A program made the position numbers and the translations under genes. The notes beneath the pieces were generated by a model that saw nothing but the letters and a program-made list of their open reading frames with translations, had not been told where the DNA came from and searched no databases. DNA of 57,827 nt from a virus (lineage: Duplodnaviria > Caudoviricetes). The stretch covers positions 1 through 57,827 of IMG/VR virus record IMGVR_UViG_3300025536_000018; one strand, written 5' to 3'. Positions 1-57,827 of the stretch are shown here, in pieces; the stretch's first letter is position 1, and the number at the start of each line of letters is the position of its first letter.

Positions 1-12
1 GCTCAGCGCCCC
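1..12. repeat. Left terminal 12-nt repeat, probable cohesive end (cos)
   Basis: GCTCAGCGCCCC is identical at 1-12 and 57816-57827. The reverse complement GGGGCGCTGAGC resembles the 12-nt cos I recall for phage Chi. A lambda-type terminase and portal are present. Confidence 0.8.
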
Positions 13-207
13 CGCCTGCCCCTCCACCCCTCCAAGGGGGAACCGTTGGACCGCGTAACTACTCGCAAAGCATAGCTAGACGCGGCTCCAGGCCACCACA
101 GAGAGGCTAAGCGGAAGGCATAGCTAGGGGATAGCGGGGCACATAGGCCAAGCGCTCTAGGGGCCTCTAATCGGCTCCAGGGCCTAGCCGATATCAGGCC
201 AGGCGCT

Positions 208-282
208 CTAGGCGGATCATCGGGCTAGGTGGATCATCGCACTAGGCGGCTAGGCGGATCATCGGGCTAGGTGGATCATCGC
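208..282. repeat. 33-bp direct repeat x2, made of four CTAGGYGGATCATCG units
   Basis: Units at 208, 225, 250 and 267; 208-240 is identical to 250-282; non-coding and near the genome end. Confidence 0.9.
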
Positions 283-330
283 CCCGGCCGCCCTGCCGAT
301 TCGCGGCCTAGCTCCAGGGGCAAGGGGCAC

Positions 331-365
331 AAAGAAAAACGCCCCGGCCATATCAGGCCAGGGCG
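331..365 (-). terminator. Intrinsic terminator ending the left-arm operon
   Basis: Minus strand CGCCCTGGCC-TGATAT-GGCCGGGGCG followed by TTTTTCTTT. Confidence 0.8.
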
Positions 366-398
366 CTAGGGTGCGACTCGGAAGTTAGTTCTATGTGT

Positions 399-1187
399 CT
401 AGGGGTAGAGTAGCTTGACCGCCTCCAGGCCCGCCCGCTCCAGGTTCGTTAGGTCCGCCCTGCCGTCCAGGCTGGCCAGGGCCTCCCGCCATAGCTCCAG
501 GCGCTCCAGGCGTAGGGCCTCCCGTTCCTCCCGCTCCTTTGCCAGGCGGTCCCGCTCTATTGCCCGCTCCGCATCGCGTGCCGCCTCATCGGCCTTGCGC
601 TTGGCCAGGGCCGACTCCATCTCCGCAACCGTGGGAAGCTGGCCACGTTCAAAGGCCGTCCAGGCCGCCGCCGCCATGGCTTCCTTAGCCGTGAAATGCA
701 CGGGCCAGAATATCACGCGACTCGGTTCGCTATGCCCGCCGTTAAGCCACCGCTTAGCCTCAAACGAGTCCACCCGACTCCCGGATATGCAAGGCCCGTT
801 TTCATAGTAGCTATGCCGTTCCTCTGGACCCTTCAGGCGGTAGAGCTTCCAATGCGTGCCCCAACCCGAATCGCAAGACACATAGCCCCGCAATTCGCCG
901 TCAATCATCACGTCATAGCTAGAGCGCTGATAGGCGTTTATCGGCTCCGCCCGCTTCGCCAGGTCCAGGCGCGGCAACGTGGCGAGCTTCGCCTTGCCTA
1001 TGGCTTGCGCGCATTTAGGGCACGTCGCCAGGCGCGGGGAATCGAACGGCGCGGCCCGGTCATGTAAGCGCGACTCGCCGCACCACGATTCGGCCATGCC
1101 GCGCCCCGGATCATCCGCAAAGGGGTATTGATCCGGACTCCATCGCCGGAAGGCGCAAACCTTATGAACGCCGCGACTCCTGCCCAT
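399..1187 (-). CDS. Hypothetical early protein (Cys/His-rich N-terminus, C-terminal coiled coil)
   Basis: ORF 399..1250; ATG at 1187 overlaps the upstream stop (TAATG). Confidence 0.75.
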   Translation of the reverse strand: MGRSRGVHKVCAFRRWSPDQYPFADDPGRGMAESWCGESRLHDRAAPFDSPRLATCPKCAQAIGKAKLATLPRLDLAKRAEPINAYQRSSYDVMIDGELRGYVSCDSGWGTHWKLYRLKGPEERHSYYENGPCISGSRVDSFEAKRWLNGGHSEPSRVIFWPVHFTAKEAMAAAAWTAFERGQLPTVAEMESALAKRKADEAARDAERAIERDRLAKEREEREALRLERLELWREALASLDGRADLTNLERAGLEAVKLLYP

Positions 1188-1639
1188 TAGACCGACTCGC
1201 CGATGATATGGGGGCCGCCCTCCAGGCCGGAATAAAGCGCCGTTTGCCACGGGATCGAATAGAAGCGGAAAGCGCCCGCCGTGCCCACGGCCTCAAATAT
1301 CGCCGCGTGCTGGCAATCGCCCGTTTCCTGATATCCGACAAGCCGGAAGCCGTGCAAGGCGGCCACCTTATCGGCCACCGGCTCCAGGCGCTTCCTATAT
1401 CGCTTGTCAGTGAGGAGTCGCACGCCGGAAGCGTGCAAATCGCCCCGCACTAGCGGCTTGTGGCGCTCCAGGGCGTCCAGGGCGGCCCGCACTTCGTCCG
1501 CCGTGGCGGCGCACCTGTTGCCGCTCCAGCCCCGCGCTAGGCGGGTGACGTGATTCAGGGCCTTGCGGAGTCCTATCACGTTCGTTTTTGTGACGTTGCC
1601 CGACTCAATCGCGGCAAGGTGACGTTGCATTGCGTTCAT
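1187..1639 (-). CDS. Hypothetical early protein
   Basis: 150-aa ORF with AAGGAG RBS in the repeated leader. Confidence 0.8.
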   Translation of the reverse strand: MNAMQRHLAAIESGNVTKTNVIGLRKALNHVTRLARGWSGNRCAATADEVRAALDALERHKPLVRGDLHASGVRLLTDKRYRKRLEPVADKVAALHGFRLVGYQETGDCQHAAIFEAVGTAGAFRFYSIPWQTALYSGLEGGPHIIGESV

Positions 1640-1670
1640 TTGATTCGCTCCTTTGAAAGCGGGTTAAAGT

Positions 1671-1865
1671 TCAATTGTCGCCAGGGCGATTCGTGCCGCC
1701 GATGAACCGGCCCGCGCCGCCCTGAAGGCGAGTCGCGGCGATATCGTCCCGGCGTTGCGATTCCGCACATTCGCGCTTGATCCGGCTCCACAGTGTCGCG
1801 CCGCCGATGATAGCGGCGAAGGTGACGAGTCCGACAAGGGCGGCGATAAGGTCAGGTCCAAACAT
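1671..1865 (-). CDS. Small membrane protein
   Basis: One hydrophobic segment (LIAALVGLVTFAAIIGGATLW); GGAG RBS favours ATG at 1865. Confidence 0.6.
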   Translation of the reverse strand: MFGPDLIAALVGLVTFAAIIGGATLWSRIKRECAESQRRDDIAATRLQGGAGRFIGGTNRPGDN

Positions 1866-1898
1866 TCGAATCACTCCGTTCCGTTGTTACTCACTCCG

Positions 1899-1933
1899 TA
1901 TAGCGGAGAAAGTCCTAACAGGAAGTTAATTCC
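1899..1933 (-). promoter_or_regulatory. Left-arm promoter cassette: palindrome plus CtrA-like box plus GCTATA -10
   Basis: CTAA-N7-TTAA at 1915-1929, palindrome variant at 1921-1933, -10 at 1899-1904. Confidence 0.6.
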
Positions 1934-2408
1934 GGCCGATTATCTCCGCCCCGGCAAGGTTGCCCTCCCGGCCGTCCGCCACCCGATAGCCCCGGATCAT
2001 AAGGAAGCCGGAGTCCACTTCATAACCAGTGACGCAACAAACGACTCCGCCGATTGCCCGCACTTCCTGCCCTACCGTGGGCACGGGTTGCTTACCGCTC
2101 CACACTGGCCAGCCGCCACGGTTCGCCAGGCGCTTGCCTTTCCACTTCGCTTTGACGTGGGGCGGGATCAAGCCGCGCCGGATATCGGCCGCCACCTTTG
2201 CCGCCCGCTCCGCTTTGACATACTCCCGCAACTTGCGAGTCGCGTTAGGGCCGTGGAAGGCGACAACGTGGCCCGTTGCCGGGTTGAACCGATAGAAGCG
2301 GGAAAGGTGCGCCGCATCGCCGCACTTGATCCACTGGCCAGGCTGGAGCTTTGCGCGGGCGCTATCGTCCAGGGTCCAGATATCAGGGGCAGGGGTAAAC
2401 TTAGCCAT
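1926..2408 (-). CDS. Hypothetical early protein
   Basis: 160-aa ORF with GGAG RBS. Confidence 0.8.
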   Translation of the reverse strand: MAKFTPAPDIWTLDDSARAKLQPGQWIKCGDAAHLSRFYRFNPATGHVVAFHGPNATRKLREYVKAERAAKVAADIRRGLIPPHVKAKWKGKRLANRGGWPVWSGKQPVPTVGQEVRAIGGVVCCVTGYEVDSGFLMIRGYRVADGREGNLAGAEIIGRN

Positions 2409-2486
2409 TGTGAGTCGCTCCGTTGAAAGCGTTTCCGATAGACCTTCTATAGCGGATGATTCGTTAATAGGAAGTTACTTCCGCCG
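2409..2486 (-). promoter_or_regulatory. Left-arm promoter/leader cassette (paralogue of 4520-4595)
   Basis: Minus strand GGAAGTAACTTCC-TATTAAC-GAATC...GCTATAG...CGCTTTCAACGGAG-ATG. Confidence 0.7.
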
Positions 2487-2640
2487 CCTTTCGATCATCC
2501 ACCGACTCGCGGTCCAGGTTGACATAATAGCGCCAGGCTCCGCCGCGCGACTGTTGCCGGAATAGTGCCGAATTAGCGAAGCCGCCCCGGTCATACCATT
2601 CCTTTTTAGTGATTCGCTCTTTCCGCACCTTTTGCGCCAT
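2464..2640 (-). CDS. Small hypothetical protein (58 aa, below the ORF-track cut-off)
   Basis: MAQKVRKERITKKEWYDRGGF...KAAEVTSY*; GGAG RBS in a TTTAGACGGAG leader. Confidence 0.65.
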   Translation of the reverse strand: MAQKVRKERITKKEWYDRGGFANSALFRQQSRGGAWRYYVNLDRESVDDRKAAEVTSY

Positions 2641-2672
2641 TGTCTTGCACTCCGTCTAAAGTGATTCGGAAG

Positions 2673-2819
2673 TTAGTTCCGATATGCGCGGCCGTTCCGC
2701 CGCCGTTCAATCACGCCCGCCGCCTGTTTGCGGATGCGAGCGATTCGCTTGTGCTCTTCCCACGTCGCGACGTGCTGGCAATGGTTGCCGTCAAAATAGG
2801 CCGCCTCACTGTAGAGCAT
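2673..2819 (-). CDS. Small hypothetical protein (48 aa)
   Basis: MLYSEAAYFDGNHCQHVATWEEHKRIARIRK...; GAAGGGA RBS; fills the gap in the operon. Confidence 0.5.
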   Translation of the reverse strand: MLYSEAAYFDGNHCQHVATWEEHKRIARIRKQAAGVIERRRNGRAYRN

Positions 2820-3057
2820 TTTCATTCCCTTCCGTTGTCCGATGATTCGACACTAGGGCCGATTCGTTAACAACTGGTTTATAGTGGCGGCCTTGCATCC
2901 ATCCGGCGCAATAGACCGCAACCAGGGCGAAGGCGACGGCGTAGAGCAAGCAACCGCCGACTCCTTGCTTCCCCTGCCGTTTCTTCCGCTCTAGCGCTTC
3001 CTGTTGCTCCAGGGTGCGCCCCCACGGCAGAATCTCTAAGGGCTTATCGTCTTTCAT
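2806..3057 (-). CDS. Small membrane protein
   Basis: One TM segment (GCLLYAVAFALVAVYCAGW); start MKDDKP. Confidence 0.55.
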   Translation of the reverse strand: MKDDKPLEILPWGRTLEQQEALERKKRQGKQGVGGCLLYAVAFALVAVYCAGWMQGRHYKPVVNESALVSNHRTTEGNENALQ

Positions 3058-3171
3058 GGCTTGGCCTTTCCCTTCCGTCCGGATCATGCCGCGCCCACAT
3101 TGCCCGCAAGAGCACGACTCGGCGTTCCAGGGCGTCCAGGGGCGGCCGTGGAGCCTCCAGGCGCTCCGCCC

Positions 3172-3426
3172 TCACTGTGGCCACCATTCGGGCCGCTCGC
3201 CTTCGTCCAGCCATGCCAGGCAATCGGCGGCCATGGCCACGGCGGCGGGGCCGTCATCATGTTCCGGCACGTCCGAGTCGATCAAGTCGCCCGACTCGTC
3301 ATACTCAAACCAATAGGCGCGAGTCGAACGAAGGCTAGAGCAAGGCCAGCCGCCGTTAAACAGGGCAACGCCGACTTGCGAGACTCGGACCTTGCGCGGC
3401 CCTACGGTGCTAAGGATATCAGACAT
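3172..3426 (-). CDS. Hypothetical early protein
   Basis: TAATG coupling at 3426. Confidence 0.7.
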   Translation of the reverse strand: MSDILSTVGPRKVRVSQVGVALFNGGWPCSSLRSTRAYWFEYDESGDLIDSDVPEHDDGPAAVAMAADCLAWLDEGERPEWWPQ

Positions 3427-4055
3427 TAGGCGGATTCCTTCCCGCAAATATAGGTTTGCCCGTCATCGCCTAGATATGCCTCCAGGCTATGCCGCGACTC
3501 CACTAGGTCGCTAAGCGCTTCGCCGATTGCGCGATTCTCTTCCCGGTCATCGCTCCAGGAGTCCCGGTCCCGGAAGCCCGCGCCGTGGCCCGCCCGCTCT
3601 AGGTAAAGGTCGCTTCCCATTTGCTCCAGGGTGTAACGGTTCGCCAGGTCCAGGCCCGCTAAGGCCCCGTCAGGAACGGCCGCCAGGTGCGCCGCGATAG
3701 CCGCCAGGAACGACTCGCACTCCGCCACGGCCGCCCGAAAGGTGGAGTCGGGGCAATCGTAAATCGTGCCCGTGTCGCGAGCTTCCCGGCCTTCGCTAGT
3801 CGCTTCGTCCGACTCGCTATGCTGCAAGTCCTGAAGCAAGACGGCCAGGAACGACTCGGCCATAGGGCACGCCCGAAAGGCGGCCTTGCGCTCCCGTTCC
3901 CGGTTGTCAGTTTCCAGGGCGGCGCGGGCGGCCTTCAGGGCTTCCACCTTGTCCGCCACAATCGGCGAGTCCCGGCGCTCCAGGCCGTCCGCTTGCACGA
4001 AGCAAGGCCGATAGCCGCCGCCCGTCTTTTCGGTCCAATAGGTTTGCACGGCCAT
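3426..4055 (-). CDS. Hypothetical early protein (G-x-D-L-Y-L-x-R-x-G-H-G-A-G-F motif)
   Basis: 209-aa ORF, translationally coupled; motif of a type I recall from phage early proteins. Confidence 0.75.
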   Translation of the reverse strand: MAVQTYWTEKTGGGYRPCFVQADGLERRDSPIVADKVEALKAARAALETDNRERERKAAFRACPMAESFLAVLLQDLQHSESDEATSEGREARDTGTIYDCPDSTFRAAVAECESFLAAIAAHLAAVPDGALAGLDLANRYTLEQMGSDLYLERAGHGAGFRDRDSWSDDREENRAIGEALSDLVESRHSLEAYLGDDGQTYICGKESA

Positions 4056-4519
4056 TATTCCGACTCCTCTTCGTCATAGTCGCCAGCCGTCAAAGCCGCC
4101 GCCAGCGTGGCCAGTTCCGCGCGTAGCTCTTCGCGTTGCTCTTCGTAAACTTCGCGAAGGTAAGCGCCGGAGTCCGACTCGATTCCCCAAAGGCCCGCGC
4201 TCCGTAGCTCCAGGATTCGGAAAGACTGGCCACCGGCCGGGATAAAGACAACCGCCCGCGCCACGACTCCGACATATTGCCAGGCGTCACCTAGCCACCT
4301 GTTATAGCGGAGCCGCGCCTTTTGCGTTTCCCGCTTCAGGTCCGCCGCCGTCTTGCCTTCGCCGATGAATCCCGCGTCTTGCGGATCAAGCGAAGGCCAA
4401 TAGCCGTCTTGCATTTGATCCGGGGCGCTTGCGTGATTGTCGCGGGGCGTTTCCATTGTCCAGGATATCGCCAGGCGTTGCGGCCGGGTGGCCGAGTCGA
4501 TCATGTTAAATTGCGTCAT
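4055..4519 (-). CDS. Hypothetical early protein (W-x-YVGV...LWGIES motif)
   Basis: 154-aa ORF with GGAG RBS. Confidence 0.8.
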   Translation of the reverse strand: MTQFNMIDSATRPQRLAISWTMETPRDNHASAPDQMQDGYWPSLDPQDAGFIGEGKTAADLKRETQKARLRYNRWLGDAWQYVGVVARAVVFIPAGGQSFRILELRSAGLWGIESDSGAYLREVYEEQREELRAELATLAAALTAGDYDEEESE

Positions 4520-4595
4520 TTGATTCGCTCCGTCTAAAGCGTTGCCGATAGGCCCTTGATAGGGGGCAACCGTTAACAGGAAGTTACTTCCGCCG
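4520..4595 (-). promoter_or_regulatory. Left-arm promoter/leader cassette
   Basis: Near-copy of 2409-2486; GTAA-N7-TTAAC on minus strand overlapping the perfect palindrome at 4579. Confidence 0.7.
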
Positions 4596-4800
4596 TAAAA
4601 ATATACACCGGGGCGCTAGGCTCCGTCGCGGCCAGGCCCGCCTGGTTCCACCTGTTGACTAGCTCCAGGAAGTCCAGGCGGCCGCCCGTCCGATTGCCGC
4701 CGCCTAGTTGCATGGCGACTCGCACCGGGTCCAGGCTAAGCGATTCGACGTGGCGGGAGCCGTCAGGCCGAATCGCGGTGCGGGTGTAACGGTGCGCCAT
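4573..4800 (-). CDS. Hypothetical protein
   Basis: 75 aa, TAATG coupling, ends in AEVTSC encoded by the palindrome. Confidence 0.7.
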   Translation of the reverse strand: MAHRYTRTAIRPDGSRHVESLSLDPVRVAMQLGGGNRTGGRLDFLELVNRWNQAGLAATEPSAPVYIFTAEVTSC

Positions 4801-5669
4801 TAGGCGAAGTCCGCCGCATCGCCCGCCGCGTCCAGTTCATCCCGGCCGCCATAGCGAGTCGCGTTATAGAGCTTCCAGGCCGAGTCCTTGTCCAGTTCCG
4901 CCGACTCCTTGCCGTCTTCCAGGCGGATGATTCGGCCGGTCATGGCATTGGAGTCGAACTTGAACCGATAGCGCGGGCGCGGGCCGTGCATTTGCTCCGC
5001 CACGTTTTCCAGGCGCAACCCGGAGTCGGTCCAGTCAATCGACTCGTCATCGGCCACGGCGTCCGCCATGATCGAATATTGAAAGTGCGCCGAGTCGCGG
5101 TCTCCGCTTCCCCATTTTGTCACAGTGTCGAAAGCCGCGCCGAGTCGGTTATTCTGGCGAAAGTCTCCGCTGATATACCGTTGCCCCTCCAGGCGGCGAC
5201 TCTGCCCGCGCGGGTTTGCCACGAAGGCGGCGGCATACTGGCCAAAGCCGCGCCCGCCGTAACCTTCGTGCTCCAGTTCCGCGCGGATCATGCAAATATC
5301 ATCGCCGAGTCGGGTGAAAAAGGCCAGGTAAACGGTAGGGCCGAATCCTTCGCCTTGCGACACGTCCAGCTTAGCGAAGTAAGGGCCGCCTTTTAGCTCG
5401 CCTTCGTCTTTGCCCACGTTGAGCGCGGCCGGGACAAAGCGGGTGTAAGTGCCCTTGAATTGATAGAAGGCAATCGGCTGGAACTTGCGCGCCAGGTCCA
5501 GGGCTTCCCATAGGTTCGCCACGCGGTAGCTAATCCAATGGCCGAGTCCCGCGCTTGTCAGTTGCACGGAACGGGGCGGCACGGGTGCGAGCGTTGCTAG
5601 GGCGTGCTCGCGCTCCAGCTTCGCCAGGTCCGCCGCTTGCTTGGCCTTCATTTCTTCTAGGGTCATCAT
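4800..5669 (-). CDS. Hypothetical early protein
   Basis: 289-aa ORF with the repeated CGCTTTAGACGGAG leader. Confidence 0.8.
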   Translation of the reverse strand: MMTLEEMKAKQAADLAKLEREHALATLAPVPPRSVQLTSAGLGHWISYRVANLWEALDLARKFQPIAFYQFKGTYTRFVPAALNVGKDEGELKGGPYFAKLDVSQGEGFGPTVYLAFFTRLGDDICMIRAELEHEGYGGRGFGQYAAAFVANPRGQSRRLEGQRYISGDFRQNNRLGAAFDTVTKWGSGDRDSAHFQYSIMADAVADDESIDWTDSGLRLENVAEQMHGPRPRYRFKFDSNAMTGRIIRLEDGKESAELDKDSAWKLYNATRYGGRDELDAAGDAADFA

Positions 5670-5710
5670 TGCGAATCACTCCGTCTAAAGCGTCATTGCT
5701 ATGCGAAGTG

Positions 5711-5758
5711 ATTAGCCCCGGAAGTCCTAACAATCAATTAAAATCGGAAGCAACTTCC
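5711..5758 (-). promoter_or_regulatory. First promoter of the left arm (CtrA-like box plus GCTAAT -10, palindrome upstream)
   Basis: Minus strand TTAA-TTGATTG-TTAG at 5727-5741, -10 at 5711-5716, palindrome at 5746. Confidence 0.6.
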
Positions 5759-6046
5759 GGCCGCCGTCCAGGCGCTCCAGGCTCCAGGCTCCAGAGAATA
5801 GAATCGCGCGGCGCGCATAGGCGCGGCCGGGTTAACGAGTCACCCCACAAAAATGGTTAACGCGATTTTCATCATTAACGCGGCGGTAAGGTTAACGCAA
5901 AACTTTTGCCCTCCGATCCAGCCGAGTCCCATTCTGGCACACCCGAATCGCCAACCCCCCTGTAGTGGTAATTCTGGAATAAAAACCAGTCCGCCCCACG
6001 GCCACGGCGCTGACGTTTGGCGGCTCTCCGAGGGTATGCGGTCTGG

Positions 6047-6075
6047 TTGACAATTTTTCCAGCCGCGTTTATACG
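6047..6075 (+). promoter_or_regulatory. Sigma70-type promoter
   Basis: TTGACA-17 nt-TATACG upstream of the rightward gene block. Confidence 0.7.
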
Positions 6076-6114
6076 AACCACATAACCGATTCCCACCAAG
6101 AAGGAGAAAGCCCC

Positions 6115-6402
6115 GTGGCCGACACCAATGCCACTATCACTTCCATGGCCAAGCAACTGAAGGAGGGAGAATCGGTCAGCCGATCCAAGCGTATCCCCCT
6201 GGACGAACTCGATCCCAAGAAGGTATCGAAGAAGCTGGCCTCCATGCGGAACAGCATGAACCAGATTGCGGCACGGGCGCGTGAAGCAACCGGAAGTGAC
6301 TTCCGCGTCGAGAGCGGCCAGTTCATCACCTATGACGGTGCGGCCGTTGTCCTGACCTGTGTGCTGACGTGCATGGAGGATGACGGCGAAGACGATATCT
6401 GA
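6115..6402 (+). CDS. Hypothetical protein
   Basis: GTG start, AAGGAG RBS, acidic C-terminus DDGEDDI. Confidence 0.8.
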   Translation: MADTNATITSMAKQLKEGESVSRSKRIPLDELDPKKVSKKLASMRNSMNQIAARAREATGSDFRVESGQFITYDGAAVVLTCVLTCMEDDGEDDI

Positions 6403-6426
6403 CCACCAGCACCGGAGGACCAACCA

Positions 6427-6690
6427 ATGTGCATTGAAAAAGTTATGAGCTACAGCTTTGCGGGCAAGCTCTTCCCTACCGAACTCGACGCGGTGAAAGC
6501 CGCCCTCTCGGAGATCGGCACTCGCCTCATCAAGGACTACTCCACCAATCCGGTGAAGGGTCTTCTCGAACTCGGCCAGGACATCTCCGCTCTTCGCGAG
6601 CGCTTCCTTGCCCTGTCCCCCGCCCCTATTTCCACGGAAGAGGCTGAAGCAAAAGAGCCTACCACCCTTTCGGAGAAAGCCGATGGGTAG
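6427..6690 (+). CDS. Hypothetical protein
   Basis: GGAGG RBS, phage-like codon usage. Confidence 0.75.
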   Translation: MCIEKVMSYSFAGKLFPTELDAVKAALSEIGTRLIKDYSTNPVKGLLELGQDISALRERFLALSPAPISTEEAEAKEPTTLSEKADG

Positions 6691-6961
6691 GGAGAGCTAC
6701 GCCGGTCTATGCGTGGGCGGCCCTCTGGCGGGCAAGTCCATCGCCTACCCTCACCAGGTCATGAAGGTCGAACAGTTCGAGCGCCCGCCGCTACGGACGG
6801 CCCTGGAACAGTCCCTCGCGGCTCCAGGTGCGATCCCCGAACCGATCACCTACAACTGGCACCACACTGGAGCGCAAGGCTTCTGGATACCGCAAGGTGA
6901 ATCGCTTCACGACGCGATCAACGCGATGGCGCTGGCTTACGCGGAGAAGTGTCATGGTTGA
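6683..6961 (+). CDS. Hypothetical protein (GGPLAG motif)
   Basis: Start MGRESY overlaps the previous stop; GGAG RBS. Confidence 0.7.
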   Translation: MGRESYAGLCVGGPLAGKSIAYPHQVMKVEQFERPPLRTALEQSLAAPGAIPEPITYNWHHTGAQGFWIPQGESLHDAINAMALAYAEKCHG

Positions 6962-7139
6962 AGGCGAGCGCCGGAAGAAGATCGCCGACGCTTACGTCAG
7001 CTTGCCGCACTACGGACAGAAGACCGAACAGTGCATCGCCTTCGTCAAGGGCACATGCCGTTGCCGCAACATCTACCACTTCCTCGATTCCGCCAAGGAC
7101 TCGAATGTCGAACGCCTCGAAAGGATGCTCTTCTCATGA
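6954..7139 (+). CDS. Small hypothetical protein
   Basis: MVEGERRKK...; overlaps both neighbours. Confidence 0.6.
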   Translation: MVEGERRKKIADAYVSLPHYGQKTEQCIAFVKGTCRCRNIYHFLDSAKDSNVERLERMLFS

Positions 7140-8350
7140 CCGACACTCTCCACCAGGAGCCGGAGCGCGACCAGTTCAAGACCGAGTCGCCGATCCGCGC
7201 CTTCACCACCTGGACCGTCCAGGGCCTCTACGCGCTCGGCAAGGGCTTCCGGCCGTCACTGGCGCACCTGGTCCCCTATCTGCACGCCATGGAGAGCAAG
7301 GAGGGCTGGCAACTGGTCCAGGTGCTCGAAGCCGGGACGCAAACGCCGAGCTTCATCTTCAGGCAAAGCCGGGTGATCCCGGATGAAGTGCTCATCGACC
7401 GATTGCGCGGCGACGATGGCTTCAAGCAGTCGATCCGCGACTTGCTCAACGATGGCGAGTCCGAGCGCGTCCACCTGACCCTATCGTGCGACACCACGGC
7501 GGCCAAAGTCAGCGTGGGCCTCCGTCAAGTGACGGGTGATATGCAATCGGCGATAGACGATTCCTGGAATGACGGGGCGTGCATGTCGCGCTCGACACTC
7601 GAAGACTTCATCGACCGGATCAACGGATACGCGGCCGAACTCGGCACGGTCGAAGAGCCGTTCGTCCGCAACCGCGAGGGATTCGAGGAAGCGGGCCGGA
7701 AGATCGACCAGGCCCGTGATATGTCGGCCGATCTGGATGGCTTCGGCGAACCAGCCGTGCCGACGCCAACCTATCCCATCATGCCGGAGATCGCCGAGAA
7801 GCCAGCCGCCCGCGCCATGGCCTCCAGGATGGACCAGCACGACTACGGCGACATGCAACCGGAAGACGAACCGCTCGGCACTCTCTACGACATGACACCC
7901 CCTGCCGAGGCAATTGGCGGTCAACCCCCTGCCGAGGCAATTGGCGATGATCCGATCAATCCGAAGCACTACGGCGGGACCGCGTGCGCGGAGATCGGCG
8001 AGCTTCTGACCGCCAACAGCTACCAGGTGCTCAAATACAACTGGCGGCTCGGCGAGAAGGACAGTCCGTGCGTCGAGATCGGCAAGAGCATCTGGTATCT
8101 CGACCGCGAGCTTGCCATGATCGCCGAAGGGCACACCTTCATCCCCGGCGATGATCGCCTGCCGGATCACACCTTCTTCGACCACCGCCTCCGGGGACGT
8201 AGCGAGCACACCGCCAAGGTCGCCCGCTCGCTCATCTCCTGGAACCGCTACGGCAACCCGGAGACCCTGAAGTTACTTCGGCGCGTGCTCCAGGGTGAAC
8301 TGGACCGGCTCGACGGTTGCAAGGATTGGGGAAGCGGGCTGGCGATATGA
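7136..8350 (+). CDS. Multidomain protein with a DUF3310 (T7 gp1.7 nucleotide kinase-like) domain
   Basis: DPINPKHY...LKYNWRLGEK...EIGKSIWYLDREL signature. Confidence 0.75.
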   Translation: MTDTLHQEPERDQFKTESPIRAFTTWTVQGLYALGKGFRPSLAHLVPYLHAMESKEGWQLVQVLEAGTQTPSFIFRQSRVIPDEVLIDRLRGDDGFKQSIRDLLNDGESERVHLTLSCDTTAAKVSVGLRQVTGDMQSAIDDSWNDGACMSRSTLEDFIDRINGYAAELGTVEEPFVRNREGFEEAGRKIDQARDMSADLDGFGEPAVPTPTYPIMPEIAEKPAARAMASRMDQHDYGDMQPEDEPLGTLYDMTPPAEAIGGQPPAEAIGDDPINPKHYGGTACAEIGELLTANSYQVLKYNWRLGEKDSPCVEIGKSIWYLDRELAMIAEGHTFIPGDDRLPDHTFFDHRLRGRSEHTAKVARSLISWNRYGNPETLKLLRRVLQGELDRLDGCKDWGSGLAI

Positions 8351-8598
8351 GGGGCGCGCTCATCATCTGGAACAAGGACAAGCTGGAGGCGCTGGAAGAG
8401 GCCATCGACGTGGCCGTTGCAGGCAACCAGCGTGTCGTGACCTGGGAAGAACGGGAATCCACGTCCAGGTGGGCCACGGTCAAGAAGCATACCGTAGCCC
8501 TGGAGGAAGCCCGCGAGACCGCCAACCGGGTCCGCTGCGATCTACACGAAAACCCTATGCCGGTGCTGCCGGAGAACAAAGAAGGACGCGAACCATGA
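8347..8598 (+). CDS. Hypothetical protein
   Basis: ATGA overlaps on both sides. Confidence 0.65.
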   Translation: MRGALIIWNKDKLEALEEAIDVAVAGNQRVVTWEERESTSRWATVKKHTVALEEARETANRVRCDLHENPMPVLPENKEGREP

Positions 8599-9272
8599 CC
8601 AGTGCCTCGATTCACACCATCAACCGGGCCGAGTTCAAACATTGCACACCTGACGGCGACAAGCTGATTGCCGAGATCGCGCGTGTCAGCAACCCGGCCA
8701 ATGAGAAGAACGAAGAGACCGCCCCGCGCCTCATCCGCTTCCTCATCGACAACAACCACTGGTCGCCGTTCCAGATGTGCTCCATGGCTATCGAAGTGAA
8801 CACCACGCGCGACATCGGCCGCCAGATTCTCCGGCACCTGTCCGCCATCGGCTACCAGGAGTTCTCCGGCCGATATGCCGCCTACAACGAATTGCTCGGC
8901 TTCCGGGAGTGCCGGTTCCAGCATCCCACGAACCGCCAGCTTTCGGTTGAGCCGTCCACTCCGGAGCAACTGGATATCGTCACCGAATGGAACGAATACA
9001 TAGCAGAGAGGGCGCAACGAGATGAACGCGAATATCGGTATTGGCTGGATCGCGGCGTGGCTAAGGAGTGCGCCCGCGCGATCCTCCCTGAAGGCTTGGT
9101 GCCGACGCGCATGTATCTCCACTATTCGGTTCGGACGTGGTTGCATTACATCGCCGAGCGCCAGAAGGCGGGCGTCCAGAAGGAGCACCGGGTCATCGCC
9201 CACCGATGCCGGGAAATCCTCTACGACCACTTCCCGATGACAGCGGAGGCGTTCTTCTATGCGGATATTTGA
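8595..9272 (+). CDS. thyX: Flavin-dependent thymidylate synthase
   Basis: ARVSNP, HWSPF, RQILRH...QEFSGRY, GVAKECARAILP, QKEHR motifs. Confidence 0.9.
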   Translation: MTSASIHTINRAEFKHCTPDGDKLIAEIARVSNPANEKNEETAPRLIRFLIDNNHWSPFQMCSMAIEVNTTRDIGRQILRHLSAIGYQEFSGRYAAYNELLGFRECRFQHPTNRQLSVEPSTPEQLDIVTEWNEYIAERAQRDEREYRYWLDRGVAKECARAILPEGLVPTRMYLHYSVRTWLHYIAERQKAGVQKEHRVIAHRCREILYDHFPMTAEAFFYADI

Positions 9273-9498
9273 TAACCCGAACCACCCGCAATACGGTCCC
9301 GTGCGGCGCATGTGGATCGTGCTGGTGCAACTCGACCTTCTCGCCGCCGCCGAACGCTGGAGCGACCACCAGCGGACGACAGGCAACGGCCACGCCTGGG
9401 ATAGCTTCCTGGCGGGCTTGGTGGAGAAAAACCCCCACATCCCGGAGAGCGCGAGCCAGCGGCTCCTGGTCGGGATATTGCTGGAAGGATGGGCGTGA
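9259..9498 (+). CDS. Hypothetical protein
   Basis: 79 aa, GGAGG RBS. Confidence 0.6.
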   Translation: MRIFDNPNHPQYGPVRRMWIVLVQLDLLAAAERWSDHQRTTGNGHAWDSFLAGLVEKNPHIPESASQRLLVGILLEGWA

Positions 9499-9857
9499 TG
9501 GCGGAGACCACCGAAAAGCCAAGCTGCCACGGCGAGTATCCGTTTAACGCGGGTCTGTGCGCCGAACGCGGATGTGCGGACTGTCCGGTAGGCCAGGAGT
9601 GCCTTGACATCTCTCGCGCCAAACTGCCGCAAAAACCATCGTTCTTGCTCGTTACCGACAAGGGCGAATCGCACCACGCAATCCCGATGATCCTCTTTTG
9701 CCCCAATGGGCATCGTCACATTGACGAAGAGGCGTTCGAGAAAGTGCCGCATCATACGCACGCCTGCCAGGAGTGCGGAATCGTATGGCGTCCTGCGAAG
9801 GTCAACACTCATGGCGTTCGCTTCTTGCCTGGCTACAAGAACGGAGACCAATCATGA
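9498..9857 (+). CDS. Cys/His-rich metal-binding protein
   Basis: CxxxxCxxCPxxxxC and LFCPNGHRHID...HHTHACQECG motifs. Confidence 0.7.
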   Translation: MAETTEKPSCHGEYPFNAGLCAERGCADCPVGQECLDISRAKLPQKPSFLLVTDKGESHHAIPMILFCPNGHRHIDEEAFEKVPHHTHACQECGIVWRPAKVNTHGVRFLPGYKNGDQS

Positions 9858-10639
9858 CGAGCGTTCCGACTAATTCGTCCATCAAGGGCCGTGGCACCCG
9901 CCATAACCCGCGATCCTATTCAACTTGGGAGTGGACCCGCGCCTACCTGGTGCTGGCTTTGCTCCTGCCGCTGTTCCCGGTGATGATCCTTCTCTCCGGC
10001 CGCACGCTCCCCGATTGGGCCACCAGGAAGTTACTTCGCGCTCATCGTCGGTGGACCGCCGCCAACGCCATGGACTTCCGGATACCCCCTAACGAGGCAA
10101 TCCCTGTTTACATGCAACGCTGGTGGCGCGTGCCGCGCAATTGGGCGTTCAACATCTACTATCACATCGTCCGCCGCTCGGACGACGACCGGGCGCTCCA
10201 CGATCATCCGTGGTTCTCCTTCTCCATCGTGCTCGACGGTGGCTATAACGAACATGAGATCAAGGAAGGCGGCATCCACACTCGCACCTGGTATGGGCCT
10301 GGCGCGATGCGGTTCCGATGGCACGGCCGCAAGGCGCACCGGCTCGAACTGAAGCAGCACCACCCGGCCGATGGATGGCCCCCGGAGATGACGACGATGC
10401 GCCTGGCTGACTTCAACGATATCTGCACGGCAGGAGACGGCGCTTTTGAACTCCCGGCCACCACAATCTTCATCACGGGGCCAGTGCTCCGCCGATGGGG
10501 CTTCCACGCCGCCGAGCACGGCTGGATCGACGCTTACGATTGGGACGCCTTTTGCGAGGCGAACGGCATTGCAGCAATGCGGATGGACGGAGGCTCCGAC
10601 GCCGTTGTCTCCAGCCGCAACCTACACAAGGATAATTGA
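9854..10639 (+). CDS. Cupin-fold protein with an N-terminal membrane segment
   Basis: SDDDRALHDHPW...SIVLDGGYNE...HRLEL...TIFITGP...WGF. Confidence 0.75.
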   Translation: MTSVPTNSSIKGRGTRHNPRSYSTWEWTRAYLVLALLLPLFPVMILLSGRTLPDWATRKLLRAHRRWTAANAMDFRIPPNEAIPVYMQRWWRVPRNWAFNIYYHIVRRSDDDRALHDHPWFSFSIVLDGGYNEHEIKEGGIHTRTWYGPGAMRFRWHGRKAHRLELKQHHPADGWPPEMTTMRLADFNDICTAGDGAFELPATTIFITGPVLRRWGFHAAEHGWIDAYDWDAFCEANGIAAMRMDGGSDAVVSSRNLHKDN

Positions 10640-10641
10640 CC

Positions 10642-12081
10642 ATGGGCCTGAAGAAAGACATCACCGCACTGGTGGAAGCCAGCTATGCGGTCGGCCGCGA
10701 CGGCGAGAAGATCGCCAAGCGGCTCATCGAAGCCGGAATCCGCATGATGGCGGACGAAGGGGCGATCACCGCCGAGCATCGGATCAAGGTCTCGGACTTC
10801 GACACGGGCGAGTTCCATCTTACCACCTTCACGGAAGCGCCGTCCTTCGGTAGCTTTGACGAAGCCGTGGGCGAGATGCGGTCCACCTTGCTCGAAGCCG
10901 GATCGACGTTCGACGGCTACGCACGCAACCACTTCGACAAGACGCCGCCGCAACTGGAAAAGGCGGCTCGAAACGTCGAAATGGCCGGAAAGTGCTTCTC
11001 GGCGGCCGGGGAGACCTACAGCCCGCCGTCAGAACCATCCAAATTGCCCGATTTCCGGCCCGTGGAGCACGATTCCGGGTCTGAAGGCTCCGGTGGCCCG
11101 GTCGGCAGCGCCCGCACGCTCCTGAAGGCGCTCTACGCGGCCGAACTGACCGGCGAACCGATGCTCGGCGTATCCGTCCACCTGGACGACCGGCCGGTGC
11201 TAGACGCCCTGGTCGAACTCGGCCATCTCAACCGCGACGATATCAGCGACAAGGTGACGCTGACGACAATGGGCAAGGACTCCATCGGCGTGCGCCCGCA
11301 CGGCGTTCCGGAGCTTCCGGTCGAAGTCGCGGAGATCACCGGCAACATCGAAGAGCGCGAGCTTGCCGCCCGCTATATCGACGGGAAGATCAAGGGCGTC
11401 GAAAAGCACCTGGCCAACAATGCCGGGGCGGCCGACCAGGCGGACTACGAGATCATGGCGCGTATCCTTATCGAGATCGCACATGAGTTCCGGATCGGCC
11501 TGCATCTCCCGACCATCCACATCGGCGGCCGAGTGGTCCCCTACAACGAAGACCGCTCGACCGGCGTGACGCACGCGGCCCCGCTCCGGCTCTTCTTCGA
11601 GGATGTCTATTCGCGGAACCTGAAGGCGGGCTGGTGGACCAACATCGAAGACGGGACGCCGAAGAAGCGCAATGTCGGCGAATTGTTCATCCTCTTCATC
11701 ACGGAGATCGCCGAAGCCTACATGGCCTATCGCGACAACCTGGCGGATGACAAGCTGCCCGAATATCCGGGTCTCGGCGTCGAGCTTGCCGATCTCGGCA
11801 TCCGGTGGGCGGACTTCTGTGGTGCCCTCCTGGCCGGGAACATTGTGGAGCACTCCGGCGCGCGGAATCCCGGTGACGAGATGTTCATCGAGATTCTGGC
11901 AATCGCCAACCGCTATGAGGCGATCCGCAAGACGCCTGAAGCTAAGGGCGAGCCGGAGGAAGGGGATTTCATCCCGGCCGCTGACGTGGCGATCATGGTG
12001 GACCGGAAGCTCGACTTCAACGCCCACCGGGAAGATCACAAGATCGAAAACCGCCTGAAGGAAGGCGGCAAGCAAACCTAA
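10642..12081 (+). CDS. Multidomain protein with a C-terminal MazG-like NTP pyrophosphohydrolase
   Basis: KAGWW...RNVGE...TEIAEA...DDKLP...VELAD..IR...KLDFN..R.DHK. Confidence 0.8.
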   Translation: MGLKKDITALVEASYAVGRDGEKIAKRLIEAGIRMMADEGAITAEHRIKVSDFDTGEFHLTTFTEAPSFGSFDEAVGEMRSTLLEAGSTFDGYARNHFDKTPPQLEKAARNVEMAGKCFSAAGETYSPPSEPSKLPDFRPVEHDSGSEGSGGPVGSARTLLKALYAAELTGEPMLGVSVHLDDRPVLDALVELGHLNRDDISDKVTLTTMGKDSIGVRPHGVPELPVEVAEITGNIEERELAARYIDGKIKGVEKHLANNAGAADQADYEIMARILIEIAHEFRIGLHLPTIHIGGRVVPYNEDRSTGVTHAAPLRLFFEDVYSRNLKAGWWTNIEDGTPKKRNVGELFILFITEIAEAYMAYRDNLADDKLPEYPGLGVELADLGIRWADFCGALLAGNIVEHSGARNPGDEMFIEILAIANRYEAIRKTPEAKGEPEEGDFIPAADVAIMVDRKLDFNAHREDHKIENRLKEGGKQT

Positions 12082-12103
12082 TCGGACTATGTAGCCTCGC
12101 GGC

Positions 12104-12132
12104 TTGACAGGTTTCTGTCTTCACTCTAAGCA
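12104..12132 (+). promoter_or_regulatory. Sigma70-type promoter
   Basis: TTGACA-17 nt-TAAGCA in an intergenic gap; palindrome at 12184 downstream. Confidence 0.55.
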
Positions 12133-12213
12133 GAGGGTCGCGAGGCAATTCCGGACAGAAAATGATTCGGGGATTCGCCAAACGGAAGTAACTTCTCTAG
12201 GAGGACCACGAAA

Positions 12214-12720
12214 ATGAAACGTATAGCACTCGGCTTCGCCATCGTCGCCTTTGCGGGTCTCGCGGCCTACGCCCTGTCAGGGCAACCGGCCATCGGCCTG
12301 ATAGCCGCCGTCATCACCCTCATCGTCCTTCCGCCATCAATTGATCCGGCGATCCAGATCAAGGAGCGGCAGCTAAGCCACATCCAGCCGGAGATGCGGC
12401 CTGGTCCGAAGACCTGGAAGCGCGGCAACAAGGAGGCCGGGACCGGCGAAGTCCTCCAAGCCCTCCGAACCAACCGCGAGGGAACGCCGCTCTGCCCGAA
12501 TTGCGGAGAGCCTTCGCTTCTCCAAGGTCCGAGCGGCGGCATGTCCATGAACGCGGCGTGCGGATCGTGCCTCCATGAGTTCAACCTTGGCATGTTCGAC
12601 TCGCCCCCGCTGGTGATGGAAGCCCGTGGTCGGATGGACGTGGGCCGCGCGGCAGTCTTCGGCATCTCGCCGGAAGAATACACCGCCAATCCGAACTCCG
12701 AATCGGAGAAGGTGCAATGA
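12214..12720 (+). CDS. Membrane protein with a Zn-ribbon
   Basis: Two N-terminal TM segments; CPNC...CGSC. Confidence 0.75.
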   Translation: MKRIALGFAIVAFAGLAAYALSGQPAIGLIAAVITLIVLPPSIDPAIQIKERQLSHIQPEMRPGPKTWKRGNKEAGTGEVLQALRTNREGTPLCPNCGEPSLLQGPSGGMSMNAACGSCLHEFNLGMFDSPPLVMEARGRMDVGRAAVFGISPEEYTANPNSESEKVQ

Positions 12721-13163
12721 GCGATGCAGTATCCCAAGCGGCCGAATATGCGGGCCTCATCGCCGACATCTGCAAGCTGTCCGCCTATGACCACGGCAAG
12801 CGCCGCGATCTCGAACAGCAAGTGTTCCAGCGGCTCGGCTACGAGACCACGATCAACAAGCGCGGCTACATGATGCGGAAGCCAGGGGAATCGCACTGGC
12901 AGAGCCAGCCGCAAATCCTCTCCGACTTCGGCACGGCCGTCAACTACACCATCGGCCACCGCTACGGCAATCTCGACCATCCGCTCGAACAGAACTGGTA
13001 TATCCGCGAGATGTGCGAGACCAGTGAGCCGGTCAACCCGAACGGCAAGCGGATCGCAGCGTGGGCCATCCGGCTCCACAAGATTGGCAAGCCCTATCGA
13101 GACGCTACCGCGATCTCCCCGGCCGCCGCCCTGGTCGCGGCCTGGCTCCGCACTCATCCATGA
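12717..13163 (+). CDS. Hypothetical protein
   Basis: 148 aa, ATGA coupling. Confidence 0.75.
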   Translation: MSDAVSQAAEYAGLIADICKLSAYDHGKRRDLEQQVFQRLGYETTINKRGYMMRKPGESHWQSQPQILSDFGTAVNYTIGHRYGNLDHPLEQNWYIREMCETSEPVNPNGKRIAAWAIRLHKIGKPYRDATAISPAAALVAAWLRTHP

Positions 13164-13369
13164 GCGGCGAGCACACCCGGCTAGGGCACACCATGACGGC
13201 GACGTTCCGGATGACGGACTCGCCGAAGTGGTTGAGCCACTTCGAGATCACCCGTGACGGCGACAAGATCACGATCCTGGTGGTGAAGCGCAACGGGATC
13301 ATCCAGTGTGAGGCTGACGCCGACGCGAAGCAATTCTTCGACATGATCGAAAAACTGAAGGAGTTCTGA
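13160..13369 (+). CDS. Small hypothetical protein
   Basis: ATGA coupling, typical codon usage. Confidence 0.65.
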   Translation: MSGEHTRLGHTMTATFRMTDSPKWLSHFEITRDGDKITILVVKRNGIIQCEADADAKQFFDMIEKLKEF

Positions 13370-13370
13370 C

Positions 13371-14075
13371 ATGCCTACCACCAAGCAAATCGAAAACATC
13401 CTCTATGACTTCATCGGCCAGGGCGGCGGAGACGGCGACACGATCACCGAATACGCCGAGAAGATCGCGGCGCTGTTCGATGACAACGGCGTGATCCTGA
13501 CGGCCGCCGCGCAACTGGAGAACGAAGTTACTTCGACGCTCATGGATATGACGGTCGCCACGGTGCTCGCCACGCTCATCGAAGAAGAAGGCGGCGGCCG
13601 GTCCAATATCAGCATCTCCCCGATGTCGATGGACCACATGCAACAGCACTACCTATACGAAGTGCGTAACGAAGGCATGATACGCCATGTGAGTATCAAG
13701 CTCCGCGAAGACAGCCCGCTCCAGAAGGAAGAGAACTGGCGCGAGCCGTCGAACCGGCACGCCCTGGTCGATACCGCCCCTGATTCGCTCACCATCGACC
13801 AGTTGAAGCCGCAAGCCGAGCCGAAGGAATACAAGCGGCCGGTATGGGCGGTGCGGTTCTGGTGCGCTACCGGCGACGGCTTCCGGCCGGAACTACGGGC
13901 GTGCGCGGATCGCGACGACGCCGCGCGGACGGTCAGAGGATACCACGACGACGATGGGCGGCCGGATGCTGCTATCGAGAATCGTTGGTGTTTGCACGAA
14001 GACTGTCCCACTTCGGGATGCAACCATGATCCGAAGCTCCGGGACGAACCGGAAGCAACTTCCGAGGCTGAATAG
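13371..14075 (+). CDS. Hypothetical protein
   Basis: 234 aa, AAGGAG RBS. Confidence 0.75.
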   Translation: MPTTKQIENILYDFIGQGGGDGDTITEYAEKIAALFDDNGVILTAAAQLENEVTSTLMDMTVATVLATLIEEEGGGRSNISISPMSMDHMQQHYLYEVRNEGMIRHVSIKLREDSPLQKEENWREPSNRHALVDTAPDSLTIDQLKPQAEPKEYKRPVWAVRFWCATGDGFRPELRACADRDDAARTVRGYHDDDGRPDAAIENRWCLHEDCPTSGCNHDPKLRDEPEATSEAE

Positions 14076-14078
14076 CTG

Positions 14079-14107
14079 TTGACAACTCTCTTGCAAGCGA
14101 TCATACG
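14079..14107 (+). promoter_or_regulatory. Sigma70-type promoter for gapR and the parB-like gene
   Basis: TTGACA-17 nt-CATACG; palindrome variant 15 nt upstream (14051-14063). Confidence 0.65.
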
Positions 14108-14141
14108 GTGATCGTCACACAGCGAGGAAAGTGACTGGACC

Positions 14142-14444
14142 ATGGCAAAGAAGCCGAAGAAGACCTACGACATCGACAACGATCCCACGTTCGACACCAG
14201 CGAAGCGGCCAAGAGCAACGCGCTGGACCGTCAACTGATTCAACTCCTGGAGCGTATCGAACGCCTCCGGGAAGAGAAGAAGGGAATCGCCGACGACGAG
14301 AAGGATGTCTTCTCCGAAGGCAAGGCGCTTGGCTACGACGCCAAATTGATGCGCGCCATGCTGACGCTTCGGAAGATGAAGCCCGATGATCGCGCCGAAC
14401 TCGACGCGCTCATGGAAACTTATCGCCGCGCCACTGGTTTGTAA
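14142..14444 (+). CDS. gapR: GapR-like nucleoid-associated protein (DUF2312)
   Basis: QL...ERIERL.EEKK.IADD.KDVF.E.K..GYD.K.MR....LRK...DR.E..AL...Y..A.G. Confidence 0.9.
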   Translation: MAKKPKKTYDIDNDPTFDTSEAAKSNALDRQLIQLLERIERLREEKKGIADDEKDVFSEGKALGYDAKLMRAMLTLRKMKPDDRAELDALMETYRRATGL

Positions 14445-14479
14445 TCCCTGACATCGTGAAGAAGAGAAGGAACTGAATT

Positions 14480-15676
14480 ATGGAAAAGCTGACTCTGCCG
14501 AAGGCCAAGTTCGCCCACGAACTCACGGCCGCCCCCGTCGATCCGACCATGAAGGCCGCCGAAGCGACCAGCGCCAAGCTGTATCGCGTCCCGGTCTCCA
14601 AGATCAAGGTCATCCCCGGCTTCAACGTCCGCGTGCAGTCGCCCGACTACATCGCCCACCGTGACGCCATCCGCGCCAGCATCGCCAGCAACGGCTATGA
14701 CTCGACCAAGCCGCTCGCCGGTTACGTCGCGAAGGAAGGCGATGAGAACGTCATCTATGTCACGGACGGCCACACCCGACTGGACGCGGTGAACGAACAC
14801 AACGCCGATCCCGACACGGCCGAGAAGGATGAGATCAACACCTTGCCGGTGATGGTCCAGCCGAAGGAAGTGTCGCTCACCGACCTGACCGTCATGCTGC
14901 ACACCGCGAACAACGGTCGGCCGCTGACGCCGTTCGAGCTTGGCGTCGTCGTGAAGCGGCTCCTGGCCGAAGAAGGCGCGAAGAAGAGCGAGATCGCACA
15001 GCGGCTCGGCGTCACGTCGCGCTACCTGGACGATGTGCTCCTGCTTGCGAACGCTGATTCCAAGGTCAAGCAGCACGTCGCCAGCGGCGCGGTCTCCAGC
15101 ACCATGGCGATCCAGCTTATCCGCAAGGACGCCGACAGCGCCGCCGAGAAGATCGAAGCGGCCGTGAAGGCGACCGCTGGCACCGGCAAGAAGGCGACCA
15201 AGAAGCACGCCGGTCCCCGGATGCAGAAGATCAAGGTCGCCGTGCCGTTCACCGAAGACCAGGACATGAAGGAGATCGTGAAGGCCGCTGCCGCCGCGAT
15301 CCGCGAAGCCGTCCCGGCCGTCGAAGGCGAGGAAGACGCGAAGCTGGCTGGCGTCAGCGGCACCGTCAACCTGGTGATCGAAGTGCCCGCACCGGAGAAG
15401 CCGAAGCCCGCGAAGAAGGCTCCGGCGAAGAAGGCCGCCGCCAAGCCCGCCAAGGCCGCCAAGGCGACCGACGCGGAGCCGGAGGCGAAGCCCGCCAAGA
15501 AGGCCGCGACGAAGAAGGCCGCTGCCGCCAAGCCCGCGAAGAAGGGCAAGGCCGCCAAGGCTGACATCGGCGTCGAAGGCGCGGAAGCGGTCGGCGAGGA
15601 CGATGAAGTCGCGATCCTGCCGCCGAAGGTCGTGTCGGACGCGGATGTCCCCGACGACGAAGAAGTGGACATCTAA
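14480..15676 (+). CDS. parB: ParB/Spo0J-like protein with HTH and a histone-H1-like Lys/Ala tail
   Basis: GFNVR, VTDGHTRL (GxxR), N..RPLTPFE, HTH SEIAQRLGVTSRYL, AKK-rich C-terminus. Confidence 0.8.
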   Translation: MEKLTLPKAKFAHELTAAPVDPTMKAAEATSAKLYRVPVSKIKVIPGFNVRVQSPDYIAHRDAIRASIASNGYDSTKPLAGYVAKEGDENVIYVTDGHTRLDAVNEHNADPDTAEKDEINTLPVMVQPKEVSLTDLTVMLHTANNGRPLTPFELGVVVKRLLAEEGAKKSEIAQRLGVTSRYLDDVLLLANADSKVKQHVASGAVSSTMAIQLIRKDADSAAEKIEAAVKATAGTGKKATKKHAGPRMQKIKVAVPFTEDQDMKEIVKAAAAAIREAVPAVEGEEDAKLAGVSGTVNLVIEVPAPEKPKPAKKAPAKKAAAKPAKAAKATDAEPEAKPAKKAATKKAAAAKPAKKGKAAKADIGVEGAEAVGEDDEVAILPPKVVSDADVPDDEEVDI

Positions 15677-15895
15677 TCGAGACGGGGCCAGGAGCGGGGC
15701 GGCACAGATGCTAGTGTCGCCTGAAGGGGAAACTTCGCTACCTGGCCCCACCCCTCCGATGAGCGCTGTGCCGATACAGCTTTCATCGGAGTGGTGGGAA
15801 TTGGCCTCGCCCCCTAAAGTCCGACCACAACCGGAAATGGCCCTGGAGCCGATGAGGACAGGTTGCGCCGCTCCAACTCATAGGAAGTAACTTCG

Positions 15896-16159
15896 ATGGG
15901 CAAACGGTATGGAAGCAAGGCCGCATACGAAGCGTCCCGCGCCGACATCCGCGCCCACCGCGACAAGTGGGAAAGGTGGTATCAGATGACCGACGAAGAA
16001 CGCACCAAGCAGCGCAACAAGGAGCGCCTGGAAGGCGACGAAGCGATGATGACCTTCACGATGCTCATGGCCTCCAGCATGGCGGGCGGAGCCGACGCCA
16101 AGAAGGCCGCCGCAAACGCCGAACTGGCCATCGCCGAACTGAAGCGCCGGTTCACCTGA
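15896..16159 (+). CDS. Hypothetical protein
   Basis: 87 aa; ATG immediately follows the palindrome at 15883-15895. Confidence 0.6.
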   Translation: MGKRYGSKAAYEASRADIRAHRDKWERWYQMTDEERTKQRNKERLEGDEAMMTFTMLMASSMAGGADAKKAAANAELAIAELKRRFT

Positions 16160-16264
16160 CCGTGGCCGGGTGTAGGCACATGCGGCAAGGCGATGAAGTC
16201 TTCTGCCCGACTTGCACCCGGCGCTGGCCAGTGGTAGAAGAGCCTCCCCCTTGCGAGAGGAAAG

Positions 16265-16423
16265 ATGATGGACAGAATCCCGCCCACGAAGATCGACCGG
16301 AACCGGGCCGTCGAAGAGGCCGCCAAGCTCCGCGATATAGCGGATCGCGCAAAGGCCGCTCGCCCCGTTGATACCGGCCGGGATATCCTCCGCGCTCCAG
16401 GGGCGCTCCGGGACATCCTCTGA
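16265..16423 (+). CDS. Small hypothetical protein
   Basis: MMDRIPPTKIDRNRAVEEAAKLRDIA...; GAGG RBS; ends at the terminator. Confidence 0.4.
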   Translation: MMDRIPPTKIDRNRAVEEAAKLRDIADRAKAARPVDTGRDILRAPGALRDIL

Positions 16424-16424
16424 C

Positions 16425-16473
16425 AAACGAAAAGCCGCCGATCCTTTGCGAGGGGATCGGCGGCTTCGTTTTT
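16425..16473. terminator. Bidirectional intrinsic terminator
   Basis: AAGCCGCCGATCC...GGATCGGCGGCTT with A-rich and T-rich flanks, between convergent gene blocks. Confidence 0.85.
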
Positions 16474-16532
16474 CCCCGGAGGACCAGTTCCAAGGGACAA
16501 CCTACCAGGAGGCAGGGATCAATTTACCCGAT

Positions 16533-16814
16533 CTAGTCGGGACAGTCCAGCCCCTTCATTCCCGTCTCATCGAAGAAGCGGCAGAGCCGCACACCGGCCG
16601 AGCGGAGTCGGTCGCCCCAACTCTCGACGCTCGCGTTGTAGCTGGCTTCGGCCACGGGATCGGTCGCGATCTCGTCAGTCGGGATCGGCTTGGCTTCCGT
16701 CACCGCCTGAAGGTCCGCAAGAGGGGGGTATCCGCCCGTAGCGGCGCAACCGCTCACAAGCGAGAGCATGAGCGGCAGGGCTAAGGCTCCCGCCAGGCGC
16801 GTTCTGTATGACAT
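16533..16814 (-). CDS. Outer-membrane spanin (Rz1-like lipoprotein)
   Basis: Signal peptide with lipobox LVSG-C, Pro-rich, overlaps the i-spanin. Confidence 0.8.
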   Translation of the reverse strand: MSYRTRLAGALALPLMLSLVSGCAATGGYPPLADLQAVTEAKPIPTDEIATDPVAEASYNASVESWGDRLRSAGVRLCRFFDETGMKGLDCPD

Positions 16815-17082
16815 CCTGAAGTTCCTTCTCACTCTTGGCGTTTTCGATGGTGTCCACGGCCCGCTGGTCGGCCGCGTCTTCACGGGCACCGCTGGCAGCG
16901 GCCTCGCGCTGGACTTCGTGGTCTTCGATCACGGAGTTGTCGTAGGCGCACTTGCCCACGCCGAGCGCGATGACCAGGGCGACGGCGAGCACGCCGATCC
17001 CGATGGCCTTGGCGACCTTGTAGGACAGCTTCTTCCCGAACAGTCCAGGGATGAAAGCGCCGATGGTTGCGATGATACTCAT
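16675..17082 (-). CDS. Inner-membrane spanin (Rz-like)
   Basis: N-terminal TM, helical periplasmic part, follows the endolysin. Confidence 0.75.
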   Translation of the reverse strand: MSIIATIGAFIPGLFGKKLSYKVAKAIGIGVLAVALVIALGVGKCAYDNSVIEDHEVQREAAASGAREDAADQRAVDTIENAKSEKELQDVIQNAPGGSLSPAAHALACERLRRYGRIPPSCGPSGGDGSQADPD

Positions 17083-17092
17083 GTCGATCTCC

Positions 17093-17905
17093 TTACGGCC
17101 GTTGCCGGTATCCAGCCTGTTGCAGGCCGGTCTGGAAGTCGATGGCATAGCCACCGATCAACTGTGCCTTGTCTCGGCCGTTGATGATGTCGCGGCTCGC
17201 GATGAACTGTTCCAGGGTGCCCGCTCCACGCACAGGAAGATCGTCGTCCAGGTCGCGGGTGGTGAACCATCCCTCGCGCATCCCATAGACCATCACAGCG
17301 GCGGCCACGTCAGCCTTCAGGAGATCGTCAGGGTTGGCCACCAGGTCCACGTTCCAGCCGCGCTCGCGTAGCTTCTCCGTGGCCTTCTCGTAGTTCGTCC
17401 TGCCCGTCAGTTGCGGATAGCCGCGACCGGCGAACTTGGCCCCGTCGCCAGGCGTCAGGTTGCCGAGTTCGCGGGCCTTGGCTGGTCGACTCCCCCGGAT
17501 GTCATACATGCGGGTGTAGTAGGCGGTGCCGCCATACTCCTTGACCGGCAGCATCGTATGCGCGGTTTCGTGGTAGGCCGTGGCCAGGGCATAGGCGATC
17601 CAGGAGACGCCCCACCCCTCGCGAGCGCACGCCTGGATGATCGTGTCGCATCCGGCGAACTCATCGGCCGAGATCACCGGGCCGAGCATCTTGTTGCCGC
17701 GTAGGAAGTCGTAGAACGCCCCGTAGTCCTCGAAGAAGGACGCGCTGCCATCGTTGAGCGGCTTAGGGGCTGGCGACGGCGCGGGAGCCGGGACGGACGG
17801 CGGGGCGGAATCGATTCCCTCCGGCACCATCTCGGCGAGCAAACGAAGCTCGGCCGCACGCGCCTCCAGTTCGGCCGCGATATCGAGTAGCTGTTGATCG
17901 CTCAT
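17093..17905 (-). CDS. Endolysin, glycoside hydrolase family 19
   Basis: AYALATAYHET, GRGYPQLTGRTNY, RDIING motifs. Confidence 0.9.
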   Translation of the reverse strand: MSDQQLLDIAAELEARAAELRLLAEMVPEGIDSAPPSVPAPAPSPAPKPLNDGSASFFEDYGAFYDFLRGNKMLGPVISADEFAGCDTIIQACAREGWGVSWIAYALATAYHETAHTMLPVKEYGGTAYYTRMYDIRGSRPAKARELGNLTPGDGAKFAGRGYPQLTGRTNYEKATEKLRERGWNVDLVANPDDLLKADVAAAVMVYGMREGWFTTRDLDDDLPVRGAGTLEQFIASRDIINGRDKAQLIGGYAIDFQTGLQQAGYRQRP

Positions 17906-18393
17906 GACCGTCGACTCCTTGGTGCTGCATCTTGCTCCGGCTCCGGCCGCTCTCGGCGTGATTCCGGCCGGTCCTGGTGGCTCGGCTCTGGACCCGCCAC
18001 AGGCGGCACAGGAGGCGCTGGAGGCCGTCCTACGGTCCTGGCGGTGTCGGTGCTGCCGTCAGCCTCAACGCGCTGTCTCCCGGCCATCTGGACGCCGGAG
18101 CGGAGCAAGGCCGCGACCTTCAGCATCTTGACGATTTGCTCGGCGGACGGGGCCACCATGTAATAGGTCGCCATCAACCCGGAAAAGCCGATGATCCACT
18201 TGCAGAGCGACAGGAGCGCGGGCACGCCGAGATGCGGCGCGGAGAGCGCGACGGCCGCCAGCCGGTCGATAGCCCCCCACAGCATGAAGAGCACGGCCGC
18301 CGTGGTCGTGAATACGAAAACCCGCCGCCAGAGCCAGGAGGCTTCGGGCAGCGGGTCTTGTAGGTCCGTGGTCGGGCTGGTGCCGTCGCTCAT
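17902..18393 (-). CDS. Putative holin
   Basis: Two TM segments, directly upstream of the endolysin. Confidence 0.6.
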   Translation of the reverse strand: MSDGTSPTTDLQDPLPEASWLWRRVFVFTTTAAVLFMLWGAIDRLAAVALSAPHLGVPALLSLCKWIIGFSGLMATYYMVAPSAEQIVKMLKVAALLRSGVQMAGRQRVEADGSTDTARTVGRPPAPPVPPVAGPEPSHQDRPESRRERPEPEQDAAPRSRRS

Positions 18394-18686
18394 CTCATCG
18401 TGTCCCTCAACTGCAATACGGCGAAGCGTAGCTCGGCCATCTCCCGTTGGTGATCTCGAAGCGCCTCCGCGACATCCCGGTTACTTTCCGACCACATCAA
18501 CAGAGTGGTGCTGTCCAGGATCGCGCCACCTATGACTTTCGCGGCGCTCTTGTCGTCGTTCTCGACGCTCTTGATCTTTTTAACCGCCGACCAGATTGCC
18601 GCTATCACTGTGCCCACCGCTGCGAGAAAGACTCCGGCGTTCGTGATGATGGAAATGAAGTCAGGCGACGAAACTATGCTGGACAC
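18390..18686 (-). CDS. Single-TM lysis-cassette protein (holin/antiholin candidate)
   Basis: One TM plus a coiled C-terminus. Confidence 0.55.
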   Translation of the reverse strand: MSSIVSSPDFISIITNAGVFLAAVGTVIAAIWSAVKKIKSVENDDKSAAKVIGGAILDSTTLLMWSESNRDVAEALRDHQREMAELRFAVLQLRDTMR

Positions 18687-19167
18687 GGCGCGGCCTCTTG
18701 CTCTTCATATCGAGCCGCACCTTTTCCGCAAAAACCATGTCAGTAGATGCTCTGTAGGCCGACACGATATCCATCATGACTAGCCCTGCATAAACAACTA
18801 TTCCTGTATTTGCCACCCCACTATTGAAGAGTCCGATGCAAACTTGCGTCCAGATGAACGCGGACAGGAAGCTCATGAGCAAACGGATGATCGGCGTCCG
18901 CGTATAGGCCCCGTTTATGAAGAGGGCGCACGCACGGACCATGCCGACGAAGATGGCGGTAAGTCCCCACAGCGCGGCCGGGTCATAGCCGCGTGCCATC
19001 TCTTTCATGCCGGAGAATACCTGGCGAGTCGCGTCGTCAGCGAACAGTCCCGGATGGAGGACGACATAGACACCCCACCAAACGAGCATGAAGGACATCC
19101 ACCATTCGGGGAGCCTTGCTGGAAAATGTTGCTTCAACGAAACTATTAGCATGTCAACGCCTCGCAC
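18661..19167 (-). CDS. Four-TM membrane protein at the head of the lysis cassette
   Basis: Four hydrophobic segments; start may be at 19152. Confidence 0.65.
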   Translation of the reverse strand: MRGVDMLIVSLKQHFPARLPEWWMSFMLVWWGVYVVLHPGLFADDATRQVFSGMKEMARGYDPAALWGLTAIFVGMVRACALFINGAYTRTPIIRLLMSFLSAFIWTQVCIGLFNSGVANTGIVVYAGLVMMDIVSAYRASTDMVFAEKVRLDMKSKRPRRVQHSFVA

Positions 19168-19217
19168 GTTCGACCCCCGCTTGTGAAGAATAGTTGGTGC
19201 CTGTTCTGGTTCCCACC

Positions 19218-19246
19218 GTATTAACCTTTTTGCGACTCGATAGCAA
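19218..19246 (-). promoter_or_regulatory. Putative lysis-cassette promoter
   Basis: TTGCTA-17 nt (contains CGAGTCG)-TAATAC, just downstream of two palindromes. Confidence 0.45.
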
Positions 19247-19308
19247 CCCCATGGAAGTTACTTCGGTTTTTCGTGAACATACGGTGAACACTAGAAGTTA
19301 CTTCCGAA

Positions 19309-20745
19309 TCACGAACGCGGGAACGCCGAAGTGGGAGGAACGAAAGACTCAGTATAGACCGGCTCACCTTTAGTGATACGAACTTCATCAATCCAGCCGA
19401 TAAAGTCGCGAGCCGTGCTGAAACCGTCTCGGCCGATCCGCAATACTTGCGTGTTGTTAGAAGGAGCGGCCCTTTGCGCGCCGACACGCCTCATAATCCC
19501 GTTAACGAATAGTCGGTAGAACGCACCTTCACGCGAAACAGCGATGTGGTGCCACTGGCCTGTGGCGAGGACTTGGCTATCGTCAAGGGCGACGACATCA
19601 TTACCCGCCGCAAGAGCCAAGAAACTCGCTTTACCGTCATTCAAGTCTAGGCTGTATTCCTGCCCACTTGTCGATGGTCTCTTATTGACGATAGCCACCC
19701 GTCCCGCTTTGATGGAGGGAAGGTAAATCCAGGCTTCCACACAAAAGTCGTCCGTGCTTCCAGTGCCTATAGGCATCTTCAGTTCGGCCGCATCCGGGGT
19801 GGTCAAGAAGTCACCCGTTCCGTCCAGGAGCAAAGATGTAGCCCCGAACTTAGCTTGCGCGGCGTCGAGTTGCGCGTTGCCGTTGAACGTCATCGGGTGG
19901 GCGTAAGTGCTTTCGTCCGTGGTCGCGACATCGCCATCCGAACCGTTCATACCGAGCAAAAGAACGACATTCGAGAAGGTCGGGTTTGGCGCGGACGGGA
20001 GGGTCAGAGAACGCGCGGTTGGGAACGGGAGAGTGGGCGGGGTGAAACCGGCCAAGTTATAGCGCGGAACGCCCATCGTTATCCGAAGCCAGTTCAAATT
20101 GCCATACCAGTAGCGACTGGCCTGGTCGTTTTCGGACTGTCCGATATACAGGAGCGTGCCGTCCGCGCCCATGGTGGAGCTTTGCGTATTGGAGCCTTTG
20201 AGCACGCCGTCCACGAAGCCGTAGTAAGTGGTTCCAACGCGGATCACGCAAACATGGTGGACGGTGTTGTTAGACATACCGGCCGCGACACTAAGCCGCG
20301 TTGTGCCTGTGGTCCCGCTGAAAGTTGAGAAGTTGATGACGTTGTTGACTATAGCCATGATGTAGTTGTTGCTGTTACGACGCCGACCGAATATCTGGTT
20401 GTTCTGGCTGATATCGGTGCAGTAAACGTAGGCTTCCATACAGAAGTCCGGACCTGTGGCTCCGGTCAAAGTCAAGCCATCGTCCCAACTGGCATTTAGG
20501 TAGTTCGCATCGGCACCAAAGAGGATGCTTGGGTTGTCTCCCACGGTGATCCCGGTGTCAACTTGTGCCGCGCCTACCGCATTTACAGTTCGGGCGTATT
20601 GCGAACGATCCGTGAAAACAGTGGAGGCGTCGGCCCCCTCGCCGTGCAGCAAGAACACTACGTTGTCCCAATAGGGATCGGTAGCGGGCGGCGTGTAAGG
20701 AACAGCTTCTCCCCGGCCGAGAGAGGGTGCAGCGAAAGGAATCAC
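19309..20745 (-). CDS. Tail fibre/receptor-binding protein with two tandem LamG (ConA-like) domains
   Basis: Duplicated NVV.LL..G...TD.S / DFC.EA / HH..V.R.G..Y..FV.G / G....RIT.G..Y..F.PPT..FP units. Confidence 0.8.
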   Translation of the reverse strand: MIPFAAPSLGRGEAVPYTPPATDPYWDNVVFLLHGEGADASTVFTDRSQYARTVNAVGAAQVDTGITVGDNPSILFGADANYLNASWDDGLTLTGATGPDFCMEAYVYCTDISQNNQIFGRRRNSNNYIMAIVNNVINFSTFSGTTGTTRLSVAAGMSNNTVHHVCVIRVGTTYYGFVDGVLKGSNTQSSTMGADGTLLYIGQSENDQASRYWYGNLNWLRITMGVPRYNLAGFTPPTLPFPTARSLTLPSAPNPTFSNVVLLLGMNGSDGDVATTDESTYAHPMTFNGNAQLDAAQAKFGATSLLLDGTGDFLTTPDAAELKMPIGTGSTDDFCVEAWIYLPSIKAGRVAIVNKRPSTSGQEYSLDLNDGKASFLALAAGNDVVALDDSQVLATGQWHHIAVSREGAFYRLFVNGIMRRVGAQRAAPSNNTQVLRIGRDGFSTARDFIGWIDEVRITKGEPVYTESFVPPTSAFPRS

Positions 20746-21494
20746 GATTTGAAGTCCTTGCTAAGCGTTGCCATGATGGTGCCGTCGCTCCGGACATAAT
20801 AGGAGATCACGTCCACGGCGCTGGCGGTAGTCGAGAGCACGCCACCGGCCGCCACGCCTCCAGGGAACTTCCAGTTCGATCCGAAAGCCAGCGTGCGCGA
20901 TCCCGTGCCATCTTGGGTTACGATGATGATGCCCGACTGGCCCGTTTTCATGTTCGTCGGATTCGCCAAGGTGCGGTTGCCGCCGAGCGTAACCTTGAAG
21001 TTGAAGCCGGTGTTTCCGTCGATATTGATCGTCGCGCCATCCGTCAGTGTTTGAGTAACGGCGGCGTCGAAAATCTTCTTCGGAGTGACGGTTGCCAAGG
21101 ACGTGGTGCCGGTCCACATCTGGCTATCACTGGCCTCCGATCCAGGCACCGCGCCGGTCGTCATGAAGCGGTCAGCCCATACCGTGCCATCGAAGAAGTT
21201 GTAACGGTCGGTCGCCTTGTTCCAGAGCGTCCAGCCCTCGAACGGCGTGATGTATATCCACGCGCCTGCATCCCGCACCGCAACCTTGTTGGCCTGTGTG
21301 GGGTGCGTCTCATCGAAGATATGCACGTCGCCGTCAGTCGGTGCCCCTGGCGTGGCGGCGACCTTGCTAATGACGTTAGCCTGGACAAGGATGGAGAGCT
21401 TCAGCAAGTTCAAGCTCATCTCATCGTCCCACCCGTCCTCTCCGAGATCGAAGAAGGCTTTCAGGGCCAGGTTGGGAAGGTCGCGTGATGCCAT
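20742..21494 (-). CDS. Tail fibre adaptor (DUF2793-like N-terminus)
   Basis: GW..EM..NL.KL, P..P.DGD..I, W....P.EGW; C-terminal VTLGGNRTLANPTN...QDGTGSRTL domain. Confidence 0.8.
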   Translation of the reverse strand: MASRDLPNLALKAFFDLGEDGWDDEMSLNLLKLSILVQANVISKVAATPGAPTDGDVHIFDETHPTQANKVAVRDAGAWIYITPFEGWTLWNKATDRYNFFDGTVWADRFMTTGAVPGSEASDSQMWTGTTSLATVTPKKIFDAAVTQTLTDGATINIDGNTGFNFKVTLGGNRTLANPTNMKTGQSGIIIVTQDGTGSRTLAFGSNWKFPGGVAAGGVLSTTASAVDVISYYVRSDGTIMATLSKDFKS

Positions 21495-21518
21495 GTCAAT
21501 TCTCCGAAGTTACTTCCG

Positions 21519-23756
21519 TCATGATCCGCCCCAATTGAAGCCCCATCCGTAGCCCCAACCAGTATTAAGGAACACTTGGAAGCGATAATGCTGCCACGAT
21601 ACGATGCCGTCGCGTTCACTCTCCAATTCGATATAGACGATAGAAGGAGCGTTGTCGGCAGTCTGCATTGTGGCGTCGTAGGTCCAAGTTGTCGCGGCGA
21701 TTCCGGTGACAGTGCGAACCGCCGTGTCGGGATCGTCGTAAGGGTAGATGCGGATGTTATAGGTCGTCCCGTCCTCCGGGGCAACGCTGGCGTCGAAGTG
21801 GTCGATCAACTGGTCTGATTGCGTGACACGATTGCGGGTGCCCCAAGTTATGACAGGTTCATTGTGCTCCCCGTCCAGGGCATAGATGCTGTCCCCGTCC
21901 ACTTGAACGTCCGAAGGCGGATAAGGTCGGCCCTGGCGACCTACCAGTTCGATTGACTGTTCGGCCGCGTCTTCCAGTGCCAAGACATCCGACGATATCC
22001 TGGTCAGCACCTTGGCGAAGACTGTTTCCCCTTCAGTGTAGGCGCGGCCGTCCGAGATTAGGTCGTCGTCAATCGTCCAAAGGATGTCACCGGCCGAGTG
22101 CGTTTGCGGAATCGTATCGCCTGTGCCGCGAGCAATGGTCGCCGTGCTGGTGCCCTCATCGAAGGCGTCCAGGCGGACGAGTTCTTCCCCGATGTAGAGG
22201 GCCTGGCCTACCGTGTCAGGGCCAACATCCGAGATGTCCGTCAGAACGACTTCCGTTTCGGTCTCGGAGATATCGTCCTGGAGCTTGGCATTGCCGGTGA
22301 AACTGCCGGTCACATCGACCGAATACTCCGGCTCGCCGTCCGCCCTGGTAGCCAGGTCGTATTGGTAGCTGGTGGTGTTGGGGGCCAGAGCAAGCTGACC
22401 GATATAGGCGGCGTCCACCGGGGCACTCTCGGCGTCTCCAGCGCCCACCAGGAGATAGATATCCCGGTAGCTGGCTTCGATGAGGCGTTCTTCGGCCGCT
22501 GGCACGGCCACGGAGGGCGGCGGCGTCCAGCCTGGCTCGGCGGGCACCACATAGCTGGTCTCTGGCAGGCCGAAGACATCCTGGATCGTCTTGATGGAGA
22601 TTTGCCCGTTGAGCATGTTCCCATCGTCAATCTCGCCAGCGCGGAGAACGATGTTGCTGATTCCCCGTTTGGGATCGCTGACGCGGAACGGCATACCAGG
22701 AGCGATCCGCCAGCCGCGCCGGTCCAGGACCACCGTGTAGCGCTTCAGGCCGACCGCGTTGGCGCGGAGATCGCGAAGCACCACTCGGCCGAGAAGTTCC
22801 TTCGTCGGGATGCCGCGATAGTCCTGGTCGAGCGAGGACACCGACTGTTGCGCCTGGAATGACGCCAGGTTTTGCGCGCGAACCTGGAACTCCTGGTTGG
22901 TGATAGGATCGCGGCCGGTGCCGATGACTTCGTTGAAGGAAGAATCGGTCGATCCCGAATCGTCCTCCTTGATATCAAGCAAGCCGCTGTCCGGAGTGAA
23001 GAGCGGCAAGTCATCGGGATCATAGTCGTCACGGACTAGGCGGATGACGATGAGTCCGGTCTCGCGATCCGTGTAGAGCACCGCGCCAAGAAGATCGCAC
23101 AGCTTGTTGATGAAGGTGTCGATGTCTTCCTTGCGATACCAAGCGATGCAGAGACCGAAGTTCTCCCCGCACAGCGTATTCGCGGCGGCGATGAAGCTGT
23201 TCTCATCCAGCTTGTCGGCCGGGAGACCACGGCCCCATTGCGGATTGGTGCAGCACTCGTAAACGATGTGCGCGCCGTTCATGGCCTTGATCTGACCACC
23301 GTTGAGGAAGACCACGGCCTTCTCTGGATACCAGGGATTGTCCTGCCACCAGCCCTTGTCCCAACGGCGAACGCGGAACTTCCATTCCTTGACGTAGGGA
23401 TTCATGGCCGAGACCATGCCGTCGAACCAGAGCGTCACGACGCCCCGGAAGTCGGACACCAGGCCGGTCCCGATGGAACCTTTGACGCTCGGCAAGGAGC
23501 CTTGCGCGCCAGGGAGCACCTGGTCTTCAGCGCCCATCCACACAGAGAACGGCCCGACCAGGCCGCCTTCCTTCTTCTCGCCGCCGAAGAGATCGGGGCG
23601 GTTGACAGAGGACAAGGTGTTGTCGGTGATAGGTCCGCGCCACGCGGTCAGGTCGGCCGCCTTCCACTCCACGAACTCATTGATCGGGCCACGGCAAAGC
23701 CCGCTCAAAATCGACATGAAGTAGCGGTAGCCGATTGTCTGTTTCTTAGCGCCCAT
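21519..23756 (-). CDS. Tail tip/central tail protein (gpJ-like)
   Basis: GGEKKEGG, FRG, NGAHIVYEC.TN..WG.G motifs; gene order. Confidence 0.85.
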   Translation of the reverse strand: MGAKKQTIGYRYFMSILSGLCRGPINEFVEWKAADLTAWRGPITDNTLSSVNRPDLFGGEKKEGGLVGPFSVWMGAEDQVLPGAQGSLPSVKGSIGTGLVSDFRGVVTLWFDGMVSAMNPYVKEWKFRVRRWDKGWWQDNPWYPEKAVVFLNGGQIKAMNGAHIVYECCTNPQWGRGLPADKLDENSFIAAANTLCGENFGLCIAWYRKEDIDTFINKLCDLLGAVLYTDRETGLIVIRLVRDDYDPDDLPLFTPDSGLLDIKEDDSGSTDSSFNEVIGTGRDPITNQEFQVRAQNLASFQAQQSVSSLDQDYRGIPTKELLGRVVLRDLRANAVGLKRYTVVLDRRGWRIAPGMPFRVSDPKRGISNIVLRAGEIDDGNMLNGQISIKTIQDVFGLPETSYVVPAEPGWTPPPSVAVPAAEERLIEASYRDIYLLVGAGDAESAPVDAAYIGQLALAPNTTSYQYDLATRADGEPEYSVDVTGSFTGNAKLQDDISETETEVVLTDISDVGPDTVGQALYIGEELVRLDAFDEGTSTATIARGTGDTIPQTHSAGDILWTIDDDLISDGRAYTEGETVFAKVLTRISSDVLALEDAAEQSIELVGRQGRPYPPSDVQVDGDSIYALDGEHNEPVITWGTRNRVTQSDQLIDHFDASVAPEDGTTYNIRIYPYDDPDTAVRTVTGIAATTWTYDATMQTADNAPSIVYIELESERDGIVSWQHYRFQVFLNTGWGYGWGFNWGGS

Positions 23757-23958
23757 GGTCGTCCCTTGCGATCTCGGCCACGCGGATAGCGAAAGGATCG
23801 CCGGTCGCGGCCAGGCGGTCGGCCGGTATGCCGTTCTTCACGAAGTCTCTCCAGTCGAGACCGTTGGCCCCCCACCAGTCGCGCGTGCCGTTGACGCAAA
23901 GGTTCGCCATGCGGAGATGCTTCACGCGAACTATCACTTCGGAAGTTACTTCCGGCAT
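23746..23958 (-). CDS. Tail assembly protein
   Basis: C..GTR.W...GLDW.DFVKNGI.A..L..TGD motif typical of this tail type. Confidence 0.8.
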   Translation of the reverse strand: MPEVTSEVIVRVKHLRMANLCVNGTRDWWGANGLDWRDFVKNGIPADRLAATGDPFAIRVAEIARDDHGR

Positions 23959-24191
23959 CACTTCTTGCCCTTCGACTGAATCTTGGTAGTCCGGTAGTTG
24001 CCATACCAGAGAACGAACCAGCCATCCAGCCACACATCCCCGAAGACGACAGCGTGCGGCGTGCCTTCCTCGACTTGCGGGATGTCGAAGTCCTCCAAGG
24101 AAGCGGCTTGCTGGTTGGGGACTTTCATGGTGATCGCTTGGATGACGTAACTCGCCACCATCGCGATCAAGGCCCATGCAAACATTGGCAT
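23958..24191 (-). CDS. Tail assembly protein
   Basis: P.VEEGTP..VVFGD.W...VLWYG. Confidence 0.8.
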   Translation of the reverse strand: MPMFAWALIAMVASYVIQAITMKVPNQQAASLEDFDIPQVEEGTPHAVVFGDVWLDGWFVLWYGNYRTTKIQSKGKK

Positions 24192-24201
24192 CGGCTGTCC
24201 C

Positions 24202-25038
24202 CTAGAAGATCAATGTCCCGAACGGCGTTTGCCCCGGCATAAAGTCGAAGCCCCCGAAGTTCGGAAGGTTGGCGAACTTGCTGTTGCAAGTCGTAGGGGA
24301 TCGGTCGCAACCAGGATAGACGGCGACGGCATCGCCGATCTCCAATCCGTCCGTCAGGCCGAGCATGGTGAGCACCAAGCCAGTGTGCGATTCGATCATG
24401 CGGCGTTCAATGGTGCCTTCGTCGGTGATCTCCCACGATATGAAGCCGCCGTTGAAGTATCCGTCAGGGTGCGCGCCTAAAGTGTCGAGCGTGACGGTGT
24501 TGCCGGTCAGCGCCGTGACCGCGCCATCCGTGCGGAAGTCCTCCGGATCGACCCGGCAACCGGGATCGTAGAGGAAGTGCGGGCACTCGCGGGTCCAGCA
24601 AAGCCGGAGGCCGGTTCGCTTGAACGAAGCCGTGATGGGCTTTCCGATAACCTGTGCGTCGGCGTCTCCGAGCCGCTTGACGTTCGTGACGGTGCCTATC
24701 CAGTAGATCGGAGCATCGACTTCCGACTCATGCTTACGGCGCACGGTGAGCCAGATGGAATCGCTTGGAGGCGTGCCACGGAAGAGATCGACAATCGGCA
24801 AGTTCGCGGGACAGTCCAAGGTGAAGTCGTTGGCCGACGATCCGCCCTGGACCATCCCCTTGTCCGAGACAGCGAGCGCTAGATACTCGACATCGGTGGC
24901 CACGCCGTTGATGATCTCGCTTCGAGTTATGTTCCGGTCGGCGGACGTGTAAGCCCATACCGTCGCGCCCCATACAATGAGATAGAGGGCAATCGGCCTG
25001 CCGTCTTGTGTGCTGATCTCGGCGTCGTTGAAAGCCAT
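24202..25038 (-). CDS. Tail hub protein, BR0599/gpL-like
   Basis: CPHFLYDPGC...PGCDR...C..KF.N..NFGGF Cys cluster. Confidence 0.85.
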   Translation of the reverse strand: MAFNDAEISTQDGRPIALYLIVWGATVWAYTSADRNITRSEIINGVATDVEYLALAVSDKGMVQGGSSANDFTLDCPANLPIVDLFRGTPPSDSIWLTVRRKHESEVDAPIYWIGTVTNVKRLGDADAQVIGKPITASFKRTGLRLCWTRECPHFLYDPGCRVDPEDFRTDGAVTALTGNTVTLDTLGAHPDGYFNGGFISWEITDEGTIERRMIESHTGLVLTMLGLTDGLEIGDAVAVYPGCDRSPTTCNSKFANLPNFGGFDFMPGQTPFGTLIF

Positions 25039-25040
25039 GG

Positions 25041-26696
25041 CTACTTGTCGATCCTGATAGAAACGCCACCAGAGTTATCGCCGAGAGGCGAATCAATGAT
25101 GCCGAACGTGTAGCTAGAATAGCCGGTGATGGTCTCGAAACCAAATGCCTGCCGTGCGGCTTCGTATCCGGCAAAACTGGCCGAAGGATCGCCGATTTGC
25201 ATGACCAGGGCGGGATTGCCATCTGGAACTACCCAAAACTGGTTGGCCGCTCCCCGTGATCCAGGCGTGACAGGAGGACCGGGATTGCCCCACGGAGACC
25301 AACCCGCGTAAGTCTGTCCTGGAGGCTGTGTCAGGTATAGCACATCGCTCGGCGAGAAGCCGGAGACCGTGATCCCGTTGGCCAGCATAGATGTGGCCGT
25401 CGATCCACCGTGGACATCCGCGTCCACGTTGATGAGGGTGACAAGCTCCAGGCCGCACGGCAAGTCGTCCATCTCGGCCGGTGGGATCGGGAAGTAGATC
25501 GCGCCAGCGGTCGTTCGCGAGTTCTTGAAGCTCTGGAACGTCAGCGAGCACTCCATCGCGCCGTCCGAGTCGGCGTGGTGCATGATCTCCACCGTATCCT
25601 GGTTGAGCCGCACGGTGGACAGGAAGCTCCCAGGGACACCGGAGACCACGGCAGCGGCGAGACCCGCCCCTACGCGGAGTCGCTCTTCAGCGGCCGACTG
25701 TGGGACGCCTATGTTGGTGATCCTGGCAGGGGTGACACCATTGATGAGCACCGCATCCCGGCCGGGGACGATCTCGCCACTCCCGGCATAGGTGTAGCCG
25801 ATCTTCTGGATGTCCAGGTTCGTGGAGGCGAGCGCGCTGTTGCGGCTGACCACGAAGTCCTGGTTGAAGGAGGGGAGCCACAGCGCCCGCTGACGGCCGC
25901 GAAGCCAATACAGGAACTCGCGGAACTCCGATTGCTCCTGGCGGCCCTGCTTGATCCAGCTATGCCCCTGAATCTGGAAGGCACGCTCGGCCGGATCGGT
26001 GCGATAAGGGATGCCCGTGCGGTTGTCTTGCTCGGAGGCGAGTCGCATGTGGTCGGTGGTGATGATTTGCGAACGGTTCGGCGGCGTCACCAGCACCGGC
26101 ATCCCCTCGAAGGTGAGATCGGCCGGAGTGGTCGCGGTATAATCGTTCGCTTCGATCACCTGGAACAGCAACACCGATTCCCCCACGGTCGTCGTCAGCG
26201 CGTCCAGGCTGGTTTCGGTCGAGAGGCGAGCCAGGCGCAACGGATAGACCTTGGCACCGGCCGACCAATTCCCGTCGAGCACCACGTCCAGGTCGAGACC
26301 GTCATCGTCTTGCCCGCCGATGGAAATAACTTCCCAGGTGAACGTGTCCTGGTAGAGCAAGGCAAAGCCGCCCGTCAGGAACTCGCGATAGGTGTTGTCG
26401 AAGTCCACCCGGCTCGCTCCGAGCGCGGCATCGGCCGTCAGCTTCGCTTGATCGAACCACAGCGGGCAGAGCCATTCGTCGCTGCCGAGCCGGTGCAACA
26501 CCAAGTCCAGGAAGCTCCGCTCGTTGTTCGTCGGATTGACGGTGATCTCGATATACCGGCGCGGCGACAGCCGGAGCGCCCGCCGTTGCTCGACGCCCGT
26601 GGACGAAGTGAGCACATCGGTCAGCCACTCCAAGCGCTCCAGCACGCCTTCGCGCCAGTTCGGCCGGATGCTCCATACAGGATAGGCAGGAGTCAT
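25041..26696 (-). CDS. Distal tail protein with a C-terminal extension
   Basis: PNW...V.ERLEWLTDVL.S..G.EQRR.LR..PRR; FL..LRGRQ...WLPS. Confidence 0.8.
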   Translation of the reverse strand: MTPAYPVWSIRPNWREGVLERLEWLTDVLTSSTGVEQRRALRLSPRRYIEITVNPTNNERSFLDLVLHRLGSDEWLCPLWFDQAKLTADAALGASRVDFDNTYREFLTGGFALLYQDTFTWEVISIGGQDDDGLDLDVVLDGNWSAGAKVYPLRLARLSTETSLDALTTTVGESVLLFQVIEANDYTATTPADLTFEGMPVLVTPPNRSQIITTDHMRLASEQDNRTGIPYRTDPAERAFQIQGHSWIKQGRQEQSEFREFLYWLRGRQRALWLPSFNQDFVVSRNSALASTNLDIQKIGYTYAGSGEIVPGRDAVLINGVTPARITNIGVPQSAAEERLRVGAGLAAAVVSGVPGSFLSTVRLNQDTVEIMHHADSDGAMECSLTFQSFKNSRTTAGAIYFPIPPAEMDDLPCGLELVTLINVDADVHGGSTATSMLANGITVSGFSPSDVLYLTQPPGQTYAGWSPWGNPGPPVTPGSRGAANQFWVVPDGNPALVMQIGDPSASFAGYEAARQAFGFETITGYSSYTFGIIDSPLGDNSGGVSIRIDK

Positions 26697-29600
26697 TAGT
26701 CCCTCAAAAGCTGCTTGATGAGTGGCACGTTGCGGCGAAGGTGTGTGATCGTCGTGCGCTCCCCGGCGTTACCTTGCATCGCTGCCGCCACCTGGTCGTC
26801 ACCGAAGGCGAGCACCTGGCGCAAGCTCCCGCCACCCTTCTGTGCAGCGGCAAGACGGTTCTTTTCGAGACGCTGTTGCTCCTTGGTCGTGACCTTCTCG
26901 CCCTTCTCCAGGACGGCCAGCATCTCATTCGACTTCAGGCCAGCGCCTTGCGTGCCATTGTGGTAGCGCGGCACGCCGGAGAGATCGGGCATACCGATGT
27001 TCCGCGACAGCTTCATCTGGCCGCCGCCATAGTCGCCGACCGTGCCGCCACCGTGGAAACCGCCCACCAGGCTCTTGGCGATCCGGAGCGCGTAAATCTG
27101 GATGATCGCTTGCGCGATAGCCTGTGCGAACTGTGCCGCGAAGTTGAGCGCCGCGCGGCCGAGATCGGAGAACAAGTCCTTCAGCGATCCGCCACCAGTG
27201 ATGACGTTGGCGATCCCTTGCGCCAGCGTGTCGAACATCGTCATGATGCCGCCAGCGATAGCTTGCTCGGCGCTCTGCTTGACGGCCGTGGTCAGCGTAT
27301 CGGTATAGCGAAGCTCGGCGTTGTATGCCTGAAGCTGTGCCAAGGCGCGGTCATAGACTTCAGGCGGGAAGAGATTGCGGTTCGCCTCCAGATATTGCTG
27401 GAGCAATCCGATTTGCGTGGTGATCGCCTCATTGGTCTGGTCGTAGGCCGACCGGATGCGAGCTTCCTTCTCCGTGAAGTTGATAGCGCCGACATCGTAG
27501 AGCCGATTGGCCGCTTCGATCAACGCCGCACGGCGCTGGAAGATGTCGTTGAGCCGCTGTTCCTCCAATTGGAGGCCCGCGTCCGCCTGGCTCCGCACGA
27601 TGGTCTGTGCCGCCTGTGGGCCGCTGCTTTGCGACTGGATGCGGGCGAACTTGTCCAGGAGCGCTTGCGTCTCGGCGCTCGGCGTCAGGGTAGCGATGAA
27701 CTGGCGGGCGGATTCAATGGCACCGTCGATTTGCGGCCCCATGCTGGAAGTAACTTCCTGAGTCCGGGTCAACGCCTCTTGCGCCGAGATCAACCCGGCG
27801 TCTTGTTGCTCGCGAATATCGCGAAGGCGTTCATCGCGCGACCGCAAGAGGTCGTTCACGTTCGATTCGTAAACGGCCATCTGGCGGATGTTGACCAGTT
27901 GCGCCTTTTGCGCCGCGAGCGCCGCCGCGTAGTCCGCTTGCGACATGCCGTTGATAGGCCGGTCGCCGAACTTCTCCTGGAACTCGGCCAAGCGGTCTTC
28001 GAGCGCCTTGAACTGTTCGTCCACGGCGTCACGGGCAAGCTGAAGCTGTTGCTCCAGGGGAGCCTGTGTGCCCCGCATCGCCTGTGCGGTCGCGCGGCTC
28101 AACGCGGACGTAAGCTGGTCCGACTCGTTCTCATACTGGCGCTGAAGCTGTGCGGCCTCGCGGGCACGGCGGGCGGCTTCGGCCTCCGCCTCGCGTGCTG
28201 CCCTCGCGCTGTCCCTCTCGGCGTCCCTACGGGCTTCAGCGTCCGCCGCCTCTCGTTCCCGCCTCCGGCCGCGTGAACCGGCTCCAGCGTCCGCTCCAGG
28301 CGCTTGCTGGACCCTTGTGGTGGCCCGCCGAGCCTGTGCCATCTGTCCGAGGGTATCGTTTTCGGCGTCGGCGAGGATGCTGTTGCCCCGGCCCTGCCCG
28401 ATGTTGACGCCAATCTGACCAGCCGCCGCCATGGCACCCGTGAAGCCGCCACCAGCGCGGAGATAGGCTGTGCCCGCCCCCTCGAACAACGCGACCGAAC
28501 GGCGGGCGACGTTGACAAGGTAGCTGAAGCCGAGAACCGCGTTCGAGATGAATCGGGTGACGGACTCAATGATGCCGGTATCGGCGAAGGTGTTGAGCAA
28601 GGTGCGCCAGGCCGTGCGAAGGGTGTTCGTCGCATCGGTCATTGGACCGCGAGCCGCATTGGCCCCGTCCTGCATCTTGTCGTAGAGCGCGGTGAACGCC
28701 CGGTTGACTTCATCGTATTCCCGGCCGGTATCCTTCGACGCGATCAAGTTCTCGCGTTGCGTGTCGGTCAGGAAGTGATAGCGATCATCCAGCTTCAGGA
28801 CTTCATCCGCGCCGCGCGTGAACGCTTGCGTCAGTTCCTCCGTCGCGGTCTTTACGTCGATCCCTTGGACCGTGGCCAAGTTGCGAGCCGCAATGATGTA
28901 ATCGTCCACGGCGGCCGGGTTGAGACCTTCCGTGACGAAGATGCGGGCGGCCTCTGTTGCCTCTTCGGCCGAAACACCGATCGCGCGGAATTGCTCCACG
29001 ATAGCCTGGAACTTCGAGACATCGTAGCCATTGGTCTCGCCGAGCGAAGCGAGCACGGTTTGCGCGGTGCGGAGCGTCCGCAACTGGTCGTTCGCTTCAC
29101 CGATGGCACCGCCGAGCACGCCGAGCGCGATGGCAACCGGCGCGATAAGCGGAAGCCACCGGGCGAAGCCGGAGATGATCCCAGGGAAAATCTGGACGAT
29201 CTGCCCCGCCTGTTGGGCGAAAATCTGGAACGGCGGCTGACCGCTCGCCAACCCGGTGAAAACGTCATTCACCTGGTAGGAGAGATTCTGAAGCTGGAAG
29301 GGATCGAGTCCGAGGAAACCCTTCTTGCCGCCAGGCTGAAGGACGTTCGACACGCGCTGGATCGCCGGGGCAGCGCGACCGGCCGCCGTCTCGATACGCT
29401 GGATCGCAGCCGGAAGCTGACTCGAGTCGACTCCCACGCGCTGAAGCGCCGCGCCCATCTCGCGGAGCTTGGCGCTATCCCGATCCAGGGCAACACCAAG
29501 ACGCTCCAGGGCGGCTTCCTCGCGCTGGAGATCGGCCGTCATCTGTTCGACGTTGGTGCTCGCGTTGACTTGCGCGGCGGCCAGTTCGCGGACCTTGGCG

Positions 29601-30565
29601 GCTTGGCGATCATAAGCACCGGCCGCGTCGTCCACGCGCGCCTGTTGCGCGGTGAACTTATCGACTTCGGCCGACACCTGTATCAGGCCCGCCTGGATGC
29701 CCTGGAGTTCGTTGTTGAGATAGCCCCACTCGGCGACACTGATCTTGCCGCCCGCCATCTTGTTGACCACGGCGTCGAGCCGTTCGTCCATGCCGTCCAG
29801 GGTCTTTGCCGCTGCTTGCGCCGGGTTGACGATCCCAAGCACCGCATCGGCCAGGCGGGTGGCGGCGGTGGCGGCACCTTCGTTGCTGGTCTTGATCCGC
29901 TCCGTGGCGCTTACGGCCGCAACTGAATCCGAAGCCAGGCGACGGAAGGCATCGACTTGCGCCAGGCGCTCGGCTTCGACCTTAGCCCCGGCGATCTCAT
30001 CCTTGAAACCGGCCACCGATCCCTTGGCAGCGGCGAGGCCCTGTGTGATGTCCCGCTGTGCGATGGCGACGGTGCGGAAAGCGTTCTGGAGATTATCGAC
30101 CGGGCCGATGATCCCTTCCACGCTGGTCTTGACTTCGGTGTAGTTCTTGCGCGCCTCATCCAGGCGAGCATTGTTCGCCGCAAGGCCGCGCTCGGCCGCC
30201 GCAAGGGAGTTCGTCAGGCGCTTGGTCGGTGCTTCCGCCCCCTCCACCTGTGTCTTCAGGTCTTGATACTTGCGGGTGGCCTTCTCGACGGCCGTTTCAG
30301 CACGCTCGACAGCCGATGCCTGTGCGTTGAGTTGCGTCAGGAGCGTGCGCGCGTTGGCAAGCTCCTGTTGCGCCTTCTCCAACTCGCGGGTGGTGGTGGC
30401 GAGGGAGTCCAGGCTCTTGTCGGTTTTGCCGCTCGACTTCACCAAGTCTTCGAGAGACTGGCGAAGGCGCTTTACATCGGAACTTAGTTCGTTGACCGGG
30501 CGTTGGGCGGCATCCGTCTCCGCCCGAAAGATCATCTCGATATCGCGCTTCGACAGAGCCGCCAT
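26696..30565 (-). CDS. Tape measure protein
   Basis: 1289-aa Ala-rich helical protein; QNLSYQVNDVFTGLASGQPPFQIFAQQAGQI lambda-type TMP motif. Confidence 0.95.
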   Translation of the reverse strand: MAALSKRDIEMIFRAETDAAQRPVNELSSDVKRLRQSLEDLVKSSGKTDKSLDSLATTTRELEKAQQELANARTLLTQLNAQASAVERAETAVEKATRKYQDLKTQVEGAEAPTKRLTNSLAAAERGLAANNARLDEARKNYTEVKTSVEGIIGPVDNLQNAFRTVAIAQRDITQGLAAAKGSVAGFKDEIAGAKVEAERLAQVDAFRRLASDSVAAVSATERIKTSNEGAATAATRLADAVLGIVNPAQAAAKTLDGMDERLDAVVNKMAGGKISVAEWGYLNNELQGIQAGLIQVSAEVDKFTAQQARVDDAAGAYDRQAAKVRELAAAQVNASTNVEQMTADLQREEAALERLGVALDRDSAKLREMGAALQRVGVDSSQLPAAIQRIETAAGRAAPAIQRVSNVLQPGGKKGFLGLDPFQLQNLSYQVNDVFTGLASGQPPFQIFAQQAGQIVQIFPGIISGFARWLPLIAPVAIALGVLGGAIGEANDQLRTLRTAQTVLASLGETNGYDVSKFQAIVEQFRAIGVSAEEATEAARIFVTEGLNPAAVDDYIIAARNLATVQGIDVKTATEELTQAFTRGADEVLKLDDRYHFLTDTQRENLIASKDTGREYDEVNRAFTALYDKMQDGANAARGPMTDATNTLRTAWRTLLNTFADTGIIESVTRFISNAVLGFSYLVNVARRSVALFEGAGTAYLRAGGGFTGAMAAAGQIGVNIGQGRGNSILADAENDTLGQMAQARRATTRVQQAPGADAGAGSRGRRREREAADAEARRDAERDSARAAREAEAEAARRAREAAQLQRQYENESDQLTSALSRATAQAMRGTQAPLEQQLQLARDAVDEQFKALEDRLAEFQEKFGDRPINGMSQADYAAALAAQKAQLVNIRQMAVYESNVNDLLRSRDERLRDIREQQDAGLISAQEALTRTQEVTSSMGPQIDGAIESARQFIATLTPSAETQALLDKFARIQSQSSGPQAAQTIVRSQADAGLQLEEQRLNDIFQRRAALIEAANRLYDVGAINFTEKEARIRSAYDQTNEAITTQIGLLQQYLEANRNLFPPEVYDRALAQLQAYNAELRYTDTLTTAVKQSAEQAIAGGIMTMFDTLAQGIANVITGGGSLKDLFSDLGRAALNFAAQFAQAIAQAIIQIYALRIAKSLVGGFHGGGTVGDYGGGQMKLSRNIGMPDLSGVPRYHNGTQGAGLKSNEMLAVLEKGEKVTTKEQQRLEKNRLAAAQKGGGSLRQVLAFGDDQVAAAMQGNAGERTTITHLRRNVPLIKQLLRD

Positions 30566-30576
30566 CCGACTATTCC

Positions 30577-30906
30577 CTACTCTCCGGTCAATCGCCTAAT
30601 CACCGACTTGAAAAGGCTATGACCTTCCTTTCCTCCGTGAACCGCTGCTTGTGACGCTTTATCGACAGTCGCTTGGTTCGCTAATTCATTGTCCACCCTC
30701 CGCTTGGTGATCTCCTTCTCCGACCACAGCTTGCCGAGTGGATATCGACCGGCGTGGATGTGCCCTTGCGCGATCAAGAAGTTCGCGTCTTCGCGGCACC
30801 CGAAGTAGAAGACGGCGAGAGGATGGCCTGCAATTTTTGCGACACTTCGCCCCGTCCCGCCACGGCCGCCCTTACGGCGTCTTGAAGTATCGCTGAAAGG
30901 TTTCCC
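30577..30906 (-). CDS. -1 frameshift extension of the tail assembly chaperone (gpGT-like)
   Basis: The -1 frame is open from slippery GGGAAAC (30900-30906) to the stop at 30577. Confidence 0.75.
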   Translation of the reverse strand, partial: GKPFSDTSRRRKGGRGGTGRSVAKIAGHPLAVFYFGCREDANFLIAQGHIHAGRYPLGKLWSEKEITKRRVDNELANQATVDKASQAAVHGGKEGHSLFKSVIRRLTGE

Positions 30907-31259
30907 AGGCCACCAGCATCCTCAATCGTCAGCTTCAGGGTTGCCTGAATGATCTTGATTTGAAGACCGGCCGGGAGCTTCACATTGCGAAGTTCCGGCG
31001 TGTCGGTGACGGTGGAAATAACTTCCGAAACGAAGTCGGGGAAGGAGCGCACAGCCACCATCACCAAGTCGGTCATGTTGGTGACGGCGAGCACATCCTT
31101 CTGCGACTGGATGTAGAGCGTGGTGATCTCCATCATCGTGTCGAGATTGTTGACGATCAACAGGCTCATGTCGTCCAGCGACAGGCCGCGAACCGGGCGC
31201 TGTTGCCCGTCGCCTGTGTCGATCATCACCGTAGGAACTTTATAGTCGGTCCAGGTCAT
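30774..31259 (-). CDS. Tail assembly chaperone (gpG-like)
   Basis: Between tail tube and TMP genes; VRGLSL.D motif; in-frame G GGA AAC. Confidence 0.85.
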   Translation of the reverse strand: MTWTDYKVPTVMIDTGDGQQRPVRGLSLDDMSLLIVNNLDTMMEITTLYIQSQKDVLAVTNMTDLVMVAVRSFPDFVSEVISTVTDTPELRNVKLPAGLQIKIIQATLKLTIEDAGGLGNLSAILQDAVRAAVAGRGEVSQKLQAILSPSSTSGAAKTRTS

Positions 31260-31276
31260 ACTATCCTCGCTATAGC

Positions 31277-31306
31277 AAAAGGGCGGCGACCCGTAGATCG
31301 CCGCCC
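31277..31306 (-). terminator. Intrinsic terminator after the tail tube gene
   Basis: GGGCGGCGA...TCGCCGCCC followed by TTTT on the minus strand. Confidence 0.75.
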
Positions 31307-31334
31307 CCGCTTATGCCTGATTGGCCGTCGAAGA

Positions 31335-32423
31335 TCAAGAAGCGCGACGGCGGGTGATATACTGGCGCTCCACCATCGAGTCCCGCTTCAGAATCTCGAA
31401 GTTGAAGGTGACGGTCATCCACTCATCGCCCTTCAGGCTGAAGTCGCCATCGGGCATGAGCTTGACGTAGGGCCAGAAGTAATCGTCGTTGGCACCGGCC
31501 GCGTTGTTCGCGATGAAGGTCATCTCGCCTTCGATGGTGTCCGACCGGCCGACCACGATGTCATCGACGCCCGCCATGACGCCATAGGCAACTTCGAGAT
31601 CGTCGCCGTCCACGATGTCGGTGGCGTCTTCGTGGATGAAGATGCGACCGGCCGCCGCGTCGATGGTGAAGCTGTCAGCCGAGACACCCGTGATCGTCAC
31701 GCTGCCGATCCGGCGCACACCTTGCGGGAGAGCCGTTTCGACGCCAAGCTGATACCACCGGCCACGCTCGACGTTGGTGAGCGTTTCTTCCGCGTCGGTG
31801 CCGCCCGTCAGCGTAGCGCCGGAGACGGTGATGTTGGCCGGAGTAGCCGCGACCTTGGCCAGGGTGATCGCATTGCCGCCCGCACCAGGCGCAACGGCCG
31901 TGATGGTGGTGACAGCCGCCGCGACGGTAGCGGTCACGCCGAGCGCAACCGACATATCGTTGATGAAGTTGGCCAGGGCGGTGGCCTGTTGCGCGATGGT
32001 TCCTGCGATGAGGATTTCCATGCCGCTCGGATCGGCGTCAACGAAGGTGATCTCCTGGCCGTTGATCGTCACGGTGTCGCCATCGTCCGGAACCGCCGTC
32101 GAGAAGGTCACGGTGCCGGTGGCATAGCCGCTGCCCGCTTCGATGTTCGTGGTCTGGTAGCCACGGAACCAGAGCGCCAGGTTCGGAAGGGAGATGTTGT
32201 CGCACTGGAACGATCCGCTCGAATCGTTCTGGAGCGATACGCTGGCATCCTTGACGCGGACGCCGCCTTCGCTCGAATAGTGATCCAGGGTGTCTTCCGA
32301 CTGCGACAGCGAGAGCGCCGGGGTGTTCCCGAAGTAAAGCTGACCGCGCGGAGTGCGCGTGCCGGTGCGGAACTGCCCGAAGAACAGTCGGCCACGGCCA
32401 ACGACATAGTTCATTTCGTCCAT
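31335..32423 (-). CDS. Major tail tube protein with an inserted ~115-aa domain
   Basis: YVVGRGRLFF, YFGNTP, HYSSEGG, P.GDFSLKGDEW motifs. Confidence 0.85.
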   Translation of the reverse strand: MDEMNYVVGRGRLFFGQFRTGTRTPRGQLYFGNTPALSLSQSEDTLDHYSSEGGVRVKDASVSLQNDSSGSFQCDNISLPNLALWFRGYQTTNIEAGSGYATGTVTFSTAVPDDGDTVTINGQEITFVDADPSGMEILIAGTIAQQATALANFINDMSVALGVTATVAAAVTTITAVAPGAGGNAITLAKVAATPANITVSGATLTGGTDAEETLTNVERGRWYQLGVETALPQGVRRIGSVTITGVSADSFTIDAAAGRIFIHEDATDIVDGDDLEVAYGVMAGVDDIVVGRSDTIEGEMTFIANNAAGANDDYFWPYVKLMPDGDFSLKGDEWMTVTFNFEILKRDSMVERQYITRRRAS

Positions 32424-32438
32424 CTGAAATCTCCCTTC

Positions 32439-32939
32439 TTACTTGCCATAGGGGTTGCTGATATCGGTAGTGATCTCCAGTATCAACGGGAGATAGAACA
32501 TTGCCAAGCGCGATGCTGCTTCTTCCGAAGGCGGCCTTACCACGCCTTGACCGATAGTTAAAGAGGCGATGTCTCCGCCGAGCATCCAGAGATCGGGATA
32601 CGTGGGCAGGCCGTCGCGCTCGTTAACCGCGATGATCCGATAGAGCCACTGTTCCACGGCGGCCTTCATCGCGTAGGCGGGATCGCTCGGATTGTCCTTG
32701 TCGTCCTTCGGCCAGCCCTGGACCAGCAAAGTCCATGTCTCCAGGCGCTTGTGGCCCTGGTGCCCTGCCGGTTGCCCGACGATAGGGCGCGGCGCTTCTA
32801 GGATCGACAGGCAATCCTGGACTTCCTTGGCGGAGACCACCAGGAGGCCACGATAGCACTTGATGCCCTCATAACCGGAAGTTGCTTCCAGGATCGTGGT
32901 GAGCTTCTTCAGGATGCGAAGTTGCTTCGAGTCGGCCAT
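32439..32939 (-). CDS. Tail terminator protein
   Basis: Position; SILEAPR...LLVQGW..DD..NPSDPAY. Confidence 0.75.
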   Translation of the reverse strand: MADSKQLRILKKLTTILEATSGYEGIKCYRGLLVVSAKEVQDCLSILEAPRPIVGQPAGHQGHKRLETWTLLVQGWPKDDKDNPSDPAYAMKAAVEQWLYRIIAVNERDGLPTYPDLWMLGGDIASLTIGQGVVRPPSEEAASRLAMFYLPLILEITTDISNPYGK

Positions 32940-33583
32940 TATGCGAGCCTCGCGAATTGGCGGAAGAACTCTTGCGCGATGGCCCCGACGACTTCCGGCG
33001 TCTCGGCTTCGGCGACTTCATTCCGGAGAATCTGGTCCACGCTCGGACCATACAGGAGAACCACGTTGTTCTCCAAGCGGACCATACGGCTGGTGTCCTT
33101 CTTGTTGAGGGTCATGCCCTCCTTCAGGCGGATCGCCAGGCCAAGATTGAAGCTATCGTTGTCCAGGGCCGTGCCGGAGCGAAGGCGCACCAGGAAGGCG
33201 TCCTTCATGTAGCTGGAGCCGCCTTTGACACGGACAGTCACGCCGCCCCGGCCGCCGACCGATCCGCTAGTAGCGAATCGAGCGAGACTGGTGGGCCGCT
33301 GGCGACCGACCACGGAGGCGGTCAGCCGAGTCGGCGTGGCGTGCTGTGCGAAGTTGATCTTGTCATCGACGTAACCGGCCGGGAACTGCACTTCAGCCGC
33401 CACCGCCTTGCGGAAGCGGGCGAGACCTTGGCCGGAGAGAACATCGTTCATGGCCAGGGCCGCCGCGCGCCGGGTGACATCCGGAACGCCGTCAAGGAAC
33501 TTCTCCAGGTCCAGGACTTGCGCGATGTTGATGTCAAACACGGGTGACGGTCCAATAGACGTTCTCCGGCCCATCGGGATCAA
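32939..33583 (-). CDS. Tail completion/neck protein (gpZ-like)
   Basis: R.TSLARF, AFLV.L..G, LYGPSVDQ motifs; start uncertain. Confidence 0.75.
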   Translation of the reverse strand: MIPMGRRTSIGPSPVFDINIAQVLDLEKFLDGVPDVTRRAAALAMNDVLSGQGLARFRKAVAAEVQFPAGYVDDKINFAQHATPTRLTASVVGRQRPTSLARFATSGSVGGRGGVTVRVKGGSSYMKDAFLVRLRSGTALDNDSFNLGLAIRLKEGMTLNKKDTSRMVRLENNVVLLYGPSVDQILRNEVAEAETPEVVGAIAQEFFRQFARLA

Positions 33584-33899
33584 GCTCTTGGTCGAGGATC
33601 ACCGATAGCTCATAGCCGGGAAAATGAATCTCCGCGCCGTTCTCCAGGACCAGGCCGAGAGCGTCAAGCTCCGACTGGTTGAAGACCAGCTTCTCGATTG
33701 GCTCCATGACGGTCAGGCCGTCGCTATCGCCAAGGTTGACTTTGGATTTGGTGTGGAAGCGCGCGGTCAGGCCAAGGCCCGCCGCGATGTGCTCGGCGGT
33801 CGGCACAGTGGGATCACCGCCGTCCGTATAGGTGCAAGGCTCGCCCATCCTTGCTTGGATGGCGAGCCTCGCTTCCCTCTTGATGGCCGAGAGGCCCAT
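33534..33899 (-). CDS. Head-tail joining protein
   Basis: 121 aa, position after the capsid genes. Confidence 0.7.
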   Translation of the reverse strand: MGLSAIKREARLAIQARMGEPCTYTDGGDPTVPTAEHIAAGLGLTARFHTKSKVNLGDSDGLTVMEPIEKLVFNQSELDALGLVLENGAEIHFPGYELSVILDQELDPDGPENVYWTVTRV

Positions 33900-33902
33900 C
33901 GG

Positions 33903-34307
33903 TTAGATGTCCTCGTCTTCGTCGGCATCTTCGTCCGCGTCGGCATCTTCGTCCGCGTCGGCGTCATCGTCGTCGTCGGCTTCTTCCTTGGCAGGAGCGG
34001 CCTTCTTCGCCGGAGCCTTCTTGGCGGCGGTCTTCTTGGCAGCGGCCTTCTTCGCCGGAGCCTTGGTTTCCGTCTCGGCGTCGGCGTCGTCATCGTCTTC
34101 GATGTCGGCTTCGACCGCCGCACGGACGGCGCTTTCGTTCACCGGCTTGCGGAGCGCACCGGGAAGCGCCTTGTTGATGGACGTGATCTCGTCTTCGGTG
34201 AAGTCGGTGCCGGAACCGGCCGAGATGGTCTTGCGCTTGCCGTCACGGACAATCACCACCGACGCACCGGCCGCCACCATGAAACTGGACTTGCTCTTGG
34301 TCATCAT
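33903..34307 (-). CDS. Small low-complexity protein (gpFI position) with AKK repeats and an acidic tail
   Basis: Follows the major capsid gene; GGAG RBS. Confidence 0.75.
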   Translation of the reverse strand: MMTKSKSSFMVAAGASVVIVRDGKRKTISAGSGTDFTEDEITSINKALPGALRKPVNESAVRAAVEADIEDDDDADAETETKAPAKKAAAKKTAAKKAPAKKAAPAKEEADDDDDADADEDADADEDADEDEDI

Positions 34308-34336
34308 AATCTCCTGGAAGTTACTTCCGGAAAGGC

Positions 34337-34364
34337 AGGGCGACGATCCGAAGACCGCCGCCCT
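34337..34364 (-). terminator. Hairpin after the capsid gene (cUUCGg loop)
   Basis: AGGGCGGCGGTC-TTCG-GATCGTCGCCCT; weak U-tract. Confidence 0.55.
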
Positions 34365-34371
34365 AGCTCAT

Positions 34372-35445
34372 TCAGGCTTCGCCGTCATGGACGACGATGT
34401 GGAAGGAATTGTCGATGTTGGTGGGGACCATGAGCGGGGCGCTTTGCGTCATGGTGTAGGTCAGCGACGGGTCTTCCTGGTCCCACATCTTCGGGAACAG
34501 CGGAAGAGCCTGGAGACCCGCGCGCTTGTCGCGGATCGCACCATAGCAGCGAACGCCACGGAGATTGTTGCCAGTGCCGACCACCGAATAGGTGCCCATG
34601 ATCGACTGTGTGACATCGTTCTCGTCTTCGTATTGCTCGTTGTAGGTGTAGATTTCCAGGCGGCCCTGCCCGTTGGCACCCTGGAGGATGCCACGGAACT
34701 CGAAGGGCTGACCCGGCGAGCCGAGAGCCGACAGCGTGGAGTCGCTGGTGCGCGCCACGTTGCCGATCTCCTGGCCCTTCAGGAGCGACTGGACCTTCTC
34801 GTCTTCGTAGAAGAGATCGAAGGCTCCCAGGCCCATCGTCAGGCGAGTGATGGGGGCACCGCTCTCCTGGAACGACAGGGTGCGGAGTTCCGCCACATCG
34901 GTCAGCGGAGCCGCCGCCGATTCGCCCCACCGGGCGGTGCCGGTCAGGATGCGGGTGAGACCGGCGTTGCGGCGGAAGTCCACCACTTGCGTCGGATAGT
35001 CCTCGCCCGTGATCGTCACGCGACCGTGGATGATCGCCATGGCGGCCATCCAGTTTTCCCGACGCTGGATGCTTTCGCGCTCTTCGGCCAGGTTCTCCGA
35101 GATCGCCGCGTTCCAGCGCGCACCGGGCGAACTGGAGCCGAGACCCGGAATCTCACCCGCGCGGCGGGTGAACTGCCGGTTGGGATCGACAATATGCTTC
35201 GGCTTCACATAGGCCGGAGCAAAGCTGAAGGTCTCGAAACCACGCGACCGCATAACGCGACCCTGGACGACAGGGCTGACGAACGGCGCGAGCTTGCGCG
35301 TCGTCTTCAGCTTGTCGAACATGATCTCGGCCGTGTCGAACTGACGGGCGCTGGTGAACCAGCCATCCAGCCAGTAGGCGGATTCGACCGGAGTGACCCG
35401 AAGGACATCCAGCATCTCCGCCGTGCCGTAGAGATCAAAAGCCAT
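34372..35445 (-). CDS. Major capsid protein (lambda gpE family)
   Basis: LAPFVSP.V.G, PAYVKPK, RRENWMA, VDF.R, MTQSAPL. Confidence 0.92.
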   Translation of the reverse strand: MAFDLYGTAEMLDVLRVTPVESAYWLDGWFTSARQFDTAEIMFDKLKTTRKLAPFVSPVVQGRVMRSRGFETFSFAPAYVKPKHIVDPNRQFTRRAGEIPGLGSSSPGARWNAAISENLAEERESIQRRENWMAAMAIIHGRVTITGEDYPTQVVDFRRNAGLTRILTGTARWGESAAAPLTDVAELRTLSFQESGAPITRLTMGLGAFDLFYEDEKVQSLLKGQEIGNVARTSDSTLSALGSPGQPFEFRGILQGANGQGRLEIYTYNEQYEDENDVTQSIMGTYSVVGTGNNLRGVRCYGAIRDKRAGLQALPLFPKMWDQEDPSLTYTMTQSAPLMVPTNIDNSFHIVVHDGEA

Positions 35446-35483
35446 TGAACTATTCCTTTCTTTCGATTGGCCAGGCGGCGCTC

Positions 35484-36278
35484 TTAGTAGAGCTTCTGGA
35501 CGTTAATCATGGTGCCCGCGAAGGCGGCCTTGACTTCCAGGTAGGTGGTGCCTTCCGGGAGATCGAGCGCGTCGAAGTTGGGGTGGCCGGAGATGAAGAC
35601 CGGCGTATCCACCGGGCCGTCATAGCCGCCCACGGCGTCCGTAGTGTCGAGCGCGTGGGGCAGGATGCCGTAGGGGACGCGAGCGCCACCGACTTCCGCA
35701 TCGCTGTCCGTGCCGCCCGACAGGTTCGCCCCGGAGACCGCGATGTTCGCCCCGGCTTCCGCCAGGGTGACAGCGTTGCCTGCCGTGCCCGCCGACTTCA
35801 CCGTCACGACGCCCGCACTGGACGTTGCGATCACGCCGTTACCGCTTTCGACGTTGAAGTCCATGCGGTGCGCGTTGATGAAGTTCTTCAGGTTGGTGGC
35901 CGTGTCGGTCAGGGTAGCGCCGATGGCGACTTCCCATTCGTCATCGACATCGGCCGCCGCGCGGAACGTGATGACTTCGCCGTTGATCGTCACCGTTTCA
36001 CCGGCAGTCGGAACCGCCGTCGAGAAGGTGATCGTGGCCGAAGCGTAGGCGTTCGGATTGTCCGAGTCGGCGAGAGGATTCCAGGGAACCAGGAGACCGC
36101 CGACCAGGGCGACCACCGGGAACTTGTAGGTCTCGCCACGCGCGTTCTTCTGGCCGAAGACGTGGCCTTCGGCGCAAGTGCCCTGCGTGGTCTGCCCGTT
36201 CGGCTCACCAGCCCAAAGCTGGATCGGGGTGAAGGTGCCTTCGAGATTGAGGCCACCAGCCAGTCCATCCATGTTCAT
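35484..36278 (-). CDS. Head decoration protein (gpD-like) with an inserted domain
   Basis: QLWAGE, GLLVPW.P, YGIL, G..N.DAL; AAGGAGA RBS. Confidence 0.8.
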   Translation of the reverse strand: MNMDGLAGGLNLEGTFTPIQLWAGEPNGQTTQGTCAEGHVFGQKNARGETYKFPVVALVGGLLVPWNPLADSDNPNAYASATITFSTAVPTAGETVTINGEVITFRAAADVDDEWEVAIGATLTDTATNLKNFINAHRMDFNVESGNGVIATSSAGVVTVKSAGTAGNAVTLAEAGANIAVSGANLSGGTDSDAEVGGARVPYGILPHALDTTDAVGGYDGPVDTPVFISGHPNFDALDLPEGTTYLEVKAAFAGTMINVQKLY

Positions 36279-36331
36279 TCTCCTTGTGGGCACTTGCCCG
36301 TTGAAGGGTTGTTAAAACTGACCGTTGCCGA

Positions 36332-36949
36332 TCAATGCTGCGACTTCAGGGCGTCACCGGACCACTTGGCACCCGTGACCTTGGCGTGATCCGCCAGGAG
36401 CGGATTGACCTTCGGGCGACCACCGGCACCTTCGTCGTCGCCCTTCACCTTGCCGCCGCCAGCGTTGGGGTGCTTCGACTTGCCCATGGCGCGGTCGAAG
36501 TGGTTGACGCGATCCCGGCCGCCCTTGCGGGCCGAGCGAGCGGCTTCTTCGCCTTCGTCTTCATCTTCGTCGGCTTCGTCGTCGGCGTCGATGTCGTCTT
36601 CGGCGTCTTCCAGGTCGTCATCGTCATCGTCATCGGGACCGGCGACCTTCTGCTTACCCTTCGGGGCAGCGGCCTTGGCCTTCTTGCCCTTGGGGGTGCC
36701 GAACGCGGCGTCGAGCATACCGATGGCGTCGTCCGCCGACAGGTTCTCGTTGTCGATGAGCGTTTTCGCCAGGGCACCGGCCTGTGGGCCGATATTCGAG
36801 GCGTGATCGCGGATCGCCTGCTTGCGTTCGATGCTGGTGGCGACGGCCGCTGCCGCCTTTGCACCGGCTTCGGCCGCGATGGTTCCGATCCGCTGGAGAT
36901 CGGCTTCGGTGAGAGCGGAAGTAACTTCCTTCGCCTTCGGGTCTGCCAT
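36332..36949 (-). CDS. Internal in-frame scaffold protein (Nu3-like)
   Basis: GAGGAA-N5-ATG (MADPKAK) after the protease domain, as in lambda C/Nu3. Confidence 0.6.
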   Translation of the reverse strand: MADPKAKEVTSALTEADLQRIGTIAAEAGAKAAAAVATSIERKQAIRDHASNIGPQAGALAKTLIDNENLSADDAIGMLDAAFGTPKGKKAKAAAPKGKQKVAGPDDDDDDDLEDAEDDIDADDEADEDEDEGEEAARSARKGGRDRVNHFDRAMGKSKHPNAGGGKVKGDDEGAGGRPKVNPLLADHAKVTGAKWSGDALKSQH

Positions 36950-37876
36950 TGTAAGTTCCTCTTCGTCTTCAGTGGAAGGGTCATCGTCGGCCAACTCGGC
37001 AAGGAACGCCGCGACGGCTTCAGTGGGCGTCTTTACCGCATTGATTAACCCTTTGGCAAGGGCTTCGTCCGCGCGATATACACGGGCTTGCGTTGCACGC
37101 ACTTCATCTTCGGAGATGTCGCGCGCTTCCGCCACCAGGGATATGAAGTCATCCCAGGTCTTTCCGGCGCTTTCACGCCACTCATCCAGAACGGCTTGCG
37201 GCAAGTCCTGATACGGATTGCCGTCAACTTTGTTCTCACCGGCCGTCGCGAACGTCACCTTGATCCCGGCGTCCTTCAGTGCGCCTTCGTAGCTGACGTG
37301 CATCCGATAGACACCGATGGACCCGATTCGGGCCGAAGGGATAGCGTAGATCGCCGTGGGGGCCACGCCGAGCGCGATGCCTCCGGAGGCGGCCAGCGAG
37401 TCGACCATGGCCAGGCTCGGCTTCACGCGGCGGCTAGCCATGATCTCGCGGGCAAGCTCGAAGCACCCGGCCGCCTCGCCGCCAGGGCTGTCCACGTCGA
37501 AGACGATCAATTCGACATCATCGTCATCCAGGGCCAGGTTGAGCATCCGGCGCACATACTGGTAGCCGGTCACGAATCCCCACGATCCGTTGAAGCGATT
37601 GAGCAAGGTTCCGTGGATCGGGATCACGGCCACGCCGTCCTGATAGACGAAGGGCTTGCGCTCATCTTCGTCTTGCGGCCCGTAGCCGTATGCCGACTCC
37701 AGGCTCTCCCGCGAAGCAACTTCCAACGCGGCTCCTTCGGTCGATGCGTCGATCTCATAGAACCGGGTCAGGTCCGCCATCACGCGCGGCGACGTGTCCT
37801 GGAGAATCAGCATGTCCCGCGAGTCGATGCGGGACAGTGCTTCCATGCTGATACTGTTGTTCTTCCGCTTACTCAT
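36332..37876 (-). CDS. Prohead protease (S49) fused to scaffold
   Basis: DVDSPGGE, LAASGG, IGSIGV, K.DGNPY; long charged C-terminus. Confidence 0.9.
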   Translation of the reverse strand: MSKRKNNSISMEALSRIDSRDMLILQDTSPRVMADLTRFYEIDASTEGAALEVASRESLESAYGYGPQDEDERKPFVYQDGVAVIPIHGTLLNRFNGSWGFVTGYQYVRRMLNLALDDDDVELIVFDVDSPGGEAAGCFELAREIMASRRVKPSLAMVDSLAASGGIALGVAPTAIYAIPSARIGSIGVYRMHVSYEGALKDAGIKVTFATAGENKVDGNPYQDLPQAVLDEWRESAGKTWDDFISLVAEARDISEDEVRATQARVYRADEALAKGLINAVKTPTEAVAAFLAELADDDPSTEDEEELTMADPKAKEVTSALTEADLQRIGTIAAEAGAKAAAAVATSIERKQAIRDHASNIGPQAGALAKTLIDNENLSADDAIGMLDAAFGTPKGKKAKAAAPKGKQKVAGPDDDDDDDLEDAEDDIDADDEADEDEDEGEEAARSARKGGRDRVNHFDRAMGKSKHPNAGGGKVKGDDEGAGGRPKVNPLLADHAKVTGAKWSGDALKSQH

Positions 37877-39590
37877 CGTCGGTGTCCTCATCTTCGTCGG
37901 CGTCAGCGTCGTCCTGGTTCTGTGCCGATCCGGCTCCAGCCCTGCCGCCTTGCATGGTGTTGCGGGCTTCGTTGTTCCCGGCGCGCTGTGCGTCGAGCGA
38001 GAACGGAAGGTCGAGCGCCACGAAGACCTTCTCTTCCTTGGCCCGCTGTGCCGCCAGTTCGCGCCAGTCTTCGCCGAGACGCGAGGCTTCCTTCTCGTAG
38101 GTCGAGAGACCCGCCTTGATCCGGAGCATCGCGGCTTGCGTCTCCTTCAGTTCGTCCACCTGACCACGGCCGGAAGCGATCCAGGAGCACCGCGTATAGG
38201 CGTCCTTCATGAGAGGCTTGTAGAAGTCGGTGCGGTTACGGCCGCGCGGCAGAGGCAAGTTGCCCTGTGCGATCTCTTCTTCAACCCAAAGCTGATAGAC
38301 TTGCGTGGCCGCCCGGTCAGCGCCGAACTTCTTCTTCGAGTTCATCGTCCGTTCGATCAATGCCATCTCGGCCTTGATCCCGGAATAGTTGAACTTTGCG
38401 AAGTTCCGGCTCATCTCGGAGAATCCGACACCGAAGGTCGCCGCGAGCTTGCGGATCAAAGAGTCCTCGAAGTCACTTCCGATTCCGCCCGGTGTGCCCA
38501 TCGGCAGGATGTTGAGCTTGGTGCCGGGGAACAGATGCGGCATCTTCACGCCGTCGATTGCAATGTTCTCGCTGGCTCCCAGGAAGTCCTGGAGCATCGA
38601 CATATACTGGCCGACCGCGTTCATGATCCCTTGCTCGCCGCCGCCCATGGCAGCGATGACATCGGCGTTCGGCATCTCGGACTCGACGGCCGCCGCATAG
38701 CTGGCATCGACCACGGCCTTCTGGAGCACCAGTTCCGAATAGGTCTTCGTCATGTTCGAGTGGCCGAGCGCCGCGACCATCTCGGAGATGCCACGGGTCT
38801 GGTCGATCATGTTGGGATCGCGGACGAACACCACCTGGCGGCGGCCCCACGGCTTGCGCGCTTCGATAATATCCCAGGTGTCGAACTCCCGGTTGTCCCA
38901 ATCGGTCTCGTAGCCGCGCCGGAAGTGGAAGCGGATCGGCCGGTTCTTCCGGTCCATCTCGACGCCGCGCGAGAGCTTGGCCCCGGTTCGCGGATCGTAT
39001 CCATCCGGCAGGCCGTCGCGGTTGCAGAGCCGATCCGGGGAGATCATCTGGATACAGGTCTTGAACGGCCGCGACGGATCGCTGTCTTCCCATTCGGACG
39101 TGCCGATGATCTCGCCCGTATAGCAGAACGCCCCAACCCATAGGCGGAGCATCCCGGTAAAGGTCAACTGGCCACTGGCGTCAAACCATCCGTCTTCGCT
39201 CTCGGCGGCCAGGTTGAAGCGGCTCTCGGCCACGGCCGCGAACTCTTCGGCCCATTCCTGCGCCCATGCGGCATCGGTGCCACAGATGACCCGATAGTCG
39301 GGCTTGGCGTTGAGGCGGTAGCTCGCCCCAACGATGCTGTCCTTCTGGATTCGGACGGCCCCTTGCGTGTAGCCGTCATTCAGCACCATGTCCTTGCCGC
39401 GTGCGTCGGCGAGCTTCTTGCCTGGATTGATCGCCCGGTCAGGGCTGACCATCGGCGGGGACCACAACGCGGTTTCCCGCTTGGTGCGCTCGGCACCCTC
39501 CAGTCCGCCGCCAAACGACATTTCCCGGCTCTCGCCGGGATGAAGGATGACCGCTGTGGACTTAACTGTTGCTGGAGCTTTCTTCATCAC
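37869..39590 (-). CDS. Portal protein (lambda family)
   Basis: DQTRGISE, NYSG, GRGQVDELKE, GLST..KE....G.DW. Confidence 0.92.
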   Translation of the reverse strand: MMKKAPATVKSTAVILHPGESREMSFGGGLEGAERTKRETALWSPPMVSPDRAINPGKKLADARGKDMVLNDGYTQGAVRIQKDSIVGASYRLNAKPDYRVICGTDAAWAQEWAEEFAAVAESRFNLAAESEDGWFDASGQLTFTGMLRLWVGAFCYTGEIIGTSEWEDSDPSRPFKTCIQMISPDRLCNRDGLPDGYDPRTGAKLSRGVEMDRKNRPIRFHFRRGYETDWDNREFDTWDIIEARKPWGRRQVVFVRDPNMIDQTRGISEMVAALGHSNMTKTYSELVLQKAVVDASYAAAVESEMPNADVIAAMGGGEQGIMNAVGQYMSMLQDFLGASENIAIDGVKMPHLFPGTKLNILPMGTPGGIGSDFEDSLIRKLAATFGVGFSEMSRNFAKFNYSGIKAEMALIERTMNSKKKFGADRAATQVYQLWVEEEIAQGNLPLPRGRNRTDFYKPLMKDAYTRCSWIASGRGQVDELKETQAAMLRIKAGLSTYEKEASRLGEDWRELAAQRAKEEKVFVALDLPFSLDAQRAGNNEARNTMQGGRAGAGSAQNQDDADADEDEDTDDE

Positions 39591-39844
39591 ATCCTCGGAA
39601 AGACAAAACCGACAGGGCGGGCCTTGTAGCGCCGCGCGAACCGACAGTCGATCATGGCTTTGAGTTCGTTGATGAAAGCAAGGAGCTTGGCCGCGTTAGC
39701 GGTCGTGTATTCCACTTGCTCACCGTTCTGGTCAACGAAACGCTTGATCGCCTTGCCGGAGAGGATGTCGTCATAAGCCGCTTCGAGCTTGACGATCCGA
39801 GCCTTGATGACCGCGATCTCGGTTGGCGTCAACGGCAGCGACAT
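39587..39844 (-). CDS. Head-tail joining protein (gpW-like)
   Basis: AY..ILSGK......DQNGEQVEYT.AN...L..FI..L. Confidence 0.85.
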   Translation of the reverse strand: MSLPLTPTEIAVIKARIVKLEAAYDDILSGKAIKRFVDQNGEQVEYTTANAAKLLAFINELKAMIDCRFARRYKARPVGFVFPRM

Positions 39845-39848
39845 CCCT

Positions 39849-42074
39849 TTACCCCATCTTGCGGCCGAACTCGGCAAAGTTAAACTGCTTTGTCTCGCGA
39901 CGTTCAAAGGCGACTTCGGCGTCCGCTGCTATGACCAGGGGGTTGTCGTCCCAATCGGCGGCAAACGGAGGCGGGCGGTCCCAATTGAGCCGATCTATCC
40001 CAATAAGGGACGAAACGCAAGCCCCGATGGCATAGTAGAACAAATCCCAGGCTTCGTTGCGCTTGGCGATCTTCTTCCATCCCTCGCCGGGGACTCGCAT
40101 CTCGGAAGTTAGTTCCGCGAAAAACCAAGACATGCTTTCCGTTATCAGCCAATCGGGAAGGTGGATCATGCCCTTCCCGGTCTCCAATACGTCAAGGCGC
40201 GCGTCCAGGTTGTCCTTGTTGATTGTCGGGTTAAGCTGGAGCACAGGGATTTCCCCGCGACGGCGCGACTTATCCTTGGCGATCTCACTGTCCGGATAGG
40301 TGATGCGGGCGCGCGGTGCCCCTGGCGTGGAGTCACCCTTCAGGAGATGGAACCGCGAGGACAACCCTTCGTCTCGCATCTTGCGATAGAAGTTGTAGGC
40401 GTTGGTCGTCACGCCGACCTTCTTGCCGTCGCTGCCCTCCTTGCCCGCCGCACCACCGGAGTCGCACAGCGTCAGCTTCACCGTCATCTTACGGCCGCTG
40501 TCATCGTCAAGCTCATAGCTCGCGTCGATCACTTGCTCTTTGATCTTATCCCAATCGTCCAGGTAGGATGCGGGCTTAACCCAAAGATAGCTCTCCTTGC
40601 CCTCCGGAGCGGACGGGTCCATGCGGTCGGAATACTGGATCGTGAAGCGGTCCACCAGATACAAGTCGAACGGCTCTCCAGGAGCTACGCCGATAATCTG
40701 CACCACGAAGGCGTTCTTCTGCACGTCCACCAGGCCAAGGAGGAAGCGAACGCGGGGCGGCACCTTCTTGTAGCTCCACGCCTCGCATCGGCCTTGGATA
40801 GATTCCGGAGTGCGGTTCTCGGAGTCGACAATGTGCTTCGGCACATAGGGCAAGCCGAGATCGGTATTGTAGAACTTCGTCAGCGCCGTCTCATCGCCGG
40901 TCGCCAGATAGTCGTCTTCAGCGTCCAGGTAGCTCTTGACCAGTTGCGGCCAGGTCACGAACGCGGCGGCCACTCCCATGAGCCAGAAGGACGCGATGTT
41001 CGAGCCGTTGCCCTTCCCGCGCACATAGCCTTCTTCGTCTATCCACTGGCCTTCCTTTACCCATTGCCCCCACAGGTTCATCTTCTTCCGCTGGACTTGC
41101 TGGATGCGGTAGGAGCAATGCGGGCACTCCATGTAGGCACTCGCGGACTTGTCGGTGTTCGACTGGAGATCGTTATCCCACTTGATATGATCCCAACGGC
41201 CCTCGAAGTAACTTCCACATTCAGGGCAAGGCCAGTGCCAGCGTCGGCGGTCGCCGCGATTGTAGAGCGAGAGGATGCCGGTCGTCGGCGGAGCCATGTG
41301 GCCGGTGACGACTTTCTTGTAGTCGATGATCTCGCGCGACGGGCTACTCTCCGCCAGCGTCATGGCGTTCGAGCCGTAGGTCGTGGTGCGCTTTGATGCC
41401 AGGTCGAAGGCGTTACCCTCGCCGTCGATATCATCCTCGATTCGGTCGTAGTCGGTGATCCCGACGCGGCCGATAGGCTTGCCTGACAATTCGTTCTTCG
41501 ACGGATGGGAGATCGTCAAGAGCATCCCGTTATCGAAGGTCTTGTCGAACTTGTTGTCCGACTGGCTACCCTTGGCCAGGGCGTCCTTGACTTCCGGCGT
41601 GTAGCGGATGAGGCGGTCGATACGCCGCATGGAAAAGTCGCGAGCCGCCGTGAACGACTGGCACACAATCATCATGTCCTGGCCGTCTAGGTGCGCGCCG
41701 TAGCCGGTCCAGTTCACGATGAGGCCGTCAGTCTTGCCGGTCTGTGCCGATCCCACGAAGACTTCGCCCCGGAGATCGGGATTGGTCAGTTCGTCGGCCG
41801 GTTCCTCCATGTAGGGCGTGGTCTCGTTCCGGTAGGGACCAATATACGCGCCAGGCTGGTTGACTTCGCGATATTCTTCTGCCCACTCGCTGACCGTCAT
41901 TCGGCGCGGCGGGACGAAGACCTTCTCTGTGACCGCGACCGCGAGTTCGCAGAGATCGGAGTATTTAGATATCGACTTCTTCGTCTTCCGGGGTTTCAGG
42001 AATTGTTCCGGCGTCACCACGGGAATCGACCAGGCGTTCAACAGCCGATCCTGTATGATGTTCTCGGTTAGCAT
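39849..42074 (-). CDS. terL: Terminase large subunit (lambda GpA family)
   Basis: TPYM.E, Walker A SAQTGKT, CPEC/CPHC, VDVQ, RNEAWDL. Confidence 0.93.
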   Translation of the reverse strand: MLTENIIQDRLLNAWSIPVVTPEQFLKPRKTKKSISKYSDLCELAVAVTEKVFVPPRRMTVSEWAEEYREVNQPGAYIGPYRNETTPYMEEPADELTNPDLRGEVFVGSAQTGKTDGLIVNWTGYGAHLDGQDMMIVCQSFTAARDFSMRRIDRLIRYTPEVKDALAKGSQSDNKFDKTFDNGMLLTISHPSKNELSGKPIGRVGITDYDRIEDDIDGEGNAFDLASKRTTTYGSNAMTLAESSPSREIIDYKKVVTGHMAPPTTGILSLYNRGDRRRWHWPCPECGSYFEGRWDHIKWDNDLQSNTDKSASAYMECPHCSYRIQQVQRKKMNLWGQWVKEGQWIDEEGYVRGKGNGSNIASFWLMGVAAAFVTWPQLVKSYLDAEDDYLATGDETALTKFYNTDLGLPYVPKHIVDSENRTPESIQGRCEAWSYKKVPPRVRFLLGLVDVQKNAFVVQIIGVAPGEPFDLYLVDRFTIQYSDRMDPSAPEGKESYLWVKPASYLDDWDKIKEQVIDASYELDDDSGRKMTVKLTLCDSGGAAGKEGSDGKKVGVTTNAYNFYRKMRDEGLSSRFHLLKGDSTPGAPRARITYPDSEIAKDKSRRRGEIPVLQLNPTINKDNLDARLDVLETGKGMIHLPDWLITESMSWFFAELTSEMRVPGEGWKKIAKRNEAWDLFYYAIGACVSSLIGIDRLNWDRPPPFAADWDDNPLVIAADAEVAFERRETKQFNFAEFGRKMG

Positions 42075-42585
42075 AGTATTCCTGGAAGCCCTCGGTTAGC
42101 TTTTCTTTGAACTGTGTGATCGAAGCGTCGGTTATACGCCGAAAGGCCCGCCGTTGTCCATCCGTCAGCCCCTCTTCGCGTTCGATGTCATCGACCACCA
42201 GCAACATGGTTTGGCGGATGCCGTTCTCCAGCACCGCGAATAGGGCCACAACATCTTCGGTCGGCCACAGGTTCCCCATCTCCTTCTCGAAGGCGGCACG
42301 GGCACGCTGGCCGTTCCAGAACTCCTTGTTGAGAAGGGGTGGAAGCTCCTGTGGCGACATCTGCCGGATATACTCTTCGATCTCATAGCCTGGCTTGACC
42401 AGGCGGGACGCGGCCTCCCGGATTTTATAGACCTTGTAGCCGTTCCGCTTGCCGCACGGGATGATGCCCTTCATCCTTTGCGGAAGTGTCTTGGCGTCCG
42501 TCTCAAATAACTGTGCGATCTGGCTCATCGTAGCCTCGCCAGTCGCAAGTAATTCGGAAGTAACATCCGATATCCGCTTCACCAC
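41965..42585 (-). CDS. terS: Terminase small subunit (DUF1441-like)
   Basis: N-terminal HTH, P.ELPP.L.KEFW.GQ..R..F....G.LW.T; upstream of terL. Confidence 0.8.
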   Translation of the reverse strand: MVKRISDVTSELLATGEATMSQIAQLFETDAKTLPQRMKGIIPCGKRNGYKVYKIREAASRLVKPGYEIEEYIRQMSPQELPPLLNKEFWNGQRARAAFEKEMGNLWPTEDVVALFAVLENGIRQTMLLVVDDIEREEGLTDGQRRAFRRITDASITQFKEKLTEGFQEYYANREHHTGSAVERLVDSRGDAGTIPETPEDEEVDI

Positions 42586-42848
42586 AGCTTCAGTTCCTCT
42601 ATCAAATCTTCGATCCGGGTGTGCAGGCTATAGACCGGCCGCTCACCCGATATCCAATACCGCCGCGCCAGGCCGTTATAGTAGATCGCACTCTCCATAC
42701 TCGACATGCGCCGCATCTTCAATCGCCATACCAGGAAGGCGATCTCCTTTTCCAGGCGATCCACGGCCGGGGACGGCTGGACTCCGCCCATGGTCTCTAT
42801 CAGGCCCCCGATCTCGGCCGACAATGCTTCCATCCCTTCAGTGAGCAC
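42579..42848 (-). CDS. Hypothetical protein with the shared coiled-coil tag
   Basis: 89 aa, overlaps both neighbours. Confidence 0.65.
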   Translation of the reverse strand: MLTEGMEALSAEIGGLIETMGGVQPSPAVDRLEKEIAFLVWRLKMRRMSSMESAIYYNGLARRYWISGERPVYSLHTRIEDLIEELKLW

Positions 42849-43185
42849 GGATCGTCTCCGTCAAGCCGTCCACGGCGATCTCCAGTTGTCGGCAGGCTCC
42901 TAGCAAACCGGCAGGGCGTTCCCGAAGAGCGGCCGGGTCTAGGTCGAAAGCCAATTGGACCGGGCCGCTGGTCCGGAGATCGGAAGCCAAGGACGCACGG
43001 CCGCGAACGGAGTCGACTCCCGCCCGTTTCATGGCGGTAGCTAGGGCGTCATCGTGATCGTCCCCGAAGGCCGATGCGAGGACTTTCCTCTCGAACAGCG
43101 CGCCGGGGCCGACAAGCTGCACAAAGGTCTTGCCCTTGCCCGCGTCGAGCGAGCATCCGATCCAGGCGTCAGAAGGGGATGTCAT
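42838..43185 (-). CDS. Hypothetical protein (paralogue family, coiled-coil tag)
   Basis: GGAG RBS; GLLGACRQLEIAVDGLTETI. Confidence 0.65.
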   Translation of the reverse strand: MTSPSDAWIGCSLDAGKGKTFVQLVGPGALFERKVLASAFGDDHDDALATAMKRAGVDSVRGRASLASDLRTSGPVQLAFDLDPAALRERPAGLLGACRQLEIAVDGLTETIRAH

Positions 43186-43546
43186 CGTCAAGCTCCCCTG
43201 GTGGATCGACCTTGAACCGTTCGGCCGCCAAGCCATACCGTAGATCGCTCGCAGCGCGCTCCAGGCGCATCATAGCGCCTTTCAGCCCTGGCACCCGCCC
43301 GATGAGCGCCGGAGACGCCAGAGCGTCGTCCACGGCCGCCTGGAGCGTCGATCCGAAGCCAAGACAGTCGTGCTCCAGGCCGGGGCCTTGAAGTGCCACG
43401 TTGACCCGCTCCTTGTTCTCGCGGTGGATGAGCTTGCCCGTCTTCTCGCTGACGCCCGACACCACCTTCGGATGCTTGGCTTCCCATAGCGTCAGGTTCA
43501 ACGATTCCAGGTGGGCCTGGATATCAGGGTCAAGTTTAACCGGCAC
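43169..43546 (-). CDS. Hypothetical protein (paralogue family) ending in SSB-like DDDIPF
   Basis: GTG start with GGAG RBS; GLKGAMMRLERAASDL; C-terminus ELDDDIPF. Confidence 0.7.
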   Translation of the reverse strand: MPVKLDPDIQAHLESLNLTLWEAKHPKVVSGVSEKTGKLIHRENKERVNVALQGPGLEHDCLGFGSTLQAAVDDALASPALIGRVPGLKGAMMRLERAASDLRYGLAAERFKVDPPGELDDDIPF

Positions 43547-43862
43547 GCAACGTCTCCACCAATCGGTCGATGGCACGCTCGGCGCGGAGCATGGACGCCT
43601 TCAAGCCGCGCGGCATCGCAGCGTCAACCGCGTCCTCGAACGTCGCGCCGACAGCGGTGGCGACGGTGCCGCCGTCAGCCCATGGGACGCGATCCATCCG
43701 GTTGAGCGTCACCATCCACGGATCGGCAGGCTCGGCCACGCGGGTCAGCCTGCGGCCGTTCGGGATGAAGAGATGTTGCGGCTGGTAGCACTGGCCGATC
43801 TTCAGCCCCATAGACTGAATCTGGACTTGCGTGAAATGGTCCAGCTTATGCTGCTTTGACAC
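43536..43862 (-). CDS. Hypothetical protein (paralogue family)
   Basis: GGAGG RBS plus GTG; GLKASMLRAERAIDRLVETL. Confidence 0.7.
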   Translation of the reverse strand: MSKQHKLDHFTQVQIQSMGLKIGQCYQPQHLFIPNGRRLTRVAEPADPWMVTLNRMDRVPWADGGTVATAVGATFEDAVDAAMPRGLKASMLRAERAIDRLVETLRAG

Positions 43863-45486
43863 GGGTGGTCCTCCGTTCGTTGTCGTTCGCGAACCGTGCC
43901 CTCGCTGCACGGATAAACTTGAAGAGTCGCTCTTGGCCTTTGTGCTTGTCTTCCAAGCACTCATAAACCAGTTCGTCGTAGGTATCAACGCAAGTCAACT
44001 GCCAAACGCGAACTAACTTCCGCTGTCCTTGCCTGGCCAGGCGTCCGATGACTTGCTCGTAAAGCTCCCGGCTGTAGAACGGATCGAAGATCGCGATGTC
44101 GTGGCCTGGACCCTTCTGAAGGTTGAGACCGTGACCGGCGCTCGCCGGGTGAACCAGGAGCATCTTGATCTTCCCGGCGTTCCAGGCGTCCTTGCACTTT
44201 GCCTCGCGGTCCATGACCACCGCATCCGGGAAAGCCTTCTTCAGCCGCGCCAGGGTGGACTGGAACCAGTATGTCACCATGAGCGGTTCGCCGTCGAGTT
44301 CGTCCACCAACTGTTTCAGGTCTTCGATCTTCTCGTCATGCACGGCGACGACTTGCTTCTCGGCGTCATAGACGGCACCGGCCGATAGCTGGAGCAACTT
44401 GTTGAACAGCGCCCCGGCGCTCATCGCTTCGATGATGTCGTCATCAAGCTCCAGGATGAAGTTGCGCTCGAAGTCGCGGTAACGCTCCTGGATATCGGTC
44501 GGCAAGACCACGCGGCGCTTGATCGGCACCCAATCTTCGACCTTCACATAGTCGCGCACATCCGCCAGCTTCACCACCTTGCAGATGTCCGCGATCTTCG
44601 TGCCGATCCGCTTGTCATTGCCCCGGCGAAGATGCCACTTCCGATTCGGAAGCTCCTTGAAATACTTCATGTGGTAGCTTCGCATCGAATTGCCGAGACG
44701 CTTGCCGCGATCCAGGAGGAACAACTGTGCGAACAGCCCCTCATAGCTCTCGCTCGCGGGAGAGGCCGTCAACTGGTGCATCCGCTTCATCCGGCCGCGC
44801 GCCTTGTTGAGCGCTTTCCACCGGGCCGTTGACGGGTCTTTGAACTTCGAGCTTTCGTCCAGGAAGCACACATCGTAGGGCCAGGTCTCGCCGGTTATTT
44901 GACCGCGCTTCTCCCAATACTCCACCAGCCAAACCAGTTGTTCGACATTGATGATGTGAAGCTCTGTGTCCTCCAGGGCGAGCCGTTGGCGCTTCGCCTC
45001 CTTGGCGGCCTGGCGATAGGGGGACGCCTTCCTGGCGGCGTTCCTGGCGGCAACGCGGGGCGTCTCGCCGACACGGCGTTCGGCCGCGTAGAAGCGATCA
45101 TAGTGCTCCTTGTAGATCGCCTTGATATCGTCGTCGGAATCTTCAGCGCGGATCAATGTGTATTCGATCCCGGCCGCTTGCTTCCATTCCTTGATCTCTT
45201 CCGGCCAGGTTGAACGGGCCACGCGGAGAGGGGCGATCACCAGGGCCTTGCCGCGCCATCCATCGTTCAAGAGATCGGACAGGAGGGTGAGCGCGATCAC
45301 CGACTTTCCCAGGCCCACGTCGATGAACAGCGCGGAGTAGGGATTCTTCTTCAGGTGCTTGACGCAAGACCGCTGGTAGGGGTGCAAGTCATCACGCCCA
45401 CGGATCACCTTTCCGTAGGTCTCCTGGAACCAGGAAGCGAGATCAAACCGCTGTTCTGCTATATCTCTAGCAAGCATCGGCCCCAT
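43846..45486 (-). CDS. SNF2-family helicase
   Basis: GLGKS, DESS, LTASP, HPASAGHGLNLQ, GRLARQGQ. Confidence 0.92.
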   Translation of the reverse strand: MGPMLARDIAEQRFDLASWFQETYGKVIRGRDDLHPYQRSCVKHLKKNPYSALFIDVGLGKSVIALTLLSDLLNDGWRGKALVIAPLRVARSTWPEEIKEWKQAAGIEYTLIRAEDSDDDIKAIYKEHYDRFYAAERRVGETPRVAARNAARKASPYRQAAKEAKRQRLALEDTELHIINVEQLVWLVEYWEKRGQITGETWPYDVCFLDESSKFKDPSTARWKALNKARGRMKRMHQLTASPASESYEGLFAQLFLLDRGKRLGNSMRSYHMKYFKELPNRKWHLRRGNDKRIGTKIADICKVVKLADVRDYVKVEDWVPIKRRVVLPTDIQERYRDFERNFILELDDDIIEAMSAGALFNKLLQLSAGAVYDAEKQVVAVHDEKIEDLKQLVDELDGEPLMVTYWFQSTLARLKKAFPDAVVMDREAKCKDAWNAGKIKMLLVHPASAGHGLNLQKGPGHDIAIFDPFYSRELYEQVIGRLARQGQRKLVRVWQLTCVDTYDELVYECLEDKHKGQERLFKFIRAARARFANDNERRTTRVKAA

Positions 45487-45829
45487 ACTTCTTTCGGATC
45501 ACGCGGGCGGCGAACTCCGGATAGACGACTTTGTAACCGCCAGGATCGAGTCGAACTAACTTCCGATATCCGGCCACGCTATCGGTCCACCATGCTTCGA
45601 CACCCGCGTTCCGCATCTCCCATATCCGGAGGAACTGTTGTGCGCTCGGCTTGCGTCCTGGAACCTTGAACTCGATATGGATGGCACCGCCGCTCACCTT
45701 CTCGGCGAACGTGTCGGGGAAGCCGTTGATCGACTTGCCTTCGACTTGCCAGAAGATGAGATCGTTCGGGCGCGCGTGGTCGTCCCGGCACTCATCCTTT
45801 ATCGCGCCTTCAGGTTGCCGCCGTCCCAT
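45467..45829 (-). CDS. VRR-NUC endonuclease
   Basis: GFPD...IEFKVPG.KPS.QQ. Confidence 0.85.
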   Translation of the reverse strand: MGRRQPEGAIKDECRDDHARPNDLIFWQVEGKSINGFPDTFAEKVSGGAIHIEFKVPGRKPSAQQFLRIWEMRNAGVEAWWTDSVAGYRKLVRLDPGGYKVVYPEFAARVIRKKYGADAC

Positions 45830-46719
45830 GCCGCCATCGCCTTTGCCAGTTCGTCCAGTTCGCCTTCGAGCACTTGCATCGCGGGCTTCAGGCCCGTTCC
45901 GCCGTAGCCGGGATACTTGCGGCGGATCAAAGGCTCCGCCACGCACATCCGCTCGGCTATCGGCAGCGCGGCGTTCTCACCTGACCAGATGTTCCACATG
46001 CAATCCATGAGCGGACTGTTCCCGCGTTCCTTCGCCAGGAAGGCGAGCCGCCACGTCAGCTTCAACTCCAGGTCGGGCATGTGATCCAGCCACAGTCCCG
46101 CGCTTCGGCCGCCCACGTTCCAGTAGGTTTGCTTCAGAAGCATGGCGACGTTCGGCGTGAACAGAAGCGAGCGCCGGATGAACTCTTCGGCCAGGCTGAA
46201 GGGCGGGTTGGTCACGATGGCGTCGATGTCGCCGATCTCCCATCCCCACTTCGCCTTCGGGTGCTCTGCGAGAAAGTCCAGGCCGCCATAGCCGTAGCCA
46301 GGATACTCGCGGAGATCGGTGGCGATCACTTCAAAGCCGTGCCATTCGAGCACGCGAGCGAGGCGACCATCGCCGCACGCCGGTTCCCATATCCGCTTGA
46401 TCGGCGAGCCGTCCGGACGCTTCATCGCCTTCAGCGCGGGGATGAGGCTTTCGGTGCCGTCCACGGGCGTCGGATATAGATCGGCTGGCTTGCGCTCCCA
46501 CTTCTTGTAGGACGTGATGATCGCGTCGGCGATGCTCTGCCCCTTTGCGGTGTGCGGGATCGCTTCGATGATGTCGGAAATAACTTCCGGCTCCTTCAAG
46601 CCCTGGTCCCGCGCCGCCTGGCGGAAGCGCGGTTCATCGGTCACATCGGAAGCGAAAGGGTCCGAACAGAACTCATCCCAAAACAGGGATTCAGAGTCGG
46701 CGTCGAAGTAAAGTCTCAT
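45799..46719 (-). CDS. N6-adenine DNA methyltransferase
   Basis: DLYPTP, motif I WEPACGDG, motif IV IVTNPPF. Confidence 0.88.
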   Translation of the reverse strand: MRLYFDADSESLFWDEFCSDPFASDVTDEPRFRQAARDQGLKEPEVISDIIEAIPHTAKGQSIADAIITSYKKWERKPADLYPTPVDGTESLIPALKAMKRPDGSPIKRIWEPACGDGRLARVLEWHGFEVIATDLREYPGYGYGGLDFLAEHPKAKWGWEIGDIDAIVTNPPFSLAEEFIRRSLLFTPNVAMLLKQTYWNVGGRSAGLWLDHMPDLELKLTWRLAFLAKERGNSPLMDCMWNIWSGENAALPIAERMCVAEPLIRRKYPGYGGTGLKPAMQVLEGELDELAKAMAAWDGGNLKAR

Positions 46720-46721
46720 CG

Positions 46722-48887
46722 TCAGTCCTTCCGGTATATCTTGGTTGTCATGCCAGCGGCGTTGAGCGGCATATCGACGCCGCCTTTCCGCATCCACTTC
46801 TTCTTGCGGATCATCTCCACCCGCATGTTCTCATGAGTATGTTCGTTGTCGTTGACGGCTTCCTCCGAGATCGCTTCGTCGTGGACGTGGCCGATCAAGT
46901 AAAAGCCCGCCTTGTGGAGCGCGAGCATCCCTTCGCGGAGCACGTCGCGCGCAATCGCCTGGACGATGTTTTCGATGAACTTGCCGCCGTGGCTGTTGAT
47001 CCGGAGCCACTTCGAGCCGTTCTGTTGCTTCCCCATGTAGGAGATGCTGTCTTTCCAATAGACGTATCGCTCGCCGGTCTCCTTGTCGATCCCCTCCATC
47101 TTCTCGCGACGGATGCGAGGATTCTTGTAGAAGATGCACCGGCCGGAAGGAAGTTCGCACACCAGGTAGGGCTTCGCCATGTAGAAGCGAACCGGGCCGA
47201 CGCGGCGGGTGCCTCCCCGCTTGATGACGCTCTTGATCGCGTCTTCCAGGTCATACCAGCATTGCGGGATTTCCTTATAGACGCGCCGGAAGGTCGCCAC
47301 GTTTTTGTGCGCCTCCTTGCGGCTCATCTCGACGCCCATGTTCTCGGCGTAGCCCCACAGGCCGGTCTTCTTGCCGTCCTTGATGTCGCCGCCGCCCAAG
47401 CGGTAGCCCGCGCCGAGCGTGGCGGGCTTCGCCATCTTCCGCATCTGCTTGGTGACTTCTTCGTAGAGCACCTTGTAGAGTTCGGTCGCGAAATCCTTGT
47501 AGGCGTCCTTGCCCTCGCGGAAGACGTTGAGCAATCGTTCGCAGCGGGCAACCCATCCGATCACCACCGATTCGATGGAGGACAGGTCGCACACTACCAG
47601 CTTCTTGTTCTTCGGCGCTCGCACGGAAGATCGCACCAAACCGGCCAGGGCGTCGAGCGGTTCCTTGCGATAAATCTGCAACGACTCGTAGTCGTTCTGA
47701 CGGATCACGTCCGTCATCTGTTCGAGTATCTTTTCCGACTCGATGTCTCGCATCATCGTCAGGTTTTGCGGCTGAAACCGGCGACCGGCGAAGCGGCCGG
47801 TGCGGCTGGCACCACAGAACTGGAAGACGTAGCGCATCCGGCCGTCCGTCCCCATAGCTGTAAGGAGCGCCTGGTATTTGCTGGTGCTGGTGCGCGCCTG
47901 TTGCTGCCGGAGCTTCAGCACCGCGACGGCGCGCTTCGTCAGCGTGTCCGGATAGAGTTCGTCCTTCTCCTTCTTCAACTCGCCAGTCTGGATTCCCTTC
48001 CAGGCGGTCAGCACCTTCTTGACCGAATCCTTCTGGAGATCGTTGAACGGATAGCCGCGTGCCTGGAGCCACGGCAATAGCTGTGCGGGCGATCCGGGAT
48101 TAGCCAGGCCGGTCTTCTGCCGCATCCGCTCCAGGAGTTCGTCCTTGCGGAGATTGGCCATGGCCAGGGCGTTTTCCGCGAAGATGCGGTCAATAGGCAA
48201 GCCCCGGTCGTTGATTATCTGGTCGAGCGCGTAGAACTCCCACTCGCGCGCCGGGATCGGATACTTCGGCTTGTCGAGAAGACGCTTGATCTCGCACTCG
48301 GCTTCCACGTCTCGGATGTTGTATTCGATGAACATGCGCCATTCGACCGGGTGCGTCTCGGCCGTGAAGCGTCGGTGCGGCTGGTTCGCCGTCACCCGTT
48401 GCGGCATGGAGAACAGCTTCATGAGCCGCTTGCCTGTGTCGAGCTTGATCTTATCTTGCTCGATTCCCATCTGCCGCGCGATCATGCCGAGATCGCCGGT
48501 AAAGCTGTGCATGTATGCCAGGACCATCGTGCAGCGCCACCGCTCCATGCGCGGATGGATGTTGAGCACGCGGTTCATGATGACGCGCTCGAATTGCGCG
48601 TTGAACGCCCATATCAGGGTGTTGTCATCGTCCAGGGCTTGCCGGAGCTTCTTCGGCATCGGCTCATTGGTGGCGTCCCAATGGCGAACGGGGCCATCGT
48701 CCAAGCGCCAAGCGCACATGAGCACTTCGCATGACGGATGGCTAGAATATAGATCGAGTCCGAACTTGCGAAGGTCGATGTCGCAATAGGTTTCAAAGTC
48801 GATTGATAGGGCGCGCGGGACCACTTCGTCGTCAGGGATATCCCAACGTCCGAACCGTTCTTCGAGTTGTCCGCGTCTAAGTGCCAC
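46722..48887 (-). CDS. DNA polymerase family A with 3'-5' exonuclease
   Basis: SIDFET, AFNAQFER, motif A DLSSIE, motif B K...LGAGY, motif C HVHDE. Confidence 0.93.
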   Translation of the reverse strand: MALRRGQLEERFGRWDIPDDEVVPRALSIDFETYCDIDLRKFGLDLYSSHPSCEVLMCAWRLDDGPVRHWDATNEPMPKKLRQALDDDNTLIWAFNAQFERVIMNRVLNIHPRMERWRCTMVLAYMHSFTGDLGMIARQMGIEQDKIKLDTGKRLMKLFSMPQRVTANQPHRRFTAETHPVEWRMFIEYNIRDVEAECEIKRLLDKPKYPIPAREWEFYALDQIINDRGLPIDRIFAENALAMANLRKDELLERMRQKTGLANPGSPAQLLPWLQARGYPFNDLQKDSVKKVLTAWKGIQTGELKKEKDELYPDTLTKRAVAVLKLRQQQARTSTSKYQALLTAMGTDGRMRYVFQFCGASRTGRFAGRRFQPQNLTMMRDIESEKILEQMTDVIRQNDYESLQIYRKEPLDALAGLVRSSVRAPKNKKLVVCDLSSIESVVIGWVARCERLLNVFREGKDAYKDFATELYKVLYEEVTKQMRKMAKPATLGAGYRLGGGDIKDGKKTGLWGYAENMGVEMSRKEAHKNVATFRRVYKEIPQCWYDLEDAIKSVIKRGGTRRVGPVRFYMAKPYLVCELPSGRCIFYKNPRIRREKMEGIDKETGERYVYWKDSISYMGKQQNGSKWLRINSHGGKFIENIVQAIARDVLREGMLALHKAGFYLIGHVHDEAISEEAVNDNEHTHENMRVEMIRKKKWMRKGGVDMPLNAAGMTTKIYRKD

Positions 48888-48992
48888 TGGAAGTTACTTC
48901 CGAAGAAAGTGGAGAGGGTGAACGTCACCGGCCGACTGGAGCCTATAATACTGCTATCGCCGTCGCGGAACGCCACCCCCTCCTGTTACGAA

Positions 48993-49790
48993 TTAGATGT
49001 CGTCGTCTTCGTCATCGTCATCGTAGTCATTCGACCGCTTCTTCGACTTCGGCTTGGTCTTCGACTTCCGCGCGGGACGATCATCGTCATCGTCATCGTC
49101 ATCGTCGTCGTCGCGCGAGCGCTTCGACTTCGACTTCTTGGCGGGACGGTCATCATCGTCGTCGTCATCGTAGGAGCCATCGTCGTCATCGTCGTCGTCA
49201 TAGGACCGGAAGGTGTCGTCCAGGTCATCATCCGACAGGCGGCCTTCGCCGAACTCTTCGTCCTTCATGAGGAACTGGACAGACGACAGGCCCGCGTTGA
49301 CACGCTTGCCCCAATCGTTGTTCATGAACCACGGACGGATGAGCACGGCACCCCAAAATCCGGGACGGAACACATCGCCAGCGTCTTCCGGGTCCACGAC
49401 TTCGTTGCGCCGGTCGCGCAGCGGAGGCCGCCGCTCTTCCCGTGCATTGACCGTCATGAAGCCTTCGTATTCGTCCTGGTCCGAATCGTCGCCGTCCCGC
49501 ATGAAGATGCGATCCGACTTCAGCTTCTTGATCTTGTTCTCCTTCAGGAGTTCGTCAATCCGCTCTTGGACCAGTTCGATTGCCGCCGCGTGCGTCTTCT
49601 TGCCGAGCAGCGACACGATGGAGAACTTGGCTTTGCCTTCGTCGCCCTTCTTCTTCCAGGGCTTGTCGAGATGCGGATAGGAGAACCGCACCCATTCGAT
49701 GAAGATAGTGCCGTCAGCGTAGAGGATCGCAAAACCCTTCTGCCCCTTCGGACCCTTCACCGTCACCTTTTTCACGACTTCGCGTGCCAT
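48993..49790 (-). CDS. ssDNA-binding protein (DUF2815/gp2.5-like) with a long acidic tail
   Basis: VRFSYPHL..P, RDGD, L.SVQF.KD.E.FG. Confidence 0.85.
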   Translation of the reverse strand: MAREVVKKVTVKGPKGQKGFAILYADGTIFIEWVRFSYPHLDKPWKKKGDEGKAKFSIVSLLGKKTHAAAIELVQERIDELLKENKIKKLKSDRIFMRDGDDSDQDEYEGFMTVNAREERRPPLRDRRNEVVDPEDAGDVFRPGFWGAVLIRPWFMNNDWGKRVNAGLSSVQFLMKDEEFGEGRLSDDDLDDTFRSYDDDDDDDGSYDDDDDDDRPAKKSKSKRSRDDDDDDDDDDDRPARKSKTKPKSKKRSNDYDDDDEDDDI

Positions 49791-49809
49791 CGTATTTACC
49801 TTTCTCTCG

Positions 49810-51204
49810 TTATTCGGTGTCCAGATCGTCATGATTCCGGAACACATCGGTATCCTTCGGCAAAGCCTTCCTACGGTCGGACTTTTGCGCCAGGGTCTTC
49901 TGACCGGGCGGTTGCACGGCCAGTCCTGCTTCGGCCAAGAGCTTCTTGGCATCCACAAGTTTCATCTTCAGCTTTGTGTGAAGCATACGCTCCATCTCGG
50001 CCGGAGATAGCATGACGGTTTTGAACATATACCGCCGTTTAAGTCCCGCTTCCTCCAGGGTCTCAACGATGAAGTCTTCATCGTCAACCCATTTGCGGAG
50101 CGTGCGGCCCATAACCAGTTTCCACCAGGTAAGCTCTTCTTCGTCGGAGATCGCCCGATCAAGTAGCTCCGCCTGGATCGCGTTGAAGAAGTTCTCCATC
50201 AACTTGCGGTAGCGAAGTAACTTCTCCATCGCCTTGGTGTTGAGTTCGGCTGGCTTCGGGAGATCGGGGAAGGGCGACGGCGCGAACTCATCCAGGATGA
50301 CCGCGTTAGCTCCTTGCATCCGCTCTTCGGAAATAACTTCCTCCCACTCGCCTTCGATCACGTCTTCGTCGTCATCGTGGTTGCGAAAGCCAGCGTCGGC
50401 GGTCTCTTCCGCCATGAACAGATACAGGGCGGGGCACTTGGCACGGATCGCGCACCATCGGCAACCCTTGATCGACGGCACGCGGCCCTTCGGGTTGGCC
50501 CATGTGTATGCCCACTTCGAGCGGATCATATCGGCGAACTCGATAAGCTCTTGGCGCGAGATCGTCACTTCGCTGTAGCCGTGCGTCAGGCGCGGCTGGC
50601 TAATGCAAAGGGTAATCTCCTGGAAGTTGTAGAGCCAATCGAACTCCAGGAAGACGCCCCAAGCGTAGATGCCGAGTTGCTTGTTAATCGTCTCTGTGAC
50701 CGGATCGAAGGCCAGGACCGGCTCCTTGCCATACTTCAGGTCCACGATCTTGATCCAGCCTGGCCCCATGCCGCCGAAGTCGAGCGTGCCGCCCTGGTCG
50801 GGAATCGGCGTCAGGTCGGAGATGTCCACATGCCGTTCGGTGAAGCTCTCTTCGGAGATCGCCGCGAGCGCCTGGCAGCGGCGCACGAAGTCCCCGACGA
50901 ACTCCATCATCTCTTCGTCAATGTCGATGGTGAAGTCTTTAACGGTGCGCGTGCGGCCGATCCAGCGATCCGGTCGGCGGCCGGTCTTCAACCAGCGCTC
51001 CGCGAGCCAATGCGCGACCGTGCCGGTTGCCGAATCAATGTTGGTATCGTCTTCAGCCAGGGCGTTGATAACCAGGCTCTCCGGACAGGTCGTTGTCATC
51101 TCCGCGCCGGAAGGTGAGAATACGCTGTGCCCGCCTGCCATCTTCTTGGCGATTTGAGCGGCCGTCAGGGGGCCACGGATGGCTGGTAGCTTATGCTCGC
51201 TCAC
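49810..51204 (-). CDS. DUF2800 PD-(D/E)XK (Cas4-like) exonuclease
   Basis: HSVFSPS, GTVAH, GGTLD, IVDLKYG, QL.IYA, CRWC....C. Confidence 0.88.
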   Translation of the reverse strand: MSEHKLPAIRGPLTAAQIAKKMAGGHSVFSPSGAEMTTTCPESLVINALAEDDTNIDSATGTVAHWLAERWLKTGRRPDRWIGRTRTVKDFTIDIDEEMMEFVGDFVRRCQALAAISEESFTERHVDISDLTPIPDQGGTLDFGGMGPGWIKIVDLKYGKEPVLAFDPVTETINKQLGIYAWGVFLEFDWLYNFQEITLCISQPRLTHGYSEVTISRQELIEFADMIRSKWAYTWANPKGRVPSIKGCRWCAIRAKCPALYLFMAEETADAGFRNHDDDEDVIEGEWEEVISEERMQGANAVILDEFAPSPFPDLPKPAELNTKAMEKLLRYRKLMENFFNAIQAELLDRAISDEEELTWWKLVMGRTLRKWVDDEDFIVETLEEAGLKRRYMFKTVMLSPAEMERMLHTKLKMKLVDAKKLLAEAGLAVQPPGQKTLAQKSDRRKALPKDTDVFRNHDDLDTE

Positions 51205-51740
51205 AAGTCGTCGTCCTCATCCGGCGCGGCCGGGATCGGTTGCGGATAGTCGATTGCGCCGCTCTGGATGTTTTCCCAATGCGCGGCGGCGACATCGGAC
51301 GGCTCGGCGGAAAGCGGCTCCACGATCTTGTAGCGCCGTAGCACATCGGCGAGAGAATCCAAGACCCGCTCCAGCCGATCTTCCCGAACGCGGGCGGAGG
51401 CGAGAGCTTCGGCGAGCAATTCGCACTCAATCTCCAAGCAGCACGCCGCGATGAACGGAGATGACCGCTCAAACTTCTGGACCGCCTTGACCACGGCCGC
51501 CATAGGGTTGGGATCGTAGGCGTTGCAATGCTTGACGATGTAGTATTGACCGGAGGCGAATTGCTCGACGGTCTCGATCTCGGCCGTGTAGAGGCGGCCG
51601 GTGTAGCTGTAGTGGCAATTGAAGGTGAAGCCCGCTTGGCGGAGAGCGCGCAACAACGCGCTGTAGCTGTCCCGGCTGGAGTAACGCGCATAGCGTTCGT
51701 CCGGATGCCAGAACTTGCCCTTGATGTAGCCGAGCGACAT
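51201..51740 (-). CDS. Hypothetical protein
   Basis: ORF in the replication operon; start MSLGYIKG. Confidence 0.7.
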   Translation of the reverse strand: MSLGYIKGKFWHPDERYARYSSRDSYSALLRALRQAGFTFNCHYSYTGRLYTAEIETVEQFASGQYYIVKHCNAYDPNPMAAVVKAVQKFERSSPFIAACCLEIECELLAEALASARVREDRLERVLDSLADVLRRYKIVEPLSAEPSDVAAAHWENIQSGAIDYPQPIPAAPDEDDDL

Positions 51741-51859
51741 GCGACTTTCCCGTTCCACGAAGTAACTTCCGATCTGCGATTTTCGCTAAGGCCCCGCTGA
51801 CCGGGGAGACAAGGCCCCGCCCGACTGGCGAGCGAGGCCCTGTGATCCGTTACCGACGA

Positions 51860-52300
51860 TTAAACGTCGTCGTCATCGTCGTCATCATCGGCTTCGATGA
51901 TGGCTTCGGCGAAGTCGAACGCGGCGTCGTAGAGTTCCGGCTTGGTGAGAAGTTCCGCCAGGTCTTCACATTCGACCTTGGCGAGATACTTCTTGCACTT
52001 CGGCTTGTCGATCTTCGCCGCCTTGCGGAAGATGGAGCCGACTTCATCTTCGTCGTGCTCCGGCTCGGCGGCCTTCTTCTTGGCCGGAGCCTTCTTGGCC
52101 GGAGCCTTCTTCGCGGGCGCTTCGTCCGCATCATCGTCGTCGTCATCGTCGTCGTCGGCGGCAGCGGCCTTGGCCGATGCCTTCTTGGCGGGAGCCGCCT
52201 TCTCGGCGGCCTTGGTCCCGGCCGCTGTGCCGTTCTTCTCGATGGCCTGGCGAAGGGCAACGACTTCCTTCGTCAGTGCCTCGATTTTTTCTTCCAACAT
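51860..52300 (-). CDS. Low-complexity AKK/acidic protein
   Basis: GGAGG RBS; MLEEKIEALT coiled N-terminus. Confidence 0.75.
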   Translation of the reverse strand: MLEEKIEALTKEVVALRQAIEKNGTAAGTKAAEKAAPAKKASAKAAAADDDDDDDDDADEAPAKKAPAKKAPAKKKAAEPEHDEDEVGSIFRKAAKIDKPKCKKYLAKVECEDLAELLTKPELYDAAFDFAEAIIEADDDDDDDDV

Positions 52301-52353
52301 GCTGATTGCCTCCAATTGGTAGGTTGCCCCGGTTTGATCCGAAGACGGCTGAC

Positions 52354-52382
52354 GGTCTAAACGGGGGAAAAGCCTCTGTCAA
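52354..52382 (-). promoter_or_regulatory. Sigma70-type promoter for the replication operon
   Basis: TTGACA-17 nt-TAGACC in the divergent intergenic region. Confidence 0.6.
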
Positions 52383-52453
52383 CCGGAAATATATCTTGCG
52401 TTAACCCTGTGTCTTCGGGCATAGCCACCGGGGACCGTATCAGGCGAGGCACC

Positions 52454-52735
52454 ATGTCTAGTAGTTCATATTGGCCCAAGCCCCCAAGGCTTGTAGGCAC
52501 CACCGATTCGAGAGAGCTTGTCCGCTGGCATTTGCGCCTGGCGATCATCTGCATGGATGACGCTTCGGCCACCACCCTGGCCAACAAGCTCGGCGTTACC
52601 CCCAACACCGTCCATCTTGCCGTCCACCGTGGCAGTTGCACCGACGATCTCGCGAAGCGGATAGAGAAGCTGTTCGGTCGGGAATACTTCCCGCGCGAGC
52701 TTTTCGTCTCGGAGCCTGACCTTCCGGTGGAGTGA
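52454..52735 (+). CDS. Cro-like HTH protein
   Basis: ATTLANKLGVTPNTVHLAVHRG...LAKRIE; GAGG RBS. Confidence 0.75.
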   Translation: MSSSSYWPKPPRLVGTTDSRELVRWHLRLAIICMDDASATTLANKLGVTPNTVHLAVHRGSCTDDLAKRIEKLFGREYFPRELFVSEPDLPVE

Positions 52736-52741
52736 TTCGCG

Positions 52742-55210
52742 GTGCCAACCAAGTATCTACAAAAATATGCGCTGCGAGTAGTCGAAAACGGATACGACAT
52801 CTGTTTCATTCGGCCGGGAGAGAAGCGCCCCTTCGGGAAAGATTGGGAGGCCAAGCGGCACGGCCCCAAGCGGATCGCATCGGCTATAGAGGCCGGTCGC
52901 GGTGACTTCGGCATAGGGATCAAAACGCGGGAGACGCCTGGCGTCGATATCGACTGCTACGACGAAGAGCTTGTCGATCACATGATCCGGGTCACGGGGG
53001 AACTGTGCGGCGAAACTCTCCAGCGCGTCGGCCTCGCCCCCAAGACGCTCCTGGTCTATCGCTCCGAAGACCCGTTCCCCAAGACGCAATCGAAGGTCTT
53101 CATTGACGACGAAGGCCGGTCGGTGAAGCTGGAAGTGTTGAGCGACGGCCAGCAATTCGTGGCGCTCCACATCCACCCTGACACGAACAAGCCCTATCGC
53201 TGGAAAGACAAGCGTTCCGTGCTCGACGTGGCGCAAGACGAACTGCCGGTGATCGAACATGACGATGCCCTGGAGATCGTCGCCGAGTTCGAGCGCCAGG
53301 CCCGCAAGCGCGGCTGGCAGGAGAAGAGCACCGTCAAGCGGCTAACCGATCAACGTAGCCGGGGCAAGGAATACAACTACGACGATCCCTTCATCTCGGA
53401 CAAGTCGAAGGTCGATCTCTCGCCGGAGCAATTGCTGAAGAAGCTCCACAGCGTCCCCAACGCTGACGACTATGACACCTGGTTCCATGTTGGCATGGCG
53501 CTCTACCACCAGTTTGACGGCTCCGATGAGGGCTTGATGATGTGGCATGAGTGGTCGGCGACCGCGCCGAACTACGACATGGACGCGCTGGATGAGAAGT
53601 GGCCGACCTTCGATGTCGAAGGCAAGAAGCGCGAGCCGATCACCGCTCGATTCATCCTGAAGCAAGCCGTCGCCGAGGAAGAGCGGCTGGCAGGAGAGGA
53701 ACTGGATGAGATCAAGGACGATATCCGTAATGCGGGCGACCACCGCGAGTTCCAGTCGGTGATGGACAAGATCAAGCACCTGGCCTTCTCGCCGATGATC
53801 CGAGAGTCCCTGGTCGTGATGCTGAAGGAGCGGATCAAGAAGGCGACGGACGTGATGATGCCGGTGACGATGATCCGTCGCGCCATTGCGTTCGAGAATC
53901 CGGAGCATCGGTCGACTCCCGCCTGGCTCCGCGATTGGGTCTTCATCCAACAGGACGAAACCTTCTATCACGTCAAAACCAGGCAAGTGCTGTCCACCAA
54001 GGCGTTCGATCTATCGTTCGGCCGGTTCCTCCTGACGAAGAAAGACATCCTGGAGGGCCTGTCCACGCCGGAGCACTCGGCCTCGCATGTCGCCGTTCAC
54101 CGCTACCAGATACCAGCCGTCGCGAACAAGATGTATGTGCCGTGGGAGGACCAGTTCTTCGACGCCAACAAGCTAAGCTATGTGAATAGCTACAGCGATG
54201 CGACCGTGCCGCACGACATCCCGGAGACGTTGAGCGCCAAGCAGCGCAAGCTGTGCGAGCGCGTGGAACGCCACCTGGAGCACCTATTCCGCAATGATCG
54301 CGACCGGAAGTTACTTCTTAGCTGGTTGGCCTACATCGTGCAGACTGGCGGCAAGGTGAACTGGTCTCCGGTCGTCCAGGGTGTCGAGAACGATGGCAAG
54401 AGCTTCTTCGGCCGCATGATGGCGGCGGTGATCGGCGGCGAGAACGTCAACGTCATCAACGGGGACGCCTTCAGCGAGCAATATACGCCGTGGGCGGAGG
54501 GTTGCCAGTTCCTCATGGTGGAGGAAGTCCGGTTGCACGGGCAGGATCGCTTCGCCGTAATCAACAAGGTGAAGCCCTACATCTCGAACGACATGGTTTC
54601 GATCCGCCGCATGAGGACGGACACCTACAAGGTCATCAACACCGTCAACTACTTCCTGACGACGAACCACAAAGACGGCGTGCCGGTCAACGAGAACTCG
54701 ACGCGCTACTTCCCGATGTTCTCGCGCTGGCAGACAAAGCGAGCGCTCGACAAGTTCAACGCGGCGAATCCGGACTACTATGTGAAGTTGCACGAAGTCT
54801 TGGACCACCCGGAAGTGTTGCGCCGCTGGCTCCTGGACTACGAGCTTCACGAAGAGTTCGATCCGATCACCCGCGCAACCGAAAGCTCCAGCCTCAACGA
54901 GATGCGGTATCTCAACCAAACCGAAGAGGAAGAGGGCCTGGCCGAGATACTGGACGGCAGCGACGATCCGGAGCTTTGCCGGGAACTGGTCAATTCGGCC
55001 AGGCTCGCCGACGCAATGCAGGACAAGGGCATCCCGGTCCCCTACGGGCAGGCGTGGAAGCGCTTGATGTCGGAGCGTGGCTTCACGCCGCTCGGCAAGG
55101 TCAAGGTCGGCGGGAAGTCGGCTACCTATTGGAGCCAGGAGCCGGATCAATTCATGATCGGCGACAAGACGGACACACAAGCGATCCGCGATTGGGTTGA
55201 GCCGATCTAA
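52742..55210 (+). CDS. Primase-polymerase/PriCT-2/SF3-type helicase fusion
   Basis: GEKRP, GVDID, GQQFVA..IHPDT.KPY.W; YDTWFHVGMAL..WHEWS; G.ENDGKS, VEEV, TTNH. Confidence 0.9.
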   Translation: MPTKYLQKYALRVVENGYDICFIRPGEKRPFGKDWEAKRHGPKRIASAIEAGRGDFGIGIKTRETPGVDIDCYDEELVDHMIRVTGELCGETLQRVGLAPKTLLVYRSEDPFPKTQSKVFIDDEGRSVKLEVLSDGQQFVALHIHPDTNKPYRWKDKRSVLDVAQDELPVIEHDDALEIVAEFERQARKRGWQEKSTVKRLTDQRSRGKEYNYDDPFISDKSKVDLSPEQLLKKLHSVPNADDYDTWFHVGMALYHQFDGSDEGLMMWHEWSATAPNYDMDALDEKWPTFDVEGKKREPITARFILKQAVAEEERLAGEELDEIKDDIRNAGDHREFQSVMDKIKHLAFSPMIRESLVVMLKERIKKATDVMMPVTMIRRAIAFENPEHRSTPAWLRDWVFIQQDETFYHVKTRQVLSTKAFDLSFGRFLLTKKDILEGLSTPEHSASHVAVHRYQIPAVANKMYVPWEDQFFDANKLSYVNSYSDATVPHDIPETLSAKQRKLCERVERHLEHLFRNDRDRKLLLSWLAYIVQTGGKVNWSPVVQGVENDGKSFFGRMMAAVIGGENVNVINGDAFSEQYTPWAEGCQFLMVEEVRLHGQDRFAVINKVKPYISNDMVSIRRMRTDTYKVINTVNYFLTTNHKDGVPVNENSTRYFPMFSRWQTKRALDKFNAANPDYYVKLHEVLDHPEVLRRWLLDYELHEEFDPITRATESSSLNEMRYLNQTEEEEGLAEILDGSDDPELCRELVNSARLADAMQDKGIPVPYGQAWKRLMSERGFTPLGKVKVGGKSATYWSQEPDQFMIGDKTDTQAIRDWVEPI

Positions 55211-55213
55211 AGG

Positions 55214-55253
55214 AAAACGCCCCGCCGATCCGTGGGAGTGGATTGGCGGGGCG
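55214..55253 (-). terminator. Terminator between convergent genes
   Basis: CGCCCCGCCGATCC...GGATTGGCGGGGCG with a T-tract on the minus strand. Confidence 0.7.
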
Positions 55254-55399
55254 CTGCGACCCGGAGGCTCACCCTCCGTGGGGGTATCTGGCACCTGGCT
55301 ACTGTAGTTCGGTCGTCTTCCGGCTTTGTAGGCCCTATCCGTTACCACGCTTGTCATGCCGCCAGGCAGGCCGCGTCCGAGTCGTATAGACGATCCCGC

Positions 55400-55702
55400 C
55401 TACCCCTGCAAGAGATTTGTCGGATCGAAGTCGGCGTCCACATGGAACGGCCGCAAACCGCCACGCTTGGCGAGCTTCTGGAGATCGCTAAGCGGCTGGT
55501 CGGTATAGGCGAAGTTCGGCACCTTCAGGCTGGCCGCCGCGAGATCGCGTTCATGGAACCACGCCTGGCGGCCGTTCGGATGGACCAGGATGAAGACCTT
55601 GAACCGCTTCATCTCCAGGAGTTGCCATTCGCCGGTCGCCGGGATGTCGACTCTGTTGAAGATGCGGCCTTCAACGATGGTGTGCTTCTCTGGTCCGCTC
55701 AT
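55400..55702 (-). CDS. Hypothetical protein
   Basis: ATGA coupling (MSGPEKH). Confidence 0.65.
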   Translation of the reverse strand: MSGPEKHTIVEGRIFNRVDIPATGEWQLLEMKRFKVFILVHPNGRQAWFHERDLAAASLKVPNFAYTDQPLSDLQKLAKRGGLRPFHVDADFDPTNLLQG

Positions 55703-55902
55703 GACTCTTTGCACTCCAGTTGCGCCGCTCGAACCAGGGAGGACAGCGCCACGAAGTTCGAGCCTTCTTCGTATGGCACCTTCAGGATCATCGTGTCGGC
55801 CGTGACGCCGGGATGTTCGGTGAAAGTGAACTCGGCCGCGTCGAGACGCCGTTTGAAGACGGGGAGCTTCCATCGGTCGATTGCTATTGCGGCGGTCTTC
55901 AT
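55699..55902 (-). CDS. Small hypothetical protein
   Basis: GGAGG RBS; [13 protein letters not shown]. Confidence 0.7.
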   Translation of the reverse strand: MKTAAIAIDRWKLPVFKRRLDAAEFTFTEHPGVTADTMILKVPYEEGSNFVALSSLVRAAQLECKES

Positions 55903-56249
55903 GTCTTCCTCCAATTGATGTCGCTGCTTAGGATCGCACGGCCCTGATAGGTGTGCGGAGCCTGGCCCGCAAGCGCTGCCATGGTGCCCGCCTCGATACG
56001 GCCGACAAACCGGCCCTTGCTGGTCCAGAAGCCATGCTCATCGCCGGGGCGCTCTTCGTAGCACGCCACGTCGCCTAGTGATCGCCGTAGCTCGGCGTGG
56101 GAGCGGAATCGAGTCTCTCGGCCGTGCTCGACGCCATCGCGGCGGATCGCGCATCCGACCAGGTGCTCCTGTGCCTTCGTGATGAGGCCCACCTTGCCCT
56201 GGTCAAACCGCTTCTCGGCCCACGTCTTCTTGCGTTTCTTCAGCTTCAC
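55899..56249 (-). CDS. Hypothetical protein (GF.TS.GRFV.R.EA motif)
   Basis: GGAGG RBS plus GTG. Confidence 0.7.
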
Positions 56250-56460
56250 GATTGGTCCTCCGTTCCAGTTGCTTGACCAGGCGCACGGCGAGCTTCGTGG
56301 CTTCCATGCTTTCCTGGTCGATCTCGAATGTGGTGCGCCGGTCGCCGCATGACGGACAGAGTCGACGGCGGCGAAGAGCCATGATCGGCTCTCGGACGAT
56401 CCGCACATCCTTGACGTTGGTTTCGCCGTGGCCGCACTTCGGGCAGGGGAAGTAGGCCAC
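56203..56460 (-). CDS. NrdR-like Zn-ribbon protein lacking the ATP-cone
   Basis: CPKC...T.V.D.R......RRRR.C..C..R.TTFE matches the NrdR N-terminal signature. Confidence 0.8.
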
Positions 56461-56684
56461 TAGATGCCGTCCTCCAGGTAGCGCCGCCCCTTCTCTGTGG
56501 CGACATAGTGCGGAATCTTCGCGCCTTTGTGCGTCTTGTATGGCGACGGGTGGTGTTCGATCTCGGCGTAGCCCTGACGCAACAGCTTGTGCGACACACC
56601 GGCATTGACTTCTTGCGCGGCGAGCGGCCGACGCGAGATCGAACGAAGGACGCCTTCCGCGTGATCGGATAGCGGCTTAGCCAC
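56460..56684 (-). CDS. Small putative winged-helix protein
   Basis: LLRQGYAE...[11 protein letters not shown]. Confidence 0.65.
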
Positions 56685-56985
56685 GGGCCGCCCCGAACAG
56701 ATGACATACCACGATTCCTTCAGCTTCGATCACCGACTTGTCGCCATAGGTGATCCGCTCATAGACGATGTGGCCGCCTTCCGTGGTCGGATCGTCCAGT
56801 TGGAGGATCAAGCCGTCGCCCCCGTCCAAGGCACCAGGCGGTGCGTCGAGAACGGCTTGCTGCCACAGGGCTTTGACGAGAGATGTGCGATCCGAGAGGA
56901 TGGCGGGCGTGATCTCGACAGCTACCAGCCGAGCGCCAGGCCCGAACGCGGCCTCCAGGAACTCATCGAACGGTGTCTTTGTCAT
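56677..56985 (-). CDS. Hypothetical protein
   Basis: MTKTPFDEFL; AGGA RBS. Confidence 0.65.
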   Translation of the reverse strand: MTKTPFDEFLEAAFGPGARLVAVEITPAILSDRTSLVKALWQQAVLDAPPGALDGGDGLILQLDDPTTEGGHIVYERITYGDKSVIEAEGIVVCHLFGAARG

Positions 56986-56995
56986 GCCGATCATC

Positions 56996-57361
56996 CTACT
57001 CGCTTTCGTCGGCTTTGCCAAGGCGGCGGGCGGCAACACCGTTGTTCGTCATCTCGACGCGGTAGGTCTCTCCGCAAGCCTGGCAATCGACGCGGCGGTG
57101 GGACGGATCGGCCGAAGTAACTTCCTTCAGACTGTTGAACGTCCGACATTCGGGGCACACACCTTGCATCATCGCTGCCGCATCGGCGCGGGGCCGATAA
57201 GTGAGATCGGCGGCGATCATGGCAGCGAACCAGAACGCAATGGAGGCGCTGGTGGTGGCTGGCACGATCCAGGCGATGCTGGAAAAAGGCACTCCAGCGA
57301 GCGCGAGAGCCAGGAAAGCGGCGGTGGCGGAGATAGCCGCGACGGCGATTAAACGGTGCAT
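56996..57361 (-). CDS. Membrane protein with a Zn-ribbon
   Basis: Two TM segments plus CPEC...CQAC; GGAGG RBS. Confidence 0.7.
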   Translation of the reverse strand: MHRLIAVAAISATAAFLALALAGVPFSSIAWIVPATTSASIAFWFAAMIAADLTYRPRADAAAMMQGVCPECRTFNSLKEVTSADPSHRRVDCQACGETYRVEMTNNGVAARRLGKADESE

Positions 57362-57815
57362 TTTCGTCCTCCGAATCAGTGATACGATCCGTGTAGCCGA
57401 TTCGGGGAGACCTGACAAGGGTTCCGATAGGGGCACCACATACACGGTTCGATCAAGCTACACGGTCTAATCGGCTATGCGGACTGGTATATGATTTGAC
57501 CACCAACGGCATGGGAAGCCGTAGCTACGCAAAACCTGTAACCGATTTTAATTGGAACCAGAGCAATTAGAACCTGAATATCTGCACCGATTAACAGCGT
57601 TGTATTTAATAGCTTTTTTAGCGTCAGGTTCCGAAGTTCCAATAGTTCCAATTACTCTGAAAGACAGTGTATTTTTTGACAACATTCTCTCCAAATCTAG
57701 GGGATAGTCCAGCTACATATCGGATCGGAACCTGACTACGCTCTTCGGATAACCGTATGGAAGTGACTTCCGGCACCGGGGCCATGTCGATTCACGGAAA
57801 AAACATCGAAAATCG

Positions 57816-57827
57816 GCTCAGCGCCCC
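57816..57827. repeat. Right terminal 12-nt repeat, probable cos
   Basis: Identical to 1-12. Confidence 0.8.

Follow-up and report, generated by a model that had tools for sequence, protein, structure and literature searches.

Why is one terminal arm of a siphovirus genome crowded with GANTC, a word that phages and alphaproteobacterial hosts normally avoid? The window, by which we mean the whole stretch of 57,827 nucleotides analysed here, belongs to a Chi-like siphovirus of the Casjensviridae: it encodes a Lambda-type portal, a gpA terminase and an E-type capsid protein (Pfam), its map is collinear with those of members of the family, and its portal shares 63% identity with Erythrobacter phages and 46-50% with AH2 and Chi.

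A site-dense operon at the left end

An earlier note on this DNA estimated about 80 GANTC sites at positions 298-5950 and about 2-3 per kb in sampled stretches of the parB and primase genes; exact counting gives 80 (14.15/kb) and, in positions 5951-57827, 153 (2.95/kb), while positions 1-297 contain none. Base composition would lead one to expect 19.4 sites in the arm and dinucleotide composition 19.5. With an arm/rest ratio of 4.8x, GANTC ranks highest among the 16 XYNY'X' palindromes, an unbiased 5-mer contrast of arm and rest places GACTC/GAGTC first (z about 17), and none of the 12 single-mismatch neighbours of GANTC is enriched in the arm (0.48-1.26x). No periodicity was found in the spacing of the arm sites, which is roughly geometrically distributed. 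Sixty-six of the sites are coding and occupy all three frames (33/18/15); the other 14 fall within 697 nt of non-coding DNA. Codon-preserving shuffles, the check for which the note had asked, yield 31.4±3.4 coding sites for synonymous exchange, and 66 or more were reached in 0 of 1000. For the 12 arm genes, shuffling of codon order gives 14.7±3.5, and codons drawn at the frequencies seen outside the arm give 28.7, 66 again being attained in 0 of 1000 each. The 29 non-arm genes hold 112 GANTC compared to 105.6 in shuffles, a count that 18 of 100 shuffles attain, and the GC content of the arm (0.619) is close to that of the genome (0.610). Counts and codon controls together bear out the unusual local enrichment that had been claimed: it is real, local, exerted at the DNA level and under selection.

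The dense zone is a single leftward transcription unit that starts at a divergent control region and stops at a terminator near the left cos end, which the arm adjoins (Table 1). Its genes, called on GC3 and ribosome-binding sites for the present analysis, are on the minus strand, which corrects the earlier note. Density amounts to about one site per 70 bp over the 5.6-kb operon, most of them inside genes; of the GANTC in the control region, those at 5673, 5801, 5837, 5924 and 5945 belong to the dense zone, and that at 6088 lies beyond it. A full CtrA box (TTAA-N7-TTAA) was found nowhere in the genome, and the single CtrA half-site in the control region, TTAACCAT, is not kept in relatives. The proteins of the arm offer few hints: none of the ten scanned (all but those of 2825-2673 and 2640-2464) matches a Pfam family, two of six match PHROGs entries without assigned function, and a megablast search of phage records with the arm as query found no match.

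Table 1. Features of the window discussed in the text
Feature	Position	Strand	Basis or remark
12-nt terminal repeat	1..12 (= 57816-57827)	+	read as cohesive end
GASTC/GANTC-dense zone	298..5950		site counts, codon controls
Intrinsic terminator closing the operon	338..367	-	12-pair stem, then T run; about 340 nt inside left cos end
Arm gene	1187-399	-	GC3 + RBS call
Arm gene	1639-1187	-	GC3 + RBS call
Leader cassette, conserved, one of six copies	1640..1665	-	..TTTAGACGGAG, then GANTC, then ATG
Arm gene	1865-1671	-	GC3 + RBS call
Arm gene	2408-1926	-	GC3 + RBS call
Arm gene	2640-2464	-	GC3 + RBS call
Arm gene	2825-2673	-	GC3 + RBS call
Arm gene	3087-2806	-	GC3 + RBS call
Arm gene	3426-3172	-	GC3 + RBS call
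Arm gene	4055-3426	-	GC3 + RBS call
Arm gene	4519-4055	-	GC3 + RBS call
Arm gene	4800-4573	-	GC3 + RBS call
Arm gene	5669-4800	-	GC3 + RBS call
Divergent control region, leftward arm / rightward operon	5670..6114		conserved blocks incl. TTGACA -35 for rightward operon
First rightward-operon gene, DUF7609	6115..6402	+	anchor for relative searches
Putative N6-adenine DNA methyltransferase	45799..46797	-	motif I EPACGDG, then motif IV VTNPPF; between PolA and helicase

Copies of the leader cassette precede the starts at 5669, 4519, 2640, 2408, 1865 and 1639. The note had placed a site between ribosome-binding site and ATG of most leader-bearing genes, and the order GGAG-GANTC-ATG is indeed found in five of the six; read on one strand, these sites are TGATTCG (four) and TGAGTCG (one), and, being copies of a single cassette, they are not independent. 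Of 52 arm genes 36 have a GANTC no more than 18 nt from the start codon, versus 10 of 148 non-arm genes, and GGAGTC occurs at none of 51 GGAG-type ribosome-binding sites outside arms. In most arm genes the GASTC word is fused to the ribosome-binding site.

Distribution among relatives and the selected word

Among Chi-like phages that infect Alphaproteobacteria or resemble phages doing so, all ten informative genomes or contigs have a dense arm (four isolates with recorded hosts and six uncultured, the window, with its inferred host, included); none of the five relatives on Burkholderia, Salmonella, Cronobacter, Aeromonas and Pseudomonas has one. The isolates are R22L and R16L (Erythrobacter), Carli (Sphingomonas) and V7 (Ruegeria pomeroyi DSS-3). 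The arm/rest ratio of GASTC ranges from 4.9 to 9.0 in eight of eight genomes; contig L028 has 50 sites in a 4231-nt arm versus 3 in 8940 nt, and L025 17 in 2756 nt versus 4 in 3294 nt. Two further contigs of the metagenome scan, L026 and L027, were left out for having too little arm-side DNA, and a profile scan of viral contigs with the DUF7609 alignment gave no further loci. Among the non-alphaproteobacterial relatives the ratio is 1.2 (AH2), 0.4 (Chi) and 0.3 (UF_RH7), and the site profiles of JC01 and LAh_7 are flat. The operon boundaries of the array are sharp: in the window the terminator closes it, and in V7 the minus-strand unit adjacent to the arm is unenriched (8 versus 7.0 expected).

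The arms themselves have little in common. Only one of 12 arm proteins matches between R22L and the window, with no blastn match; similarity of the window arm to G001-G003 is restricted to patches, and to L028 there is none. R22L and R16L, with arms 99.6% identical across 4.7 kb, are therefore one lineage. Members of one protein family have 7 GASTC each where they lie inside arms (630 nt in the window, 711 nt in Carli), whereas outside arms there are 2 in the 477 nt of the Lacusarx member and 1 in the 501 nt of that on a Sphingopyxis chromosome. The array is thus kept across lineages with mostly unrelated gene content and is confined to phages of Alphaproteobacteria. The recorded hosts of dense-arm phages belong to a class with GANTC methylation. 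The proposed tie to alphaproteobacterial GANTC adenine methylation is backed by the host distribution as well as by the methyltransferases carried.

The note had taken generic GANTC to be the selected word, which is not borne out: selection is on GASTC (GAGTC/GACTC). The 80 arm sites comprise 51 GASTC and 29 GAWTC. Under codon control GASTC alone reaches z = 10.8 in the window, 13.8 in R22L, 10.5 in V7 and 4.8 in Carli (0/400 each), compared to 1.7, 1.3, -0.5 and -3.6 for GAWTC, and the excess is confined to GASTC. In a synonymous test of the central base, Asp/Glu codons preceding TCN end in G or C in 111 of 126 cases (88%) versus 473 of 852 (56%) elsewhere (p = 1.3e-13), and Ser following Asp/Glu is written TCN in 126/136 versus 138/250 (p = 1e-15). 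The free central base expected of CcrM-type GANTC targets is not seen here; CcrM in vitro is reported to act without central-base preference (PMC3287173). The heptamers singled out by the note do make up 35 of the 80 sites (CGAGTCG 9, CGACTCG 13, TGATTCG 7, CGATTCG 6), and the base C is raised at -1 in the window. Pooling the coding arms, the excess sits in SGAGTCS heptamers, and TGATTCG is unenriched (3 versus 3.4 expected). Both orientations of the word are used on the coding strand (26/25 in the window, 22/22 in V7, about equal in G001-G003). That a selected, operon-bounded GASTC array exists we regard as well established.

Candidate writers and readers of the array

The putative methyltransferase of the window phage has a SAM-binding motif followed by NPP[YFW], and matches phrog_799 (1e-39) and PhiLM21_p027 (BLASTP 31% identity over 150 aa, E 1e-15; tblastn likewise, the gene being confirmed as p027); phmmer against PDB, and NCBIfam, gave nothing useful, and no CcrM-class methyltransferase (PF01555) was found in this genome. 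The GANTC specificity of PhiLM21_p027 is reported to have been shown experimentally (PMC5537653), and that of our ORF is putative, judged by its 31% identity to this characterised enzyme. V7 encodes a CcrM-like enzyme (Pfam; best PDB match 6pbd CcrM, 8e-27) and Carli an MT-A70 enzyme. The same array is found with three unrelated methyltransferase families, so what its carriers have in common may be a host protein, or one with no tie to methylation. Enzymes of the p027 type are also present in PhiLM21 (1.06 GANTC/kb) and in Caulobacter phage Kronos (1.4/kb), neither of which has a dense block; the same methyltransferase family is therefore insufficient for an array. Chi and LAh_7 encode Dam-family methyltransferases, and their syntenic arms exceed the codon control for GATC (46 versus 28.4 and 103 versus 70.9, respectively; 0/300 each); AH2 and UF_RH7, which have C5 methyltransferases, and JC01 lack arm enrichment. 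At about 1.5x, this Dam/GATC parallel is weak, and JC01 lacks it.

Selection on the DNA itself has saturated the leftward operon, from the control region (about 5.7-6.1 kb) to the terminator (367-338), with GASTC, those sites of the CcrM/HinfI-type GANTC whose central base is G or C. Sites are made wherever they are cheap, Asp/Glu-Ser being written GAS-TCN and the Shine-Dalgarno GGAG of most arm genes being turned into GGAGTC or followed by GANTC. We propose that they would be N6-adenine methylated by the PhiLM21_p027-type enzyme of the phage and/or by host CcrM, and that the dense array may make expression of the operon (or its occupancy by proteins) depend on how the template is methylated; an infecting genome methylated throughout could, for example, be told from freshly replicated copies. 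The statement as a whole, a selected GASTC operon array serving as a methylation-linked, operon-wide epigenetic cis element, stands in our judgement at an even chance. Host GcrA with sigma70 RNA polymerase is the sole known candidate for the reader of the mark and fits partly; the G/C-centre preference is unexplained by CcrM or by the Caulobacter GcrA consensus. More tentatively, Chi-like phages may possess an operon-wide epigenetic barcode: a terminal operon would be saturated with the site of an orphan adenine methyltransferase that the phage itself encodes, GASTC for those of Alphaproteobacteria and GATC for Dam-encoding relatives such as Chi and LAh_7, and a reader would switch the operon by telling methylated infecting genomes from newly replicated ones.

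The note itself had GcrA of the host, bound to methyl-GANTC, bring sigma70 RNA polymerase to the arm at entry, relying on methylation from the previous host; in this form we find the model rather unlikely. YGAKTCK on one strand accounts for 44/79 sites in the window arm versus 46/153 elsewhere (p = 0.0002), TGATTCG occurs 9x in the 5.65-kb arm versus 7x in the other 52 kb, and the five leader sites correspond to the Caulobacter GcrA consensus, the top heptamer TGATTCG, or to the third-ranked TGAGTCG (PMC4647560). The raised C at -1 agrees with Brevundimonas GcrA, for which the sole reported flank preference is that C is slightly favoured ahead of GANTC (PMC7987155). The YGAKTCK excess, however, holds in the window and Carli only; it is significantly reversed (arm/rest) in R22L (22%/40%), R16L (19%/41%) and G003 (29%/59%), V7, G001 and G002 do not show it, and neither the pooled SGAGTCS excess nor the non-independent leader copies help the model. 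GcrA is described as working at promoters (PMC4647560), whereas 66/80 sites are intragenic. The phage encodes an adenine methyltransferase itself, from a GANTC-specific family, so that the mark need not be inherited from the CcrM of a host. A role of the arm in DNA entry is unsupported, the sequence does not tell which end enters first, and early expression of the arm is presumed; a six-frame search of the phage genome for a phage-encoded GcrA (PF07750) found none.

A methylation-independent reading, in which a host or phage protein binds GAGTC either way round and covers or labels the operon, for instance to act as a silencer, an anti-silencer or a roadblock, is likewise unlikely in our view. 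A selected central base is what an asymmetric 5-bp reader would demand, not a GA-N-TC reader, and the use of both orientations and the three unrelated methyltransferase families point the same way. Yet the co-occurrence search for such a protein encoded by the phages gave only a GapR-like gene, confounded with host class, and GapR is not known to bind specific sequences; moreover, the array follows GANTC-methylating hosts, every carrier has an adenine methyltransferase, and the GATC parallel of the Dam-encoding relatives favours methylation.

Recognition at the RNA level appears quite improbable. T4 RegB cuts GGAG in early mRNAs, and GGAGUC at initiation regions together with internal GASUC could similarly tag mRNAs for a nuclease or translational regulator, as the concentration of sites near arm starts and the lack of GGAGTC at other ribosome-binding sites would suggest; but the sites are mostly internal, in three frames and both orientations, the word set is closed under reverse complementation, a signature of duplex DNA recognition, and the non-transcribed part of the control region has sites too. 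A non-adaptive origin of the array, as a side effect of composition, codon usage, duplicated cassettes or shared ancestry of the arm genes, to which the five cassette-borne leader sites and the near-identical R22L/R16L arms might seem to point, is hardly credible, being contradicted by every codon-preserving control, by the GC content, by the non-homology of the arms and by the protein family that is site-rich only inside them.

Known systems and what the array may mean

Clusters of GATC read by methylation state are familiar from oriC/dnaA with SeqA and from P1 pac, where they span 0.15-0.25 kb of non-coding DNA. They resemble the present array in the local excess of an orphan adenine methyltransferase's site and, on the reading proposed here, in discriminating full from hemimethylated DNA, but the array covers a whole multi-gene operon; for Alphaproteobacteria we know of no reader of such methylation clusters. 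GcrA/CcrM promoters share the GANTC site family and the host class, the leader sites are top GcrA heptamers and a methylation-dependent readout is plausible, whereas those promoters have single sites in GANTC-avoiding genomes and ours is an operon-wide, mostly intragenic array with a G/C-centre preference not reported for CcrM or GcrA. For such genomes avoidance is given as a log2 O/E of about -1.78 (PMC8919816), and the Caulobacter genome as containing 4542 GANTC sites (PMC4647560). Among CcrM-like phage methyltransferases, PhiLM21_p027 is homologous to our ORF, with the same motif order and a place in the replication module; that report describes the enzymes rather than a target-site array (Decewicz et al. 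2017, PMC5537653), and PhiLM21 itself, by our count, avoids GANTC genome-wide. The clustering of CtrA sites likewise shows alphaproteobacterial phages borrowing a host cell-cycle signal with positional motif asymmetry, but with another motif and another architecture, and the study is reported to show no asymmetry for GcrA, SciP or DnaA motif models, whichever subset of phages was considered (Mascolo et al. 2022, PMC9437464). Literature searches found no prior description of a GASTC operon array, which is apparently undescribed.

A local excess of 5- to 35-fold that extends to ribosome-binding sites and to the choice among synonymous codons speaks for strong selection for an undescribed function, and the array is directly testable because four carriers are isolates with recorded hosts. 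It offers a concrete purpose to seek for the widespread, unexplained 'CcrM-mimicking' phage methyltransferases, and its preference for a G/C centre may indicate that reader or writer has a specificity beyond the current CcrM/GcrA picture. Should the barcode reading be true, it would represent a template-discrimination mechanism so far undescribed in phages.

Identity of the phage and layout of its left arm

The window represents an entire viral genome of 57,827 bp (completeness rating 98%; GC 0.61), in which Pfam recognises a lambda-type portal, a gpA-type terminase, an E-type capsid protein, PolA, DUF2800 and Prim-Pol. The portal is 63% identical to that of the Erythrobacter phages R22L and R16L and 46-50% identical to those of Burkholderia phage AH2 and Salmonella phage Chi; judging from this gene set and these identities, the phage is classed as a Chi-like (Casjensviridae-type) siphovirus. 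Its host most likely would be a member of the Sphingomonadales; the only phages with a homologue of one arm protein are those of Sphingomonas and Sphingobium, and a further homologue lies on a Sphingopyxis chromosome. Position 1 is read as a cohesive (cos) end, based on the terminal repeat, on the start of the AH2 record, which mismatches the terminal 12-mer at one position, and on an uncultured relative (G002), where the two window ends join, overlapping by about 12 nt. Just inside this end (200-290), CTAG recurs in about four iterons (GGATCATCG..CTAGG) that may bind terminase; CTAG occurs 54 times in the window, 13 times within the first kb and 28 times within the first 6 kb.

Features of the window discussed in the text
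Feature	Position	Strand	Remarks
Terminal direct repeat, 12 nt	1-12 and 57816-57827		Identical first and last bases of the window
Strong intrinsic terminator	367-338	minus	End of the leftward unit, about 340 nt inside the putative left cos end
Divergent control region	5670-6114 (445 nt)		Start of the leftward unit
Putative DNA methyltransferase ORF	45799-46797		Between PolA and helicase; phrog_799 'DNA methyltransferase', 1e-39

The genes of the arm (298-5950) all lie on the minus strand and form one leftward unit, with which the zone dense in GANTC coincides. In the Ruegeria phage V7, an adjoining minus-strand unit is not enriched (8 sites vs 7.0 expected), and in G002 the sites become sparse again past the distal end of the arm. 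A conserved leader cassette precedes six arm genes, and in five of these a GANTC stands between GGAG and ATG, in agreement with an earlier note, which had placed such sites in most leader-bearing genes.

The leftward control region also holds, at 5830-5900 (minus strand), GTTAA(C) repeated four times and a CtrA-type half-site, TTAACCAT; this half-site is present as a single copy in the window genome and not kept in the uncultured relatives G001-G003. A 58.4-kb contig of a close relative, from sequencing run X2, differs from the window by 147 letters over the aligned pieces 1184-2642 and 2644-6500 (5,316 nt); window segment 536-1184 is replaced in it, and 278 additional letters are found exactly at the leader-cassette boundary (2642/2644). 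This replacement and this insertion suggest that cassettes are swapped at the conserved leaders.

A selected word, GASTC, across lineages

The earlier note, made from the sequence alone, had estimated about 80 GANTC (about 13/kb) in the arm. The exact count is 80 (14.15/kb), with 2.95/kb in the remaining window and about 19 expected in the arm from composition. Among the 16 palindromes of its form, GANTC has the highest arm/rest ratio, an unbiased contrast places GACTC/GAGTC first among 5-mers, and against a codon-aware null GANTC ranks first of 32 palindromes in the arm (z = 10.4), none of its 12 one-mismatch neighbours being enriched there. All three reading frames are used (33/18/15 coding sites), and non-coding arm DNA, with 14 GANTC in 697 nt, is at least as dense as the coding part. 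The enrichment survives control for codon content, on which the earlier note had made its claim depend: the 66 sites observed in arm genes compare with 31.4±3.4 under synonymous-codon shuffling and 14.7±3.5 under codon-order shuffling, and 0/1000 shuffles reach 66 in either case. The 29 other window genes do not deviate (112 vs 105.6 under shuffling). The second most enriched arm palindrome against the synonymous null is CCNGG (75 vs 44.7, z = 5.3), which ranks first among palindromes in the arm of Aeromonas phage LAh_7; CCTGGAG-type repeats bunch in the arm and at 5775-5782.

At the synonymous level, the excess lies entirely in GASTC (GAGTC/GACTC), with z = 10.8, 13.8, 10.5 and 4.8 in the window, R22L, V7 and the Sphingomonas phage Carli, respectively, the values for GAWTC (A/T centre) being 1.7, 1.3, -0.5 and -3.6. 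Sites that read Asp/Glu followed by Ser leave the central base open to synonymous choice, and 111/126 of them have G/C there vs 473/852 for those codons in other contexts (p = 1.3e-13), a preference significant in each of the four lineages, and Ser following Asp/Glu is coded TCN in 126/136 vs 138/250 cases. The most enriched heptamers are SGAGTCS, and the coding strand carries GASTC in both orientations with roughly random spacing. GAWTC is significantly depleted in the Carli arm (2 vs 10.1), while GASTC is enriched, which masks the signal when GANTC is tested as one motif. The GASTC-dense V7 arm (1-6 kb) is poor in GATC (18 in 6 kb vs about 9/kb elsewhere), which may reflect less frequent ATC codons, as seen in the window arm.

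The array is kept across lineages despite mostly unrelated arm sequences. The left arms of R22L and R16L, phages counted as one lineage (99.6% identity over 4.7 kb), are collinear and hold about 15 GANTC/kb, falling to 2-5/kb at the arm boundary; of the 12 window arm proteins, a single one is matched in them (32 aa), and blastn returns nothing. Even in the closer relatives G001-G003, the arm is common to the window in patches only. A further uncultured relative (L028), having no arm DNA in common with the window, carries 50 GASTC within 4231 nt of arm-side sequence vs 3 in 8940 nt downstream, and the arm is likewise present in another (L025). Codon-aware tests gave 99 vs 43.1 expected in R22L and 53 vs 27.4 in V7 (0/300 each), and the arm/rest ratio of GASTC is 4.9-9.0 across the window, G001-G003, R22L, R16L, Carli and V7. 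One protein family has 7 GASTC per 630-711 nt within arms and 1-2 per about 500 nt outside arms. The five relatives from non-alphaproteobacterial hosts (AH2, Chi, JC01, LAh_7, UF_RH7) all possess the syntenic arm, none with the enrichment.

Candidate writers and readers of the array

A genome-wide search of the window found neither GcrA nor a CcrM-class methyltransferase. The putative methyltransferase ORF contains the motifs EPACGDG and then VTNPPF and is 31% identical (E 1e-15) to PhiLM21_p027, reported as GANTC-specific by experiment, unrelated to CcrM and of a type typical of replication modules in alphaproteobacterial phages (Decewicz et al. 2017, PMC5537653). The gene is found in the window, R22L, R16L and G001-G003; V7 has a CcrM-like enzyme in its place and Carli an MT-A70 enzyme. 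This family is not sufficient for the array, because PhiLM21 and Caulobacter phage Kronos carry it, yet avoid GANTC throughout.

A parallel in relatives on other hosts, modest in effect, points to the word of the arm tracking the adenine methyltransferase of the phage. Chi and LAh_7 encode Dam-family enzymes, and their syntenic arms (44.3-49.5 kb and 1-13 kb) are GATC-enriched after codon control (46 vs 28.4 and 103 vs 70.9; 0/300 each), GATC ranking first and second among 32 palindromes, respectively. Outside its arm, Chi is GATC-depleted, and GATC lies near 5/13 of its arm starts vs 3/44 elsewhere. No arm enrichment is seen in JC01, AH2 and UF_RH7, which are without Dam-family enzymes. The Cronobacter phage JC01 avoids GATC genome-wide (66 vs 120.7), not in its arm (17 vs 18.3).

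Sites also gather at ribosome-binding sites: in the window, R22L, V7 and Carli, respectively, 8/12, 13/14, 10/13 and 5/13 arm genes have a GANTC no more than 18 nt from the start codon, vs 1/21, 3/52, 5/42 and 1/33 genes outside the arms. In the relatives this mostly is a GGAGTC fusion, found at 0/51 GGAG-type ribosome-binding sites outside the arms of three annotated relatives. We read these copies as saturation, the site being made wherever it is cheap; less probably, they act at the RNA level.

The earlier note further held that the arm, possibly primed by methylation inherited from the previous host, is read on entry by host GcrA or another reader of methylated GANTC. The leader sites of the window (four TGATTCG, one TGAGTCG) indeed are top Caulobacter GcrA heptamers (PMC4647560), and YGAKTCK fits 56% of arm sites vs 30% elsewhere in the window. 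However, this preference is reversed or absent in 6/8 genomes compared, most sites are intragenic, and the centre is biased towards G/C, while CcrM is described as being without central-base preference (PMC3287173). Reading by GcrA is therefore not supported beyond the duplicated leader of the window; GcrA stays a candidate since its flank preference is reported to differ between genera (PMC7987155). A GapR-like nucleoid protein gene (PF10073, 3.5e-25; 14142-14444) adjoins a ParB/KorB-like gene (14480-15676), and is the only non-structural gene present in R22L, Carli and V7, yet in 0/5 non-alphaproteobacterial relatives.

Significance of the array

All GANTC subsets are reported as under-represented in alphaproteobacterial genomes (log2 O/E about -1.78; PMC8919816), pelagiphages as GANTC-depleted (PMC9516812), and a GcrA motif model as showing no positional asymmetry in a survey of alphaproteobacterial phages (PMC9437464). 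A term search showed that GANTC is never mentioned in the paper on the closest isolates (PMC12185513), and our literature searches turned up no account of an array of this kind. The observation of the earlier note is hence confirmed and sharpened, its interpretation being supported only in part. The GASTC array is strongly selected, operon-bounded and lineage-conserved, in phages which also carry adenine methyltransferases, and it would work through methylation as an operon-wide switch.
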